Notes: generated by a model not told the origin, from the letters alone. Positions 1 to 64,000 are shown, counted from the stretch's first letter. The stretch is DNA of 64,000 bases from Alphaproteobacteria bacterium (GCA_965227515.1 CBDDFZ010000001.1:2496001-2560000), one strand, 5' to 3'. Numbers and translations are program-made.

Positions 1-1133
<1,133 letters not shown>

Positions 1134-1140
1134 CGCGCGC

Positions 1141-3867
1141 TCAGCCGGCAGAGGCGGATGTGTCGCCGCTGTCCTTGCTCTTGGCCTTGCTGGTGCCCTT
1201 GGCCTTGCTGGACTTTGCCTTGCCCGACTTGGCCTTTGTCGTCGCCTTCTTGGCGGCTGGTTTCTTCGCGGCTGCTTTCTTTGGGGCCGCCTTCTTGGCC
1301 CCCGACTTGGCCTTGCCATTGCCGGTCTTCGCGGCCTTGGCGTCGACCAGCGCGACCGCCTCTTCCAGCGTGTAGCCGTCGGTCTCGGTGCCCTTGGGCA
1401 GCGAGGCGTTGATCTTGCCCCATTTCACGTAGGGGCCGTAGCGGCCCTTGTGCAATGTGAGCTCGCCGCCGGAGGGGTGCTCGCCCAGCTTGGCCAGCAC
1501 ACCGCGCGCACCGCCGCTGCTCGCCTTCTCCGCGATCAGGGAGACGGCACGGTTGAGGCCGATCTCCAGCACGTCTTCCAGCGACGGCAGCGAGACATAG
1601 ACGCCGTTGTGGCGCAGATAGGGGCCATACCGGCCGAGGCCGGCCTGGATCGGCTCGCCCGATTCCGGGTGGGCGCCCACCTCGCGCGGCAGCGACAGCA
1701 GCTTCAGCGCCAGCGGCAGGTCGACATCGCCCGGCACCAGGCCCTTGGGGAGCGAGACGCGCTGCGGTTTCTCGCCGTTCTCGCTGCTGCCGGCCTGGAC
1801 GTAGTGGCCGTAGGGGCCCTTGCGCACGCTGACCGGCAGATCCGTGTCGGGGTGCGTGCCCAGCTCGCGCGGGCCGTCGTCGGCCTGGGCCGCCGCCTCG
1901 GCATCGTCCTTCGGCACCGCCAGCGGGCGGGTATGCCGGCATTCCGGGTAGTTCGAGCAGCCGATGAAGGCGCCGTGGCGGCCAAGCCGCAGCCCCAGGC
2001 GTCCATCGCCGCAGGCTGGGCAGACGCGCGGGTCGGTGCCGTCTTCCCGCGCCGGGAAGAAGTGCGGGCCAAGCTCCTCGTCCAGCGCGTCGATGACCTG
2101 GCTGATGGTCAGGTCCTTGGTCTGGTCGACCGCCGCGATGAACGCTTTCCAGAAGTCGCGCAGCACCGCGCGCCAGTCGATCCGCCCGCCGGAAATGTCG
2201 TCGAGCTGGTTCTCCAGGTCGGCGGTGAAGTTGTATTCGACATAGCGCCCGAAGAAGCCGGACAGGAACGCGGTGACCAGACGGCCACGGTCCCCCGGCA
2301 CGAACCGGCGCTTGTCCAGCGACACGTACTCGCGATCCTGCAGCACCTGAATGATGGAGGCGTAGGTGGAGGGGCGGCCGATGCCCAGCTCTTCCATCTT
2401 CTTGACCAGGCTCGCCTCGGTGTAGCGCGGCGGCGGCTGGGTGAAGTGCTGGTCGGCGGCAACGTCTCCAACCTTGTTCTCGTCGCGCTCCTTCAATGCC
2501 GGCAGCGGACGGTCCTGGTCGTTGTCCTGCGCCTCGGGCGCCGCAGCGGCCCCCGCCTTCTCGTCCGGATCGTCGCGATCCTCGCGGTAGACCTTCATGA
2601 AGCCGGGGAAGGCGACGACGCTGCCGGTGGCGCGCAGCCCGATGTCGCCGGCGGGCGAGGTCAGGTCCACGGTCATGCGGTCCATCTCGGCGCTGGCCAT
2701 CTCGCAGGCCACGGTGCGCTTCCAGATCAGCTCATAGAGCCGGCGCTGGTCGCCGTCGAGGTGGTGCTCCATGTCGGCCGGGCGCCGCGACACGTCCGTC
2801 GGGCGGATCGCCTCGTGCGCCTCTTGCGCATTCTTCGCCTTGGTCTTGTAGACGCGCGGCTGGTCCGGCAGGTAGTCGTCGCCATAGAGGTCGGCGATGG
2901 CGTTGCGGATCGACCCGATGGCATCGCGTGAGAGCGTCACACTGTCGGTCCGCATATATGTAATCAGACCAACGGTTTCCGAGCCGATATTAATGCCTTC
3001 ATAGAGCTTCTGGGCGACCTGCATGGTGCGGGTCGCGCTGAACCCGAGCTTGCGCGACGCCTCCTGCTGCAGGGTCGACGTCGTGAACGGCGGCTGCGGG
3101 TGGCGCTTGACCCGCTTGCGCTCGACCGCAGCGACGGTGAAGGTGCCGGCGGCGCGCACCCGGTCTGCGGCGGTGTTGGCGGTCTCCGCGTTGCCCAGCG
3201 CGAACTTGTCCAGCTTCTCGCCGTCCAGCACGCTCAGGCCGGCGACGAACTCCTCGCCGCTGGGCGCGGTCAGCTTGGCATCGACGGTCCAGTACTCGCG
3301 CGGCCGGAACGCCTCGATCTCCGCCTCGCGCTCGCAAATCAGCCTGAGCGCGACCGACTGCACCCGCCCGGCCGAGCGGCTGCCCGGCAGCTTGCGCCAC
3401 AGCACCGGCGACAGGGTGAAGCCGACCAGATAGTCCAGCGCGCGGCGGGCCAGATAGGCGTCGATCAGCGACTGGTCGAGTTCGCGCGGATGCTCGATGG
3501 CATAGAGGACCGCCGATTTGGTGATCTCGTTGAAGGTGACGCGCGAGACCTGCACGCCCTTCAGCGCGCGCTTCTGCGACAGCACCTCCTGCACGTGCCA
3601 GGAGATCGCTTCGCCCTCGCGATCGGGGTCGGTGGCGAGGTAAAGGCGGTCCGCGCCCTTCAGCTCATCGATGATGATCTTGATGTTCTTGGCGCCGCGC
3701 GGGTCGACTTCCCAGTCCATGGCGAAATCGTCCGTCGGGCGCACCGACCCGTCCTTCGGCGGCAGGTCGCGGACGTGTCCGTAGGAGGCGACGACGCGAT
3801 AGTCGTCTCCCAGATACTTGTTGATTGTCTTCGCTTTCGCGGGGGATTCGACGACGACGACGTTCAT
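1141..3867 (-). CDS. topA: DNA topoisomerase I (type IA)
   Basis: VVVESPAKAK Toprim start, LATDPDREGE, SAGRVQS, catalytic LITYMRTDS, zinc ribbon, Lys/Ala-rich tail. Confidence 0.98.
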   Translation of the reverse strand: MNVVVVESPAKAKTINKYLGDDYRVVASYGHVRDLPPKDGSVRPTDDFAMDWEVDPRGAKNIKIIIDELKGADRLYLATDPDREGEAISWHVQEVLSQKRALKGVQVSRVTFNEITKSAVLYAIEHPRELDQSLIDAYLARRALDYLVGFTLSPVLWRKLPGSRSAGRVQSVALRLICEREAEIEAFRPREYWTVDAKLTAPSGEEFVAGLSVLDGEKLDKFALGNAETANTAADRVRAAGTFTVAAVERKRVKRHPQPPFTTSTLQQEASRKLGFSATRTMQVAQKLYEGINIGSETVGLITYMRTDSVTLSRDAIGSIRNAIADLYGDDYLPDQPRVYKTKAKNAQEAHEAIRPTDVSRRPADMEHHLDGDQRRLYELIWKRTVACEMASAEMDRMTVDLTSPAGDIGLRATGSVVAFPGFMKVYREDRDDPDEKAGAAAAPEAQDNDQDRPLPALKERDENKVGDVAADQHFTQPPPRYTEASLVKKMEELGIGRPSTYASIIQVLQDREYVSLDKRRFVPGDRGRLVTAFLSGFFGRYVEYNFTADLENQLDDISGGRIDWRAVLRDFWKAFIAAVDQTKDLTISQVIDALDEELGPHFFPAREDGTDPRVCPACGDGRLGLRLGRHGAFIGCSNYPECRHTRPLAVPKDDAEAAAQADDGPRELGTHPDTDLPVSVRKGPYGHYVQAGSSENGEKPQRVSLPKGLVPGDVDLPLALKLLSLPREVGAHPESGEPIQAGLGRYGPYLRHNGVYVSLPSLEDVLEIGLNRAVSLIAEKASSGGARGVLAKLGEHPSGGELTLHKGRYGPYVKWGKINASLPKGTETDGYTLEEAVALVDAKAAKTGNGKAKSGAKKAAPKKAAAKKPAAKKATTKAKSGKAKSSKAKGTSKAKSKDSGDTSASAG

Positions 3868-3906
3868 GCGTTCGAGCCTGGGGGCATGCGTGGTGTTGTC
3901 TTCTAA

Positions 3907-5049
3907 CTACACGAAATCATTGGGGTTTTCGATATCCGTGGCCAGCGCCACCATGTTGCCGGGGGTGCGGGCAACCTTGCCCGCCAGCTCCAGTTCCAGC
4001 AGCACGGCGTTGGCCTCGGAAGGCGTGACTTCGCATTCTCGGATCAGTTCGTCAACTGCCACCGGTGTCGGCGACAACAGGGAAACGATCCGATCGCGCA
4101 CCGGTTCCAAGCTATCGTCGGCTGGTATGTCGGCCAGCCCGTCGCCATATGGACCGTCCGCCGACGGCTGCAACGGGCGCGTCATCCGGGGCGCGAGCAC
4201 GTTCATGATATCGTCCACCGTTTCGGTCAGCACCGCACCTTCGCGGATCAAGTTGTTGGTACCGTGGCAGCGCGGGTCCAGCGGCGACCCGGGCACAGCG
4301 AATACCTCGCGACCCTGCTCGCCGGCCAGCCGGGCGGTGATCAGCGAGCCTGAGCGTTTGGCGGCCTCCACCACCACGGTGCCCAGCGACAGTCCCGATA
4401 TGATCCGGTTGCGGCGCGGAAAGTGGCGCGCCTGCGGCCGGGTGCCGAACGGCTGCTCGGCGACGATGCAGCCGCGCGCGGCGATGTCCTGCTGCAACGC
4501 CTGGTGCTCCGGCGGATAGACCACGTCCACGCCGCCAGCGACGACCGCGACGGTGCCGCGTTCCAGCGCGCCGGTGTGGGCGGCGGCATCGATGCCGCGG
4601 GCGAGTCCCGAAACCACCGTCATGTCCGCCTTGCCGAGCGCGTTGGCCAGCCCGCGCGCGAATTTCATGCCGATGGCCGATGCATTGCGGGCGCCGACCA
4701 TGCCGACGCAGGGCCGGTTGAGCAGGCCGGCATCGCCCAGCACCGAAATCACCGGCGGCGCGTCCTCGATGGCGGCGAGGGCCGGCGGATAGTCCGGCTC
4801 GCACATGGCAATCAGACGGCCGCCAACGGCTGTCAGGGCGGCAACTTCGCGCTCTGCATCCCGGCGGTCGACGACGCGGACCGGCTTGCCACGCCCGCCG
4901 CGCCGGCTGAGCCCCGGCAGCGCGTCGATGGCCGCCGCTGCGGTGCCGAACCGGCGCAGCAGCGCGTGAAACGTGATTGGCCCAACGTTCTCGGTGCGGA
5001 TCAGGCGCAGCCAGTCCAGCCGCTCGGCCGCGCCCAATGCGCGCGTCAT
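3907..5049 (-). CDS. dprA: DNA-processing protein DprA
   Basis: VGARNAS, VVSGLARGIDAAAH, FPRRNRIISGLS, VVEAAKRSGSLITA motifs. Confidence 0.97.
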   Translation of the reverse strand: MTRALGAAERLDWLRLIRTENVGPITFHALLRRFGTAAAAIDALPGLSRRGGRGKPVRVVDRRDAEREVAALTAVGGRLIAMCEPDYPPALAAIEDAPPVISVLGDAGLLNRPCVGMVGARNASAIGMKFARGLANALGKADMTVVSGLARGIDAAAHTGALERGTVAVVAGGVDVVYPPEHQALQQDIAARGCIVAEQPFGTRPQARHFPRRNRIISGLSLGTVVVEAAKRSGSLITARLAGEQGREVFAVPGSPLDPRCHGTNNLIREGAVLTETVDDIMNVLAPRMTRPLQPSADGPYGDGLADIPADDSLEPVRDRIVSLLSPTPVAVDELIRECEVTPSEANAVLLELELAGKVARTPGNMVALATDIENPNDFV

Positions 5050-5738
5050 GCGGCCTTCTTGCCGATGCGCGGCTCCTCGCCCTTGAACAGGCGGACGATG
5101 TTGGCGCGATGCTTGATCCAGATCAGGATGGCCAGCAGGATTCCCAAGGTCCTGAGCGGCTCAAAGAAGAAATGAAAATAGAATGGCACCAGCGCGAACG
5201 TGCCCAGCGCCGCGAATGACGAATACCGCGACGCCAGTGCCAGGATTGCCCAGCTCATCAGCGCGGCGACGCCGACCAACGGTTCCAGCGCCAGGCACAC
5301 TGCCAGCCCCGAGGCGACGCCCTTGCCGCCACGAAAGCCCAGCCAGACCGGGAACATATGGCCGAGCACTGCGGCAAGCCCGGTGACGCCGCTCGCGGCG
5401 ACTTGGAGCGAGCCGTCGAAGAACTCGAGCGGCATGCCATCCAGGACAGCCGCGTCGGGTGGCGGCGTGAAGATGTCGTAGAACGCGAACGCGACGACCA
5501 GCGTGGGCAGGGCGGCCTTGCACGCATCGAGCATCAGGGTGGCGGCGGCAATGTCCTTGCGGCCGGTGCGCAGCACGTTGGTGGCGCCGATGTTGCCGGA
5601 GCCAATCTTGCGGATGTCGCCCAGGCCGGCGACGCGGGTGAGAATCAAGCCGAACGGGATTGACCCCGACAGATAACCGAACGCGGCGCAGAACAGGATG
5701 GACGCCCATCCGATCTCAAAGGCGATGCTCGCAGGCAT
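5046..5738 (-). CDS. plsY: Glycerol-3-phosphate acyltransferase PlsY
   Basis: GYLSGSIPFG, GSGNIGATNVLR, GHMFPVWLGFRGGKGVA, KHRANIVRL. Start placed at ATG 5738. Confidence 0.95.
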   Translation of the reverse strand: MPASIAFEIGWASILFCAAFGYLSGSIPFGLILTRVAGLGDIRKIGSGNIGATNVLRTGRKDIAAATLMLDACKAALPTLVVAFAFYDIFTPPPDAAVLDGMPLEFFDGSLQVAASGVTGLAAVLGHMFPVWLGFRGGKGVASGLAVCLALEPLVGVAALMSWAILALASRYSSFAALGTFALVPFYFHFFFEPLRTLGILLAILIWIKHRANIVRLFKGEEPRIGKKAA

Positions 5739-5829
5739 GGTAGTCAGGTCGCTCCAAATGGGCTGCGTTGCCGGCAAGTAATCACATCTGCGCGCTGCAA
5801 TCGATACGGCATGTTGCCCTACTCAGGCT

Positions 5830-5907
5830 GTCATCCTCGGCCGAAGCGAAGCGGAGCGGCGCGTTGAACGCCCTCCGCGTCATGGCCGGGTCAAGCCCGC
5901 GCATGAC
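5830..5907. repeat. Degenerate GTCAT...ATGAC palindromic (REP-like) element, family A
   Basis: Ends in atggccgggtcaagcccgcgcatgac, matching the terminal hairpin of the other family A copies. Confidence 0.65.
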
Positions 5908-5920
5908 GGCGTTGAGGATT

Positions 5921-6397
5921 CTAGGCCGAGCCCTTCCCCAACCGATCCAGCGCCGACTGCAGGATGTAAGCGGCAGCGGCCTTGTCGACCAGTTCGCCAC
6001 GTCGCCGCCGGCTGAGATCGGCCTCGTCGGTCAGCATGCGCTCCACCGCCGCCGTCGACAGCCGCTCATCCCAGAACGCCAGCGGCAGGTCGCGGCGCTT
6101 GAGCAGATTGTGGGCGAACGCCTTGGTCGACTGGGCGCGCGGCCCGGTTGTGCCGTCCATGTTGAGCGGCAGGCCGAGCACGATGCCGTGCACGCCGTGT
6201 CGGTCGATCACCCCGAACAGGGCGTCCAGATCCGGCCCCAGCTTCTTGCCGCGACGGATGGTGTCCAGAGGGGTCGCGATGGTCCAGCGCGTGTCGCTCA
6301 GCGCCATGCCGATGGTGCGGGTGCCAAGGTCGAGCCCCAGCAGCCGGCCGTCGCGCGGGCGACCCTCCGACAGATCAGCCAGCTCGACAATCGCCAC
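5921..6397 (-). CDS. ruvX: RuvX/YqgF pre-16S rRNA nuclease
   Basis: LLGLDLGTRTIGMALSD, VLGLPLNMDG, FWDERLST, VDKAAAAYILQ. GTG start overlaps the upstream TAG. Confidence 0.95.
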   Translation of the reverse strand: MAIVELADLSEGRPRDGRLLGLDLGTRTIGMALSDTRWTIATPLDTIRRGKKLGPDLDALFGVIDRHGVHGIVLGLPLNMDGTTGPRAQSTKAFAHNLLKRRDLPLAFWDERLSTAAVERMLTDEADLSRRRRGELVDKAAAAYILQSALDRLGKGSA

Positions 6398-7239
6398 TAG
6401 CGTTCTTTCCGATACAGCACCATCGCGATCGGCGCGAAAATCGCGGTGATCACCGCCGGGCCGATCAGCGCCAAGCCGATGTCGGCCCAGTCGCCGGTGC
6501 CATGCACGATGCCACGGATCGCCGTGGTCATCAGCGCCACTGGGTTGACCGCGACGATGGCCTGCAGCCACTCCGGCATGGTGGCCGGGTCGATGTAGAC
6601 GTTGGACAGGAACACCACCGGCATCAGCACCAGCCAGCTGAGCGTCATGACGGTCGACGGCGTGCGCACGATCAGCCCGACGCAGGTAAACACCCAGCCG
6701 ATGCCGGTGGCGAACACCAGCAGCAGCAGGGTGGCCAGCACCAGGGCCATGTACCCGGCCTCCGGCGTGAAACCCAGGATCAGCCCCACCGCGATGACCA
6801 GCGCGGACGACACCGCATGGCGCATCAAATCGCCGCCGATGGCGCCGGCAATCGGCGACGGCGACCAGATCGGCATCGACTTGAAGCGGTCGAAGATGCC
6901 CTTGGAGATGTCGGTGTTCAGGGTGAAGCCGGTGTAGATGCAGGTGAACATCACCGTCTGCACCATGATTCCAGGCAGCAGGAACTGCAGGTAGGCATCG
7001 GTGGAGCCGGCCACCGCGCCGCCGAACAAGAAGGTGAACATGATGGTGAACATCACCGGCGTCACCACCATGTCGAACACCTGCTCCGGGCCGTGCTTGA
7101 TCTTCAGCCACGCCCGCCACGCGAAAGTGGCGACGTTGGCCAGCGCGCCGGGCGGTTGCGGCGCGCGGCGTTCGGCCAGCGCGGTGATCAGGTCGCGGTC
7201 CAGACTGGCATCGCCGCCATTGTCCACCTGCACGCTCAT
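6397..7239 (-). CDS. ABC-2 type exporter permease (DrrB-like)
   Basis: Multiple TM segments, [36 protein letters not shown]. Confidence 0.9.
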
Positions 7240-8237
7240 TGCGCTGCCTCCTGCTGCTGCGGTGCCGGGTCGTCGGGCTTGCGCGCCTTGCCGGTCAGCG
7301 CGAAGAACACCTCGTCCAGGCTGGGCCGGCCGAGCGAGAAGTCGGTCACCTCCAGCCCCTCAGCCTGCAGGGCGGCCAGAGCCTCGGTCGCCTGGCGCGG
7401 CTCGGCGATCTGTGCCGCCAGCGCGTGGCGGTCGGTCTCCGCGCGCACCTGGCCGTCCAACCGCGCCGTCAGCAGCGCGATTGCGTCGTCGCGCCGGTCC
7501 GCGTCAGCGAGCCGGACGTGCAGCACGCTGGTGCCCAGCGAGGCTTTCAGCTCGGCGCTGGTCCCTTCCGCGATCACCGTGCCGTGGTCGATGACGGCGA
7601 TGCGGTCGGCAAGCTGGTCGGCCTCCTCCAGGTACTGGGTCGTCAGCAGCACCGTGGTGCCGCCGGCGACCAGCGCGCGGATGATTTCCCACACCTGGCC
7701 ACGGCTGCGCGGGTCGAGCCCGGTCGTCGGCTCGTCAAGGAACAGCAGTTCCGGCGTGGCGATGATGCTGGCGGCGATATCCAGCCTGCGCCGCATGCCG
7801 CCGGAATAGGTGCGCACCTGGCGCTTGGCGGCATCGTCCAGCCCGAATGCGCGCAACAGTTCGGCGGCGCGCGCTTTCGCTTGCGCGCGGCCGAAGCCGA
7901 GGAGGCGGGCCAGCAGCACCATGTTCTCGGTACCGGACAGGTCCTCGTCGACCGAGGCGAACTGGCCGGTCAGGCTGATCCGCCGCCGGACCTCGGCCGG
8001 GGCCTGCGCCACGTCGTGGCCCAGGACGCAGGCGGTGCCGCCGGTGGGCCGCAGCAGGGTGGCCAGCAGGCGCACCAGCGTGGTTTTGCCGGCGCCATTG
8101 GGGCCGAGCAGGCCGTAGATCGAGCCCTGGCGCACCGACAGGCTGACGCCGTCGACGGCATGGGTGTCGCCGAAGTGCTTGACCAGATCGACGGTCTCGA
8201 TCGCGAGCTGTATCTGAGAGGAAGACGATATCGACAT
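7236..8237 (-). CDS. ABC exporter ATP-binding subunit (DrrA-like)
   Basis: Walker [10 protein letters not shown], signature [32 protein letters not shown]. Confidence 0.93.
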
Positions 8238-8512
8238 GAAAAACGCAAAGCGGCCTGCGCCACTCGATTGGGTCAAGGGGCGCGGCGGTTGAAAGAGATA
8301 GCGATGTAGGTTGGCCGGCGGCTGACGTTGCATAGCCCGCCCGGCCGCGTGCGTCGAGTGACAATCGACACACCCGGCGACACACGCCGATACTCTGCCG
8401 ACAACTCCTGCCACACGCGCCGCCATGCACGTTCGCCCGCTTGCAGCGAGGGCCGCGCGAGTGATAGTTTCCGGCCGCTTTTTCCACATCCGAGCCCGTC
8501 AGGAACATCGGC

Positions 8513-8800
8513 ATGGCCCTCGACACCGAAACCGTGCGCCGCGTCGCGCGGCTGGCGCGTATCCGCGTCAGCGACGACGAGATCGAAAGCCTCAGCACCG
8601 AGCTGCAGCACATCATGGGCTGGATCGACCAGCTCAATGAGGTCGACACCGCGAACGTCGAGCCGATGACCAGCGCGGTCGAGATGGGGCTGCGCTGGCG
8701 CGAGGACGGGGTGACCGACGGCGGCGCGGTCGACGATGTGCTGGCCAACGCGCCGGCCCGCTCCGACGCCTTCTATACTGTTCCGAAAGTGGTTGAATGA
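8513..8800 (+). CDS. gatC: Asp/Glu-tRNA amidotransferase subunit C
   Basis: [10 protein letters not shown]...YTVPKVVE; overlaps gatA start. Confidence 0.97.
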
Positions 8801-10293
8801 CGTCCGATATCACATTGACGCATATGACATTGGCGGAGGCGCGCGACAGCCTGCGACAGGGTGCGTTCACCGCTCGTGAGCTGTGCGAGGCGCACCTGCT
8901 GTCGGTGGACCAGCACGCCGGCCTCAACGCCATGATCACGGTCACCTCCGACCAGGCGCTCGACATGGCCGATGCCGCCGACCGCCAGTTGGCCGACCAT
9001 CGCGACGGCGGCGCGGCGCCGGGTGCGCTCGCCGGCATTCCGGTGGCGGTGAAGGATCTGTTCTGCACCGTCGGCGTGCCGACGACGGCGGGCAGCCACA
9101 TCCTGGACGGTTTCACCCCGACCTACGAGAGCACGGTGACGTCGAACCTGTGGGCGGCCGGTGCGGTGATGCTGGGCAAGACCAATCTGGACGAGTTCGC
9201 CATGGGCTCGTCGAACCTGACCAGCTACTACGGCCCGGCGGTCAACCCGTGGCGGGCGGCGGGCGATGACCGGCCCCGCGTCACCGGCGGCTCCTCCGGC
9301 GGCTCGGCGGCGGCGGTGGCGGCGCACATGGCGCTGGGGTCCATCGGCACCGATACCGGCGGGTCGATCCGCCAGCCGGCCTCGTTCTGTGGCGTGGTCG
9401 GCGTGAAGCCGAGCTACGGCCGCTGCTCGCGCTGGGGCGTGGTGGCGTTCGCCTCCTCGCTCGACCATCCGGGCCCGTTCGCCCGCACCGTGCGCGACGG
9501 CGCCATCATGCTGGGCGCGATGGCCGGCTTCGATCCCAAGGACTCGACCAGCGTCGACGTGGCGGTGCCGGACTACGAGGCGTCGCTCGGCGATGGCGTG
9601 CGCGGGCTGAAGATCGGCATCCCGAAGGAGTACCGCACGGACGACATGCCAACTGCCATCGAGGCGTTGTGGCAGGCCGGCGCCGACTGGCTGAAGGCGG
9701 CCGGCGCTGAGATCGTGGAGATCAGCCTGCCGCACACCAAATACGCGCTGCCGGCCTACTACATCATCGCTCCGGCGGAGGCGTCCTCGAACCTCGCCCG
9801 CTATGACGGGGTGCGCTATGGCCTGCGCTCCGAAGGCGCCGACCTGACCGAGATGTACGAGAACACCAGGGGCGACGGTTTCGGCGCGGAGGTCCGGCGG
9901 CGGGTGCTGATCGGCACCTACGTGCTCTCCGCCGGCTACTACGACGCCTACTACAACAAGGCGCGCCGTGTGCGGCAGCAGATCGCCGACGACTTCGCGG
10001 CCGCGTTCCGCGATGTCGACGCCATCCTGACGCCGACGACGCCGAATGCCGCCTTCCCGGTGGACGAGCCGATGACCGATCCGGTCGAGATGTACCTGAA
10101 CGACGTGTTCACGGTGCCGGCGGACCTGGCCGGCATTCCCGGCATCTCGGTGCCGAGTGGTCTGACCGACGACGGCCTGCCGCTGGGCCTGCAGGTGCTG
10201 GCGCCGGCGTTCGAGGAGACGACGGCGTTCCGGGTCGCCCAGGCGATCGAGGATGCGGCCGATTTCGCGGCCCTGCCGGGGGGAGATGCGTGA
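8797..10293 (+). CDS. gatA: Asp/Glu-tRNA amidotransferase subunit A
   Basis: Amidase signature [37 protein letters not shown]. Confidence 0.98.
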
Positions 10294-10309
10294 TGGCGCT
10301 GATTTGAGG
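10293..10309 (+). repeat. Left direct repeat of the island (decayed copy of the gatB 5' end)
   Basis: ATGGCGCTGATTTGAGG versus gatB start ATGGCGCTGATCCGAGG at 12367-12383 (15/17 identical). Its ATG overlaps the gatA TGA. Confidence 0.85.
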
Positions 10310-10314
10310 AAAAG

Positions 10315-10827
10315 TTAAGAAGCTGAAGCCGGCGGCAAATCCAATGCCTTCAACAACTTAAAAGCTTTCTCAAATCGTCCACCTTCAAGCTTAATGCCTT
10401 TACGCTGCTTTAGCTCCTTTTTCCAGTCCTCAACTTCTTCAACTTCGGATAGCCAATGCATCGTTGCAGCAAGTTCAAGGACCGTCGACGAGTTGTCCTC
10501 CAACTCCCTAACGGCCGACACTAACTTATCTTCCGATAGCAACCTGCTACCTTGAGCCACCGAAGCCTCAGATGGAGATTTATAGACTTCATAAGGCGCT
10601 CCATCGCTATGCCGATAGCGGACCTCCAAATTAAGTTCCCCCAGAGCGACATCAAACTCTACTTGATCGGCCAACTCCCTCGAAAACGGCCCATAATAGT
10701 GGTACGAGAAGGAAAAACCGCTATTCAGGCCAAGCTGATCTAACAGGTAAACGACCTTTTGAAGTCGGATCTTGCCAACCAATTCGCCTCCGTAGTCGCG
10801 AACAAAGTTCGAGATGTCGATGGGCAT
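10315..10827 (-). CDS. YwgA-like / Panacea (SocA, DUF4065)-related protein
   Basis: GKIRLQKVVYLL and FSYHYYGPFSRELA motifs, plus a LELAAT C-terminal motif; 16 bp downstream of the HD gene. Confidence 0.75.
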   Translation of the reverse strand: MPIDISNFVRDYGGELVGKIRLQKVVYLLDQLGLNSGFSFSYHYYGPFSRELADQVEFDVALGELNLEVRYRHSDGAPYEVYKSPSEASVAQGSRLLSEDKLVSAVRELEDNSSTVLELAATMHWLSEVEEVEDWKKELKQRKGIKLEGGRFEKAFKLLKALDLPPASAS

Positions 10828-10843
10828 GGCTTCACTCGCTCCT

Positions 10844-12250
10844 TCACATAGCGCTGATTGCGCGTTTCGCTTCTAAAAAGTCTGAATTATCCAAAAAATA
10901 AAATCTCTCAAAATACCTTACCTTCTCAGACCCGGTCAAGGTTGAATCATGAAATGCTGTGATCTCCCTCAGGTTGCCATCTGGCATCATTATCATGAGG
11001 CGTTTATGAGCCTTCTGGTCATCAGCACCAATTTCGCCATACAAAGACAATTTCGCGACATCATTTAAGACTACAGTGCCCATTTTGTCGGAAAATTTCC
11101 TTAGTAGGGCGCTTTTTATACGTCTTTGCTTCTCAAAATCATCTGGGAAGGTGTTTTGGATATCTATGCATTTTGGCTTTTCTCTATGGAGAATTCTTCG
11201 AGCTACATCACGAAGCGGTCCAGTCCCAAACATAGCTATGTCATGGATTGCCCCCCAGACAACTGTATCGTCCAATGCCCTATAATTACTGAGAGTCTCG
11301 CCACCAAGAGAAAAAAATTTAATCACCGGGTTTGTATTAGCTAAGCCTGATATGCAATTACCATCATTGATTTCATCAGAAACTAGGCGGAAAAATGCCG
11401 AAATCATCTGCTCGATGCCACGGGTGGTTTTGTGAAAATATACGTTTGTGTAGAGTCTATATCTGGACAATAAAAAGTCTTCTGCAGCGTCGCGTGCTTT
11501 GTGATACAGGCAGAAGCTATGGCCAATAATCTCACTATCGGTGTTGTCTGCTTCAGCAGGAGAAAAATCAATTGCGGCGACCCGGGCGTTATCCATCAAC
11601 CATTCTAAATCAATTGCACCGGATCCGGTGCCGGTCATATATCTGTCTCGGACAAGATAATCGAGTCGATCAGCGTCAAACGAGCTTGATACAATAGCGT
11701 GGTACATGTCTTCGGGCGTATCGTTCTCGAACAGATGAGCCACCTGATCGACATCGATATTTTCGGCAGTTAAAATAGAATGGATTTCCCCCTCGTTGTC
11801 TCTGATCATATCAGCAGTAAATTTTTCATGCGCGCGAATCGTATCGGATGCCCCACCTCTTTTCTTTGCAATGGATTTGCGCGCTTCTTCGAATGCATGG
11901 CTGAATGGTCCATGCCCTATATCATGCAGCAACGCTCCTAATACGCAAATTTTTGCACGTTCTTCGTCAAAGCTACCTTCGACACGTTCAGAGTCGATCT
12001 CTCGCTTGATAAGTTTGACGAGCCGCCGGGCGTTATGGAAAACACCCACTGAGTGTGCAAATCGCGTATGGCTGGCGGATGGGTAAACGAACTCGGAGAC
12101 GCCCAACTGCTTGATGCGTCGAAGACGCTGGAAGTCCGGAGTTTCGAGAAGCCTCCACGCGACTTTGTCAATGGGATCATCGAGTTCGAACACGATGATG
12201 TCGTGGATCGGATCACGCAATCGTTCTGTTTTTGTATGGCCAATGGTCAT
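10844..12250 (-). CDS. HD-domain phosphohydrolase, SAMHD1/YwfO-like putative dNTP triphosphohydrolase
   Basis: RDPIH, FQRLRRIKQLG, HTRFAHSVGV, LLHDIGHGPFSHAFE, DADRLDYLVRD, VYFHKTTR. Confidence 0.92.
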   Translation of the reverse strand: MTIGHTKTERLRDPIHDIIVFELDDPIDKVAWRLLETPDFQRLRRIKQLGVSEFVYPSASHTRFAHSVGVFHNARRLVKLIKREIDSERVEGSFDEERAKICVLGALLHDIGHGPFSHAFEEARKSIAKKRGGASDTIRAHEKFTADMIRDNEGEIHSILTAENIDVDQVAHLFENDTPEDMYHAIVSSSFDADRLDYLVRDRYMTGTGSGAIDLEWLMDNARVAAIDFSPAEADNTDSEIIGHSFCLYHKARDAAEDFLLSRYRLYTNVYFHKTTRGIEQMISAFFRLVSDEINDGNCISGLANTNPVIKFFSLGGETLSNYRALDDTVVWGAIHDIAMFGTGPLRDVARRILHREKPKCIDIQNTFPDDFEKQRRIKSALLRKFSDKMGTVVLNDVAKLSLYGEIGADDQKAHKRLMIMMPDGNLREITAFHDSTLTGSEKVRYFERFYFLDNSDFLEAKRAISAM

Positions 12251-12366
12251 GTGAACGTGCATAGAACAGATGATTGAGGATGTCAACCGAATCGCCAGCT
12301 AGATGGGCAACAGAGAATGCGCTACTTAGACGAAATGGTACTGTATGGCAAAGTATGGGACGAACC

Positions 12367-13824
12367 ATGGCGCTGATCCGAGGCACCACCGGCGATTGGG
12401 AACTGGTGATCGGGCTGGAAGTCCACGCCCAGGTCATGTCCGACGCCAAGCTGTTCTCAGGCGCGGCCACCGCGTTCGGCGCCGAGCCCAACCACCAGGT
12501 CAGCCTGGTCGACGCCGCCATGCCCGGCATGCTGCCGGTGATCAATGGCGCCTGCGTGCGCCAGGCGGTGCGCACCGGCCTCGGCCTGGGCGCCGAGATC
12601 AACCTGCGCTCCATCTTCGACCGCAAGAACTACTTCTACCCGGACCTGCCGCAGGGCTATCAGATCAGCCAGTACAAGGACCCGGTGGTCGGCCGCGGCG
12701 CGGTGGAGATCGACCTGGAGGATGGGTCGACCAAGACCATTCATATCGAGCGCCTGCACCTGGAGCAGGATGCCGGCAAATCGGTGCACGACCGCGACCC
12801 GCGCGTCACCTGCATCGACCTCAACCGCTCCGGCGTCGCGCTGATGGAGATCGTGTCGGAGCCGGACATGCGCTCGGCCGACGAGGCGGCGGCCTACGTC
12901 ACCAAGCTGCGCGCGATCATGCGCTATCTCGGCACCTGCGACGGCAACATGGAGGAGGGGTCGCTGCGCGCCGACGTCAACGTTTCGGTGCGGCGCGCCG
13001 GGGCCAACGAATACGGCACCCGTTGCGAGATCAAGAACGTCAACTCGATCCGTTTCATGCGCCAGGCCATCGCGTTCGAGGCGCACCGCCAGATCGAGAT
13101 CCTGGAGGATGGCGGCAGCATCGACCAGGAGACCCGGCTGTTCGACGCCAAGCGCGGCGAGACGCGGTCCATGCGCTCCAAGGAGGAGGCGCACGACTAT
13201 CGCTATTTCCCCGATCCCGACCTGTTGCCGCTGGAGCTCGACGCCGACTGGGTCGAGGAACTGCGCGCCGGCCTGCCCGAACTGCCCGACGCCAAGAAGC
13301 AGCGCTTCATGGCCGACTTCGGTCTCGGAGCCGAAGATGCCGCCGTGCTGGTGGCCGAGCGCGAGGCGGCCGAGTACTACGAGCGTGTCGTGGCCGTCGG
13401 CGGTGAGCCGAAGCTGGCGGCGAACTGGGTGGTCACCGAGCTGTTCGGCGCGCTGAACCGGGCCGGGCAGGGCATCGCGGACTCGCCCGTCTCGGCGGAG
13501 GATTTGGGCGGGCTGATCAAGCTGATCGCCGACGACACCATCTCCGGGCGCATCGCCAAGGACGTGTTCGCGGAGATGATGCAGACCGGCAAGCCCGCGA
13601 ACCAGATCGTCGAGGAAAAGGGCCTGCGCCAGATCACCGACACCGGCGCGATCGAGACCGCCATCGACGAGCTGATCGCCGCCAACCCGGACCAGGTGGC
13701 CGGCTACCGCGGCGGCAACCAGAAGCTGATCGGCTGGTTCGTCGGCCAGGTGATGAAGGCGACCCAGGGCAAGGCCAACCCGAAACTGGTCAACCAGGTG
13801 CTGCGGGCCAAGCTCGATGGCTGA
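12367..13824 (+). CDS. gatB: Asp/Glu-tRNA amidotransferase subunit B
   Basis: [52 protein letters not shown]. Confidence 0.98.
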
Positions 13825-14470
13825 CGGCGTGACCGAGAACCGGCCCATCGTCGACGACCCGGACGGCCCCGGCGCGTTCTGGGACGCCAAGTACCAGGAC
13901 GACGCCTACTTCTACGGCACCGAGCCGAACGCGTGGCTGACCCGCCAGCGCCATCGGCTGCCCGACGGCGGGCAGGTGCTTTCGGTGGCTGACGGCGAGG
14001 GTCGCAACGGCGTGTGGCTGGCCGGACAGGGCATGAAAGTGACGTCGGTCGATGCGTCCGGCCGCGCCCAGGCGAAGGCGAGCGCGCTGGCGCTGAAGCG
14101 CGGCGTGGCGCTAACCCAGGTCACCGCCGACCTCACCACCTGGGACTGGCCGACCGGCAAGTTCGACGCGGTGGTGGCTATTTTCGCCCATTTCCGGCGC
14201 GACCAGCGGCCGTCGATCCACCGCAACATGCTGGCCGCCTGCAAGCCCGGCGGTCTGGTGCTGCTGGAGGCGTTCTCGCCCTACCAGCGCATCTACGGCA
14301 CCGGTGGGCCGAAGGACATCGACATGCTCTACACCGCCCAGCGCCTGCGCGAGGATTTCGCCGACGCGGAAATCCTGGAGGTGGCGGAGGTGGAAGTCGA
14401 ACTCGACGAGGGCCCGGGCCACCGCGGCCCGTCGGCGGTGGCGCACATCGTGGCGCGTCGGCGGCCCTAG
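13817..14470 (+). CDS. Class I SAM-dependent methyltransferase
   Basis: [41 protein letters not shown]. Confidence 0.9.
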
Positions 14471-14517
14471 AGCTGACGGTGGCCATAGCAGACCAAGTCG
14501 GCAGCACAACACAACCT

Positions 14518-14642
14518 GTCATGGTCGGGCTTGGTGAGCCCGCCCTTGGGCCGGCCTCCGGCCGGTCCCGAGGGACCATCCACGAGCTGGCCGCTCAAGC
14601 GGCCAACAAGACGTGGATGCCCGCAACAAGTGCGGGCATGAC
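14518..14642. repeat. REP-like palindromic element, family A, with a nested ~40 bp insert
   Basis: gtcatggtcgggcttg...accatccacg...cgtggatgcccgcaacaagtgcgggcatgac; near-identical to 19336-19425 outside the insert. Confidence 0.85.
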
Positions 14643-14678
14643 GAATATGGTTTGGGCAATTGTGTATGGTTCGGCGCC

Positions 14679-15371
14679 ATGATCATCCCGCTCTATGACG
14701 GCAATCCGCGCCACCGCATCCCGTTCCAGTGGGTCACGGTGCTGCTGATCGGCGTCTGCGGCGTGGCGTTCCTCTACCAGCTCACTCTCTCAAGCGACGG
14801 CGAGGGCCTGCTCTATTGCCGCCTCGGCATGATCCCGGCCGACCTGTTCAACGTCTACGAATTGCCGGCGATGTGCGAGGTCGTGCCGGACTACGTGACG
14901 CTGCTGACGTCGGCGTTCCTGCATGCCGACTGGTGGCACCTGCTTGGCAACATGCTGTTCCTGTGGGTGTTCGGCGACAATGTCGAAGACGCCATGGGCC
15001 ATGTCCCGTTCATCGTCTTCTACGTCGTGTGCGCCGGCCTGTCGGCGCTGGCCCACGGCCTGATCGACACGGACTCGCTGTCGCCGCTGATCGGCGCCAG
15101 CGGCGCGATCTCCGGCGTCATGGGCGCCTATCTGATGCTGCACCCGCGCAAGGGCGTTTGGGTGCTGATCCTGATGCGGGTGCCGTTCAAGCTGCCGGCG
15201 TGGATCGCGCTAGGTGCCTGGTTCGGCTACCAGATCTTCAACGCCGTGTTCCTGGCAACCGACTACGACGCGACCGCCTGGGTCGCGCACATCGCCGGCT
15301 TCGTCGCCGGCGCGGCCCTCATCATCCCGATGCGCCACAAGTCGGTGCCGTTGTTCGACGGCAAGCGTTAG
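14679..15371 (+). CDS. Rhomboid family intramembrane serine protease
   Basis: FLHADWWHLLGNMLFLWVFGDNVED, IGASGAISG, AWVAHIAGF. Confidence 0.95.
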   Translation: MIIPLYDGNPRHRIPFQWVTVLLIGVCGVAFLYQLTLSSDGEGLLYCRLGMIPADLFNVYELPAMCEVVPDYVTLLTSAFLHADWWHLLGNMLFLWVFGDNVEDAMGHVPFIVFYVVCAGLSALAHGLIDTDSLSPLIGASGAISGVMGAYLMLHPRKGVWVLILMRVPFKLPAWIALGAWFGYQIFNAVFLATDYDATAWVAHIAGFVAGAALIIPMRHKSVPLFDGKR

Positions 15372-15394
15372 TTGGGCGAACGCGGCGCTGGGCG

Positions 15395-15790
15395 CTACTC
15401 GCAGAGAACGAATGAGCCGTGGCGGCTCTGCCACGCCTCCAGTTCGGCCGCGTCGGTCTGGCCGCCGATCCGGTAGTCGATGATCTCCAGCTTGCCGCCG
15501 GCGGGCAGCAACTCGATCACGTGGCCGGCCGGCTCCATCATCTCGGCGACGATGGTGCCACTGGCGGAGATCTCGTACTTGGCGACGGTCTGCGGGTCGC
15601 GGCCGTTGCCTGCCTGGATCTGCACCATGAAGTCGTCGGTCACGATGATGTATTCGCCGTCGGCGCCGCACCCGAGACGGCCCGCGGTGTCGCCGTAGCT
15701 GCCGGCCAGGGCCGATGGCTCCAGTGCCTGGGCGGCCGCGATGGGCAGGGCGAAACAGGCAAGGGCGATCAGGCTGGTGGTCAGGCGCAT
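15395..15790 (-). CDS. Hypothetical exported protein
   Basis: Signal peptide (LIALACFALPIAAAQA), genome-typical codon usage, two Cys in the mature part. Confidence 0.65.
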   Translation of the reverse strand: MRLTTSLIALACFALPIAAAQALEPSALAGSYGDTAGRLGCGADGEYIIVTDDFMVQIQAGNGRDPQTVAKYEISASGTIVAEMMEPAGHVIELLPAGGKLEIIDYRIGGQTDAAELEAWQSRHGSFVLCE

Positions 15791-15898
15791 GTCATGGCTC
15801 CGGAACATATTTCTTGAATTCGGATCGGCGTCGATATCGCGGCAATATGGCGATTTGCCGGCATGGCCGTGCGCGCGGTCACACCTTGGTCTGTCGCA

Positions 15899-19273
<3,375 letters not shown>

Positions 19274-19335
19274 CGGGCCTCGCAGGCCATGACAAAACTC
19301 CATTGTCGTCCTTGACTGGCTCCTACAACTTCATC

Positions 19336-19425
19336 GTCATGGTCGGGCTTGACCCGACCATCCACGAGGATGGCCGCTCAAGCGGCCAATAAGACGTGGA
19401 TGCCCGCAACAAGTGCGGGCATGAC
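19336..19425. repeat. REP-like palindromic element, family A
   Basis: gtcatggtcgggcttgacccgaccatccacg...cgtggatgcccgcaacaagtgcgggcatgac, between imuB and dnaE2. Confidence 0.88.
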
Positions 19426-19445
19426 GGGGTTGGTGAAGTCGTGCC

Positions 19446-21209
19446 TCACCCGAACACCCCATGCACGAACCAGCGCGATGTAGGCGCGGTGGGCGAGGGG
19501 GCGCGGTAGAGCCAGAACCGGCGGCCGTCGACAACCTCGACGCAGTAGTAGTCGCGGGTGTCTTTTTGCGCCTCGCCTAAGTCGGTACCGGCCCACACCC
19601 CCTCCCGGCCGCCCAGATACGATACTGCCGTTGGGTGGCCGGGAGGGGGTGTGGGCCGGTGCCGATTAAAATCATCCAATGCCCGCCACCATTCCGGGGC
19701 CAGCCGTTCCGGGCCCTGGGCGCGGGCGACATCAAGCGTCTGCCGGCGCCAGCGGAAGCGGGTCGGCGGTGACGCGGGGTCGGCGGCGATGGCGTCCACC
19801 GGCTCCGGGCGCGGCAGCAGACGCGGCGGCCGCGGTGCCTGCTCCGGGTCGGCGGCGGGCCAGGTGCGCGCGGTCGCCGCGGTCGCTGCCGGCACCGCCG
19901 TCCACGCCCGTTCCGGCCAATGGCTCTCCTGCACCGCCAGGCGGTAGACGTTCTTGCGCCCCAGCCGGTTGAGCAGGCGGTCGAGCAGGGCGTCGCGCGC
20001 CGGCAGGTCGGGCGCGCCCGCTGCCTTCTCGCCGCCGGCGACCGCCAGCCCGGCCTGGGGGGTGGCGAACGCCTGGGTCGCGGTCGCGGTCAGCCGCACG
20101 ATCTCGATGCCGAAACCGGGGTCGATCAGCCCCAGCCGGTCGCCGAACAGCCGGGCCAGATGGGTGCGGTCGCGTGCCGGGCGTCCGGTGCCGACGCGCA
20201 CGTGCGCCACGTCACCGTCGACCCGGTAGCAGGCGAAATCGAGCCGGCGCGCGCCCTGGCCGGCGTCGGTGAGCTGGCGCTGCAGGTCGTCGAGCAGCAG
20301 GTCGAGGGCGGCGGCGATGTCCTCGGGCCGGCCGATCGGTTCTGCGAACTGGCGGCAGGCAGTGTAAACCTCGGCCGGCTGGCGCGGCGAGATCGGCTCG
20401 GCAACCGCGCCCAATGCCTCGTCGAGCCGGTGCAGCAGGCGCGTGGCGAAGCGCTGGGTGACCGCGCCGCGCGGCAGGTCGTAGAGATCGCCGATCCGGC
20501 GCAGGCCGAGCCGGCCGAGATCGGATGCGATGTCGGCCGGCAGCCGCAGGGCGGCGATCGGCAATGGCGCCAGAGCCTGCCGCTGTTCGCCCGGCGACAC
20601 CACTTGGTCCTGGTCCGGCGCGGCGAAGCGCGCGATGGCCCAGGCCGCGCCCGGGGTGTCGGCGATGGCGGCACGGGCGGTGAAGCCGCCGGCCTCCAGC
20701 CGCGCCAGCAAGTCGTCGCGCAATCCTGCCTCGCCGCCGAACAGGTGGGCGCAGCCCTGGATGTCGAGCCACAGTCCGGCACCGCCGCCGAACTCCGCCC
20801 CGCCGTCCGCCACCCAGGGCGAATAGCGCCCGCACCAGTCGGCCAGCCGGCTGCGGGCATGGGCCTCCGCCGCCGGATCGGCATCCAGCAGCGTCAGGTT
20901 GGGAGCGATGGCGCGGGCGTCGGTGACCGCCATGCCGGGGGCAAGCCCGGCCTCCACCGCCTGGCCATCGGCGGCGTGCAGCGCCCGCCGGCCCCGCACC
21001 TCCATGACTAGGCCCAGCGGTGCCAGGGGAGATGGGGCCAGGGAAGACGGCGCGCGCTCAGCCGGTGCGCCGTGCGCGACCTGGCGGCGCCGTACCAGAT
21101 CGGTCGCAAACCGCGGCAGCCACAGCGACACGATTCGTCGTGACGTTGGGCGTGACGTTGGCCGTGACGTTGGGCGCGATGTCCCGCGAGACGGCTGCTG
21201 TTCCGTCAT
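19446..21209 (-). CDS. imuB: Y-family polymerase-like protein ImuB
   Basis: [54 protein letters not shown]; lies between imuA and dnaE2. Confidence 0.93.
   Translation of the reverse strand: MTEQQPSRGTSRPTSRPTSRPTSRRIVSLWLPRFATDLVRRRQVAHGAPAERAPSSLAPSPLAPLGLVMEVRGRRALHAADGQAVEAGLAPGMAVTDARAIAPNLTLLDADPAAEAHARSRLADWCGRYSPWVADGGAEFGGGAGLWLDIQGCAHLFGGEAGLRDDLLARLEAGGFTARAAIADTPGAAWAIARFAAPDQDQVVSPGEQRQALAPLPIAALRLPADIASDLGRLGLRRIGDLYDLPRGAVTQRFATRLLHRLDEALGAVAEPISPRQPAEVYTACRQFAEPIGRPEDIAAALDLLLDDLQRQLTDAGQGARRLDFACYRVDGDVAHVRVGTGRPARDRTHLARLFGDRLGLIDPGFGIEIVRLTATATQAFATPQAGLAVAGGEKAAGAPDLPARDALLDRLLNRLGRKNVYRLAVQESHWPERAWTAVPAATAATARTWPAADPEQAPRPPRLLPRPEPVDAIAADPASPPTRFRWRRQTLDVARAQGPERLAPEWWRALDDFNRHRPTPPPGHPTAVSYLGGREGVWAGTDLGEAQKDTRDYYCVEVVDGRRFWLYRAPSPTAPTSRWFVHGVFG
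19582..19665. repeat. 84-bp palindromic REP element inserted in frame within imuB
   Basis: Long inverted repeat ccggcccacaccccctcccggccgccca / tgggtggccgggagggggtgtgggccgg; same family as 24617-24680. Confidence 0.85.
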
Positions 21210-21981
21210 CACCCGATCCTCCGATGTTGCCCCCGATATCAACAGAGACATCCCACTCTCCCGTCACGCCCGCGCGGCTGCGCACCAGGGCCAGGCGCCA
21301 ATGGGCGCGCCGCCCGATCTCGTTGTGCCGGTCTTCGCTTTCCCCGGGCGGTGGCCGGCTGGTCACGAACCAGCGGGTAGCCGCGGCGCTGGCGCCCATC
21401 GCCTGGGCGGCCGCCGGATCGCGCCGGCCGGGCGGCGGCGCACGCAGCAGGATGCCGAGCGCGCCATGGGTGGCGGCGGCCAGGTGCAGGCGCCGGCTGG
21501 CGGTCAGGCCTACTGCCTCGCCGGCCAGGAAGGTGGCGGCGACCATGCCGATGCCGGGGCAGCGCAGCCCCTCCTCCATCGCCCACAGCCGGTCGATGCG
21601 GTCGCCGGCCTGTGCCATCACCATGAGGTCGGGATCGAGCCCGTGGCACGCTAGGCCGGGGCCATAGAGCGCGCGGTCCGGCGCGCACCACAGCAGCGAG
21701 GCGGGCGGCGGGGTGCCGCAAGCGGCCAGCAACCGGCCGATCAGCCAGAGCACGAAGCCGGTGCCGGCGCCCAGCACCTCGCCCACCACTTCGTGCAGCG
21801 CGCCGCGGGCGAGCCCGCCGCCGGGCAGCCGGGCGTCGATCGCGTCCAGGCCCAATGGAATGCGGGCCGGTGCACCGCGTGCGCCATGGTCTGCGCTGTC
21901 ATACCCACTGGCATATCCAGCACCGCGCTCGAGCCGGGCGATGGCGCTCTTCAGGTCGGCTAGGGGTGTCGGCTGGGTCAT
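21058..21981 (-). CDS. imuA: ImuA (RecA/SulA-like) protein
   Basis: [57 protein letters not shown]. Confidence 0.92.
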
Positions 21982-22024
21982 GGTCCGATGCTGGGGTCCG
22001 GTGCTGGGATCCGATGCGCGGCAT

Positions 22025-22154
22025 GTTCGAATGTTCACAAATGTTCTATCTAAATGGCCCCCGTTCGTCAATCATATGTTCTCTCTTTTTCGCGAACTTC
22101 GCCCTTGCCGCGCCACAATTCTCGGGGCAATTTGCGGCGCGAACAAACAAGAAC
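22025..22154. promoter_or_regulatory. Putative LexA (SOS) boxes upstream of imuA, N6 spacing
   Basis: GTTC-N6-GTTC at 22033-22046, GTTC-N6-TTTC at 22078-22091, GAAC-N6-GAAC at 22141-22154. Confidence 0.6.
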
Positions 22155-22219
22155 ATCGCGCCGGGACATGGGCGGTCCGCAGGCGCGCAACGGGGATGAG
22201 CGGGGATGAGCCAGGCCGC

Positions 22220-23356
22220 ATGAAGATTGACGGCACGCACCACCGCACGATCTGGGTGAACGCGGACGGCTGGTCGGTCGAGATCATCGACCAGACCAGG
22301 CTGCCCCATGCCTTCGTCACCACGACCCTGCGCTCGATGGACGAGGCGGCGCGCGCTATCGCCGACATGCTGGTGCGCGGCGCGCCCCTGATCGGCGCCA
22401 CCGCCGCCTATGGCATGTGCCTCGCCGTGCGCGACGACCCTGGCGACGACGCCATCGACCGCGCCTACGACACGCTGCTGGCGACTCGCCCGACCGCGAT
22501 CAACCTGCGCTGGGCGCTGGACGAGATGCGCCGCACCCTGGCCAACGTGCCCCACCGCGACCGGGCCGACACCGCCTATCGCCGCGCGGCGGAGATCTGC
22601 GACGAGGACGTAGCGATCAACGCGTCCATCGGCGATCACGGCCTGGGCCTGATCCGCGACCTCGCCGCCGCGAAGACGACGCCCGGCGACCCGGTGAACA
22701 TTCTGACCCACTGCAATGCCGGCTGGCTCGCCACTGTCGACTGGGGCACAGCGACCGCGCCGATCTACAAGGCGCACGACGCCGGCATCGCGGTGCATGT
22801 GTGGGTCGACGAGACCCGGCCGCGCAACCAGGGGGCGGCGCTGACTGCGTTCGAGCTCGGCCACCACGGCGTGCCGCACACGGTGATCGCCGACAATGCC
22901 GGCGGCCACCTGATGCAGCACGGCATGGTCGATATGTGCATCGTCGGCACCGACCGCACCACCCGCGCGGGCGATGTCTGCAACAAGATCGGCACCTACC
23001 TGAAGGCGCTGGCCGCCCACGACAACGGGGTGCCGTTCTATGTCGCGCTGCCGTCGCCGACCATCGACTGGACCATCCGCGACGGTGTGGCCGAGGTGCC
23101 CATCGAACAGCGTGCCGGCACCGAGCTGTCCGACGTGACAGGGCGCACCGCGGATGGCCGCATCGAAACGGTGCGGATCACGCCGGAAGGCAGCCCTTCG
23201 GGCAACTACGCCTTTGACGTCACGCCGGCGCGGCTGGTCAGCGGCCTGGTTACCGAGCGCGGCGTGTGCGCGGCCAGTGAGCCTGCAATCTCGGCGCTTT
23301 TCCCAGAGTCGGCGCTTTTGCAAGAGTCGGCGCTTTTCCCAGGGGCGGCATCGTGA
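22220..23356 (+). CDS. mtnA: S-methyl-5-thioribose-1-phosphate isomerase
   Basis: [61 protein letters not shown]. Confidence 0.96.
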
Positions 23357-23445
23357 TATGCGACCGCGCGGCGTCGGTGCGACGGGTTGCCGAATCCGGC
23401 CGCGTCAGGCATGACATTGAAAAAAACACATGGAAGCGCAAGCAC

Positions 23446-23988
23446 ATGAGCCGGATCATCCTTTTTGCAGCCTCCGCCCTGTTGGCCGCCGTGACGGCAT
23501 GGCCGGCACTGGCGCAATCGGACCTGCTGGCCCTCAACGCGGTCGCCAGCGAGCGCATCGGCCCGACCGAATGGCGGCTGACGCTCACCTTCGGGCGCGC
23601 CGACCGGTCACCCAATGCGAGCGCGCGCTCGGTGAACGCACCGGCCCTGGGTGAGGGGCAGATCGTGCTGCAGACCGGAGACGGCCTGGCGGCACCGTTC
23701 ATCATCCATGCGATCGCGGCACCGAACGGCCCGGACATTCGCCTGCGCGCCGAATACTTCGCCGCCGGCACGCCGCCCGAAGGCTACGAGTTCCAGGTGG
23801 CTATCGTCGGCGAGGCGCGGATCGACCCCGAGCGCAGCGTGGTGCCATTCGCCCTGATCGCGCCGGGTGTGGAAGCGGAGATCATTGAGGTTGGTGATGA
23901 CGAGCTGGAGGAGCTCGATGTCGACAACAGCGAAACCTACGATCGCGACCCGGACGACATCGCGGTCGACGAGAACGCGCCGGGGTAA
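23446..23988 (+). CDS. Hypothetical exported protein with acidic tail
   Basis: Signal peptide (IILFAASALLAAVTAWPALA); Asp/Glu-rich C-terminus. Confidence 0.65.
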   Translation: MSRIILFAASALLAAVTAWPALAQSDLLALNAVASERIGPTEWRLTLTFGRADRSPNASARSVNAPALGEGQIVLQTGDGLAAPFIIHAIAAPNGPDIRLRAEYFAAGTPPEGYEFQVAIVGEARIDPERSVVPFALIAPGVEAEIIEVGDDELEELDVDNSETYDRDPDDIAVDENAPG

Positions 23989-24006
23989 GGCCGGCATGGG
24001 CAGCCC

Positions 24007-24588
24007 ATGCCCGTGCTGATCCCACCGATCCGTCGCGCGCAGGCGCCCGACGGGGCGGCACTCGCCGCCCTTGTGAACTATGCCGGCGAAGGGCTGGCGC
24101 ATTACCTTTGGTCGAAGATGGCGGCCCCCGGCGAAGATCCCTGGGAGGTCGGTCGGCGGCGGCAGGAAGCCAAGATCGCGAGCGCCGAAGTGTTCGTTGT
24201 CGATCAGGGCGATGGGGTGATCGCCGGCCTGACCGGCTATGCGGTGCCCGCAGAGCCTGAACCCATTCCCGACGACATGGACCCGATGTTCCGTCCGCTG
24301 CAGGAGCTGGAGAACCTGGCGCCCTCGACGTGGTACGTGAACGTGCTTGCCGTGATGCCGGACCATCGCGGCCAGGGCTGGGGCAACCGTCTGTTGGACG
24401 TGGCGGAAGCCTGCGCCGTCGAAACCGGCACCGACGGCCTTAGCATCATCGTTGCAGATCGGAATGACGGTGCGTTCCGCCTCTATGCCAAGCGCGGCTA
24501 TGTCGAGTACGCCCGCCGCCCGATGCTGAAAGAGGGCTGGCAGACCGACAGCAACGAGTTCGTGCTGCTGACCCGGCCAGCGACCTAG
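24007..24588 (+). CDS. GNAT family N-acetyltransferase
   Basis: WYVNVLAVMPDHRGQGWGNRLL, NDGAFRLYAKRGY. Confidence 0.9.
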   Translation: MPVLIPPIRRAQAPDGAALAALVNYAGEGLAHYLWSKMAAPGEDPWEVGRRRQEAKIASAEVFVVDQGDGVIAGLTGYAVPAEPEPIPDDMDPMFRPLQELENLAPSTWYVNVLAVMPDHRGQGWGNRLLDVAEACAVETGTDGLSIIVADRNDGAFRLYAKRGYVEYARRPMLKEGWQTDSNEFVLLTRPAT

Positions 24589-24616
24589 GCCGGGATCAGC
24601 TTACGCTGAATCTGCG

Positions 24617-24680
24617 CCAGCCCTCTCCCCCACCCGGCCACCCAGCAGGATACTTTCGTGGGTGGCCGGGTGGGGGAGAG
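24617..24680. repeat. CCCTCTCCC-type REP palindrome, target of the IS110 insertion
   Basis: ccagccctctcccccacccggccaccca...tgggtggccgggtgggggagag. The right arm continues as ggccgg at 25805-25810 after the IS. Confidence 0.88.
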
Positions 24681-24695
24681 CGACTGTCTTTTGTG

Positions 24696-25832
<1,137 letters not shown>

Positions 25833-25876
25833 CTAGGGTGGCGCAAACGAGAGGTAGGGCAGGGCTCGTCTGTTTT

Positions 25877-26106
25877 TCCTCTCCCCGCCGCGCAGCGGTG
25901 TGGGAGAGGAAGGGGCCCAGCCGCAGGCTGGGAAGGTGAGGGGCGTGGCGTGGTCAGTCGCGATCTCACACGCCTGAGGCAAGAGAACGACAGTCTCATC
26001 CGCCGGGCTGAAACGCCGCTTCCGCCGGAACCTTGGCCCTCACCCTCCCGCAAACCTGCGGTTCGCGGGCCCCTCCCTCTCCCGCGCGTACCGCTGGGAG
26101 AGGGGA
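25877..26106. repeat. Composite CCTCTCCC/CCCTCACC palindromic REP-like element
   Basis: cctctcccc..gggagaggaaggggccc..gggaaggtgagggg and its inverted counterpart ccctcaccctccc..gggcccctccctctccc..gggagagggg. Confidence 0.8.
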
Positions 26107-26183
26107 AGTGAAGCCCGTCCGTAGTTATGTGGCGCCAGAAAGGATGTGGCTGTTAGGCCCTCATCAGCCCAACGGCGCGGTCA

Positions 26184-26627
26184 TCAGGAATAGTGGCATT
26201 CGTAGTTCAGGCTGCCGTCGCTGAAGGTCTGGATGACGACAACCCCGCCATAGAAGCTGCAGATGTTGTTGAACTGCTCGGCGTCGCAGCCTTGCACCCA
26301 GGCCGAGTTGCAGCACGTGATCATGCCGTAGCAGACGTCGTGGCCATAGGCCAGGTCGGTCGCGCCCAGCAGGATCAGGTCGATCTGGCGATCCTGATCT
26401 GCAATTTCCGGGTCAATCGGCAGCAGGGCCGGCACATCGATTTCGCCGATGCCGCCGACGGTCGGCCGCGTGGTGTCCATGGAGGGCGGGGCGACGGATG
26501 TCGGGTTCACGGTGTCGCGCGGCGGCGTGGGGTGGGTCGACCCGTTCGGGTCGGTGGCCAGCGCCGGGCCGATGGCGAAAAGGGTGGTGGCGAGCGCCGT
26601 TGCGGCGAATTTGCGGATGTTGGTCAT
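26184..26627 (-). CDS. Hypothetical secreted protein with Pro/Thr linker and Cys-rich C-terminus
   Basis: RBS aggaga, signal peptide, six Cys in the last ~50 aa. Confidence 0.75.
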   Translation of the reverse strand: MTNIRKFAATALATTLFAIGPALATDPNGSTHPTPPRDTVNPTSVAPPSMDTTRPTVGGIGEIDVPALLPIDPEIADQDRQIDLILLGATDLAYGHDVCYGMITCCNSAWVQGCDAEQFNNICSFYGGVVVIQTFSDGSLNYECHYS

Positions 26628-26766
26628 TGTTCTTGTCTCCTGATCTTGGGCGGCTGGATGCCGCCGGTATCGGGAGGTCGCACGACGCGCGGAATTGGTT
26701 CATGCAAATGGCGGGAATGTGTCGGGCGGGCGAAGCGGACGTCGCGGCCGGTCGGTTGCGCGGCGT

Positions 26767-28365
26767 CTATTCGGCCACCAGTGCCGCCAGTTCGCGCCGG
26801 TGCTCGTGCATTTTCAGGAACGCCTGGTAGCGCCGGTCATAGAGCGGGCGCACCGCCGGGTCCGGCGCGACCGTGCGGCCGGTGCGCGCCATCGCAGCAC
26901 CCGCGGCGCCCAGGTCCGGGTGCAGGCCGGCGGCGGTGGCCGCCAGCATGGCGGTGCCGATCAACACCCCTTCCTCCTGCTCCGGCAGTGCCACGGTGCA
27001 GCCGGTGGCATCGGCGTAGAGCGACAGCAGCAGCGGGTTGTGGCGGTGGCCGCCGGTCAGGTGCAGGTGGCGGATGCGGTAACCGGTGTCGTTCATGGCG
27101 TCGATGATGTGGCGGGTGCCCAGCACCACGCCGAGCGCGGTGGCGAAATACACGCGCGCAAGCGCGTCGTCGCCGGTTTCCATGGTCAAGCCGCTGATCA
27201 CCCCGCGCGCGTTCGGGTCGGCCAGCGGCGAGCGGTTGCCGTGAAAGTCCGGCAGCACCATCAGTTCCGGGTCCAGCCCCGGCCCATGCGCCGCCCGCAG
27301 GCGTTCGACGGTCGCCACGACCTCGGCGTGGGTGGCCGCGTCCGGCGTGCGGCCGTGCAGCTCCAGGATGTGGTCCAGCAGCGAACCGCTGGCGCCCTGG
27401 CCGCCCTCGTTGACCCACATGCCGGGCACGATGGCCCCGAAATAGGGGCCCCAGACGCCGTCGATGAAGCGCGGTTCCGGCGACAGCGCCATGTGGCAGG
27501 TGGACGTCCCGGCGATCAGCCCGATGCGGTTGTCGATGGGGGCGCCATCGGCGGCGCCGATGGCATCGCCCAGCACGCCGAGCATGCCGGCATGGGCGTC
27601 GATCAGGCCGGCGGCGACGATGCAGTCGGTGCCGAGCCCCAGGTCGGCGGCGGCAGCCTCCGTCAGCCGCCCGATGGGGGTCGCCACCGCGACCGCGCGT
27701 TCCGGCACCGGGATGTGGTCCATCATGTCGTCCAGCCCGACCGCCTGGTGCAGGGTCGATGGCCAGCCGTCCTTCTCGTGGGCCAGATAGGTCCACTTGC
27801 AGGTGACGGTGCAGGTCGAGCGCGCGTCGCTTCCGGTCGCGCGCCAGGTCAGGTAGTCGGTCAGGTCGAACACGTTGCCGGTGCGCGCCCAGGTGTCGGG
27901 CAGGTGGCGTTTGACCCACATCGACTTCGGGATCTGCATTTCCGGCGACATCACCCCGCCGACATGGCGCAGCGCCGGGTGGCCGGTGGCTGAGCATTCC
28001 TCCGCCTCTGCGATGGCGCGGTGGTCGGCCCACACGATGGTGTCCCAGCGCGCGTCGCCATCAGCCGAGATCGATATCGGGCGCATGTCGCGGTCCCGCC
28101 ACACCAGGGTGCACGACGTGGCATCGAAGCTGAGGCCGACGATCTGCTCCGGCGAGAGGGCGGCATCGGCCAGCGCCGCACGCATTGCCCCGCAGACGGC
28201 CGCCCAGATGTCTTCCGACGAATGCTCCATGTGGCGTGGGCGCGGCCGGTTGACGGCAATATCGCGCACCGCGTACGCCCTGATCTCGCCGCGCGCGTCC
28301 ACGATGGCGGCGCGCGCGCTGCCGGTGCCGACGTCGATTGCGGCCACAAAGGGTCGATTCACCAC
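26767..28365 (-). CDS. FGGY family carbohydrate kinase (D-ribulokinase-like)
   Basis: AIDVGTGSARA, SFDATSCTLV, WADHRA, MSPEMQIPK, GTSTCHM, PDFHGNRSP. Confidence 0.93.
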   Translation of the reverse strand: MVNRPFVAAIDVGTGSARAAIVDARGEIRAYAVRDIAVNRPRPRHMEHSSEDIWAAVCGAMRAALADAALSPEQIVGLSFDATSCTLVWRDRDMRPISISADGDARWDTIVWADHRAIAEAEECSATGHPALRHVGGVMSPEMQIPKSMWVKRHLPDTWARTGNVFDLTDYLTWRATGSDARSTCTVTCKWTYLAHEKDGWPSTLHQAVGLDDMMDHIPVPERAVAVATPIGRLTEAAAADLGLGTDCIVAAGLIDAHAGMLGVLGDAIGAADGAPIDNRIGLIAGTSTCHMALSPEPRFIDGVWGPYFGAIVPGMWVNEGGQGASGSLLDHILELHGRTPDAATHAEVVATVERLRAAHGPGLDPELMVLPDFHGNRSPLADPNARGVISGLTMETGDDALARVYFATALGVVLGTRHIIDAMNDTGYRIRHLHLTGGHRHNPLLLSLYADATGCTVALPEQEEGVLIGTAMLAATAAGLHPDLGAAGAAMARTGRTVAPDPAVRPLYDRRYQAFLKMHEHRRELAALVAE

Positions 28366-28488
28366 CTGTTTCCCTCCCCATCGGCCGGTCCGGCTGCCGG
28401 CCTTGCCTATTCATCCGCGTTGTGCGGCCCTGCCCACGCGGCTAAGTTCTACCTTGCTGAAGCAAAAGACCAAACCCGGGAGGAGCCG

Positions 28489-28929
28489 GTGCTCAAGGGC
28501 CTCGACCCCATCTTGAATGCCGATCTGCTGCATATCCTGCGTGCCATGGGGCACGGCGACGACCTGGCCATCGTCGACGCCAATTTCCCGGCGACCACCA
28601 TGTCGAAGCGGCTGGTGCGGATGGATGGCCACACCGCCACCCGGGTGCTGGATGGCGTGCTGTCGGTCATGCCGCTGGACACCTTCGTCGACACCGCCGC
28701 CTGGCACATGGAGCCGGTTGACGATCCCACCAGCGTGCCGCCGGTATGCGGGGAATTCCAGCAGATCGTCGACAAGCACGAAGGCGCCGGCAAATTCCCC
28801 CTCGGCACGATCGAGCGGTTCGCGTTCTACGATCACGTCCAGTCCTGTTTCGCGGTGATCGCGACCGGCGAGCGGCGCCTTTATGGCAACGTGATCCTGC
28901 GCATGGGAGTGATCCATCCCGATGACTAG
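28489..28929 (+). CDS. RbsD/FucU family sugar mutarotase
   Basis: LKGLDPIL, MGHGDDLAIVDANFP, ERFAFY, TGERRLYGNVIL. GTG start after aggag. Confidence 0.93.
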   Translation: MLKGLDPILNADLLHILRAMGHGDDLAIVDANFPATTMSKRLVRMDGHTATRVLDGVLSVMPLDTFVDTAAWHMEPVDDPTSVPPVCGEFQQIVDKHEGAGKFPLGTIERFAFYDHVQSCFAVIATGERRLYGNVILRMGVIHPDD

Positions 28930-29209
28930 GCAAGACGGACATGGGCGGGCCTTGCGCGCCGGTGCGCTTCTCGCGGCCGGTGCGTTGGCACTTGGGCTTG
29001 CCGGCTGCGGCAGCGATCACGAGCTGTCGCTGTTCACGCCTTACGGTGCCGGCTATTCGGACGGTTGCGAGAGCGGCTATGCCGACGCCGGGGTCAACTA
29101 TTTCGAATACGACCACAATGGCGGCCTGTTCGGGTCCGGCGGCTATGGCGACGGCTGGGACAATGGCTACGAATGGTGCCAGGCGTTCTGGCGCGCGGCG
29201 GATATGTAG
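28922..29209 (+). CDS. Small putative lipoprotein
   Basis: Lipobox LAGC; GYSDGCESG...YGDGWDNGYEWC. Confidence 0.75.
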   Translation: MTRQDGHGRALRAGALLAAGALALGLAGCGSDHELSLFTPYGAGYSDGCESGYADAGVNYFEYDHNGGLFGSGGYGDGWDNGYEWCQAFWRAADM

Positions 29210-29410
29210 CCAACACTGTCGTGCGGCGTGGCGCGGCTGCATCCATTCCGGTTTCTCGCCAAGCATTCCTGCCGATCCGTGACCCAGCGTGATCGACAGA
29301 TTGCCCTTCGGTAAGCTATAAGTCGCGCGAATCGCGGTACCGACTTCGGGGCGTATGTCCGGCTCCGCCGGCCCGGGTCGCGACGTGGTCTGGAACTGCT
29401 ACGGGGCGCC

Positions 29411-31141
29411 GTGTTTACGCCGACCAAGTCCATCTGGCAGAAAACCGCCGCGCTGGCGCTTGCTGGCGCGTGCCTGACCGCACCGCTGACCGAGGCGGAG
29501 GCGCAGGTTTTCGACGGCCAGCGCGTCGCCCTGGTGGTTGGCAACAGCCAGTATGAAGACGTCGGTGCGCTGGTCAATCCGCGCAACGATGCCATCGCCA
29601 TGGCCAACGCCCTGCGCGCGCTCGATTTCGACGTCATCGAAAAGGTGGATGTCGACCGCGAGACGTTCTTCGACGCACTGCGCGATTTCAGCGCCAGCCT
29701 GCGCCCCGGTGTGCTGGCGGTGTTCTACTACGCAGGCCACGGTGTGCAGGTGGACGGCCGCAACTACATCCTGCCGGTCGATGCGCGCCTGTCGGTGAAC
29801 GAGGACTTCGACCTCCACGCGGTCAACGCATCCGACGTGCTCGGTATCATGGAGGCATCGGGCGCCGGGCTCAGCGTGATGATCCTAGATGCCTGCCGCG
29901 ACAACCCGTTCCCGCAGTGGTCGAGCAGGGTGCACAGCGGCCTGGCGGCGATGGAGGCCGGCTCCGGCCAGACGCTGATCGCCTACGCCACCGCGCCCGG
30001 CAACGTCGCCGACGACGGCAATGGCGTTCACAGCCCCTACACCCAGGCGCTGCTGCAGGTGGTCCGCGAGCCGGGCCTGGAGATCGGCCTGATCTTTCGC
30101 AAGGTGCGGCGCCTGGTGCGCGAGGCGACCAACGGCACCCAGATCCCATGGGTCTCCGGCACGCTGGAGGATCAGTTCTATCTGACGCCGCCCAATGTCG
30201 TCCCCGATGCCGCCGGCACCGATGTGATCGCGTGGCAGTCGGTGCAGCAGATCGAGGACGTGGCGTCGCGCGCCGACGCGCTGCGCCATTACCTGGAGCG
30301 CTATCCGGACGGGCGCTTTGCGATGCTGGCCCTGCTGCAATTGCGCGATCTGGTTGGCACCACCGAGTTCGAAGGTGTGGCCGAGCCGGCTGGCGGCACC
30401 CAGCCGCGGGCGGTGACCACCGACGAGCTGGTGGAGAACGAGTCCGATCTCAGCGAGGCGGAGCGTCGTCGCATCCAGGAAGCGCTACAGTTGGTCGATG
30501 CCTACTATGGCGAGATCGACGGCATGTTCGGCCGCGGCACCCGTCAGGCGATCCGCCGGTTCCAGGAGCGGCTGGAGCAGGAACCGTCGGGCTACCTGAC
30601 CGACCAGCAGCGGCTGGCGCTGGCAGTGGCGGCGGCAGACCAGGCGGCGCAGACCGCGTTCGGCGTGGCCGCCCAGGCCCGCGCCGCGCGGGAGAAGGCA
30701 CTGGAAGTGGCGGCGAGCGTCGCCGCGGTCTCCGGCAGCGTCAACGAGGGCGCCTACACCGGCCAGCCGCTGGCGCGCAATGGCGTGTCCTATGGCGTGC
30801 TGGGGCTGGAGAGCGGGGACCTGTTCACCGGCGAGTTCGAGCATGGCCAGGCGGTGCTGGGCGTGCGCGCGTTCACCAATGGCGACATCTATATGGGCGC
30901 CTTCCGCAATGGCTTGCCGGAGGGTTTCGGCGTCTACCAGTTCTCCAGCGGCGGCGAGGTGGCGGGCCAGTGGAAGGCCGGCGTCCTGGACGGTTTCGCG
31001 TTGAGCCAGGACTCGACCAACCGGCGCATCGCCGGCGAGTGGCAGGAGAACCGCCCGCATGGGTTCGGCGTCGCTTCGCTGGCCGACGGCACCATTGCCC
31101 GCGGTTTCTGGGTCGACGGCGAGTTCACCCAGATGCTCTAG
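29411..31141 (+). CDS. Secreted caspase-like (peptidase C14) protein with peptidoglycan-binding domain and MORN-like repeats
   Basis: RVALVVGNSQY, YYAGHGVQ (His), ILDACRDNP (Cys); IQEALQ..IDGMFGRGTRQAIRRFQ; GDIYMGAFRNGLPEGFG repeats. Confidence 0.9.
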   Translation: MFTPTKSIWQKTAALALAGACLTAPLTEAEAQVFDGQRVALVVGNSQYEDVGALVNPRNDAIAMANALRALDFDVIEKVDVDRETFFDALRDFSASLRPGVLAVFYYAGHGVQVDGRNYILPVDARLSVNEDFDLHAVNASDVLGIMEASGAGLSVMILDACRDNPFPQWSSRVHSGLAAMEAGSGQTLIAYATAPGNVADDGNGVHSPYTQALLQVVREPGLEIGLIFRKVRRLVREATNGTQIPWVSGTLEDQFYLTPPNVVPDAAGTDVIAWQSVQQIEDVASRADALRHYLERYPDGRFAMLALLQLRDLVGTTEFEGVAEPAGGTQPRAVTTDELVENESDLSEAERRRIQEALQLVDAYYGEIDGMFGRGTRQAIRRFQERLEQEPSGYLTDQQRLALAVAAADQAAQTAFGVAAQARAAREKALEVAASVAAVSGSVNEGAYTGQPLARNGVSYGVLGLESGDLFTGEFEHGQAVLGVRAFTNGDIYMGAFRNGLPEGFGVYQFSSGGEVAGQWKAGVLDGFALSQDSTNRRIAGEWQENRPHGFGVASLADGTIARGFWVDGEFTQML

Positions 31142-31218
31142 GTCCGGCGTCGGAGCGTAGGGTCCCATCCGTCATTGCGTTGATATGGCGGTCAATCACC
31201 ACGAAATTATTCACCTTC

Positions 31219-31306
31219 GTCATGGTCGGGCTTGTCCCGACCATCCACGACTTGGCCGCTACGCGTCCAATAAGGCGTGGATGCCCGCAACAAGTGCGGG
31301 CATGAC
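31219..31306. repeat. REP-like palindromic element, family A
   Basis: gtcatggtcgggcttgtcccgaccatccacg...cgtggatgcccgcaacaagtgcgggcatgac, between convergent genes. Confidence 0.88.
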
Positions 31307-31379
31307 GGTAAGGGGTGGCCGGGAAATCCATGCATCGGATGCAGTGAGGGCGCCATTTGCCCGGCGCAGCAAAGCCGCC

Positions 31380-32702
31380 TCAGTCCTTCTTCTGCTGCAC
31401 CTCGTCCAGCTTCAGCGCGAATGGCACCGCGCCCAGGGACATGACGGCGAAGATCGCCAGCACGGTCGCCTCGCCCGCGACGTGAGCGACCACGCCGAAC
31501 ACGCCGCCGGCCAGCAGCAGCACGCCGATGATGGTGTTGGACAGCGCCGTGTAGGCTGCGCGGGTCTCCGCGTCGGCCATGTCGACCAGGTGGGTCGAGC
31601 GCCCCAGCCGCACGCCCTGATGGGCGACCACCAGCACGAACAGCAGCACCGGCGCGACCCAGGCGACCGACAGCGCCGTGTGTGCCGCGAAGGCAAGGGC
31701 GGCGGAGACGCCCAGCACGGCGGCGGCGGCGATCCCCGCCAGCGCCAGCACCTTGCGGCTGGACCGGTCGGCAAGCCGTCCCCAGGCGTAGGTGCTGACC
31801 GCACCGGCCAATGCCGACGCGATGATGAACGGACCCAGCGCGCCGATCTCGTTCTCGCCGGCGCGCCCCGCCAGCGCGAGCAGGAACGGCGGCGCCAGCG
31901 CGGTGGCGGTCAACAGCCCGCGCGCGATGATGAACAGGCGCAGTTGCCGGTCCTGCCGCAGCAACGAGAATTGCCGCAGCACCCCCTTGAGGCCCTCGTT
32001 GGTCTGGCCATCCTGTGAACTGGCCGGTTCGACCAGGGTCGAGAACAGCGTTGCGGCTACCATCCAGAGAACGCCGGCGATGATCAGCACCACGGCGATT
32101 GCGCCCACCGATCGCTCGATAATGCCGACCGTCAACAGCGCGCCGAAGGTCAGCACCGCGATGGCCGCCACGGTCGCGGCCGAACCGGTGGCGGTGCCGC
32201 GGGTGGCCTTGGCGACGGTCTTGCCGAGCACGTCCTTGTAGCTGACCGAGCAGACGCTGCGCGCAATGGCCAGCACGGCGAGCAGGGCGACGATGCACCA
32301 GCCTGCGGCGACACCATCGAGCGTCAACGCGACCACCGCCATGCCGATGGCACAGGCGCCCTGCACCAGGCTGCCGGCCGCCCACACCCATTTGCGCTGC
32401 GGCAATCTTTGCAGCCGGGCGGAAATGAACAGTTGCGGCAGCAGCGCGCCGGCCTCGCGCAGCGGGACCAGCAGGCCGACCAGATAGGCGGGAACGCCGA
32501 GTGCGCCGAACAGCCAGGAGAGCACCAGCTTGGGGTCGGCCAGGCCGTCGCTGGCCTTGGTGGCGCCCAGGCTGGCGACATGGGTCAGGAAATTGCGCGG
32601 CTGGGCCCGCCGCGCATCCTCCGACATGTCGCTGCCAGCCTGCCGGCCATTCTTGCCGACAAGCAGATCATAGACGGCCGAACCGGCCGAGTCCGATTTC
32701 AT
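31380..32702 (-). CDS. MFS transporter
   Basis: About 12 hydrophobic segments; WGRLADRSSRK loop motif. Confidence 0.88.
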   Translation of the reverse strand: MKSDSAGSAVYDLLVGKNGRQAGSDMSEDARRAQPRNFLTHVASLGATKASDGLADPKLVLSWLFGALGVPAYLVGLLVPLREAGALLPQLFISARLQRLPQRKWVWAAGSLVQGACAIGMAVVALTLDGVAAGWCIVALLAVLAIARSVCSVSYKDVLGKTVAKATRGTATGSAATVAAIAVLTFGALLTVGIIERSVGAIAVVLIIAGVLWMVAATLFSTLVEPASSQDGQTNEGLKGVLRQFSLLRQDRQLRLFIIARGLLTATALAPPFLLALAGRAGENEIGALGPFIIASALAGAVSTYAWGRLADRSSRKVLALAGIAAAAVLGVSAALAFAAHTALSVAWVAPVLLFVLVVAHQGVRLGRSTHLVDMADAETRAAYTALSNTIIGVLLLAGGVFGVVAHVAGEATVLAIFAVMSLGAVPFALKLDEVQQKKD

Positions 32703-32756
32703 GGGCGGGACCCCCTCCCTGGTCCCAAACAGCTACGTCAGGTCGATCCGCTCGGA

Positions 32757-33698
32757 TCAGTCGCCGCCGGCCAGCTTCTTGGCTTGCGCGATCCACTCCT
32801 CGCGTTCGATGCGACCCTTGAAGCTCAACTGGTCGTTGACCCGCTCCACATCCTCCGGCGTGAACGCGGCGATCTGCGCGAACGTGGTGATGCCGAGATC
32901 GTGGAGCTTGCCCGACAGCACCTTGCCGATGCCCTTGATGCGGGTCAGGTCGTCCGGCCCGCCCGATGCCGCAGCCGCCGTGGACGGCTTGGATGGCGTA
33001 TCCGGCGTGTTGCCGGGCTTTGCCTCTTCGGCCTCGACCGCGTCCTCGACCTCTTCCGGATCGTCGGAGGAGGCGGGGGGCGTGTCCACACCCACCACCG
33101 GCGCGTCCTTGTCAGCCGCACCGGCGGACGAGCCGGCTTTCTTCGGCGCCGATTTGCTGCCCTTCGCAGTGTCGTCGGCGGCATCGCTCTCGGGCGGCAC
33201 GGCGGAGACCTCGGCCGCCGCGCTGACGCTCGGCACGCTGTCGCCGGGCGGTGGCGGCGTCTGGTCCGGCGGCAGCGGCGGTGTCGACAGGGCGCCAGGC
33301 GACGATGTGTCGGATGCCACCGGCGGGACGGGGTTGCCGCCGCCTTCCGCCACCGCCGTCTCGTGGCGGTCCAGCCGCTGCGACAGGTCGGCGATGGTGG
33401 CCTCGTGCGCGACCACGGTGTCCTGCAGGCTGCCGCACCGCTCGTTGCACGCGGCCAGGGCCTTTTGCGCCTCGTCCAGGTCCGCGCTTGCCTTGGCGAG
33501 GTTCGCCTCGCTGGTATGCAATGCGCTCGTCGCCTTGTCGCGTTCCGCCTGCAGGCCGGTCAGGCGACTGTCATTGATCTGCATCGAATCGACCTGCTCG
33601 CGCCGATAAAACAACCGACACAACAGCCAGCCCGCGATGATGCCCAGCAGGACGCCAATCACCAGCCACATCAGGATTTCCCAGAACACGTAGCCCAC
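32757..33698 (-). CDS. Membrane-anchored coiled-coil protein with C-terminal helix-hairpin-helix domain
   Basis: N-terminal TM helix, coiled coil, Pro/acidic linker, DDLTRIKGIGKVLSGKLHDLGITTFAQIA..GRIEREEWIAQA. Confidence 0.82.
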   Translation of the reverse strand: MGYVFWEILMWLVIGVLLGIIAGWLLCRLFYRREQVDSMQINDSRLTGLQAERDKATSALHTSEANLAKASADLDEAQKALAACNERCGSLQDTVVAHEATIADLSQRLDRHETAVAEGGGNPVPPVASDTSSPGALSTPPLPPDQTPPPPGDSVPSVSAAAEVSAVPPESDAADDTAKGSKSAPKKAGSSAGAADKDAPVVGVDTPPASSDDPEEVEDAVEAEEAKPGNTPDTPSKPSTAAAASGGPDDLTRIKGIGKVLSGKLHDLGITTFAQIAAFTPEDVERVNDQLSFKGRIEREEWIAQAKKLAGGD

Positions 33699-33751
33699 CT
33701 CTGTGTTTCCCGTTGATCCAATATCGCGTTGTCGTCCCGGCGAGACGCGCC

Positions 33752-35230
33752 CTAGGGCAGTACCTGGAACTCGATCCGCCGGTTGGTCGCCCGTCCGTCA
33801 GCCGAGGTGTTGTCGGCAATCGGGATGTCGGCACCGTAGCCGACCGCAATAATGCGCTCAGACGGCACACCGCGCAAATTGAGATAGGCCAGCACCGTGT
33901 CCGACCAGGCGTCGCTGACGCTCTGGTCGCGTGCCTGGTCCTCGGTGGCGTCGACGTGCCCGCTGATTTGCACCTGGGTGTCGTCGGGGCAACGACGCAG
34001 GGCCAGGGCCACCTCGTCGAGCCGTTCGCTGGCCGCCGGCAGCAGGATGTCGCTATCCTCTACGAACGTGTCATCGGCGGCGAGGGTCAGCTCGGACAAT
34101 GCCGCCTGGCAGCCTTCGGCATTGGTCCGATCCGCCTCGGCGATGTCGGGGATCGGCAGCGTGCGCGCCAGCTCGAACATCGCATCGTTGTTGCGCGGGG
34201 CGGTGGCGCCGATTTCCTCGGCGGTGCCGATATTGGCGACCACCGGCACGATGGCGGCGCCGGGCTGCTGGAACGCGGACTCCAGCGCGGACCGCACGAT
34301 GTCGGCCATCATCGGATCGGCAACCACGCCGGTGACGCGCAGCTCGGTGCCGGTCAGCTCGGCGATGCCGGTGTCCAAGCTGCCGAACTGGCGCACCATC
34401 AGGTCGGTCAGGTCCTGCCAGCCCTCCATGACGTTGCCGGGCACCACGACCAGCCGGTCGACCACCTGAACGCCGCTGGCCTGCCGGCGCGCCAGTTCCA
34501 TCAGCCTGTTGCGCTCCTCGGCGTTGGGTACCTCGCCGCTCAGCTCCAGCATTGCGGCACTGCGTTCGATGGTCAGCGGGAACACGCGCGGCGGCGACAC
34601 CTGAACGTTCGCGCGCACCGTCACCAGCCCGGAATAGTCGGCGAACGCCTCCTCGATGGCGGCGTTGGTGCGCTGGTCGATGGAAAGCCCCTCGGCGACG
34701 ATGCCGTTGTTGGCGATGACGATCTCGCCCTCCAGCAGGGCGGCGGCCTGCGCGATCAGCAGCCCGACGATCTCCTCATGCTCGGGAAACGGGCGCCCCG
34801 GGGCGACGGTCAGCTCGTGCTCGACTGCGTCGGTGCCGACGGCCTCGCGCGCCATCTCGACCACCCGGTCGGCGAAGTCCTGGTCCGGCACCTCGCCGGT
34901 AATGCGCATGAGGTCGGGCGCGCGCTTGATGACCATGGCGTAGGTGCGATAGGGCTCGACCACCGCCTCCGACACCACCTCGTCGACGCCGTCGACGGCC
35001 AGCACCAGGGCCTCCGCCGTCGCGACCTCGTCAGCGCTCGCCGCGGTGCCGCTGATGGTGACGACATGCTCGTCGGTCTCGGTCGACGCCCATTGCTGGC
35101 CGCCTTCGGCCAGCGCCTGCGCCGCGGCCAGGTTGATCTTGGCCTCGATCCTCGGGATCTCGATCAGCGGCACCGCCACGAGCAGGGCCGCGATCAGCAA
35201 GCCGACGATGGCCAGAGCTATGCCATGCAT
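33752..35230 (-). CDS. BON-repeat / OmpA-like C-terminal domain protein
   Basis: N-terminal TM helix, repeated BON-like units (VTISGTA, ITGEVPD, LSGEVPN), OmpA-like ISGHVD..GYGADIPIADN..NRRIEF. Start uncertain. Confidence 0.85.
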   Translation of the reverse strand: MHGIALAIVGLLIAALLVAVPLIEIPRIEAKINLAAAQALAEGGQQWASTETDEHVVTISGTAASADEVATAEALVLAVDGVDEVVSEAVVEPYRTYAMVIKRAPDLMRITGEVPDQDFADRVVEMAREAVGTDAVEHELTVAPGRPFPEHEEIVGLLIAQAAALLEGEIVIANNGIVAEGLSIDQRTNAAIEEAFADYSGLVTVRANVQVSPPRVFPLTIERSAAMLELSGEVPNAEERNRLMELARRQASGVQVVDRLVVVPGNVMEGWQDLTDLMVRQFGSLDTGIAELTGTELRVTGVVADPMMADIVRSALESAFQQPGAAIVPVVANIGTAEEIGATAPRNNDAMFELARTLPIPDIAEADRTNAEGCQAALSELTLAADDTFVEDSDILLPAASERLDEVALALRRCPDDTQVQISGHVDATEDQARDQSVSDAWSDTVLAYLNLRGVPSERIIAVGYGADIPIADNTSADGRATNRRIEFQVLP

Positions 35231-35403
35231 GCCAACGTGACTCCGCGGTCCCGAACACCTGAGCCTTCGCCCGACGCTTGCCCTTCGCGCGCCTGTCGGG
35301 GCAGGGAATCGGCCCGTCGCGCGCGATGGCGTTGGACCATCATTGCCCGGCGGGTATGATCGGTCAAATCCGCACATTGGCAATGCGATGCAAAGGAGTA
35401 GCG

Positions 35404-36099
35404 ATGACGGCAAGGTTGATGCGCCGCGCAACGACGGCCCTGGCGGCACTGACAGGTACGGCCATTCTGGCGCTGTCCGGGCAAGAGGCACGGGCGCAGC
35501 AGCCCGACCTGACGATAGGCGAGATGGAGCTGCTGCGCGGGCCCGACTCCGGTGGCGACTGGTACGGCTACCGGGCCAGCAACCGCCATTTTCTGATCAA
35601 CGACGTCTCCGACGAGGGCCTCTATCGCTACTACTTCCGCCATGCCGACTTCCTGCGCGCGTTCACCATCAACGCCGACATACTGGAATTCGGGGGGCGG
35701 ACGCGGATCGGCGTGTTCTGCTGCGACCAGGGCGACGGCTCAGCCTACTTCGCCTATCTGCTCGATGCCGACGGGTCCGTCTCCGGCTGGGAGGTCGATC
35801 CCCAGGGCGGCCAGCTCAATATCGCCCAGGAACTGGGTGACGGACACATTGTGGCCGACGGGACGTGGTTCGAGATGACCGAAACACCGAACGGCATGGA
35901 AATCGCGATCAACGGCAACACGTTCTCGAGCTGGTCGTCGCCGGACCTGAGAATGGGACAGGCGGGGCTGATCGTCTGGGGCACCGGTATCTTCGCGGTC
36001 GACACATTCGACATCTATGTGCTGCCCGACGACCAGCCCGATCTGCCGCAAGAAGTGCCGCCGGAACCCGAACCCGGCGGCTCGACCTTGTTCCGCTAG
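35404..36099 (+). CDS. Hypothetical exported beta-rich protein
   Basis: RBS aaggag, signal peptide, aromatic/beta-strand pattern. Confidence 0.7.
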   Translation: MTARLMRRATTALAALTGTAILALSGQEARAQQPDLTIGEMELLRGPDSGGDWYGYRASNRHFLINDVSDEGLYRYYFRHADFLRAFTINADILEFGGRTRIGVFCCDQGDGSAYFAYLLDADGSVSGWEVDPQGGQLNIAQELGDGHIVADGTWFEMTETPNGMEIAINGNTFSSWSSPDLRMGQAGLIVWGTGIFAVDTFDIYVLPDDQPDLPQEVPPEPEPGGSTLFR

Positions 36100-36147
36100 C
36101 TGGTTCTTCGCTTACGCTAGGTTGGCACAGATCAACTGAAGAGCGTC

Positions 36148-36684
36148 TTAGTTTGGCTGGCTGCTGAGCGCCGCCGCTGCAATTGTTTGGACGGCCTTGG
36201 CGACAACCGGGTCGGCGCCACCTGACGGCTGGAGGTAGGCCTCGATTGCCCGCGCCAACGTCTCCGGCGACGCGGGGGGATGGGTCGGGCCGGGCGGTGC
36301 GAGCACGCTGCCCAGCATCTCGAGTTCGATGAACTCGGCCGACAGCTCCGCCTTCTTGATCGCGCCGCGCAGCTCGCCTCTGGCCGCCGTGTCGGCGCGC
36401 GGCTTCAGCCAACGCCGCGCGCCGCGCAGGGGCAGGACCACATTGGTCCGCCAGTCCGCGCTCGCGTCCGTCAGGCGGGCGAGCGTGTCCCGGTCGGACA
36501 CGTCGTTGCCGTTCCGGGCGGCCCAGCACAGGGCCAGCACCACACAGACGTCGGCGTCGCACCGGTCCTGCAGCAGCAGGCAGGCGTCGGCGACGCCGGG
36601 TTGGCCGTAGAGCGCGGTTGCGAAACCGATGATGTCCGGGGGCGTTGCGGACCCGCCAGCGGCGTCCTCAGACCTCGCCGACAT
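36148..36684 (-). CDS. TIGR02444/DUF2390-like protein
   Basis: FATALYGQPGVADACLLLQDRCDADV, WRTNVVLPLRGARR, KKAELSAE. Confidence 0.8.
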   Translation of the reverse strand: MSARSEDAAGGSATPPDIIGFATALYGQPGVADACLLLQDRCDADVCVVLALCWAARNGNDVSDRDTLARLTDASADWRTNVVLPLRGARRWLKPRADTAARGELRGAIKKAELSAEFIELEMLGSVLAPPGPTHPPASPETLARAIEAYLQPSGGADPVVAKAVQTIAAAALSSQPN

Positions 36685-37750
36685 AGATGCCGAGCCCGCG
36701 CGCGGTGCGGATCAGCGCGCCCTTCGGGTCCACCGCCTGGTAGCTGGCAATCGCATCCGGGATCGGCACGTCGACCACGTCACGGTTCTGCCACGCCACC
36801 ATGCGGTCGAACTTGCCTTCCGCGATCAGGTCGACCGCATGCACACCGAAGGCGGCGGCGACCATCCGGTCCGACGCGCTGGGCTGACCGCCGCGCTGGA
36901 CATGGCCCAGCACGGTGACCCGGGTTTCGGCCCCGGTGAGTTCGGAGATCTGCTCGCCGAGGTATTCGCCGACGCCGCCGTAGCGCACCTCGCCGTGCGA
37001 TTGCTGCTTGGTGATGCGCTCGCCGGATTCGCTGCGCACCGATTCCGCGCAGACCACCAGGGCGAAGTTGCGGCCCTGCGACTGCACCTGGCGAATGTGC
37101 TCGGCCATGTTTTCCAGGTTGTACTTGATCTCCGGGATCAGCACGACGTCCGCGCCGCCGGCGATGCCGGCGCCGAGTGCGATGTGGCCGGCGTCGCGCC
37201 CCATCAGCTCCAGGATCATCACCCGGTCGTGGCTGGCCGCGGTGGGCTGCAGGCGGTCCAGCGCCTCGGTCGCCACGTCGACGGCGGTGGCGTAACCGAT
37301 GGAAACCTCGGTCAGGCCGACGTCGTTGTCGATGGTCTTCGGGATCGCGACCATGTTGAGGCCGCCCTGTTGCGCCAGCTTGCGCAAGATATCCTGGCTG
37401 CCGTCACCGCCGATCACGATCAGCGCGTCCAGGCCCAGTTCGCGGTAGCCGCCGATCACTTCCTCCGACCGGTCCTTGCGGGTGCCGTCGGGCATGGGGA
37501 ACGCGAACGGGTCGCCGGTGTTGGTGGTGCCCAGGATAGTGCCGCCCATGCGGATGACCTGGCCATCGAAGTCGGCCAGGGTCAGGCGGCGATACGCCAC
37601 CGGGCGTTCCATCAGCCCGCGCGTGCCCTGCTTGATGCCGACAACCTGCCAATCGTAGGCGGTGATGGCGCGATAGACGCACGCCCGTATCACCGCGTTC
37701 AGGCCGGCGCAGTCGCCGCCGCTGGTCAAGATGCCGATGCGCTTGCTCAT
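36668..37750 (-). CDS. pfkA: 6-phosphofructokinase
   Basis: IGILTSGGDCAGLNAVIR, GGTILGT, IGGDGS, PKTIDND, ELMGRDAG, LGHVQRGG. Confidence 0.96.
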   Translation of the reverse strand: MSKRIGILTSGGDCAGLNAVIRACVYRAITAYDWQVVGIKQGTRGLMERPVAYRRLTLADFDGQVIRMGGTILGTTNTGDPFAFPMPDGTRKDRSEEVIGGYRELGLDALIVIGGDGSQDILRKLAQQGGLNMVAIPKTIDNDVGLTEVSIGYATAVDVATEALDRLQPTAASHDRVMILELMGRDAGHIALGAGIAGGADVVLIPEIKYNLENMAEHIRQVQSQGRNFALVVCAESVRSESGERITKQQSHGEVRYGGVGEYLGEQISELTGAETRVTVLGHVQRGGQPSASDRMVAAAFGVHAVDLIAEGKFDRMVAWQNRDVVDVPIPDAIASYQAVDPKGALIRTARGLGIYVGEV

Positions 37751-37980
37751 AGGCGTCATTCCTTTGTGCGGGGCCGCTGCTTGCGACGCCGTACGGTGAT
37801 TGCAACCGGTGCCGTGTTGGCCTTATCCTGCCCGCGGCCGCAGGACTGCGCGGCCTTTGCTCGTTCTGCTCGGCCCGATATCCATTGCCGATGGTGGTTG
37901 GTCGCGCGGCGCACCCGAAGGCCCGCCCATGATTTTTCGCGCGACGACTTGCGTTCCTGATTGCCCGTGGCCCGAATGCC

Positions 37981-38025
37981 CCGGGTCAGATTTCCCCGAG
38001 TCCGACTTTCCCGAGTCCGATTTCC
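37981..38025. repeat. 15-bp imperfect tandem repeat x3
   Basis: ccgggtcagatttcc / ccgagtccgactttc / ccgagtccgatttcc. Confidence 0.75.
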
Positions 38026-38035
38026 TTGTGCCTGA

Positions 38036-38275
38036 ATGACCGAGGACCAGACCGACGACCCGCAAGAGCCGGATGGGCTGAGCCCGGAAGGGGTCGCTAC
38101 GCGGTTGGCCAACCTGCGCCAGGAACACCGCGAGCTGGACGAAACCATTGCGCGTATAACCGAAGCCGGCAGTTTCGATCAACTGGAAGTCCAGCGCCTG
38201 AAAAAGAAAAAACTGCAATTGCGCGACGAGATCGCGGTGCTGGCGAGCAGGGGCTACCCCGACATCATCGCCTGA
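38036..38275 (+). CDS. DUF465/YdcH family small protein
   Basis: LRQEHRELDETI..QRLKKKKLQLRDEI..PDIIA. Confidence 0.9.
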   Translation: MTEDQTDDPQEPDGLSPEGVATRLANLRQEHRELDETIARITEAGSFDQLEVQRLKKKKLQLRDEIAVLASRGYPDIIA

Positions 38276-38305
38276 TCCTGATCTAGCATCGCCGGGGAGA
38301 CCGCC

Positions 38306-39169
38306 TTGAACATCGTAACCGACGTCATTCTGCCGATTGCGCTCGCCTTCATCATGTTCGCGCTGGGCCTGGGCCTGACGTTCCAGGACTTCGCGCGGGT
38401 GGCCAAGCGGCCGCGCGACTTCATCGTCGGCGCGGCATCGCAGCTCATCCTGCTGCCGCTGGTGGCATGGCTGCTGGTCAGCATCTGGCCGATGCAGCCG
38501 GAGCTGGCGCTCGGCGTCATGATCATTGCAGCGGCCCCCGGCGGCGTCACCTCCAACATCCTCACCGCGTTCGCGCGCGGCGACGTGGCGTTGTCGATCT
38601 CGCTGACCGCGGTCATCAGCCTGGTTTGCGTCATCACCGTGCCGCTGATCGTGGTGTTCGCCTATGGCGAGCTGGTGGGCGCCGACGCGGACTCCGACAT
38701 CTCGGTCACCGGCACCGCGCTCAGCGTGTTCGTCATCGTCACCGTGCCGGTGGTGCTCGGGCTCCTGGTGCGCCGCTTCGCCGAGACGTTCGCGCTGAGG
38801 TTCGAGAAGATCGCCCGCCACATCTCCACCGGCCTGTTCATGCTGGTGCTGGCGGGCGCCATCTATACCGAGCGCGACAATATCGTCGGCTATTTCGCCG
38901 AGGCCGGGCTGGTCACCCTGGTGCTGAACGTGGCGATGATGGTGCTGGCCTACCTGCTGGCCTGGGCGCTGGCCAGCGGCGTGCGCCAGCGGATCGCGAT
39001 CTCCATCGAGTGCGGCCTGCAGAACGGCACCCTGGCAATCGCGGTCGCGGCCCTGTTGTTCGAGGGCGGGCTGACCGTGGTGCCGGCCAGCACCTACAGC
39101 CTGATCATGTTCGCCACCGCGTTGATTTTCATCGCCTTCATCCGCCGCACGGTGCCTGCGGAGGCGTAG
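38306..39169 (+). CDS. Bile acid:sodium symporter family transporter
   Basis: IMFALGLGLT, APGGVTSN, ARGDVALSISLT, IECGLQNGTLA. Confidence 0.92.
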   Translation: MNIVTDVILPIALAFIMFALGLGLTFQDFARVAKRPRDFIVGAASQLILLPLVAWLLVSIWPMQPELALGVMIIAAAPGGVTSNILTAFARGDVALSISLTAVISLVCVITVPLIVVFAYGELVGADADSDISVTGTALSVFVIVTVPVVLGLLVRRFAETFALRFEKIARHISTGLFMLVLAGAIYTERDNIVGYFAEAGLVTLVLNVAMMVLAYLLAWALASGVRQRIAISIECGLQNGTLAIAVAALLFEGGLTVVPASTYSLIMFATALIFIAFIRRTVPAEA

Positions 39170-39208
39170 GGGGGGGCTGAACCAACTGGCCAGGCTGAAA
39201 CTCGCTTT

Positions 39209-39397
39209 GTCGCCCTCGCCGCCAATCACGAATCTTGGGTGGCGAGGGCCCATGGATGTGCAGGGCTGGAGACAAGCCTGAATGGTTCGATTTACGAAGT
39301 ATGTGGCGCGACAGTCGACCGCCACCAACACCGTGTTTCGTACCAAATATCGAAGCGCTGGACATGAATGGGTCCTCGCCACAAGGGCGAGGACGAC
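39209..39397. repeat. REP-like element, family B (paired GTCGCCCTCGCC hairpins)
   Basis: gtcgccctcgcc..gtggcgagggcccat ... atgggtcctcgccacaagggcgaggacgac. Confidence 0.83.
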
Positions 39398-39407
39398 GGT
39401 GAGGTTG

Positions 39408-39833
39408 CTAAGCCGGCGCGTCCTCGAAGGTGACGTTGTCGGCCACGAACGCCACGTAGCCGGCCAGCGCGCCGGCGAAGTCGAACGGCTTCTCGTACGA
39501 CCAGGCGAAGCTTTCCAGCCGCAGGGCGCCGTCGTCGTCCATCAGGTCGAAATACGATGCATCGCCCTTCAGCGGGCAGTGGGTGCTGCGCTGGTTGCGG
39601 CGCAGTGGCGCGATCACGTCGCCGGCCGGCACATAGACCACCGGGTCGTAGACGTCCTTGCCGACCTCCAGCACCCTCAGCGCATGCGCGGTCTCGGCCA
39701 GCAACTCGCCGCCGATGCGAATGCGCTGGCGGCGCGCCAGCGGCTTGATGCGCATGAAATGGCGCGGTTCGGCCGGGTTGTGGATGGTCTCGGCCGAGAA
39801 CGTGACGTCGGCCCGGCTCATGGCGTGGCTCAT
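39408..39833 (-). CDS. DUF427 domain protein
   Basis: ALRVLE..PVVYVP..THCPLKGDASYF..AWSYEKP..GYVAF. Confidence 0.9.
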   Translation of the reverse strand: MSHAMSRADVTFSAETIHNPAEPRHFMRIKPLARRQRIRIGGELLAETAHALRVLEVGKDVYDPVVYVPAGDVIAPLRRNQRSTHCPLKGDASYFDLMDDDGALRLESFAWSYEKPFDFAGALAGYVAFVADNVTFEDAPA

Positions 39834-40900
39834 GATATGGCCCTCCTATCTTCCGTTGTCGTGCGCGAGGCGGCTTCCGGCGCCACCGCCTGGAACCGCT
39901 TGCGGTACTCGTGCGGCGTGGTGCCGACCGTCTTCTTGAACAGGCGGCGGAACGAGCTGGCGTCCTCGTAGCCGACCGCCATCGCGACGGCGTCGACCGG
40001 GTCGGACGTGGTCTCCAGCATCTGCTTGGCCTCCTCGATCCTGAGGGTCTGGATGTAGTCGATGGGCGCGTAACCGGTAGCGTTGCGGAAGCGCCGCTTG
40101 AAGGTGCGGTCGGTGAGCCCGGAGCGTTGCGTGACCTGCTGGACCGGATTGGCGCGCTCGTAGTTCTGCGCAATCCAGGTCTGGCACTGGGCGATCACCG
40201 CGTCGTCGTGCTGGGTCGGCCGCACCATGGCGGCGAACGGCCGCTGGCCGTTGCTGCGGTCGCCGAACAGGAAGATCTTGGCGATGCGCCGCGCCTCCTC
40301 GTCGCCGCAGAACCGGGCGACCAGATAGAGCGAAAGGTCGGTCCACGACGCCGATCCGCCGGAGGTGACGATGTCGTGCGACGGGCCGGACGGCACCAGC
40401 ACACGCTCCGGCTTCAACCGCACATCGGGGAACAGCCGGCGGAAATGCATCTCCGCGCTCCAGTGGGATGTGGCCTCGCGGCTGTCCAGCAGGCCGGCCT
40501 CGGCCAGCAGCAGCGAGCCGGTGCACACGGAGCAGACGATTGCACCCCGCGCATGCTGGTCCAGGATCCAGCCAATCGCCGCCGGCCAGCGGCCATGCAG
40601 ATCGGCGTTCGGTTCCAGCGACAGATCGCTGACGATGACGATGTCGTAGCGCAACGCATCGTCGAACGTGCGGTCGGCCACCAGCGTCGCCCCCATCGCC
40701 GTGCGCATCGGGTCCAGCGACGCGCCGACGAGGCGCGGTGTCATCCGCCGCGTCTCCGTCTTTTCGCCGGTCAGCGACTCCCACACCGTGCCGACGCAGG
40801 CGAAGACCTCGTGCATGCCATAGGTGACGGCGGCCGAGCACTCCGGCAGGGCGACCAGGCCGACGGTCAGGTTTCGCTGTGGCAGATGCGATACGGGCAC
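39830..40900 (-). CDS. GlxA-type AraC transcriptional regulator (DJ-1 + HTH)
   Basis: SVCTGSLLLAEAGLLD..ATSHW; RTFKRRF..VGYEDASSFRRLFKK. Confidence 0.93.
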   Translation of the reverse strand: MPVSHLPQRNLTVGLVALPECSAAVTYGMHEVFACVGTVWESLTGEKTETRRMTPRLVGASLDPMRTAMGATLVADRTFDDALRYDIVIVSDLSLEPNADLHGRWPAAIGWILDQHARGAIVCSVCTGSLLLAEAGLLDSREATSHWSAEMHFRRLFPDVRLKPERVLVPSGPSHDIVTSGGSASWTDLSLYLVARFCGDEEARRIAKIFLFGDRSNGQRPFAAMVRPTQHDDAVIAQCQTWIAQNYERANPVQQVTQRSGLTDRTFKRRFRNATGYAPIDYIQTLRIEEAKQMLETTSDPVDAVAMAVGYEDASSFRRLFKKTVGTTPHEYRKRFQAVAPEAASRTTTEDRRAIS

Positions 40901-41024
40901 GAATCGCAGATTGGCATATTTGGCCTGTTTCTGTCCATTTTGCTTCTAACGGTTCGGTCTGGATTTCCCCACATATCGCCCTCTCAGCGCTGCAACCGGG
41001 CAGCGCACGACAGTGGAGGACGAC

Positions 41025-42422
41025 ATGCTAGCAACCACGCGCAGACGACTGGTCGGTGCCTCGATGGTCGGGGCTGGTGCGGTGCTCTCCGGCCTGGGCC
41101 GCCATGCGGCCGCCGCGGAGATCAGAACCAAGGGACATATCATGCTCGATAACGTGAACGGCCCCAGCAAGGGGCTGGTGGAGGCGGCGCATTTTCCGTT
41201 GATCGAGGCCATTCATGGCCGCCGGTCGCGCCGCTTCGCCCGTGGCAACGCTATCCCGTCGGGACCGTTGGCCTACACCTCCAAGCATGCGCCGGCAGCG
41301 CTGAGCGAGCTGGAGCAGATGCTGCTGCTCACCACGGTGGCCGGCAACACGGGCTGGACCAACCTGATCCCGCACAACCGGCTCTACCAGCCGCACCTGC
41401 CCAACTATGCCGGGGCGGCGGGCGGGCGCACGTTTCCGTCGGCGGCCGGGTTCCACACGTCGGACATCTTCTTCACCGACGACAATGGCACCTATTACAT
41501 GCCGACGCGCGACATGCCGTCGGTGGTGCCGCAGGACGGCCAGACCGACATGCAGGCGTACCTGGATGCGCACCGGTCGCGCATCGTCAAGCTGGCCGAC
41601 GGGCGGCTGAACGTGCCGCGCACGCCGAACCACATGGAGATGCACAACGAATGGTGCGCGAACGTGCCCGGCAGCACGCTGATCGTGCCGGTGGCCGATC
41701 TGGCTCAGCACATGATCCTGGTGCTGGCCTATCTGGTGCAGAACGGGGCGTGCATCTACGACGACGTCAACGACCGTCCGGTGCCGGGCATGGAGAAGTT
41801 CTCCAGCCTGGTCGATGTGGAGAACCCGTTTCCGTTGGCCTATGTCGAGCAGCTCAGCCTGACCGAGGTGACGGTGGAGACGTCCACGGCCTGCTATGCC
41901 GGCGCGCTGATGCTGCAGGCGATGGGCGTGGGCGGCTGGATGTACGACGGCATCAACCCGTTCAGCGTGCTCGGCGCCAGCGGCGATCCGGACGTGCCGG
42001 GGCTCGGCTTCCGCTACGACATGCTGCCGGGCAACCCGCTTCCGCACATCACCGGGCGCGACGGCGTGTTCGAGGGGCATTGCCCGCCGCATTTCCCCGA
42101 CATGCGCGCCGCGGTGGAAGCGGTGATCGCGCGCAAGTTCGGGCCGGGCGGGCCGTTCAACGCCGACACGGGCGGTCCCTACAAGGACAATGCCGCCGTC
42201 CGGTCGAGCGCTGCACCGATGAACGAGGCGTTCGTGGATTGCGTCGCCACCATGGCCACGTACATCTACGAGGAGTTCGGGCGTTTCCCGGCAACGGTGC
42301 CGGCGATCTTCGTGCTGATGTACCTGCAGGCGCACCAGCTCGACACCGAGTTCTACGACACCTATTTCGGGCCCGGTGCCTATCTGCGGACCCATGCCGA
42401 GCACGACCGCAACTGGGCCTGA
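41025..42422 (+). CDS. Uncharacterised protein, possible nitroreductase-like fold, twin-arginine-like leader
   Basis: RBS ggagga; TTRRRLVG + hydrophobic stretch + AAA; IEAIHGRRSRRF, RTFPSAAG, LMLQAMGVGGW. Confidence 0.75.
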   Translation: MLATTRRRLVGASMVGAGAVLSGLGRHAAAAEIRTKGHIMLDNVNGPSKGLVEAAHFPLIEAIHGRRSRRFARGNAIPSGPLAYTSKHAPAALSELEQMLLLTTVAGNTGWTNLIPHNRLYQPHLPNYAGAAGGRTFPSAAGFHTSDIFFTDDNGTYYMPTRDMPSVVPQDGQTDMQAYLDAHRSRIVKLADGRLNVPRTPNHMEMHNEWCANVPGSTLIVPVADLAQHMILVLAYLVQNGACIYDDVNDRPVPGMEKFSSLVDVENPFPLAYVEQLSLTEVTVETSTACYAGALMLQAMGVGGWMYDGINPFSVLGASGDPDVPGLGFRYDMLPGNPLPHITGRDGVFEGHCPPHFPDMRAAVEAVIARKFGPGGPFNADTGGPYKDNAAVRSSAAPMNEAFVDCVATMATYIYEEFGRFPATVPAIFVLMYLQAHQLDTEFYDTYFGPGAYLRTHAEHDRNWA

Positions 42423-42442
42423 GCCCCGATAACACCAACATG

Positions 42443-42470
42443 GAAACGGCCGCCGCACGGTGGCCGTTTT
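42443..42470 (+). terminator. Putative intrinsic terminator
   Basis: gaaacggccgcc-gcac-ggtggccgtttt stem-loop about 20 bp after the stop at 42422. Confidence 0.6.
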
Positions 42471-42510
42471 CGTGTGCAAGAAACGATTGCCAGCCGATGG
42501 CTGGGAAAGT

Positions 42511-42527
42511 ACTTTGCATTACAAACT
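42511..42527. promoter_or_regulatory. Palindromic operator, copy 1
   Basis: ACTTTGCATTACAAACT, 17 bp before the ATG at 42545; similar to 43904-43920. Confidence 0.65.
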
Positions 42528-42544
42528 TGATCGGCGAGGGGTCG

Positions 42545-43195
42545 ATGACCGAACTGGAACGGGCGCTGAGCGACATCCGCGAGATGCGGGCGCAGATGGC
42601 GCGGGGTGCGGCCTTCAAGGGCTATGGGCCGGTGGCGTTCGGCGCCACCGCTGCGATCGCGCTGTTGGCGGCCGTTGCGCAGTGGCTGTTCCTGGACGAC
42701 CCCGCGGCGATCTCCGACATCCACGTCGGTGCCGCGTTCGTGCGCACCTACATGGTGCTGTGGGGCGGTGCCGGCATCCTGGCCGCCGCGATCATCGGCG
42801 CGGAGGTCGTGCTGCGCGCGCATCGCGAGCATGTGGGCCTGGCCGACGACATGATCCGGGCCGCCGCCTGGCAGATGCTGCCGGCGCTGATCGCCGGCGT
42901 GTTGCTGACCGGCGTGCTGCTGGCCTATGCGCCGCTGTCGCTGTGGCTGCTGCCGGGCCTGTGGCAGATCCTGGTCAGCCTGGGCGTGTTCGCATCGCGG
43001 CAGTCGCTGCCGGCGCCGTTCGTGGCCGTGGGCTTCTGGTACATGGCGACCGGGCTCGGCTGCATGGCGCTGGCTCAGGGGCCAGAGGCGTTCTCGCCCT
43101 GGGTGATGGGGCTGCCGTTCGTGCTGGGGCAGGCGATGGCCGCGGTGCTTATTCATCGAGGTGAGGGAACCAACGGGAGTTTGCGACATGGCTGA
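42545..43195 (+). CDS. Hypothetical integral membrane protein
   Basis: MTELERALSDIREMRAQM followed by about 6 TM segments; overlaps the next gene. Confidence 0.8.
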   Translation: MTELERALSDIREMRAQMARGAAFKGYGPVAFGATAAIALLAAVAQWLFLDDPAAISDIHVGAAFVRTYMVLWGGAGILAAAIIGAEVVLRAHREHVGLADDMIRAAAWQMLPALIAGVLLTGVLLAYAPLSLWLLPGLWQILVSLGVFASRQSLPAPFVAVGFWYMATGLGCMALAQGPEAFSPWVMGLPFVLGQAMAAVLIHRGEGTNGSLRHG

Positions 43196-43583
43196 GGGGG
43201 CCGGGAACAGCGGCCGCTTCGCCTATGACGGCCTCGACCGGGTGATGCACGAGAAGGCGCGGCTCGGCCTGCTGACGTCGCTGGTGCCGCATCGCGATGG
43301 GCTGACGTTCGGCGACCTGAAGCGGTTGTGCGACCTCACTGACGGTAACCTCAGCCGGCATCTCGCGGTGCTGGAGGAGGCGGGGTTGGTCGCTATCGAC
43401 AAGTCGTTCGTGAACAACCGGCCGCAGACCCGCTGCCGGATGACGGACGAGGGCCGCGCGCGCTTCGCGGAGTATCTGGCCGTGCTGGAACAGGTGGTGC
43501 GCGACGCGGTGGCCTCGGAAAAGGCGGCGGGCGCAGCGGCGGAGGACGACGAGGATCCGGGCGGGGCACTGGCCCCGGCCTGA
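43188..43583 (+). CDS. Winged-helix transcriptional regulator (ArsR/MarR-like, HTH_34-type)
   Basis: LDRVMHEKARLGLLTSL, LTDGNLSRHLAVLEEAG, RPQTRCRMT. Confidence 0.9.
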   Translation: MAEGAGNSGRFAYDGLDRVMHEKARLGLLTSLVPHRDGLTFGDLKRLCDLTDGNLSRHLAVLEEAGLVAIDKSFVNNRPQTRCRMTDEGRARFAEYLAVLEQVVRDAVASEKAAGAAAEDDEDPGGALAPA

Positions 43584-43648
43584 GTGCGGCCGCGCCATTT
43601 GGAGATGAACCATCGCTGTCATTTGTTCGACAGAACAACATTCTCGAT

Positions 43649-43791
43649 GTCATGGCCGGGCTTGACCCGGCCATCCACGCGGTTGTTGCGATACGCCGGC
43701 ATCGCCAGAGACAGTCATCATCGGCGTGGATGCGCCCTCGGGCTCGGCCGGAGGACGACCCAAGGACAGGCTTCTCAAGTCCGCGCATGAC
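43649..43791. repeat. REP-like element, family A, with nested insert in the second hairpin
   Basis: gtcatggccgggcttgacccggccatccacg...cgtggatgcg[insert]caagtccgcgcatgac. Confidence 0.82.
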
Positions 43792-43903
43792 GGATGTGGA
43801 TTGGAGACCGAGTGAGCCATCTGTTCGATAGCTCGTAACGGGTGGTTGGTATCGCGGGTAGTGGGGCGACCAGGGGCACAGTGCGCCTGAATTTCGCCGA
43901 CAT

Positions 43904-43920
43904 GCTTTGCAATACAAAGT
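43904..43920. promoter_or_regulatory. Palindromic operator, copy 2
   Basis: GCTTTGCAATACAAAGT upstream of the DUF4153-like gene. Confidence 0.65.
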
Positions 43921-43958
43921 TATTGGCATTGATCAAGAGTGTGCTTTGGAGACAGGGA

Positions 43959-45563
43959 ATGAGTGAGGACGTGGAGGCAGGTTCGAACACGACGGTGTAC
44001 GCCAAACAGGAAGCGGACCAGGGCGTGGGGCAAGGCGGCGACAGGCGCCGCTCGCCGCCACGCTTCGGCGGCTGGAAGCGGGTGGCCGCGGTGGTGGCGC
44101 TGGTGGCGCTGGCCGACCTGCTGTTCTTCGCCGCTGCGGGGGTCGGGCTGTCGGCCGCGGTGTTTCTGCTGGCGCTCGTGACCGGTACGGCGGCGCTCAA
44201 TCGAGGCCAACTCGGTGAGCGCACCACCTGGGGGGCGATGGTGCTGCTGGCGGTAGCACTTGTGCCGGTGATCTATGGCGGTTCGGTCAGCGCCATCGTC
44301 ATCGCTGGGTTTGCGGCGGCGCACCTCGCGCTATGCCTCGCCCGGGTCGCCACGGGCGATGCGGTGCGGGACGCGCTGCGCGCGATCGGGCTGGCGTTTG
44401 CCGGGCCGGTGATGCCGCTCATCCATATGATCCGGCTGCATGTGGCACGAGCGCGCGGCGGTTGGCTGCGCGGCGGCCGGTTTGGCCGGCTGTCGCTTGC
44501 CGCCTGGCTGGTGCCGCTGGTGCTCGGCACGCTCTTTGTGCTGCTGTTCCGCGAGGCCAACCCGATGATCGAGGCGTGGCTGGCCGACCTCAGCCCCGGC
44601 TCGCTGCTGCGCGAGATAGACTTTGGCCGGGTGTTGCTTTGGGGCTTCTGCGGCATGGTTGCGTGGCCGTTCGTGCATGCGCGCCTGTTTCGGGGTCGCG
44701 CGGCGTGGCGGGCCGGCAAGGTGCGGGGCGCCATCTTCGGCGCGATGGCGATGCGGCCGACGGGTGCGGCGCTGCAACTGGAAACCAGCATGTTCGGGCC
44801 GAGCGTCATCCTGCGCTCGCTGGTGCTGTTCAATCTGCTGTTCGGCGTGCAGACGGTGCTGGACCTCGCCTATCTGTGGGGCGGTGCCGCGCTGCCCGAC
44901 GGCATGAGCTATGCGGAATATGCCCATCGCGGCGCCTATCCGCTGATCCTCACCGCGCTGCTCGCCGCCGCCTACGTCGTTGTCGCCATGCGGCCGGGCA
45001 GCGCCAGCGCGCAATCTCCTGCAATCCGCATCGCGGTCTATCTGTGGGTGGCGCAGAACGTGCTGCTTGCGGTCTCGTCGATCCTGCGGCTGGAACTCTA
45101 TGTCGAGGCCTATGCGCTGACCTACCTGCGGGTGGCGGCGTTCGTGTGGATGGGCCTGGTCGCGGCGGGGCTGGTGCTGATCGTTGCGCGGATCGTGTTC
45201 GACCTCTCCACCGGTTGGCTGGTCGGTGCCAATCTGGCAGCCCTGGTGCTGACGCTCTACGTCTGCGGCTTCGTCAACTTCCCCAGTGTCATCGCCAACT
45301 ACAATGTCGACCACAGCCGCGAAGTGTCGGGCGAGGGGCGCCCGTTGGACCTCGGCTACCTGGAGTCCCTCGGGCCGGAGGCGCTGCCGGCACTCGAGCG
45401 GTTCGACGCCGCCACGTCCATTGCCACCGTGTCCGACGGCCGGCAGTCGCGCATCACCGGGGTGCGGATTCGGCTGGTCACGGAATTGGAGGACAGCCTG
45501 GATGACTGGCGCGCTTGGACCGTGCGGCTATTTCTCACCCAAGCCTATGTGGAGGTGCATTAG
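43959..45563 (+). CDS. DUF4153/DUF4173-like multi-pass membrane protein
   Basis: LFREANP, LPDGMSYAEYAHRGAYPL, RLELYVEAYALTYLRV, IANYNV, LDLGYLESLG. Confidence 0.85.
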   Translation: MSEDVEAGSNTTVYAKQEADQGVGQGGDRRRSPPRFGGWKRVAAVVALVALADLLFFAAAGVGLSAAVFLLALVTGTAALNRGQLGERTTWGAMVLLAVALVPVIYGGSVSAIVIAGFAAAHLALCLARVATGDAVRDALRAIGLAFAGPVMPLIHMIRLHVARARGGWLRGGRFGRLSLAAWLVPLVLGTLFVLLFREANPMIEAWLADLSPGSLLREIDFGRVLLWGFCGMVAWPFVHARLFRGRAAWRAGKVRGAIFGAMAMRPTGAALQLETSMFGPSVILRSLVLFNLLFGVQTVLDLAYLWGGAALPDGMSYAEYAHRGAYPLILTALLAAAYVVVAMRPGSASAQSPAIRIAVYLWVAQNVLLAVSSILRLELYVEAYALTYLRVAAFVWMGLVAAGLVLIVARIVFDLSTGWLVGANLAALVLTLYVCGFVNFPSVIANYNVDHSREVSGEGRPLDLGYLESLGPEALPALERFDAATSIATVSDGRQSRITGVRIRLVTELEDSLDDWRAWTVRLFLTQAYVEVH

Positions 45564-45594
45564 GGGCGACGGCGGCATCGCACCCACGTTGACG

Positions 45595-45678
45595 GTAGCC
45601 CGGATGAAACGTAGTGAAATCCGGGGACATACCTTCGGCTCAAGATCCCCGGATTGCGCTGCGCTCCATCCGGGCTAC
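45595..45678. repeat. GTAG-type REP doublet
   Basis: gtagcccggatgaaacgtagtgaaatccgggg ... ccccggattgcgctgcgctccatccgggctac. Confidence 0.85.
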
Positions 45679-45698
45679 GTGTCTGGGCGTCCGATCTG

Positions 45699-46037
45699 TC
45701 AGACGTGAAAACTCTCGCCGCAGCCGCACATGCCCTTGGCATTGGGGTTGGTGAACGAGAATCCGGACTGGAAGGCGTCGGTCTTGTAGTCCATCTCGGT
45801 GCCGAGCAGGAACATCACCGCCTTCGGGTCGATGATGATCTTCACGCCGTGGCTCTCCACCACCTCGTCGTGGGGACCGATCTCCTGCGCGAAGTCCATG
45901 GTGTAGCTGAGGCCCGAGCAGCCCTGGGCCTTGACGCCAATGCGCACGCCCAGTGCCTCGCCGTCATGGCCGTCCAGCATCTCCTGAACGCGCGCGGCGG
46001 CGGCGTCGGTCACCTTGATGGCTGCGGGTCGTTGCAT
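45699..46037 (-). CDS. A-type Fe-S carrier (IscA/SufA/HesB)
   Basis: IKVTDAA, GCSGLSY, FTNPNAKGMCGCGESF. Confidence 0.95.
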   Translation of the reverse strand: MQRPAAIKVTDAAAARVQEMLDGHDGEALGVRIGVKAQGCSGLSYTMDFAQEIGPHDEVVESHGVKIIIDPKAVMFLLGTEMDYKTDAFQSGFSFTNPNAKGMCGCGESFHV

Positions 46038-46087
46038 GGATGAGGTTCCGTGGTCCTGAAAGCTTGAGGGCTGGTGCTCAGATAGTG

Positions 46088-46504
46088 TCAGAAGAAGCCG
46101 AGTTCCAGCTTGGCGGCCTCGCTCATCATGTCCGGGGTCCATGGCGGGTCCCAGGTGATCTCAACGTCGACGCCGGTGACGCCGGGCACCTGGCGCACCG
46201 CGGTCTCCACCATGGCCGGCATTTCCTCGGCCACCGGGCAGCCCGGCGAAGTCAGCGTCATGGTCACGTCGATCTGGCCGTCGTCGCCGACGCTGACGTC
46301 GTAGATCAGGCCAAGCTCGTAGATATCGACCGGGATTTCCGGGTCGTAGACGGTCGACAGCGCCTGCACGACGGCGCTTTCGGTCGGCTTGCCGCCGGCC
46401 TGGCTGGCAGCCTGCCCCCCAGCCGGGCCAACCGACCCGTTCTCGGCCGGCGCATCGCCGCCGTCTTCCGGTGTCCAGGCCAGATAGTCCCTGTCCGCAC
46501 CCAC
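46088..46504 (-). CDS. sufT: SUF system Fe-S assembly protein (DUF59, SufT-like)
   Basis: VYDPEIPVDIYELGLIY, MTLTSPGCPVA, WDPPWTPDMMSE. Confidence 0.9.
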   Translation of the reverse strand: MGADRDYLAWTPEDGGDAPAENGSVGPAGGQAASQAGGKPTESAVVQALSTVYDPEIPVDIYELGLIYDVSVGDDGQIDVTMTLTSPGCPVAEEMPAMVETAVRQVPGVTGVDVEITWDPPWTPDMMSEAAKLELGFF

Positions 46505-46520
46505 GTTGAACGTCCCCTTG

Positions 46521-46946
46521 CTAGGCCGCTGCGGAGGCGCCGCGCGCGCCGCCCAGCTTCTGCATATGTTTCAGCATCGCCATCATGCCGACCTGGCGCT
46601 GCGTGGTCAGCGCGCCCAGGTTGAGCCGGCGCACGTCGTCCAGGCTCACCTCGCGCAGCTCGTCGGTGGTCAGCCCGCTGAACGAGTCGGTCATCATCGC
46701 CACCAGCCCCTCCACGATCACGGCGTCGCTGTGACCCTTGAAGTAGTGCCGTCCGTCGCGTTCGTCATGCACGATCCAGACTTTCGACATGCAGCCGTGC
46801 ATCAGGTTCTCGTCCACCTGTGCGTCGGAGGGGAATTCCGGGCGGTCGGGCGCCTTGGCCAGGTCGATGATATATTCGAAGCGCATGTCGTCATCCAGCG
46901 CGTCCATCGCCGCGACATGCTCCTGATATTTCTCGGTTTCGGGCAT
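46521..46946 (-). CDS. sufE: SufE family sulfur acceptor
   Basis: RFEYIIDLAK, MHGCMSKVW, SDAVIVEGL, LTTQRQVG. Confidence 0.9.
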   Translation of the reverse strand: MPETEKYQEHVAAMDALDDDMRFEYIIDLAKAPDRPEFPSDAQVDENLMHGCMSKVWIVHDERDGRHYFKGHSDAVIVEGLVAMMTDSFSGLTTDELREVSLDDVRRLNLGALTTQRQVGMMAMLKHMQKLGGARGASAAA

Positions 46947-46954
46947 GGTCCCTA

Positions 46955-48211
46955 TCAGCTCAGCCGGGTGATCGCCTTGCGGATGGAGGCCGCCAGCGCC
47001 TCCACCTCGTCCAGCGTGTTGTAGAGCCCGAACGACGCGCGCACGGTGGAATCGAGCCCGAAGCGCGCCATCAGCGGCTCGGCGCAATGGTGGCCGACCC
47101 GCACCGCCACGCCGTCGCGGTCCATCAGGGCGGCGAGATCGAGCGAATGCACGCCCTCGACCACGAACGACACGATGGCCGCCTTGTCGGGCCGGGTGCC
47201 CAGGATGCGCAGGCTGTTGATGTCACCAAGCGCGCCCATGGCGGCCTCGCGCAACGAGGCCTCGTGCGCGGCGATGGCCGGGAAGCCGATGGCCTCGACA
47301 TAGTCGATGGCGGCGGCCAGCCCCACAGCCTCGATGATCGCCGGGGTGCCGGCCTCGAAGCGGTGCGGCGGCTCCTTGAAGGTCGAACCGGCGAACGACA
47401 CCTTGTCGATCATCTCGCCGCCGCCCTGGTAGGGCGGCATCGCGTCCAGCAGCGCGCGCTTGCCGTAGAGCACGCCGATACCGGTCGGGCCGTAGAGCTT
47501 GTGGCCGGTAAAGGCATAGAAGTCGACGTCCAGCGCGCGCACGTCGACCTTGCCGTGCGCCACCGCCTGGGCGCCGTCCAGCAGCACCGGCACACCCTTG
47601 GCATGGGCGAGTGCTGCGACCTCGGCCACCAGGTTGACCGTGCCGAGCACGTTGGAGACGTGGGCCACCGCCACCAGCTTGGTGCGCGGCCCAATGAGCG
47701 CGTCCAGGGCATCGAGGTCGAGCGCGCCGTCGTCCAGCACCGGGCAGGGGCGCACCACGGCGCCTTTCTCGGCGGCCACCAGTTGCCACGGCACGATGTT
47801 GGCGTGGTGCTCCATCTCGGAGACCACGATCTCGTCGCCGGGTGCCAGGTTCGGGTGCAGGAAGCTCGCCGCCACCAGGTTGATTGCCTCGGTCGCGTTG
47901 CGGGTGAACACGATCTCGGTGTCGTCGGGCGTGCCCAGGAAGCGCGCCACGGTCTCGCGCGCTGCCTCGAACCGGTCGGTGGCGCGCTGGCTCATGGCGT
48001 GGATGCCGCGATGCACGTTGGCGTAGGCGGTCTCGGTCATCTCGACCATCGCCTGCATCACTTGGCGCGGCTTCTGGGCGGAGGCGCCACTATCCAGGAA
48101 AACCAATGGCTTGCCATAGACTTCCTGAGACAGAATCGGGAAGTCCTGGCGAATGCGCGCGACATCGAACCCGGCGACCCCGGAGGCCTGGGGCTTGGTC
48201 ATCGCTGTCAT
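46955..48211 (-). CDS. sufS: Cysteine desulfurase SufS
   Basis: FLDSGASAQKP, ANVHRG, EHHANIVPW, FTGHKLYGPTG, RVGHHCA. Confidence 0.96.
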   Translation of the reverse strand: MTAMTKPQASGVAGFDVARIRQDFPILSQEVYGKPLVFLDSGASAQKPRQVMQAMVEMTETAYANVHRGIHAMSQRATDRFEAARETVARFLGTPDDTEIVFTRNATEAINLVAASFLHPNLAPGDEIVVSEMEHHANIVPWQLVAAEKGAVVRPCPVLDDGALDLDALDALIGPRTKLVAVAHVSNVLGTVNLVAEVAALAHAKGVPVLLDGAQAVAHGKVDVRALDVDFYAFTGHKLYGPTGIGVLYGKRALLDAMPPYQGGGEMIDKVSFAGSTFKEPPHRFEAGTPAIIEAVGLAAAIDYVEAIGFPAIAAHEASLREAAMGALGDINSLRILGTRPDKAAIVSFVVEGVHSLDLAALMDRDGVAVRVGHHCAEPLMARFGLDSTVRASFGLYNTLDEVEALAASIRKAITRLS

Positions 48212-49521
48212 GAGCCGGCGTCCAATTTGGCGATCCAGTCGGCGGCCACCGCCGTGAAATGGTCGCGGGTCGGTGTGTGCCCGATGCCGTCCAGCGCCTC
48301 GGCGACGAAGCCCTCCAGCAGCAGCCGGCGCGCCTCGGCGAGTGGGATGCCACGGGCGCGCAGGTAGAACAGGGCGTCGGCGTCGAGCTGGCCGGTGGCG
48401 GCCCCATGGGCGCACTGGACGTCGTCGGCGTGGATGCGCAGCTCAGGCTTGGTGTCGACCTCGGCGCGGTCCGACAGCAGCAACGCGCGGCTATGCTGGC
48501 GCGCGTCGGCGTATTGCGCGTCGGGGGCGACATGAATAGTGCCCTGGAACACGCCACGGGCGCGGCCGTCGAACACGCCGTTATAGGTCTGGCGGCTGGT
48601 GCCGTTCTCGGCCTCGTGGTCGATCAGGTTGGTGGTGTCGAGAACCTGGTTGCCGCGACCCAGCGCGACGCTGGCGATGCCGGCGTGGGCGTGCTTGCCC
48701 TGCTGGGTGATCGCGGTCTCGCCGCGCGCTACCGCAGCACCGGTTGCCAGCACGGTGGCGCGATAGTCCGCGCCACGCTGTTGCCGAACGATGTCGGTCG
48801 CTACGGCGCGGGCCGCATCGCCAAATGCCTGGCAACGGTTCAGATGAAGTGTTGCATCAGTATCGAGAGAGAAAATATTGGTATCATTAGAAAAACAACC
48901 GTCGTCTCGGCTGGAAACCTGGCGCTCGATCAGGCTCAGCCGGGCGTTGGCGCCCAGGCGCACAAGCGCCAACCCGTGGTGCTCGACCGTACCGTCGCCG
49001 ACGTGCAAGATCTCCAACGGTGCCTCGATCTGGGCATTGGCAACGGCGTCGATGACCAGGCCGTCGGCGGCAAGGGCCACGGCAAGGGCCGCCAGCGGGC
49101 GGTCCTCGATCGAGGACCAGGCGTCGTCCAGCAGCGCGCGCACCAAGTCAGGTGCGCGCGTCAAGGCATCGCGCAACCCGGCGACCCGGATACCATCGGG
49201 CAGATCGCCGAGGTCCGAAGCATCGCTGTCCAGCCGGCCGTTGACCAGCACCGCGCGGCCGCAGGTGTCGCCGAGCCGATCCGGCAATTGGCCCGATGCG
49301 ACCGCCTCATCCGCCGGCAGCGTGAGGCCGCTCAGATCGCCGAGGTCGGTGTACTTCCACGCCTCGGTGCGGCGGGTCGGCATGCCATGACGGGCGAACG
49401 CCTCCATCGCCTTCGCGCGACGTTCCACCAGCCAGGGCAGGTCTGTGCCCGGCAGCCGGTCGCGGTAGTCGGCCAGCAGCCGCCCGCGCTCGCTCGCCAA
49501 AGTGTCGGAAGTGGCCGTCAT
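48208..49521 (-). CDS. sufD: Fe-S assembly protein SufD
   Basis: PTRRTEAWKYT, GVFQGTIHV, DTKPELRIHADDVQCAHGA, LFYLRARGI. Confidence 0.95.
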   Translation of the reverse strand: MTATSDTLASERGRLLADYRDRLPGTDLPWLVERRAKAMEAFARHGMPTRRTEAWKYTDLGDLSGLTLPADEAVASGQLPDRLGDTCGRAVLVNGRLDSDASDLGDLPDGIRVAGLRDALTRAPDLVRALLDDAWSSIEDRPLAALAVALAADGLVIDAVANAQIEAPLEILHVGDGTVEHHGLALVRLGANARLSLIERQVSSRDDGCFSNDTNIFSLDTDATLHLNRCQAFGDAARAVATDIVRQQRGADYRATVLATGAAVARGETAITQQGKHAHAGIASVALGRGNQVLDTTNLIDHEAENGTSRQTYNGVFDGRARGVFQGTIHVAPDAQYADARQHSRALLLSDRAEVDTKPELRIHADDVQCAHGAATGQLDADALFYLRARGIPLAEARRLLLEGFVAEALDGIGHTPTRDHFTAVAADWIAKLDAGS

Positions 49522-49524
49522 CGC

Positions 49525-50271
49525 TCAGGCCGCCGCGCCCAGGTCGCCATAGCCCTTGACCTCAAGCTCCAGCGCCAGCGACTTGTCGCCGGAGCGTACG
49601 ATCTTGCCGCCGGACATGACGTGCACCCGGTCGGGCACGATGTAGTCGAGCAGGCGCTGATAGTGGGTGATCAGCAGCATGGCGCGGTCGGGCGCGCGGA
49701 GCGCATTCACCCCCTCCGCCACCGTGCGCAGGGCATCGATGTCGAGCCCGCTGTCGGTCTCGTCCAGGATCGCGACCTTCGGCTCCAGCAGCGCCATTTG
49801 CAGGATTTCGTGGCGCTTCTTCTCGCCGCCGGAAAAGCCCGCGTTGACCGCGCGCTTCAGCATGTCCTCGCTGATGTCCAGGGTCTTCGCCAACCCGCGC
49901 ACCAGCTTCAGGAATTCGACCGCGTTCAGTTCCGGCTCGCCACGCTGGCGCCGCACCGCGTTGGCGGCGGTGCGCAGGAACGTCATCGTGGTCACGCCCG
50001 GGATCTCCACCGGGTACTGGAAGGCGAGGAACACGCCCTTGCCGGCGCGCTCGTCCGGCGCCAGGTCGAGCAGGTCCTCGCCGTTCATGGTCACCGAGCC
50101 GCCGGTGACCTCATAGCCCTCGCGGCCCGCGATCACGTAGGACAGCGTGCTCTTGCCGGAGCCGTTGGGGCCCATGATCGCGTGCACTTCGCCCGCGGGG
50201 ATCGAGAGGGTGAGCCCCCTCAGGATCTCCTTGCCGTCAACAGTGGCGTGCAAGTCTTTGATTTCAAGCAT
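49525..50271 (-). CDS. sufC: Fe-S assembly ATPase SufC
   Basis: MLEIKDLH, GPNGSGKST, FSGGEKKR, LDETDSGLDID, ITHYQRLL. Confidence 0.97.
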   Translation of the reverse strand: MLEIKDLHATVDGKEILRGLTLSIPAGEVHAIMGPNGSGKSTLSYVIAGREGYEVTGGSVTMNGEDLLDLAPDERAGKGVFLAFQYPVEIPGVTTMTFLRTAANAVRRQRGEPELNAVEFLKLVRGLAKTLDISEDMLKRAVNAGFSGGEKKRHEILQMALLEPKVAILDETDSGLDIDALRTVAEGVNALRAPDRAMLLITHYQRLLDYIVPDRVHVMSGGKIVRSGDKSLALELEVKGYGDLGAAA

Positions 50272-50321
50272 TATTTTCGCTCGCTCCTGAGCATCGTGTC
50301 GTTGGAATTCACGTCGTCCAC

Positions 50322-50797
50322 CTACCAGCGCGACCGGCGCCGGCCTGGCGTCGCATCGGATTGGCGGTCGGCCGACCTGGTGTCGTTGTCCGTGTGGGCG
50401 TCGTTGTCCGTGTGGGCGTCGTTGTCCGTGTGGGCGTCGTTGTCCGTGTGGGCGCCCGGTTTGCTGAAGTCGCCGTGCCTTTCCAGCATCACGAGGTACC
50501 AGATCGACATGCCGAACAGCACGCCGATCCCGCACAACACCCACACCATCTGGTCGGTGATGAGGCTCGCGATAAGCCCGGCGAACGCACAGGTCAGCGA
50601 CACCGCGAGATAGGTCGCATGGACGCGCTTGCCCTCCGGTGTCACCGCCTGCATGTTCCGGTAGCGAGGAAACGCCCCGCCGACCGAGGGGCTGTTCATG
50701 ATGCTCCGAAAGACGCTCGGCTCCAGGCGGGCGAACCAGATCTCCCGCTTGTCCTCGCCGGCGTACCGCCCGGGTTCGTCCATCGTGCCCTCCGCGA

Positions 50798-50801
<4 letters not shown>
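50322..50801 (-). CDS. Hypothetical two-TM protein inserted between sufB and sufC
   Basis: ATG overlaps the sufB stop (alternative start 50783); two hydrophobic helices; (AHTDND)x4 tail. Confidence 0.65.
50383..50454. repeat. 18-bp tandem repeat x4 encoding AHTDND
   Basis: tcgttgtccgtgtgggcg repeated four times. Confidence 0.9.
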
Positions 50802-52296
<1,495 letters not shown>

Positions 52297-52300
<4 letters not shown>

Positions 52301-52755
52301 CGGGATACCCCACTGAAACGCAGGGATTTTTCGGCGCCGAGGGTAAACGGCTGCCGCGCCGACAGGTCGGACAGCGGTATCGCCTCCAGCGCGTTGCGGA
52401 TCGCCTCGTTCACCGGGTCCCAGCGGCCGCGGATCGGGCAGACCGCCTCGACCGTGCACTCGCCGGCGACCCCGTCGACGCAGGCGGTCAGCGCGACCGG
52501 GCCGTCGACCGCCGTGATCACGTCGCTCAGCCGGATGTCGGCGGCGGCCTGGTCGGTGACATAGCCGCCGGCAACGCCGCGCTCCGACCGGGCCAATCCA
52601 TGGCGGGTCAGGGTCTGCAGCAGTTTGGCGACCGTCGGTGCCGGCACGCCGGTGCTGCCGGCGATCTCCGGCGCGGTCATGATGGTGCCGGGCTCGTCGC
52701 TCAGCCGGGACATCACGACGACGGCGTAGTCGGTCATCTTGCTCAAGCGCAGCAT
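52297..52755 (-). CDS. Rrf2 family SUF system regulator
   Basis: [33 protein letters not shown]; first gene of the suf operon. Confidence 0.93.
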
Positions 52756-52790
52756 GTGGCGGGTGGACCCCTCCGACCTGTTCAGTCAAT

Positions 52791-52809
52791 CAGGACCAAA
52801 TTCATCCTG
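52791..52809. promoter_or_regulatory. Putative Rrf2 operator
   Basis: Inverted repeat CAGGA-N9-TCCTG, 35 bp upstream of the Rrf2 start. Confidence 0.5.
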
Positions 52810-52907
52810 TATGGATCATGTAGGCCGAACCGCAGGGGCAGGCAAGCGGTCTGCCGGGTTGCGGCGAAGACAGATTGTCTCACGCATTGTCGCGCATACG
52901 CACATTC

Positions 52908-53101
52908 GTCGCCCTCGCCCTCCGTGGCGAGGGCCCATGTCGGCAACTGCGCGGTCTCCGTCCAGGGTGGCTCCAAAGACGAACCGGTCCACTTACAGCC
53001 AGATTTGCCGCCCCGAACCCCAGCGAACTCGTAACCTATTGGCGTATTGGACAAGAATGGATCCTCGCCACCCCAACACTTTGATTGGCGGCGAGGATGA
53101 C
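52908..53101. repeat. REP-like element, family B
   Basis: gtcgccctcgccctccgtggcgagggcccat ... atggatcctcgccac[insert]ggcgaggatgac. Confidence 0.82.
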
Positions 53102-53143
53102 GATTGGGGGGTGGATGGGGCACAGCAAGCTGGTTCAGAGCAA

Positions 53144-53917
53144 CTACCTTGGCCGCACTTGGAAGATCATCCGGTTCATGGAGAAGAAGAAGGCGCGGTC
53201 GCGTTCGAGTTCGGCGAACTCGGCCTGCCAGGCGTCGGCCTCGGCCTGGTCGATGGCGCCGTCCTCCACCGCGAACCGGGCCATGACCTTGGAGATGCCG
53301 TAAACGAACGTGTTTTGGTGATACCGCAGGCTGACGAAGGGGTGGGCCTCGCAGCGGTCGATCACGAAGCCGGCCGCGTGCAGCGCGCCCGGCAATTGCC
53401 GCACGATATCCGGCCAGACGCAGTGTCCGTCATAGGCTTTCACGACCCGGGCCATGCGCTCTGGATGGCGGCTGTGGAACACGATCGAGGACATATCGGT
53501 GTCCAGGATCACGGCCCGGCCATCGGGGCGCAGCACCCGGCGGACTTCCTGAAGAGCGGCCGCCAAGTCCTTGATATAGGCGAATACCTGCATCGAGGCG
53601 AGGGCGTCGAAGGTGCCGTCCTCGAACGGCAGTTCCGTGGCATTGGCGTGGTGGAGCGATACGTTGTCGTGCTCGGCGAGGCGAACGCGGGCGCGCTCCA
53701 GCATCGGCTCGCTGAGGTCGATGCCGGCCGCAAGGCCGTCGCTGCCGACCGCGCGCGCGAACTCATGGACCAGGAAGCCCGGGCCGCAGCCCAGGTCCAT
53801 CACCCGGTCGCCGGGGCCGGGGTTGACGGCGGCGAAGACGGCGGCACGGGTGGCCGCCACCTCCGGCGCCGCATACAGCCGCTCAAGCCGGCGGGCGCGT
53901 TCTGCGTCGAACTCCAT
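53144..53917 (-). CDS. UbiE-like class I SAM methyltransferase
   Basis: VMDLGCGPG, GIDLSEPML, LPFEDGTFD, RVLRPDG. Confidence 0.9.
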   Translation of the reverse strand: MEFDAERARRLERLYAAPEVAATRAAVFAAVNPGPGDRVMDLGCGPGFLVHEFARAVGSDGLAAGIDLSEPMLERARVRLAEHDNVSLHHANATELPFEDGTFDALASMQVFAYIKDLAAALQEVRRVLRPDGRAVILDTDMSSIVFHSRHPERMARVVKAYDGHCVWPDIVRQLPGALHAAGFVIDRCEAHPFVSLRYHQNTFVYGISKVMARFAVEDGAIDQAEADAWQAEFAELERDRAFFFSMNRMIFQVRPR

Positions 53918-53988
53918 GGGGAAGCGCCGGATGCCGGGGGTTCAGCCCGGCATGTCGGCGCCCGCCTCGGGAGGCTACTGTCAGCAGG

Positions 53989-54615
53989 CTACTGGTTGCT
54001 GTCCGGCTCTTCCTCGTCGTTGCTGTTGTCCATCTGGAGCTGGGTGGCAATGCCGAGCAGGAACGCATCCAGATGATCGGCGACCAGCACTGCCGCGATC
54101 TCGTCGATCGACGGCATCTCGCCCTGCGGACCCTGTTCGCCCTGGGCGCCCGGCTCACCCTGCGGCCCTGGCTCGCCCGCGGGGCCGGCGGGGCCTTCCG
54201 GACCGGCGGGACCGGCCGGACCCTCCGGACCGCGTAGCGCGTCGGCGTGGTTTTCCATCAGGAACGCCGCGACCTCTTCCACCAGAGGCGACGCACCGTC
54301 CGCGCCAGCGGGGCCCTCGGCGCCGTCGGCACCGGCCGGCCCGCGCAGGTCGTCAGCGTGGTTCTCCAGCAGGAACGCCGCGATCTCCTCGACCGAGGGT
54401 GCTTCGCCGGCCGGGCCAGCGGGGCCCTCGGGGCCTGCCGGTCCCTCGGGTCCGGCGGGGCCTTCGGCGGCCTCTAGCGTGGCGATCTGCTCTTCGAGAG
54501 CGGTGATCCGGTTGGTCAACTCCTCGTCGCCCGGACCGGTTGCCTCAACCAGAGCCCAGATTGACAAAACCAGCGCAATGAGCCCTGCGGCAATGCCGAC
54601 TGCACTCCAATTCAT
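53989..54615 (-). CDS. Membrane-anchored collagen-like protein
   Basis: RBS aggagg, N-terminal TM helix, Gly-X-Y runs (GPA GPE) separated by a repeated helical module. Confidence 0.85.
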
Positions 54616-54684
54616 CGCCATCCTCCTGCGGATATGAAATTGCGTCACGTTCCCATACAGTGATCATGACCCTGTGCCAACAAC

Positions 54685-57162
54685 ATGGCGACGTACGAAA
54701 TGGAATCCGCATCGATTGGCCGCAAGGGCCGCGGCAAGGCCGGCACCCTGGGCGACAACAGCATCCCCGCGCCAAGCGCCGACGACATGGAGATGATGTC
54801 GGCGCTGGAGAAGAAGCTGCTGTGGCTTTCGTCGTGGATGATCCACCACGCCAACCATGTTCGCCCGAATGTCGACGGGCTGAAGGTGGGCGGGCACCAG
54901 GCGTCCAGCGCCTCGCTGGTCACGTTGATGACGGCGCTGTTCTTTCACGTGCTGCGGCCCGACGACCGGGTGGCGGTGAAGCCGCATGCCAGCCCGGTGT
55001 TCCACGCCATCCAGTACCTGTTCGGCAACCAGACCCGCGACAATCTGGAAAACTTTCGCGCGCTGGGCGGCGCCCAGTCCTATCCGTCGCGCACCAAGGA
55101 CGTCGACGACGTCGACTTTTCCACCGGCTCGGTCGGCCTGGGCGTCGGCGTGTCGCTGTTCGCGGCGCTGATCCAGGACTATGTGCGCCTGAAGCGGCTG
55201 CCGGGTGCGGCGGAAGACATCGGCCGCATGGTGGCCCTGGTCGGCGATGCCGAGCTGGACGAGGGCAACATCTACGAAGCCCTGCTGGAAGGCTGGAAGC
55301 ACGACGTCCGCAACGTCTGGTGGGTGATCGACTACAACCGGCAGAGCCTGGACAGCGTGGTCTCCGACCGGCTGTTCACACGCATCGACGAGCTGTTCGC
55401 CACCATGGGCTGGCGGGTGATCACGCTGAAATACGGCCGCCTGCTGGAGGCGGCGTTCGCCCGGCCCGGCGGCGACGCCCTGCGCGACTGGATCGACCGT
55501 TGCCCGAACTCGCTCTACGCGGCGCTCACCTTCAAGGGCGGGGCGGCGTGGCGCGAGCACCTGGCCGCCGATATCGGCAAGGAGCCGGGCATTGCCGACA
55601 TCCTGGCCGACCATGACGACGAGGCGCTTGGCCGGCTGATGACCAATCTGGCCGGCCACGACCTGGAGACCGTGCTGGAAGGGTTCCGCGCCGCCGCCGA
55701 CAGCGACCAGCCGACGTGCTTCCTGGCGTACACCATCAAGGGCTTTGGCCTGCCGTTCGCCGGCCACAAGGACAACCACGCCGGGCTGATGAACGTCGAC
55801 CAGATGGCGGCCTTCCAGCAAGCGATGGCGGTGCCGGAGGGCGCGGAGTGGGAGCCGTTCGCCGGGCTTTCGGCGCTCGGCGACCGGCTCGGCGACTTCG
55901 TCGCGCGCACGCCGTTCAACGCGCGCGGGCCGCGGCGGACCACCGGCGAGCGGTTGCCGATCCCGATGCTGGTCGCACCGGCCGAGGGTGGCGCGAAGAT
56001 GTCCACCCAGGAGGGCTTCGGGCGCATCCTGAACGAGATCGGCCGCAGCGAGGAGGCCTATGCCGACCGCATCGTCACCACGTCGCCGGACGTGACGGTG
56101 TCGACCAACCTCGGCGCGTGGGTGAACCGGCGCGGCGTGTTCAACCGGCAGGACATGAAGGACGTGTTCCGCGAGCAGAAGGTGGTGTCGGCCCAGACCT
56201 GGGCGATGTCGCCGGCCGGCCAGCACATCGAGCTTGGCATCGCGGAGAACAATCTGTTCCTGCTGCTGGCCGCGGCCGGCCTGTCGCACAGCCTGTTCGG
56301 CAGCCGCCTGCTGCCCATCGGCACCCTGTACGACCCGTTCATCGCCCGTGGGCTGGATGCGCTGAATTACGCCTGCTACCAGGACGCGCGCTTCGTGCTG
56401 GTGGCGACGCCGTCGGGCATCACCCTGGCGCCGGAGGGCGGGGCGCACCAGTCGATCGCGACCCCGCTGATCGGCATGGCGCAGGACGGTCTGGCCTATT
56501 TCGAGCCCGCCTATTGCGACGAGCTGGCCGCGATCCTGGGCTGGGCGCTGGACTACATCCAGCGCGACGGCTCGGACCCGGGGCGGCCCGGCTGGCTGCG
56601 CGACACCGAGGGCGGCTCGGTCTATCTGCGGCTGTCGACCCGCGCGCTCGAGCAGCCGGCGCGTACGCTCAGCGACGAGGATCGCCAGCATGTCATCGAC
56701 GGCGGGTACTGGCTGCGGCCGCCGGGACCGGGCGCCACCCTGGCGCTGGTCTGCACCGGTGCGGTGATGCCCGAGGTGCTGGCCGCGTTCGACGAGGTGC
56801 TGGACGATGCGCCTGATGCCGGGCTGATGGTCGTGACGTCGCCAGACCGGCTGAACGCCGGCTGGCACGCCGCGGAGCGCGCCCGCGAACGCGCCGATGG
56901 CGGCGATGGCGAGAGCCTGTGCCACATCGAGCGGCTGCTGGCGCCGCTGAGCCACGACGCGGCCCTGGTGACGGTGCTGGACGGTCACCCGGCGACCCTG
57001 GCATGGCTGGGCGCGGTGGCGGGCCACCACGTGCAGGCCCTGGGCGTGGAGCATTTCGGCCAGTCCGGCAGCATTCCCGATCTCTACCGGCGCTATGGCA
57101 TCGACACCGATGGCATCCTGGATGCGACGGCGCGGGCTTGCCTCGACCGGCTGCGCCTGTAG
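54685..57162 (+). CDS. Pyruvate dehydrogenase E1 (homodimeric AceE-type)/transketolase-like ThDP enzyme
   Basis: KVGGHQASSAS, QSYPS, STGSVGLG, ThDP motif GDAELDEG..N, ELGIAE, PEGGAHQS, FGQSG. Confidence 0.88.
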   Translation: MATYEMESASIGRKGRGKAGTLGDNSIPAPSADDMEMMSALEKKLLWLSSWMIHHANHVRPNVDGLKVGGHQASSASLVTLMTALFFHVLRPDDRVAVKPHASPVFHAIQYLFGNQTRDNLENFRALGGAQSYPSRTKDVDDVDFSTGSVGLGVGVSLFAALIQDYVRLKRLPGAAEDIGRMVALVGDAELDEGNIYEALLEGWKHDVRNVWWVIDYNRQSLDSVVSDRLFTRIDELFATMGWRVITLKYGRLLEAAFARPGGDALRDWIDRCPNSLYAALTFKGGAAWREHLAADIGKEPGIADILADHDDEALGRLMTNLAGHDLETVLEGFRAAADSDQPTCFLAYTIKGFGLPFAGHKDNHAGLMNVDQMAAFQQAMAVPEGAEWEPFAGLSALGDRLGDFVARTPFNARGPRRTTGERLPIPMLVAPAEGGAKMSTQEGFGRILNEIGRSEEAYADRIVTTSPDVTVSTNLGAWVNRRGVFNRQDMKDVFREQKVVSAQTWAMSPAGQHIELGIAENNLFLLLAAAGLSHSLFGSRLLPIGTLYDPFIARGLDALNYACYQDARFVLVATPSGITLAPEGGAHQSIATPLIGMAQDGLAYFEPAYCDELAAILGWALDYIQRDGSDPGRPGWLRDTEGGSVYLRLSTRALEQPARTLSDEDRQHVIDGGYWLRPPGPGATLALVCTGAVMPEVLAAFDEVLDDAPDAGLMVVTSPDRLNAGWHAAERARERADGGDGESLCHIERLLAPLSHDAALVTVLDGHPATLAWLGAVAGHHVQALGVEHFGQSGSIPDLYRRYGIDTDGILDATARACLDRLRL

Positions 57163-57289
57163 ACTTGTCGGATAACACGCAGGCTGAGGGCCTGCGGCGG
57201 TCATTGGTCATTAACCAATGCCAACCTTAATCCGGTCACATTGATGCCATAGCCTACCGTTGCGGGGGTCAGGAAAGGTGCACGGTTCT

Positions 57290-58741
57290 ATGTCGAGACC
57301 GCTACTGGCAACATTTGCGGGCGCCACGCTGGCGCTCGGCCTGACGGCTGGCGTGACGGCGCCGGCGCGCGCGGAAGTGTCCTCCGCCGAGCTTCTTGGC
57401 TGGTGCGAGGGCGCCACGTCGCCCGACCAGCTCGGGACCATCAACGCGTTTCGCTGCGTGAACTATCTGCAGGGGGCGGCCGACGTGTTGCAGGCCGTGG
57501 TCGCAGTCGACCTGACGGCATGCCTGAGCGGCGGCCAGTCCATTGGCGCGCAACTCAAGGCGCGGTTCGTGCCGGCATTGCGCGCGGCCCATGAGGAAAT
57601 CCACGCGAGCGGCGGCCAGATTTCGGTTCCGGCCGAGATGGCGGCGTGGCTGGAGCGCGAATGCGGCTTCGCCGATCCGGTCGCCTCCGACACCGGCGAG
57701 CTGGCGCAGGCCCGCGCCGAGGCCGAGACCCAGGTCGCCGAGCTGCGCGCCGCCCTGGACGAGGCCAACGAGACCATCGAGGACCAGGCGGCCGCGCTGG
57801 TCGAGGCCAATGGGACCATCGACGACCGGTCGGCGGCGCTCGACCAGCTCAACATGGTGATCGCCGGGCTCAACGAGGACATGACGCAGGAGCGCGAGAC
57901 CTGCGTGGGCCAGGTCGACGAGCTGAAGGCGCAACTGTCGGAGCTGGCGTCGTCGAGCAACACCAACGATGCGATGGTGGCCAGCCTGGAGCTGGAACTC
58001 GAGGCCGCAGAAGCCGCCAACGATGCGCTGCGCCAGGAAATGGCGGAGCGTGACGCGCGGCTGGCGCAACTGATGGCCGACATCGCCGAGAGCCAGCAGG
58101 CCCTGGATGACGCGCTCGACCAGATCGCGCTGCAGGAGGCGCGGTTGGAGCAGGTCGAGACCCTGAACGACACCCTGCAGCTCATCAGCACCCAGGCGCG
58201 GGCACGCATCGAAGAGGCAGAATTACAGATCGAGGCGTTCGATACCCTGAACGCCGAGCTTGAGGAAGAGTTGGAGGCGAGCCGGCGCACCATCGCCGCG
58301 CTGGATGCCGATCTCCAGTCCTCCAACACCTGCGTGCCGTCGTCGACGGTGTCCAGCGGATCGGGTTCCGGCAGCGCCAACAACGGAAGCGTGGGCAACA
58401 TCGTCGTACCGCCGTCCAGCCCACCCAACCAGAGTGCGTCGATCGACCCGGCGCCACCTGCCGACAGCGGCATCGCCGAGATGCGCTTCGACCCCTCCAC
58501 CCTGGCCTCGTTCCGCCAGCTCCAGCAACAGGCGGTTGAGCGCGGGCAGATCAACGTGCGCATCCCGTGGACCAGCCCTGACGGGCGGTTCTCCGGCTTC
58601 GCCGTGGTCACCGGCGAGGGCACGGTGGGCGCGAGCTGGTACCGCCAGGTCTATGCCGAGGCGCGCTACCAGAACGCCGTCGTCGAGCGCGCCGACGACC
58701 GCTATTGCCGCCAGAACATGGTGTGGCGTTTCTGCGGCTGA
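57290..58741 (+). CDS. Secreted long coiled-coil protein with Cys-containing terminal domains
   Basis: Signal peptide; ELLGWC..CVNYLQGAAD N-domain; ~200 aa heptad region; Ser/Pro linker; C-terminal WTSPD..YCRQ..W domain. Confidence 0.78.
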   Translation: MSRPLLATFAGATLALGLTAGVTAPARAEVSSAELLGWCEGATSPDQLGTINAFRCVNYLQGAADVLQAVVAVDLTACLSGGQSIGAQLKARFVPALRAAHEEIHASGGQISVPAEMAAWLERECGFADPVASDTGELAQARAEAETQVAELRAALDEANETIEDQAAALVEANGTIDDRSAALDQLNMVIAGLNEDMTQERETCVGQVDELKAQLSELASSSNTNDAMVASLELELEAAEAANDALRQEMAERDARLAQLMADIAESQQALDDALDQIALQEARLEQVETLNDTLQLISTQARARIEEAELQIEAFDTLNAELEEELEASRRTIAALDADLQSSNTCVPSSTVSSGSGSGSANNGSVGNIVVPPSSPPNQSASIDPAPPADSGIAEMRFDPSTLASFRQLQQQAVERGQINVRIPWTSPDGRFSGFAVVTGEGTVGASWYRQVYAEARYQNAVVERADDRYCRQNMVWRFCG

Positions 58742-58814
58742 TCCGCGCCTGGGTTTGGCTTCCGATACATTGATCGCGGGCTGAGTTCCGCGCACATTGG
58801 CGGTGGAGGTGCGC

Positions 58815-60296
58815 GTGCGATTCCTCATCGCCATGCTGAAGCACGAGACAAACACGTTCTCGCCGGTGCCGACCGACTTGCGGCGGTTCGCCGACTGGGG
58901 CCTGCACTATGGCGATGACGTCGCCGCCGCCTATCGCGACACCGCCATGCCGGTGGCGGCCTACCTTGAGCTTGCCGAGGCCGCCGGCGCAGAGGTGGTG
59001 ACGCCGCTGGCCGCCGAGGCGATGCCGAGCGGCCCGGTGCACGCCGATGCCTACGCCCACCTGACCGAAACCATCCTGGCGGCGCTGGACGACGGCATCG
59101 ACGCCGCCTTGCTGGACCTGCACGGCGCCATGGTCGCCGAGACCACGCCGGACGGGGAGGGCGACCTGCTGGCCCGCATCCGGGCCCGTCGCCCCGGCCT
59201 GCCGATTGCGGTCACCTGCGACCTGCATTGCAACCTGACCCAGGCGATGGTGGACAATTGCACCGCGCTGATCGGCTACAAGACCTATCCCCACACCGAT
59301 ATGTACGACGTCGCCAAACAGGTCGGCGGCATCGTGATCGAGAGCATGGCGGGCCGCGCGGCCCCGGTGATGGCGTGGCATCGCCCGCCGCTGCTGAGCC
59401 AGACGCTGTGCCAGGGCACCGACGACTTCCCGATGCGCGAGCTGATCGCCGCTGCACGTGCCCTGGAAGATGGCGGCATGCTGGCCGCGACCGTGTTCGG
59501 CGGCTTCCCACATGCCGATATCGAGGATGCCGGGACCAGCGCCATCGTGGTCGTCGATGGCGATGCCGCTGCCGCCGACAAGGCGGCGCGGGGCTTGGCC
59601 GACCTGGCGTGGAGCCACCACACCGCCTTTGCCTACCGCGCCCGCCCGCTGGCCGAGGCGGTGGCGGCGGCCAAGGCGGAGACCGAGGGGCCGGTCCTGC
59701 TGCTGGACCATGCCGACAATTGCGGTTCCGGCGGCACCCAGGACGAGATGACCGTGATCGCCGAGGTGCTGCGCCAGGGCCTGCCGGACGTGGCGATGGC
59801 GGCGGTGTGGGACCCCGAGGCGGTGACGGCAATGCATCGCGCGGGCGAGGGGGCGGAGATCGCCCTCGACCTCGGCGGCAAGATGGACATGCCGTCGCTG
59901 GGCCGGCCCGGCCGTCCGCTGCGCGTGACCGGGCGGGTCGCGCGGGTGACCGACGGGACCTGGGTGGTGGAAGGCCCGATGTACACTGGCGTTACCGTGC
60001 ACATGGGACCGACGGCGGTGCTGGAGGTTCGCTCCGAAAGCGGCGGCGAAATGCGCATTGTCGTCGTCTCCCGCCACCACGAGCCTTGGGACATCGGGGT
60101 CTTCACTCATGTCGGCATCGACCCGCACGCCGCACGCTACCTGCTGCTGAAGTCGCGCATCCACTACCGCGCGGGCTTCGGCGACCTGGGCACCCACACC
60201 TTCACCTGCGACGGCTTTGGCGTCACCACGTCTGACAACAGCCTGCTCGACTATCGCAATGTGCGGCGGCCCATTTATCCGCTGGACCCGATGTGA
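58815..60296 (+). CDS. M81 (MlrC-like) metallopeptidase
   Basis: HETNTFSP, LDLHGAM, DLHCN, YKTYPHTD, DHADNCGSG, KSRIHYRA. Confidence 0.92.
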   Translation: MRFLIAMLKHETNTFSPVPTDLRRFADWGLHYGDDVAAAYRDTAMPVAAYLELAEAAGAEVVTPLAAEAMPSGPVHADAYAHLTETILAALDDGIDAALLDLHGAMVAETTPDGEGDLLARIRARRPGLPIAVTCDLHCNLTQAMVDNCTALIGYKTYPHTDMYDVAKQVGGIVIESMAGRAAPVMAWHRPPLLSQTLCQGTDDFPMRELIAAARALEDGGMLAATVFGGFPHADIEDAGTSAIVVVDGDAAAADKAARGLADLAWSHHTAFAYRARPLAEAVAAAKAETEGPVLLLDHADNCGSGGTQDEMTVIAEVLRQGLPDVAMAAVWDPEAVTAMHRAGEGAEIALDLGGKMDMPSLGRPGRPLRVTGRVARVTDGTWVVEGPMYTGVTVHMGPTAVLEVRSESGGEMRIVVVSRHHEPWDIGVFTHVGIDPHAARYLLLKSRIHYRAGFGDLGTHTFTCDGFGVTTSDNSLLDYRNVRRPIYPLDPM

Positions 60297-60301
60297 GCGA
60301 A

Positions 60302-61306
60302 ATGCCGTCCTTGCGCGCCGGGCCGCGCAACCTGATCACCGACGTGCTTGGCCTCAAGGTGGGCAACGCCGCCGACGACCGCGCGCTGACCGGCGTCACC
60401 GTGCTGCGGCCGGATGCGCCGTGCACAGCGGCGGTGGATGTGCGCGGTGGCGGGCCGGGCACGCGCGAGACCGATCTGCTGGCGCCGGCCGCGACGGTCG
60501 ACCGGATCGATGCGCTGGTGTTTGCCGGTGGCTCGGTGTTCGGGCTGGATGCCGCGTCGGCGGTGACCGCCAAGCTGGCGGCGCGGGGCCAGGGGCTTGT
60601 CCATCGCGACGCGGTGGTGCCGATCGTGCCGGCCGCGATCTGCTTCGACCTTCACAATGGCGGCGACAAGAACTGGGGCGAGACACCACCCTACGCGGCG
60701 CTGGGGCGCGCGGCGCTGGAAGACGTATCGGCCGACATCGCGCTCGGCAATGTCGGCGCCGGCATGGGGGCCACCGCCGGGCCGCTGAAGGGCGGGCTCG
60801 GTTCGGCCTCGGTCGAGACCGCGGATGGCGACATGGTCGGCGCGCTGGCGGTCGTGAATGCCGCCGGCCACACCACCGTGCCAGATGGGCCGCAGTTCTG
60901 GGCCTGGCCGTTCGAGCTTGGGGGCGAGTTTGGCGGACTGGCGCCACCGGCCGCCGCGGTGCCGCCACCGGTGGACATCCCCGCCGGCCCGGTGCCGGCC
61001 AACACCACCCTGGTCGCGGTGGCGGTCAATCGCCGGCTCGACAAGCTGCAGGCCCAACGCATCGCGATCATGGCCCAGGATGGCCTCGCCCGTGCGATCC
61101 GCCCGGCGCACACGCCCTTCGACGGCGATATCGTGTTCGTGCTCGGTGTCGGGGAGCGCGGCGTCGACGATCCGCGCGAGGTTGCCCGGCTGGGCACGCT
61201 GGCCGGGGATTGCACGGCCCGCGCCATCGCGCGCGGCGTCTACGAGGCGGTTTCCCTGGGCGGCATGCCCGGTTATCGTGACGTGTGGGGCGACGGGAGA
61301 AAATAA
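60302..61306 (+). CDS. P1/DmpA family aminopeptidase
   Basis: NLITDVLGLKVG, RGGGPGTRETDLL, GNVGAGMG, NTTLVAVA, AQDGLARAIRPAHTPFDGD. Confidence 0.92.
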   Translation: MPSLRAGPRNLITDVLGLKVGNAADDRALTGVTVLRPDAPCTAAVDVRGGGPGTRETDLLAPAATVDRIDALVFAGGSVFGLDAASAVTAKLAARGQGLVHRDAVVPIVPAAICFDLHNGGDKNWGETPPYAALGRAALEDVSADIALGNVGAGMGATAGPLKGGLGSASVETADGDMVGALAVVNAAGHTTVPDGPQFWAWPFELGGEFGGLAPPAAAVPPPVDIPAGPVPANTTLVAVAVNRRLDKLQAQRIAIMAQDGLARAIRPAHTPFDGDIVFVLGVGERGVDDPREVARLGTLAGDCTARAIARGVYEAVSLGGMPGYRDVWGDGRK

Positions 61307-61351
61307 GGCTACCCGAGGGATAAGGCCCCGCCAGCGAGGGAGATACGGGAC

Positions 61352-62830
61352 ATGCGTGGAATGTGGATTGCGGCCACCGCACTGGTGTCGCTGTCGGCGG
61401 CCGGCGCCGCGTTTGCTCAAGGCGGGTCCGTGACGATTGGCATGGGATTGGAACCGCCGCATCTGGACCCGACGGCTGGCGCCGCCGCGGCCATCGACGA
61501 AGTGGTCTATGCCAATGTGTTCGAGGGGCTGACCCGGATCGACCAGACCGGCGCGGTGCAGCCGGCGCTCGCCGAGAGCTGGGACGTTTCCGACGACGGC
61601 CTGTCCTACACCTTCCACCTGCACGACGGCGTCACCTTCCACGACGGCACGTCATTCGATGCCGACGACGTGGTGTTCAGCCTGGACCGCGCGCGGGCGG
61701 AGGACAGCACCAACGCGCAGAAGGGCCTGTTCGAGGGCATCGCCAGTGTCACCGCCGTCGACCCGCTGACGGTGGATGTCGTGCTGTCGTCGCCGAACGC
61801 GCAGTTCCCCTGGAACATGGGCTGGGGCGATGCGGTGATGGTGGCGCCTGAAACGGCCGATGACAACCAGCAGAACCCCATCGGCACCGGCCCGTTCCGG
61901 TTCGAGAACAGGGTCAGCGGCGACCGGGTCGACCTGGTGCGCAACGACAATTACTGGGGCGAGCCGGTGGCGCTGGATGCCGCCACCTTCGTGTTCATTC
62001 CCGATGCGGCGGCCCAGGTGAACGCGCTGTTGGCCGGCGACCTGGACGCGTTTCCGAACATCGGCGCGCCGGAGACGCTGGGCCAGTTCGCTGGCGATCC
62101 CGAGTTCTCGGTGGTCATCGGCACCACCGAGGGCGAGACCATCCTGGCGCTCAACAATGGCCGCGCGCCGTTCAACGACATCCGCGTCCGCCGCGCCATC
62201 GCGCACGCGATCGAGCGTCAGGTGGTCATCGACGGCGCCATGTTCGGCTATGGCACGCCGATCGGCAGCCACTTTGCGCCGCACCACCCGGCCTATGTCG
62301 ACCTGACCGGCATGTACGCCTACGACCTGGATGCCGCCAAGGCGCTGCTGGCCGAGGCGGGCTATCCGGACGGGTTCGAGACCACCCTGGTGCTGCCGCC
62401 GCCGAGCTATGCCCGTCGCGGCGGCGAGATCATCGCGGCGCAACTGGGCGCGGTCGGCATCAAGGTGTCGATCGAGCCGGTGGAGTGGGCGCAGTGGCTG
62501 GATGTGGTGTTCAGGAACACCAACTACGACATGACCATCGTCTCCCACACCGAGCCGCTGGACATCGGCATCTACGCGCGCGACGAGTACTACTTCAACT
62601 ACCACAGCGATCGGTTCAACGCGGTCATGGACGAGGTCGCGCAGACAACCGATGTGGCGGAACAATACGCCCTTTACGGCGAGGCCCAGCGCATCCTGGC
62701 CGAGGACAGCGTCAACGGCTTCCTGTTCCAGCTCGCCAAGCATGGGGTGTGGAACGCACGGCTGAACGGCCTGTGGGCGAACAGCCCGGTCCAGGCCAAC
62801 GACCTGACCGGCGTGTATTGGGAGGAGTGA
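61352..62830 (+). CDS. ABC dipeptide/oligopeptide substrate-binding protein (family 5)
   Basis: Signal peptide, LEPPHLDP, PALAESWDVS, GVTFHDG, PIGTGPF, VRRAIAHAI. Confidence 0.95.
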   Translation: MRGMWIAATALVSLSAAGAAFAQGGSVTIGMGLEPPHLDPTAGAAAAIDEVVYANVFEGLTRIDQTGAVQPALAESWDVSDDGLSYTFHLHDGVTFHDGTSFDADDVVFSLDRARAEDSTNAQKGLFEGIASVTAVDPLTVDVVLSSPNAQFPWNMGWGDAVMVAPETADDNQQNPIGTGPFRFENRVSGDRVDLVRNDNYWGEPVALDAATFVFIPDAAAQVNALLAGDLDAFPNIGAPETLGQFAGDPEFSVVIGTTEGETILALNNGRAPFNDIRVRRAIAHAIERQVVIDGAMFGYGTPIGSHFAPHHPAYVDLTGMYAYDLDAAKALLAEAGYPDGFETTLVLPPPSYARRGGEIIAAQLGAVGIKVSIEPVEWAQWLDVVFRNTNYDMTIVSHTEPLDIGIYARDEYYFNYHSDRFNAVMDEVAQTTDVAEQYALYGEAQRILAEDSVNGFLFQLAKHGVWNARLNGLWANSPVQANDLTGVYWEE

Positions 62831-62859
62831 GGCGGCCGTTCTGGACCACAATTACGATC

Positions 62860-63035
62860 GTCGCCCTCGCCCGTGTGGCGAGGGCCCATTCCGATGCCGT
62901 GCGCGATGAGCAAATGGTAGGCGCCATTCCGTCGCGTCCATTTCCGTCGAAGGACTGCCACGCCAACCACGGTAAAATTTCCGGCAGATGGCGCTTGGGA
63001 CATGGATGGGTCCTCGCCACAAGGGCGAGGACGAC
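62860..63035. repeat. REP-like element, family B
   Basis: gtcgccctcgcccgtgtggcgagggcccat ... atgggtcctcgccacaagggcgaggacgac. Confidence 0.85.
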
Positions 63036-63137
63036 GGGTGGGTGTTGGTGAGGTTGTGTCGACATTGGCACACGCCGTGGCCTTGCAAGCTTGCGGTACC
63101 CAGCGATGGACCGACATGATCCTGCTATAAGGCGCCC

Positions 63138-64000
63138 ATGACCGCCTTCATCGTGCGCCGCGTCGCCGGGCTGTTGCTGACCGCGCTGGCGGCCAGCGTG
63201 ATCATCTTCCTGGTCGTCGACCTGCTGCCGGGGGACGCCGCGCAGATCCTGCTCGGCGTCGAGGCGCGGCCGGACACGCTGGCGGCATTGCAGGAGAAGC
63301 TCGGCACCGACCGTCCGGCGGTGGAACGCTACCTCGACTGGATCGTCGGCTGCCTGACCGGCGATTTCGGCACCTCCTACATCTATGACGAGCCGGTCGG
63401 CGGCATGATCGGCCAGCGCCTGGAGGTCAGCCTGCCGCTCGCGCTCGGCGGCATCCTGCTTTCCACCGTGATCGCCATTCCGCTCGGCACCTTCGCGGCC
63501 GCCAACCATCGCCGCGTCGGCGACTATGGGGTGATGGCGTTCACCCAGGTCGGCGTCGCGGTGCCGAACTTCTGGCTCGGCATGCTGCTGGTGCTGATCT
63601 TCGCGACATGGCTGGAGATCCTGCCGGCGATCCGCTTCCCTGGCTGGGGCGAGGATTTCGGCGGGTCGCTGGCCTCGCTGATCATGCCGGTGGTGGCGCT
63701 GGCGCTGCCCCAGGCCGCGATCCTGGCGCGCGTCGTGCGCTCCTCGGTGCTGGAGGTGCTGGGCGAGCCCTACATCCGCACCGCGGCGGCGAAGGGGCTG
63801 ACCCGCTGGCGCATTCTGGTCGGGCACGCGCTGCGCAATGCGTTGATCCCCATCGTCACCCTGATCGGGCTGCAGCTCTCGTTCGTGGTTGCCGGCGCCA
63901 TCGTGATCGAAAGCGTGTTCACGCTGCCTGGCCTCGGCCGCCTGATCACGCTCTCGATCAGCAACCGCGACCTGATCGTCATCCAGAGCGTGGTGCTGCT
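63138..64000 (+). CDS. ABC dipeptide permease (DppB-like), truncated by the window end
   Basis: Manual translation MTAFIVRRVAG..LLPGDAA..GDFGTSY..VPNFWLG..YIRTAAAKGL..HALRNALIP..IESVFTLPGLG. Confidence 0.93.
   Translation, partial: MTAFIVRRVAGLLLTALAASVIIFLVVDLLPGDAAQILLGVEARPDTLAALQEKLGTDRPAVERYLDWIVGCLTGDFGTSYIYDEPVGGMIGQRLEVSLPLALGGILLSTVIAIPLGTFAAANHRRVGDYGVMAFTQVGVAVPNFWLGMLLVLIFATWLEILPAIRFPGWGEDFGGSLASLIMPVVALALPQAAILARVVRSSVLEVLGEPYIRTAAAKGLTRWRILVGHALRNALIPIVTLIGLQLSFVVAGAIVIESVFTLPGLGRLITLSISNRDLIVIQSVVL

What the first reader, a model, noticed from the sequence alone, without database searches (positions are those of the whole stretch)
10310..12366. Low-GC HD-dNTPase + YwgA/Panacea-like two-gene cassette: candidate undescribed anti-phage or toxin-antitoxin module
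Seen: two co-oriented genes 16 bp apart, antisense to gatA/gatB, much more AT-rich than the flanks. Gene 1 has an intact SAMHD1-type HD motif set (FQRLRRIKQLG, HTRFAHS, HDIGHGPFSH, DADRLDY). Gene 2 has KxxLQKxxYL and YGPFS motifs. Established: SAMHD1 and bacterial dGTPases restrict viruses by depleting dNTPs; the YGP motif is typical of SocA/Panacea (DUF4065) antitoxin-like domains; an HD + YwgA gene pair (ywfO-ywgA) exists in Bacillus subtilis. Inference: a horizontally acquired nucleotide-depletion effector restrained or triggered by its small partner.
Basis: partly seen in the sequence, partly recalled or inferred. Interest (0 to 1): 0.82.

Follow-up and report, generated by a model that had tools for sequence, protein, structure and literature searches.

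The report
Imported dNTPase gene with binding partner
A foreign two-gene cassette, a SAMHD1-like nucleotide-destroying enzyme plus a small antitoxin-like protein predicted to bind it, has been inserted between two essential translation genes and may be an untested type of phage-defence or toxin-antitoxin module.

Summary
A 2,057-bp segment (10310-12366) has GC 0.46 against 0.68 for the rest of the window. It sits between gatA and gatB and is bounded by a 17-bp imperfect direct repeat that duplicates the 5' end of gatB. It carries two minus-strand genes.

- **Gene 1 (468 aa)** matches the solved HD protein EF1143 over its full length (E 1e-45) and SAMHD1 over its N-terminal part. All HD/HE motif residues are invariant in its family.
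- **Gene 2 (170 aa)** has no Pfam family. By sequence profile and by fold, its only solved relative is the toxin-binding C-terminal domain of the antitoxin DarG (7yk3).

In 76 of 80 related loci the two genes are adjacent, and the two proteins' divergences track each other across loci. The pair usually has lower GC than its flanks and lies in unrelated neighbourhoods. In 14 of 80 loci it sits beside an HNH gene, and in most of those inside an SNF2 helicase-methylase-HNH restriction-like operon. A complex model supports binding (0.70; best control 0.00).

My best reading is a horizontally moving, partner-gated dNTP-depletion module. Toxicity, dNTPase activity and phage protection are untested. 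HD + Panacea pairs were already listed, untested, in a 2022 supplement, so this is a new variant rather than a new kind.

The parts
8797..10293 (+). gatA (left flank, host gene)
   Evidence: ORF. Pfam Amidase, E 4e-144. GC3 0.91.
10293..10309 (+). Left copy of the 17-nt direct repeat. It is a dead remnant of the gatB 5' end (ATG overlapping the gatA stop, then a stop after 4 codons).
   Evidence: Repeat family D2 (ATGGCGCTGATTTGAGG). Reading frame read.
10315..10827 (-). Gene 2: 170-aa YwgA-like protein homologous to the DarG C-terminal domain; the predicted binding partner of the HD enzyme
   Evidence: ORF. No Pfam family. PADLOC DarG positions 170-300 of 329, E 2.8e-10. Profile against PDB 7yk3_B, E 1.1e-5. 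AlphaFold2 model pLDDT 94. Foldseek 7yk3_B probability 1.00, TM 0.59/0.54. Complex model.
10828..10843 (-). 16-nt spacer with a Shine-Dalgarno-like AGGAG directly after the HD stop codon
   Evidence: Read. In relatives the two genes usually overlap by 4 nt (32 of 63) or 1 nt (5 of 63).
10844..12250 (-). Gene 1: 468-aa HD-domain protein of the EF1143/SAMHD1 (COG1078 'YdhJ') type; a predicted dNTP triphosphohydrolase
   Evidence: Pfam HD, E 3e-13, plus HD_assoc_2. PDB 2o6i/3irh/4lrl, E 1.3e-45 over residues 23-464; SAMHD1 chains E 1e-17 to 2e-21 over the N-terminal part. H61, H109, D110, H113, H118, H141, E142, D192, D194, Y198, Y271, H273 and R277 are invariant in 40 relatives.
12251..12366 (-). 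116-nt low-GC leader upstream of the HD gene, the presumed promoter region. It is also all that separates the cassette from gatB.
   Evidence: GC 0.474. The sigma-70 consensus scan found no site here, so the promoter is inferred, not shown.
12367..12383 (+). Right copy of the direct repeat, which is the functional start of gatB
   Evidence: ATGGCGCTGATCCGAGG. The gatB translation starts MALIRGT.
12367..13824 (+). gatB (right flank, host gene)
   Evidence: Pfam GatB_N E 1.5e-119 and GatB_Yqey E 8.6e-54. GC3 0.93.

Best explanation
A compact two-gene operon was acquired horizontally and inserted at the gatA/gatB junction. Gene 1 is a SAMHD1/EF1143-type HD enzyme that (inferred) hydrolyses dNTPs. 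Gene 2 is a small winged-helix plus helical-bundle protein homologous to the toxin-binding C-terminal domain of the antitoxin DarG. It is made from the same transcript and (predicted) binds a family-specific surface of the enzyme.

I propose that the partner keeps the dNTPase off, or gates it, in uninfected cells. Loss, titration or a conformational change of the partner during phage infection would release dNTP hydrolysis. That would starve phage DNA replication, in the manner of a toxin-antitoxin-like abortive or bacteriostatic defence.

Shown by computation: the insertion, the gene families, the conserved pairing and co-inheritance, and the horizontal spread. Predicted: direct binding. Inferred only: dNTPase activity, toxicity, the direction of regulation, the trigger, and phage protection.
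For: **Foreign insertion.** GC is 0.464 against 0.682 and GC3 is 0.46/0.53 against 0.91/0.93. A 17-nt repeat that duplicates the gatB start bounds exactly this segment.

**Enzyme family.** Gene 1 aligns over its full length to solved EF1143 (E 1.3e-45) and to SAMHD1 over the N-terminal part. The metal-binding and catalytic residues are invariant in 40 relatives.

**Partner family.** The only significant solved relative, by sequence profile (E 1.1e-5) and by fold (probability 1.00, TM 0.59/0.54), is the DarG C-terminal domain in the DarT-DarG crystal structure. PADLOC and NCBIfam DarG models match the same part.

**Obligate pairing.** An HD homologue lies immediately upstream on the same strand in 76 of 80 related loci. 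Three of the other four are cut by a contig end. A start codon overlaps the HD stop by 4 nt in 32 of 63 loci and by 1 nt in 5 of 63. HD and partner pairwise distances correlate at r = 0.84, and 0 of 999 permutations reach that value.

**Binding.** Complex model score 0.70 (runs 0.70, 0.74, 0.68) against a best of three controls of 0.00. That mark was reached by 116 of 157 solved complexes and 2 of 215 mismatched pairs; these counts hold only roughly because my own alignments were used. The runs share at least 71% of contacts and the partner's pLDDT is at least 84. The interface includes the family-invariant residues of both proteins: partner R21, Y42, R72, D75, G76, Y79, T115, R142-K146; HD D228, A414, R417, M419, E429-T431. 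Four longer proteins carry HD-family sequence joined to the YwgA-like domain; two of them (653 and 623 aa) are full-length HD + YwgA fusions.

**Mobility.**
- The pair's GC is below its flank in 68 of 70 loci.
- Only these two genes are shared by all loci.
- The HD tree mixes families and places Desulfovibrionia, Beta- and Gammaproteobacteria and Actinomycetota-labelled contigs inside alphaproteobacterial clades.

**Defence context in a subset.**
- 14 of 80 loci carry an HNH gene downstream, a 1,300-aa DrmMI/type IIG-like methylase upstream, and/or an SNF2 helicase upstream. In L011 the methylase stop overlaps the HD start.
- L065 has McrBC-like genes directly downstream.
- L064 has a type I restriction enzyme nearby and L070 a type IIG enzyme nearby.

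**Effector decay with the partner kept.** In L025, the record of a complete genome, an IS4/IS5 transposase sits inside the HD gene. In L072 HD is frameshifted, and in L048 it is lost next to an IS remnant.

**Precedent.** Clover shows that a dNTPase effector is toxic alone and needs a partner to restrain it (PMC12265719, abstract and passages). HD + Panacea pairs were predicted as toxin-antitoxin pairs.
Against: - No activity, toxicity or phage data exist for this family.
- Most loci (about 60 of 80) have ordinary housekeeping flanks: radA, uvrA, short-chain dehydrogenases, ABC ATPases. Defence-island enrichment is therefore modest and was not compared with a background rate.
- Only 130 of 267 neighbour ORFs (loci L001-L039) were scanned systematically against PADLOC, and my gene calling was crude.
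- No homologue of gene 2 was found in 72,556 plasmid or 50,697 phage records.
- The same enzyme family includes YwfO of Firmicutes, which papers treat as a core housekeeping gene (PMC4993169, PMC3814617, passages). Relatives of gene 2 carry the name of its neighbour YwgA. A non-defence regulatory-subunit role is therefore plausible.
- The HD protein fails the curated anti-phage dGTPase models (26 bits against a 400-bit cut-off).
- The direction of regulation (inhibitor or activator) cannot be read from the model.
- Several 'split' HD genes are in MAGs, where frameshifts may be assembly errors.
- The loci were collected through gene 2, so loss of gene 2 could not be seen.
Confidence: 0.45

Rival explanations
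1. A regulated nucleotide-pool 'housekeeping' enzyme. The HD protein trims or sanitises dNTPs (or other nucleoside triphosphates), and the small protein is its regulatory subunit, as may be the case for YwfO-YwgA in Firmicutes. The pair is simply an accessory metabolic module that moves horizontally, with no toxin-antitoxin behaviour and no role in phage defence.
For: - Relatives of gene 2 are labelled 'YwgA' by JGI.
- An Atlas neighbour cluster of the same size is mostly Bacillota.
- YwfO is discussed as a core gene, kept in a minimal genome and co-evolving with PolC (PMC4993169, PMC3814617, passages).
- Most loci have housekeeping flanks.
- Gene 2 has no homologue in the plasmid or phage collections.
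Against: - Distribution is patchy and taxonomically incongruent, and GC is persistently low.
- The cassette is inserted into an essential operon.
- It is integrated into restriction-like operons in a subset of loci.
- The partner's only solved relative is an antitoxin's toxin-binding domain.
- The enzyme gene is disrupted by an IS while the partner is kept.
Confidence: 0.27
2. A sub-module of a multi-gene restriction-like system (SNF2 helicase, large methylase, HD, YwgA-like, HNH). Here the HD protein acts on DNA or on modified nucleotides rather than depleting the dNTP pool, and the winged-helix partner targets nucleic acid. The window would carry only an orphaned two-gene remnant.
For: - The five genes are contiguous in L011, L032, L034 and L072, with the methylase stop overlapping the HD start in L011.
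- The HNH gene follows the pair in 13 of 80 loci.
- Gene 2 has a winged-helix-like N-terminal half, and its weaker fold hits are PadR-type DNA binders.
Against: - 66 of 80 loci have the pair without any of these genes.
- On the HD tree the island label needs 7 changes, of which well-supported branches force at least 3, among the 10 island rows with an intact HD. The pair therefore joins and leaves the island.
- The HD protein keeps the full dNTPase-type motif set and aligns end to end with EF1143.
- The conserved face of gene 2 is predicted to contact the enzyme, not DNA.
Confidence: 0.1
3. Gene 2 is mainly a transcriptional autoregulator (a winged-helix repressor) of the operon and does not touch the enzyme.
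For: - The N-terminal half has winged-helix-like topology.
- PadR-family regulators appear among the weak fold hits (E 0.1-0.4, probability 0.25-0.41).
Against: - Those hits are not significant, and the only significant ones are the DarG toxin-binding domain.
- The complex model passes with controls at 0.00 and uses the invariant residues.
- Fused HD-partner proteins exist.
- NetFlax authors argue that Panacea-type domains are probably not the autoregulators (PMC10440598, passage).
Confidence: 0.08

Closest known systems
EF1143 (Enterococcus faecalis HD protein; PDB 2o6i/3irh/4lrl) and SAMHD1
   Same: Full-length sequence homology to EF1143 (E 1.3e-45, residues 23-464) and N-terminal homology to SAMHD1 (E about 1e-19 to 2e-21). 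The motifs match: QRLRxIKQLG, H...HD...GHGPFSH, HE, DADRxDY, VYFHK. That these two enzymes are dNTP triphosphohydrolases is recalled knowledge, supported for SAMHD1 by the PDB molecule names.
   Different: This family has an extra segment (about residues 228-243) and a C-terminal lobe that the model uses to bind a dedicated partner. EF1143 and SAMHD1 are regulated by nucleotides and are not known to me to have such a partner. There is no SAM domain.
DarG antitoxin, C-terminal domain (M. tuberculosis DarT-DarG complex, PDB 7yk3)
   Same: It is the only significant solved relative of gene 2 by profile (E 1.1e-5) and by fold (probability 1.00, TM 0.54-0.59). In DarG this part accompanies direct binding and inhibition of the toxin, as stated in the discussion of PMC8832971.
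   Different: Gene 2 has no macrodomain and stands alone at 170 aa. Its neighbour is an HD enzyme, not a DarT ADP-ribosyltransferase. Identity in the structural alignment is about 14%.
PanA/Panacea (DUF4065, SocA-like) type II antitoxins, including the predicted HD ('YdhJ') + PanA pairs of Kurata et al. 2022
   Same: A small stand-alone protein follows its partner gene with overlapping or near-overlapping ORFs. It has a YGP-type motif. One UniRef name for a relative is 'DUF4065'. One of 30 Atlas neighbour clusters carries SocA_Panacea in 13% of its members. Five HD + PanA pairs (order toxin then antitoxin, gaps -17 to +23) are listed as predicted and 'notest' in supplementary file 1 of PMC8832971.
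   Different: The window protein and 85 of 87 relatives do not match Pfam PF13274. The published pairs are from thermophilic Clostridia, and I could not compare their sequences. None has been tested.
Clover (CloA dGTPase + CloB nucleotidyltransferase) and single-gene anti-phage dGTPases
   Same: These share the logic proposed here. A dNTP-hydrolysing HD effector restricts phage, is toxic on its own and is restrained by the product of the neighbouring gene (PMC12265719, abstract and passages).
   Different: The partner there is an enzyme that makes an inhibitory nucleotide (p3diT). Here it is a non-enzymatic binding protein. The known anti-phage dGTPase enzymes are only distant relatives of this one: the Shewanella dGTPase 9p8w (E 0.001), PADLOC dGTPase (E 8.7e-9, N-terminal third only) and NCBIfam antiphage_dGTPase (26 bits against a 400-bit cut-off).

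Membership tests
HD-domain dNTP triphosphohydrolases of the EF1143/SAMHD1 type | HD domain recognised by a curated model | tested here: met
   Pfam PF01966 at 50.4 bits (cut-off 22), plus HD_assoc_2 at 23.3 bits (cut-off 23.1).
HD-domain dNTP triphosphohydrolases of the EF1143/SAMHD1 type | End-to-end homology to a solved member | tested here: met
   2o6i/3irh/4lrl, E 1.3e-45, query residues 23-464 against chain residues 40-444. SAMHD1 chains match over the N-terminal part only.
HD-domain dNTP triphosphohydrolases of the EF1143/SAMHD1 type | Metal-binding H...HD...D residues and the HE catalytic dyad conserved | tested here: met
   H61, H109, D110, D194, H141 and E142 are invariant in 40 relatives and align with the same residues of EF1143. 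The requirement for an HD motif and HE dyad is stated in PMC12265719.
HD-domain dNTP triphosphohydrolases of the EF1143/SAMHD1 type | Hydrolysis of dNTP to deoxynucleoside plus triphosphate; nucleotide-dependent oligomerisation | not testable with these tools
   Needs an enzyme assay and solution studies.
Anti-phage dGTPase (Dgt type; PADLOC dGTPase, NCBIfam NF041026) | Score above the curated family cut-off over the whole protein | tested here: not met
   NF041026 scores 26.4 bits against a 400-bit cut-off. TIGR01353 scores 40.2 against 152. The PADLOC dGTPase model matches only residues 33-145.
SocA/Panacea antitoxin domain (Pfam PF13274, DUF4065) | Match to the Pfam model | tested here: not met
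   The window protein gives no hit. Only 2 of 87 family members match, best E 0.026.
SocA/Panacea antitoxin domain (Pfam PF13274, DUF4065) | Remote kinship (shared motif, naming, neighbouring clusters) | tested here: inconclusive
   The YGPxS motif is nearly invariant. One UniRef 'DUF4065' name was seen. One Atlas neighbour cluster has SocA_Panacea on 13% of its members. No profile-profile test against Panacea was possible.
DarG antitoxin | C-terminal toxin-binding domain | tested here: met
   Profile against 7yk3_B, E 1.1e-5. Foldseek probability 1.00, TM 0.59/0.54. PADLOC DarG positions 170-300 of 329.
DarG antitoxin | N-terminal macrodomain and a DarT partner | tested here: not met
   The protein is 170 aa and matches only the C-terminal part. 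NCBIfam antitoxin_DarG scores 26.5 bits against a 250-bit cut-off. The neighbouring gene is an HD protein.
Type II toxin-antitoxin pair | Two adjacent co-directional genes, coupled and inherited together | tested here: met
   76 of 80 loci are adjacent. Overlap is 4 nt in 32 of 63 loci and 1 nt in 5 of 63. Distance correlation r = 0.84.
Type II toxin-antitoxin pair | Direct protein-protein complex | tested here: inconclusive
   The model supports binding but does not show it: 0.70 against a best control of 0.00. The mark was reached by 116 of 157 solved complexes and 2 of 215 mismatched pairs.
Type II toxin-antitoxin pair | Toxicity of one gene, neutralised by the other | not testable with these tools
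   Needs expression experiments.
Clover (CloA/CloB) | Partner is a Pol-beta-type nucleotidyltransferase that makes an inhibitory nucleotide | tested here: not met
   Gene 2 has no nucleotidyltransferase match in Pfam, NCBIfam or PADLOC. Its fold is winged helix plus helical bundle.
Defence-island gene | Neighbours enriched for known defence genes | tested here: inconclusive
   14 of 80 loci carry HNH, DrmMI-like methylase or SNF2 genes. McrBC, type I or type IIG genes occur in three or four more loci. No background rate was computed. Only 130 of 267 called neighbour ORFs were scanned systematically. Some PADLOC hits were false: mad3 on UvrA/ABC ATPases, and PycTIR on a Crp-like regulator.

The most novel reading that the evidence does not exclude
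This would be a new class of immune module. A DarG-C-terminal-domain-like protein acts as a dedicated protein 'gate' or sensor on a SAMHD1-clade dNTPase, so regulation is protein-based rather than nucleotide-based as in Clover or SAMHD1. The module works alone, and it also plugs into SNF2 helicase-methylase-HNH restriction operons as a second, nucleotide-depletion layer. It would also mean that the toxin-binding domain of DarG is a portable regulator reused for unrelated effectors.
Probability: 0.3. Interest if true: 0.75.

Novelty: new variant of a known kind. Interest (0 to 1): 0.6.

Why it matters
dNTP depletion is an antiviral strategy shared by humans (SAMHD1) and bacteria (dGTPase, dCTP deaminase, Clover).

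The bacterial examples characterised so far use Dgt-type enzymes. Where control is known, it is exerted through nucleotides.

If this cassette works as proposed, it would do three things:
- It would place the true SAMHD1/EF1143 branch of the family in bacterial immunity.
- It would show a protein-subunit way of keeping such a toxic enzyme safe.
- It would link the uncharacterised YwgA family, and possibly the widespread Firmicute ywfO-ywgA pair, to the DarG toxin-binding domain.

The cassette is only 2 kb and has clear catalytic residues to mutate, so the hypothesis can be tested directly in E. coli.

Tried and rejected
- **Pfam on gene 2 and on 87 relatives.** There was no family; SocA_Panacea matched only 2 of 87 weakly. 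I therefore do not file gene 2 as Panacea.
- **Single-sequence PDB search with gene 2.** Nothing significant. Only the family profile found DarG.
- **tblastn of gene 2 against plasmids and phages.** No match in either collection. The vehicle of transfer stays unknown.
- **Viral fold library.** The best hits are uncharacterised Sulfolobus virus proteins (E about 1e-3, TM 0.5-0.6). This was uninformative.
- **PADLOC neighbour hits judged false or generic after a Pfam check.**
  - 'mad3/mad8' falls on a UvrA-like 970-aa ABC protein and on ABC-F ATPases.
  - 'PycTIR' falls on a Crp-like cNMP-binding regulator.
  - 'PycC' is probably a generic cyclase domain.
  - 'dGTPase' next to the pair in L003 is a full-length Dgt-type gene that may be the host's own.
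- **Neighbour scan coverage.** Only L001-L039 were scanned systematically (130 of 267 ORFs called by my own crude GC-frame gene caller). Another 36 hand-picked large ORFs went.
- **Promoter and terminator scan of the insert.** Counts were no higher than in shuffled sequence, and there was no site in the 12251-12366 leader.
- **No tRNA gene in the window**, so the cassette is not a tRNA-targeted island.
- **No integrase or transposase** lies inside the cassette.
- **Literature.**
  - 'YwgA' gave 12 papers, and in the listing only two were on bacteria, with one occurrence each; I opened none of them, so whether any characterises the protein was not read.
  - 'YwfO' gave 3 papers.
  - 'DUF4065' with 'HD domain' gave only the toxSAS paper.
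  - PMC8120803 had nothing on the DarG C-terminal fold.
  - 9mr6 is a fungal SAMHD1, seen in the search listing only.
- **Could not be done.**
  - A second scan of genome contigs to look for an empty gatA-gatB junction in close relatives, or for HD genes lacking a partner.
  - I could not fetch the B. subtilis YwfO/YwgA sequences or the Kurata HD-PanA sequences for direct comparison.
Full report
**1. The observation**

The window has two co-directional minus-strand ORFs where the finding says.

- The first is an HD-domain gene. The ORF list gives 10844..12286 (480 aa from a TTG). The protein database holds the window's own version as 468 aa (P0121), which starts at the ATG at 12250.
- The second is 10315..10827 (170 aa).
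- They are 16 nt apart. On the coding strand the spacer begins with AGGAG directly after the HD stop codon (read).
- The flanks are gatA (8797..10293) and gatB (12367..13824) on the other strand (Pfam).

The composition stands out.

- The segment 10310-12366 has GC 0.464, against 0.682 for the rest of the window.
- GC3 is 0.46 and 0.53 for the two genes, against 0.91 and 0.93 for gatA and gatB.
- No other 1-kb bin of the 64 kb falls below 0.61.

**2. How it got there**

A 17-nt imperfect direct repeat (15 of 17 identical) bounds exactly this segment: ATGGCGCTGATTTGAGG at 10293-10309 and ATGGCGCTGATCCGAGG at 12367-12383.

- The right copy is the real start of gatB (MALIRGT...).
- The left copy begins with the A of the gatA stop codon and runs into a stop after four codons.

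The ancestral arrangement was therefore a gatA stop overlapping the gatB start. About 2.06 kb of foreign DNA went into the first codons of gatB, with a duplication that preserved the gene.

The cassette is minimal: a 116-nt leader, the HD gene, a 16-nt spacer, the partner gene, and 5 nt. It has no integrase or transposase, the window has no tRNA gene, and no terminator follows the partner gene; the three terminator-like sites the scan found lie inside the HD gene and are no more than shuffled sequence gives. The mechanism of insertion is unknown.

The GC gap of 0.22 is larger than in any of 70 related loci (maximum 0.21, median 0.08). Together with the nearly intact repeat, this suggests a fairly recent arrival.

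**3. Gene 1**

- Pfam finds HD (PF01966) and HD_assoc_2.
- Against solved structures the best match is the Enterococcus faecalis HD protein EF1143 (2o6i/3irh/4lrl), E 1.3e-45 over residues 23-464. Two other bacterial HD proteins, a fungal SAMHD1 (9mr6; identified from the search listing of PMC12042053) and about 25 SAMHD1 sequences follow. For SAMHD1 the match is E 1e-17 to 2e-21 over the N-terminal part only.
- Dgt-type dGTPases are only marginal hits. These include the anti-phage Shewanella enzyme 9p8w (E 0.001), PADLOC dGTPase (E 8.7e-9, one third of the model) and NCBIfam antiphage_dGTPase (26 bits against a cut-off of 400).
- In an alignment of 40 relatives, the H...HD...D metal ligands, the GHGPFSH loop, the HE dyad, DADRxDY and VYFHKxxR are invariant.

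Gene 1 is therefore a member of the EF1143/SAMHD1 branch with an apparently intact active site. That this branch hydrolyses dNTPs is established knowledge that I recall. It was not tested here.

**4. Gene 2**

- It has no Pfam family. Across 87 relatives only 2 touch SocA_Panacea weakly, best E 0.026.
- JGI labels many relatives 'uncharacterized protein YwgA', and one UniRef name is 'DUF4065'.
- PADLOC and NCBIfam DarG models match it, but only in their C-terminal part and below the cut-off.
- A profile of the family finds one solved protein: chain B of 7yk3, the DarG C-terminal domain in the M. tuberculosis DarT-DarG crystal structure, at E 1.1e-5.
- An AlphaFold2 model (pLDDT 94, pTM 0.90) has a winged-helix-like N-terminal half and a four-helix C-terminal half.
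- Foldseek against the PDB gives the two 7yk3 chains, B and D, as the only hits at probability 1.00 (TM 0.51-0.59; only chain B is at E <= 0.001). All other hits are non-significant.

DarG both reverses DarT's modification and directly binds and inhibits DarT, as stated in the discussion of PMC8832971. Gene 2 is therefore a stand-alone relative of an antitoxin's toxin-binding domain. It is not a demonstrable Panacea member.

**5. The pair elsewhere**

This is a lower bound, because only two peptide patterns were used. Eighty loci were fetched, and 70 of them are titled Alphaproteobacteria.

*Adjacency and integrity of the HD gene*
- In 76 of 80 loci an HD homologue lies immediately upstream on the same strand. 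Three of the other four are cut by the contig end, and L048 has lost it.
- 63 loci have an uninterrupted HD ORF of at least 430 aa.
- Among those 63, a partner-frame start codon overlaps the HD stop by 4 nt in 32 and by 1 nt in 5.

*Co-inheritance*
- HD and partner pairwise distances correlate at r = 0.84, and 0 of 999 permutations reach that value.
- All-against-all clustering of ORFs shows that only these two genes are shared by all loci.
- The pair's GC is below its flanks in 68 of 70 loci.

*Phylogeny.* The HD tree (quick IQ-TREE, 64 rows) does not follow taxonomy.
- Bradyrhizobium and Nitrobacter, three Mesorhizobium, and two sets of Methylocystaceae fall in separate clades.
- Desulfovibrionia, a Comamonadaceae, an Immundisolibacterales and two Actinomycetota-labelled MAG contigs nest among Alphaproteobacteria.

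The pair is a unit that moves horizontally.

*Mobile elements.* Gene 2 has no homologue in 72,556 plasmid or 50,697 phage records.

**6. Neighbourhoods**

Most flanks are ordinary genes: radA in three Bradyrhizobium loci, a UvrA-like gene in four loci, short-chain dehydrogenases and ABC ATPases.

Fourteen of 80 loci carry one or more of three recurring neighbours.
- An HNH endonuclease just downstream, in 13 loci.
- A 1,300-aa DrmMI/type IIG-like methyltransferase just upstream, in 11 loci.
- An SNF2 helicase further upstream, in 6 loci; this count is limited by flank length. It matches a PADLOC 'DpdE' model end to end (E 2e-186) and DrmD models.

In L011 the genes run SNF2, methylase, HD, partner, HNH, and the methylase stop overlaps the HD start. 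There the pair is part of a restriction-like operon.

On the HD tree this context needs 7 changes among the 10 island rows. Well-supported branches force at least 3, and 7 of 500 shuffles are as low. The context is therefore clustered but has more than one origin.

Other restriction genes sit next to the pair in a few loci.
- L065: McrB-like and McrC genes downstream, and a DpdF-like helicase upstream.
- L064: a type I restriction enzyme nearby.
- L070: a type IIG enzyme nearby.

I did not compute a background rate, and the systematic PADLOC scan covered only L001-L039 (130 of 267 called neighbour ORFs). Several PADLOC hits proved generic on a Pfam check. The defence association is real but holds only for a minority of loci.

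**7. Do the two proteins bind?**

- The score was 0.70 (runs 0.70, 0.74, 0.68), against a best of three controls of 0.00.
- That mark was reached by 116 of 157 solved complexes and by 2 of 215 mismatched pairs. These counts hold only roughly because my own alignments were used.
- The runs share at least 71% of contacts, and the partner's pLDDT is at least 84.

The model supports binding but does not show it. A solved DarT-DarG complex exists, but the partner here is unrelated to DarT, so a pass from memory seems unlikely.

The confident interface uses these residues.
- Partner: 17-21, 41-45, 57-62, 70-81, 113-115 and 141-148. These include the family-invariant R21, Y42, R72, D75, G76, Y79, T115 and R142-K146.
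- HD protein: 136-137, 172-180, 228-243, 372-376, 413-432 and 444. These include the invariant D228, A414, R417, M419 and E429-T431.
- Segment 228-243 lies in a stretch that is gapped in the EF1143 alignment.

A search for longer proteins found four that carry HD-family sequence joined to the partner domain. Two are full-length fusions (653 and 623 aa). They are rare and could be read-through artefacts, so this is weak support.

**8. Decay pattern**

- In L025 (a complete genome record) an IS4/IS5 transposase gene sits inside the HD gene, while the partner gene is intact.
- In L072 (an isolate) HD is in two frames.
- In L048 HD is gone, next to an IS remnant.
- Four more loci (L014, L019, L020, L043) show HD as two pieces and L040 keeps only two short C-terminal pieces. 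I did not check these individually, and four of the five are MAG contigs, where errors are possible.

Loss of the effector with the partner retained fits a costly or toxic enzyme. The loci were collected through the partner gene, however, so the reverse case could not be seen.

**9. What is in print**

- *Clover* (PMC12265719; abstract and passages read). This is a two-gene defence in which a dGTPase is toxic alone and is restrained by a nucleotidyltransferase partner that makes an inhibitory nucleotide. It is the closest system in logic, but both proteins differ from those here.
- *The Panacea paper* (PMC8832971; passages and supplementary file 1 read). The main text does not mention HD enzymes. 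Its sheet of 1,268 predicted pairs contains five 'HD domain-containing protein' (CDD YdhJ) + PanA pairs from thermophilic Clostridia, all marked 'notest'. Two more were flagged as not conserved.
- *NetFlax* (PMC10440598; passages read). It shows that stand-alone Panacea can neutralise toxins directly, and it proposes a sensor role.
- *Name searches.* 'YwgA' returned 12 papers; going by the listing only two concern bacteria, and I opened none, so I cannot say from reading that the protein is uncharacterised. 'YwfO' returned three papers that treat it as a core Firmicute gene.
- PADLOC 2.0 has no system model that both genes match together.

I found no tested example of an EF1143/SAMHD1-type enzyme paired with a DarG-C-terminal/YwgA-type protein in these searches. 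Subscription-only papers were not searchable.

**10. Verdict**

The feature is real, foreign and cleanly delimited.

The best-supported reading is a mobile operon encoding a dNTP-hydrolysing HD enzyme and a dedicated binding partner of antitoxin ancestry. I think it most likely works as a partner-gated nucleotide-depletion module of the toxin-antitoxin or anti-phage kind (confidence about 0.45).

The main rival is a non-defensive, regulated nucleotide-pool enzyme like the Firmicute ywfO-ywgA pair (about 0.27). Smaller shares go to a restriction-system sub-module and to a purely transcriptional role for gene 2.

The concept is close to known systems, and HD + Panacea pairs were already listed computationally. 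I therefore rate it a new variant of a known kind, of moderate to good interest because it is small, widespread in soil Alphaproteobacteria and easy to test.

Noticed in passing
L011:2-9300 (also L021, L032, L034, L053, L072, L079 and others): A contiguous five-gene operon: SNF2 helicase (PADLOC 'DpdE' E 2e-186, also DrmD), a 1,300-aa DrmMI/type IIG-like methylase, HD, the YwgA-like gene, and an HNH nuclease. The methylase stop overlaps the HD start. It resembles no complete PADLOC system that I could name. L021 has an extra Peptidase_M78 (IrrE-like) gene between the methylase and HD.
   Followed up: partly
L025:5577-7969: In this complete genome record (Mesorhizobium sp. AaZ16), an IS4/IS5-family transposase gene (DDE_Tnp_1 + DUF4096) interrupts the HD gene between about residues 163 and 180. 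The partner gene stays intact. L048 has lost HD next to a similar IS remnant, and L072 has HD in two frames.
   Followed up: partly
L016:4378-8477: A second, distantly related copy of the pair (44% HD identity) also lies just downstream of gatC-gatA, but on the same strand and without gatB after it. This could be chance, or a preference for the end of the gatCA operon. The contig is labelled Mycobacteriaceae but has alphaproteobacterial-type neighbours in the HD tree.
   Followed up: partly
window 10294-12366: The insertion separates gatB from gatA by 2 kb of antisense-transcribed DNA. gatB must now be expressed either by read-through against the cassette's transcription or from a promoter in the imported 116-nt leader. 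No consensus promoter was found there.
   Followed up: no
L065:8629-12383 and L065:2-3658: In a Desulfonatronum MAG, the pair is followed directly by McrB-like (Mrr_N + AAA_5) and McrC genes. It is preceded, on the other strand, by a 1,219-aa DpdF-like/UvrD-type helicase. All of these have lower GC than the flanks.
   Followed up: partly
P0391 (653 aa), P0393 (623 aa), P0392, P0390: Metagenome proteins in which the HD enzyme and the YwgA-like domain form one polypeptide. These are either genuine fusions or read-through caused by a frameshift at the usual 4-nt overlap.
   Followed up: no
L003:9014-10207 (minus strand): In Methylosinus sporium, a full-length Dgt-type dGTPase gene (PADLOC dGTPase, E 1e-100) lies convergent to the pair about 0.5 kb downstream. 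That places two different dNTPase families side by side.
   Followed up: no
window 15899-19303 (minus strand): A 1,134-aa DNA polymerase III alpha-type protein (PHP, DNA_pol3_alpha, finger, HHH_6 and OB domains). Its size and position away from other replication genes suggest an error-prone DnaE2-type copy. Nearby are a DrrA-like ABC exporter pair at 6397-8489, a rhomboid protease at 14613-15371 and a SAM methyltransferase at 13817-14470.
   Followed up: partly
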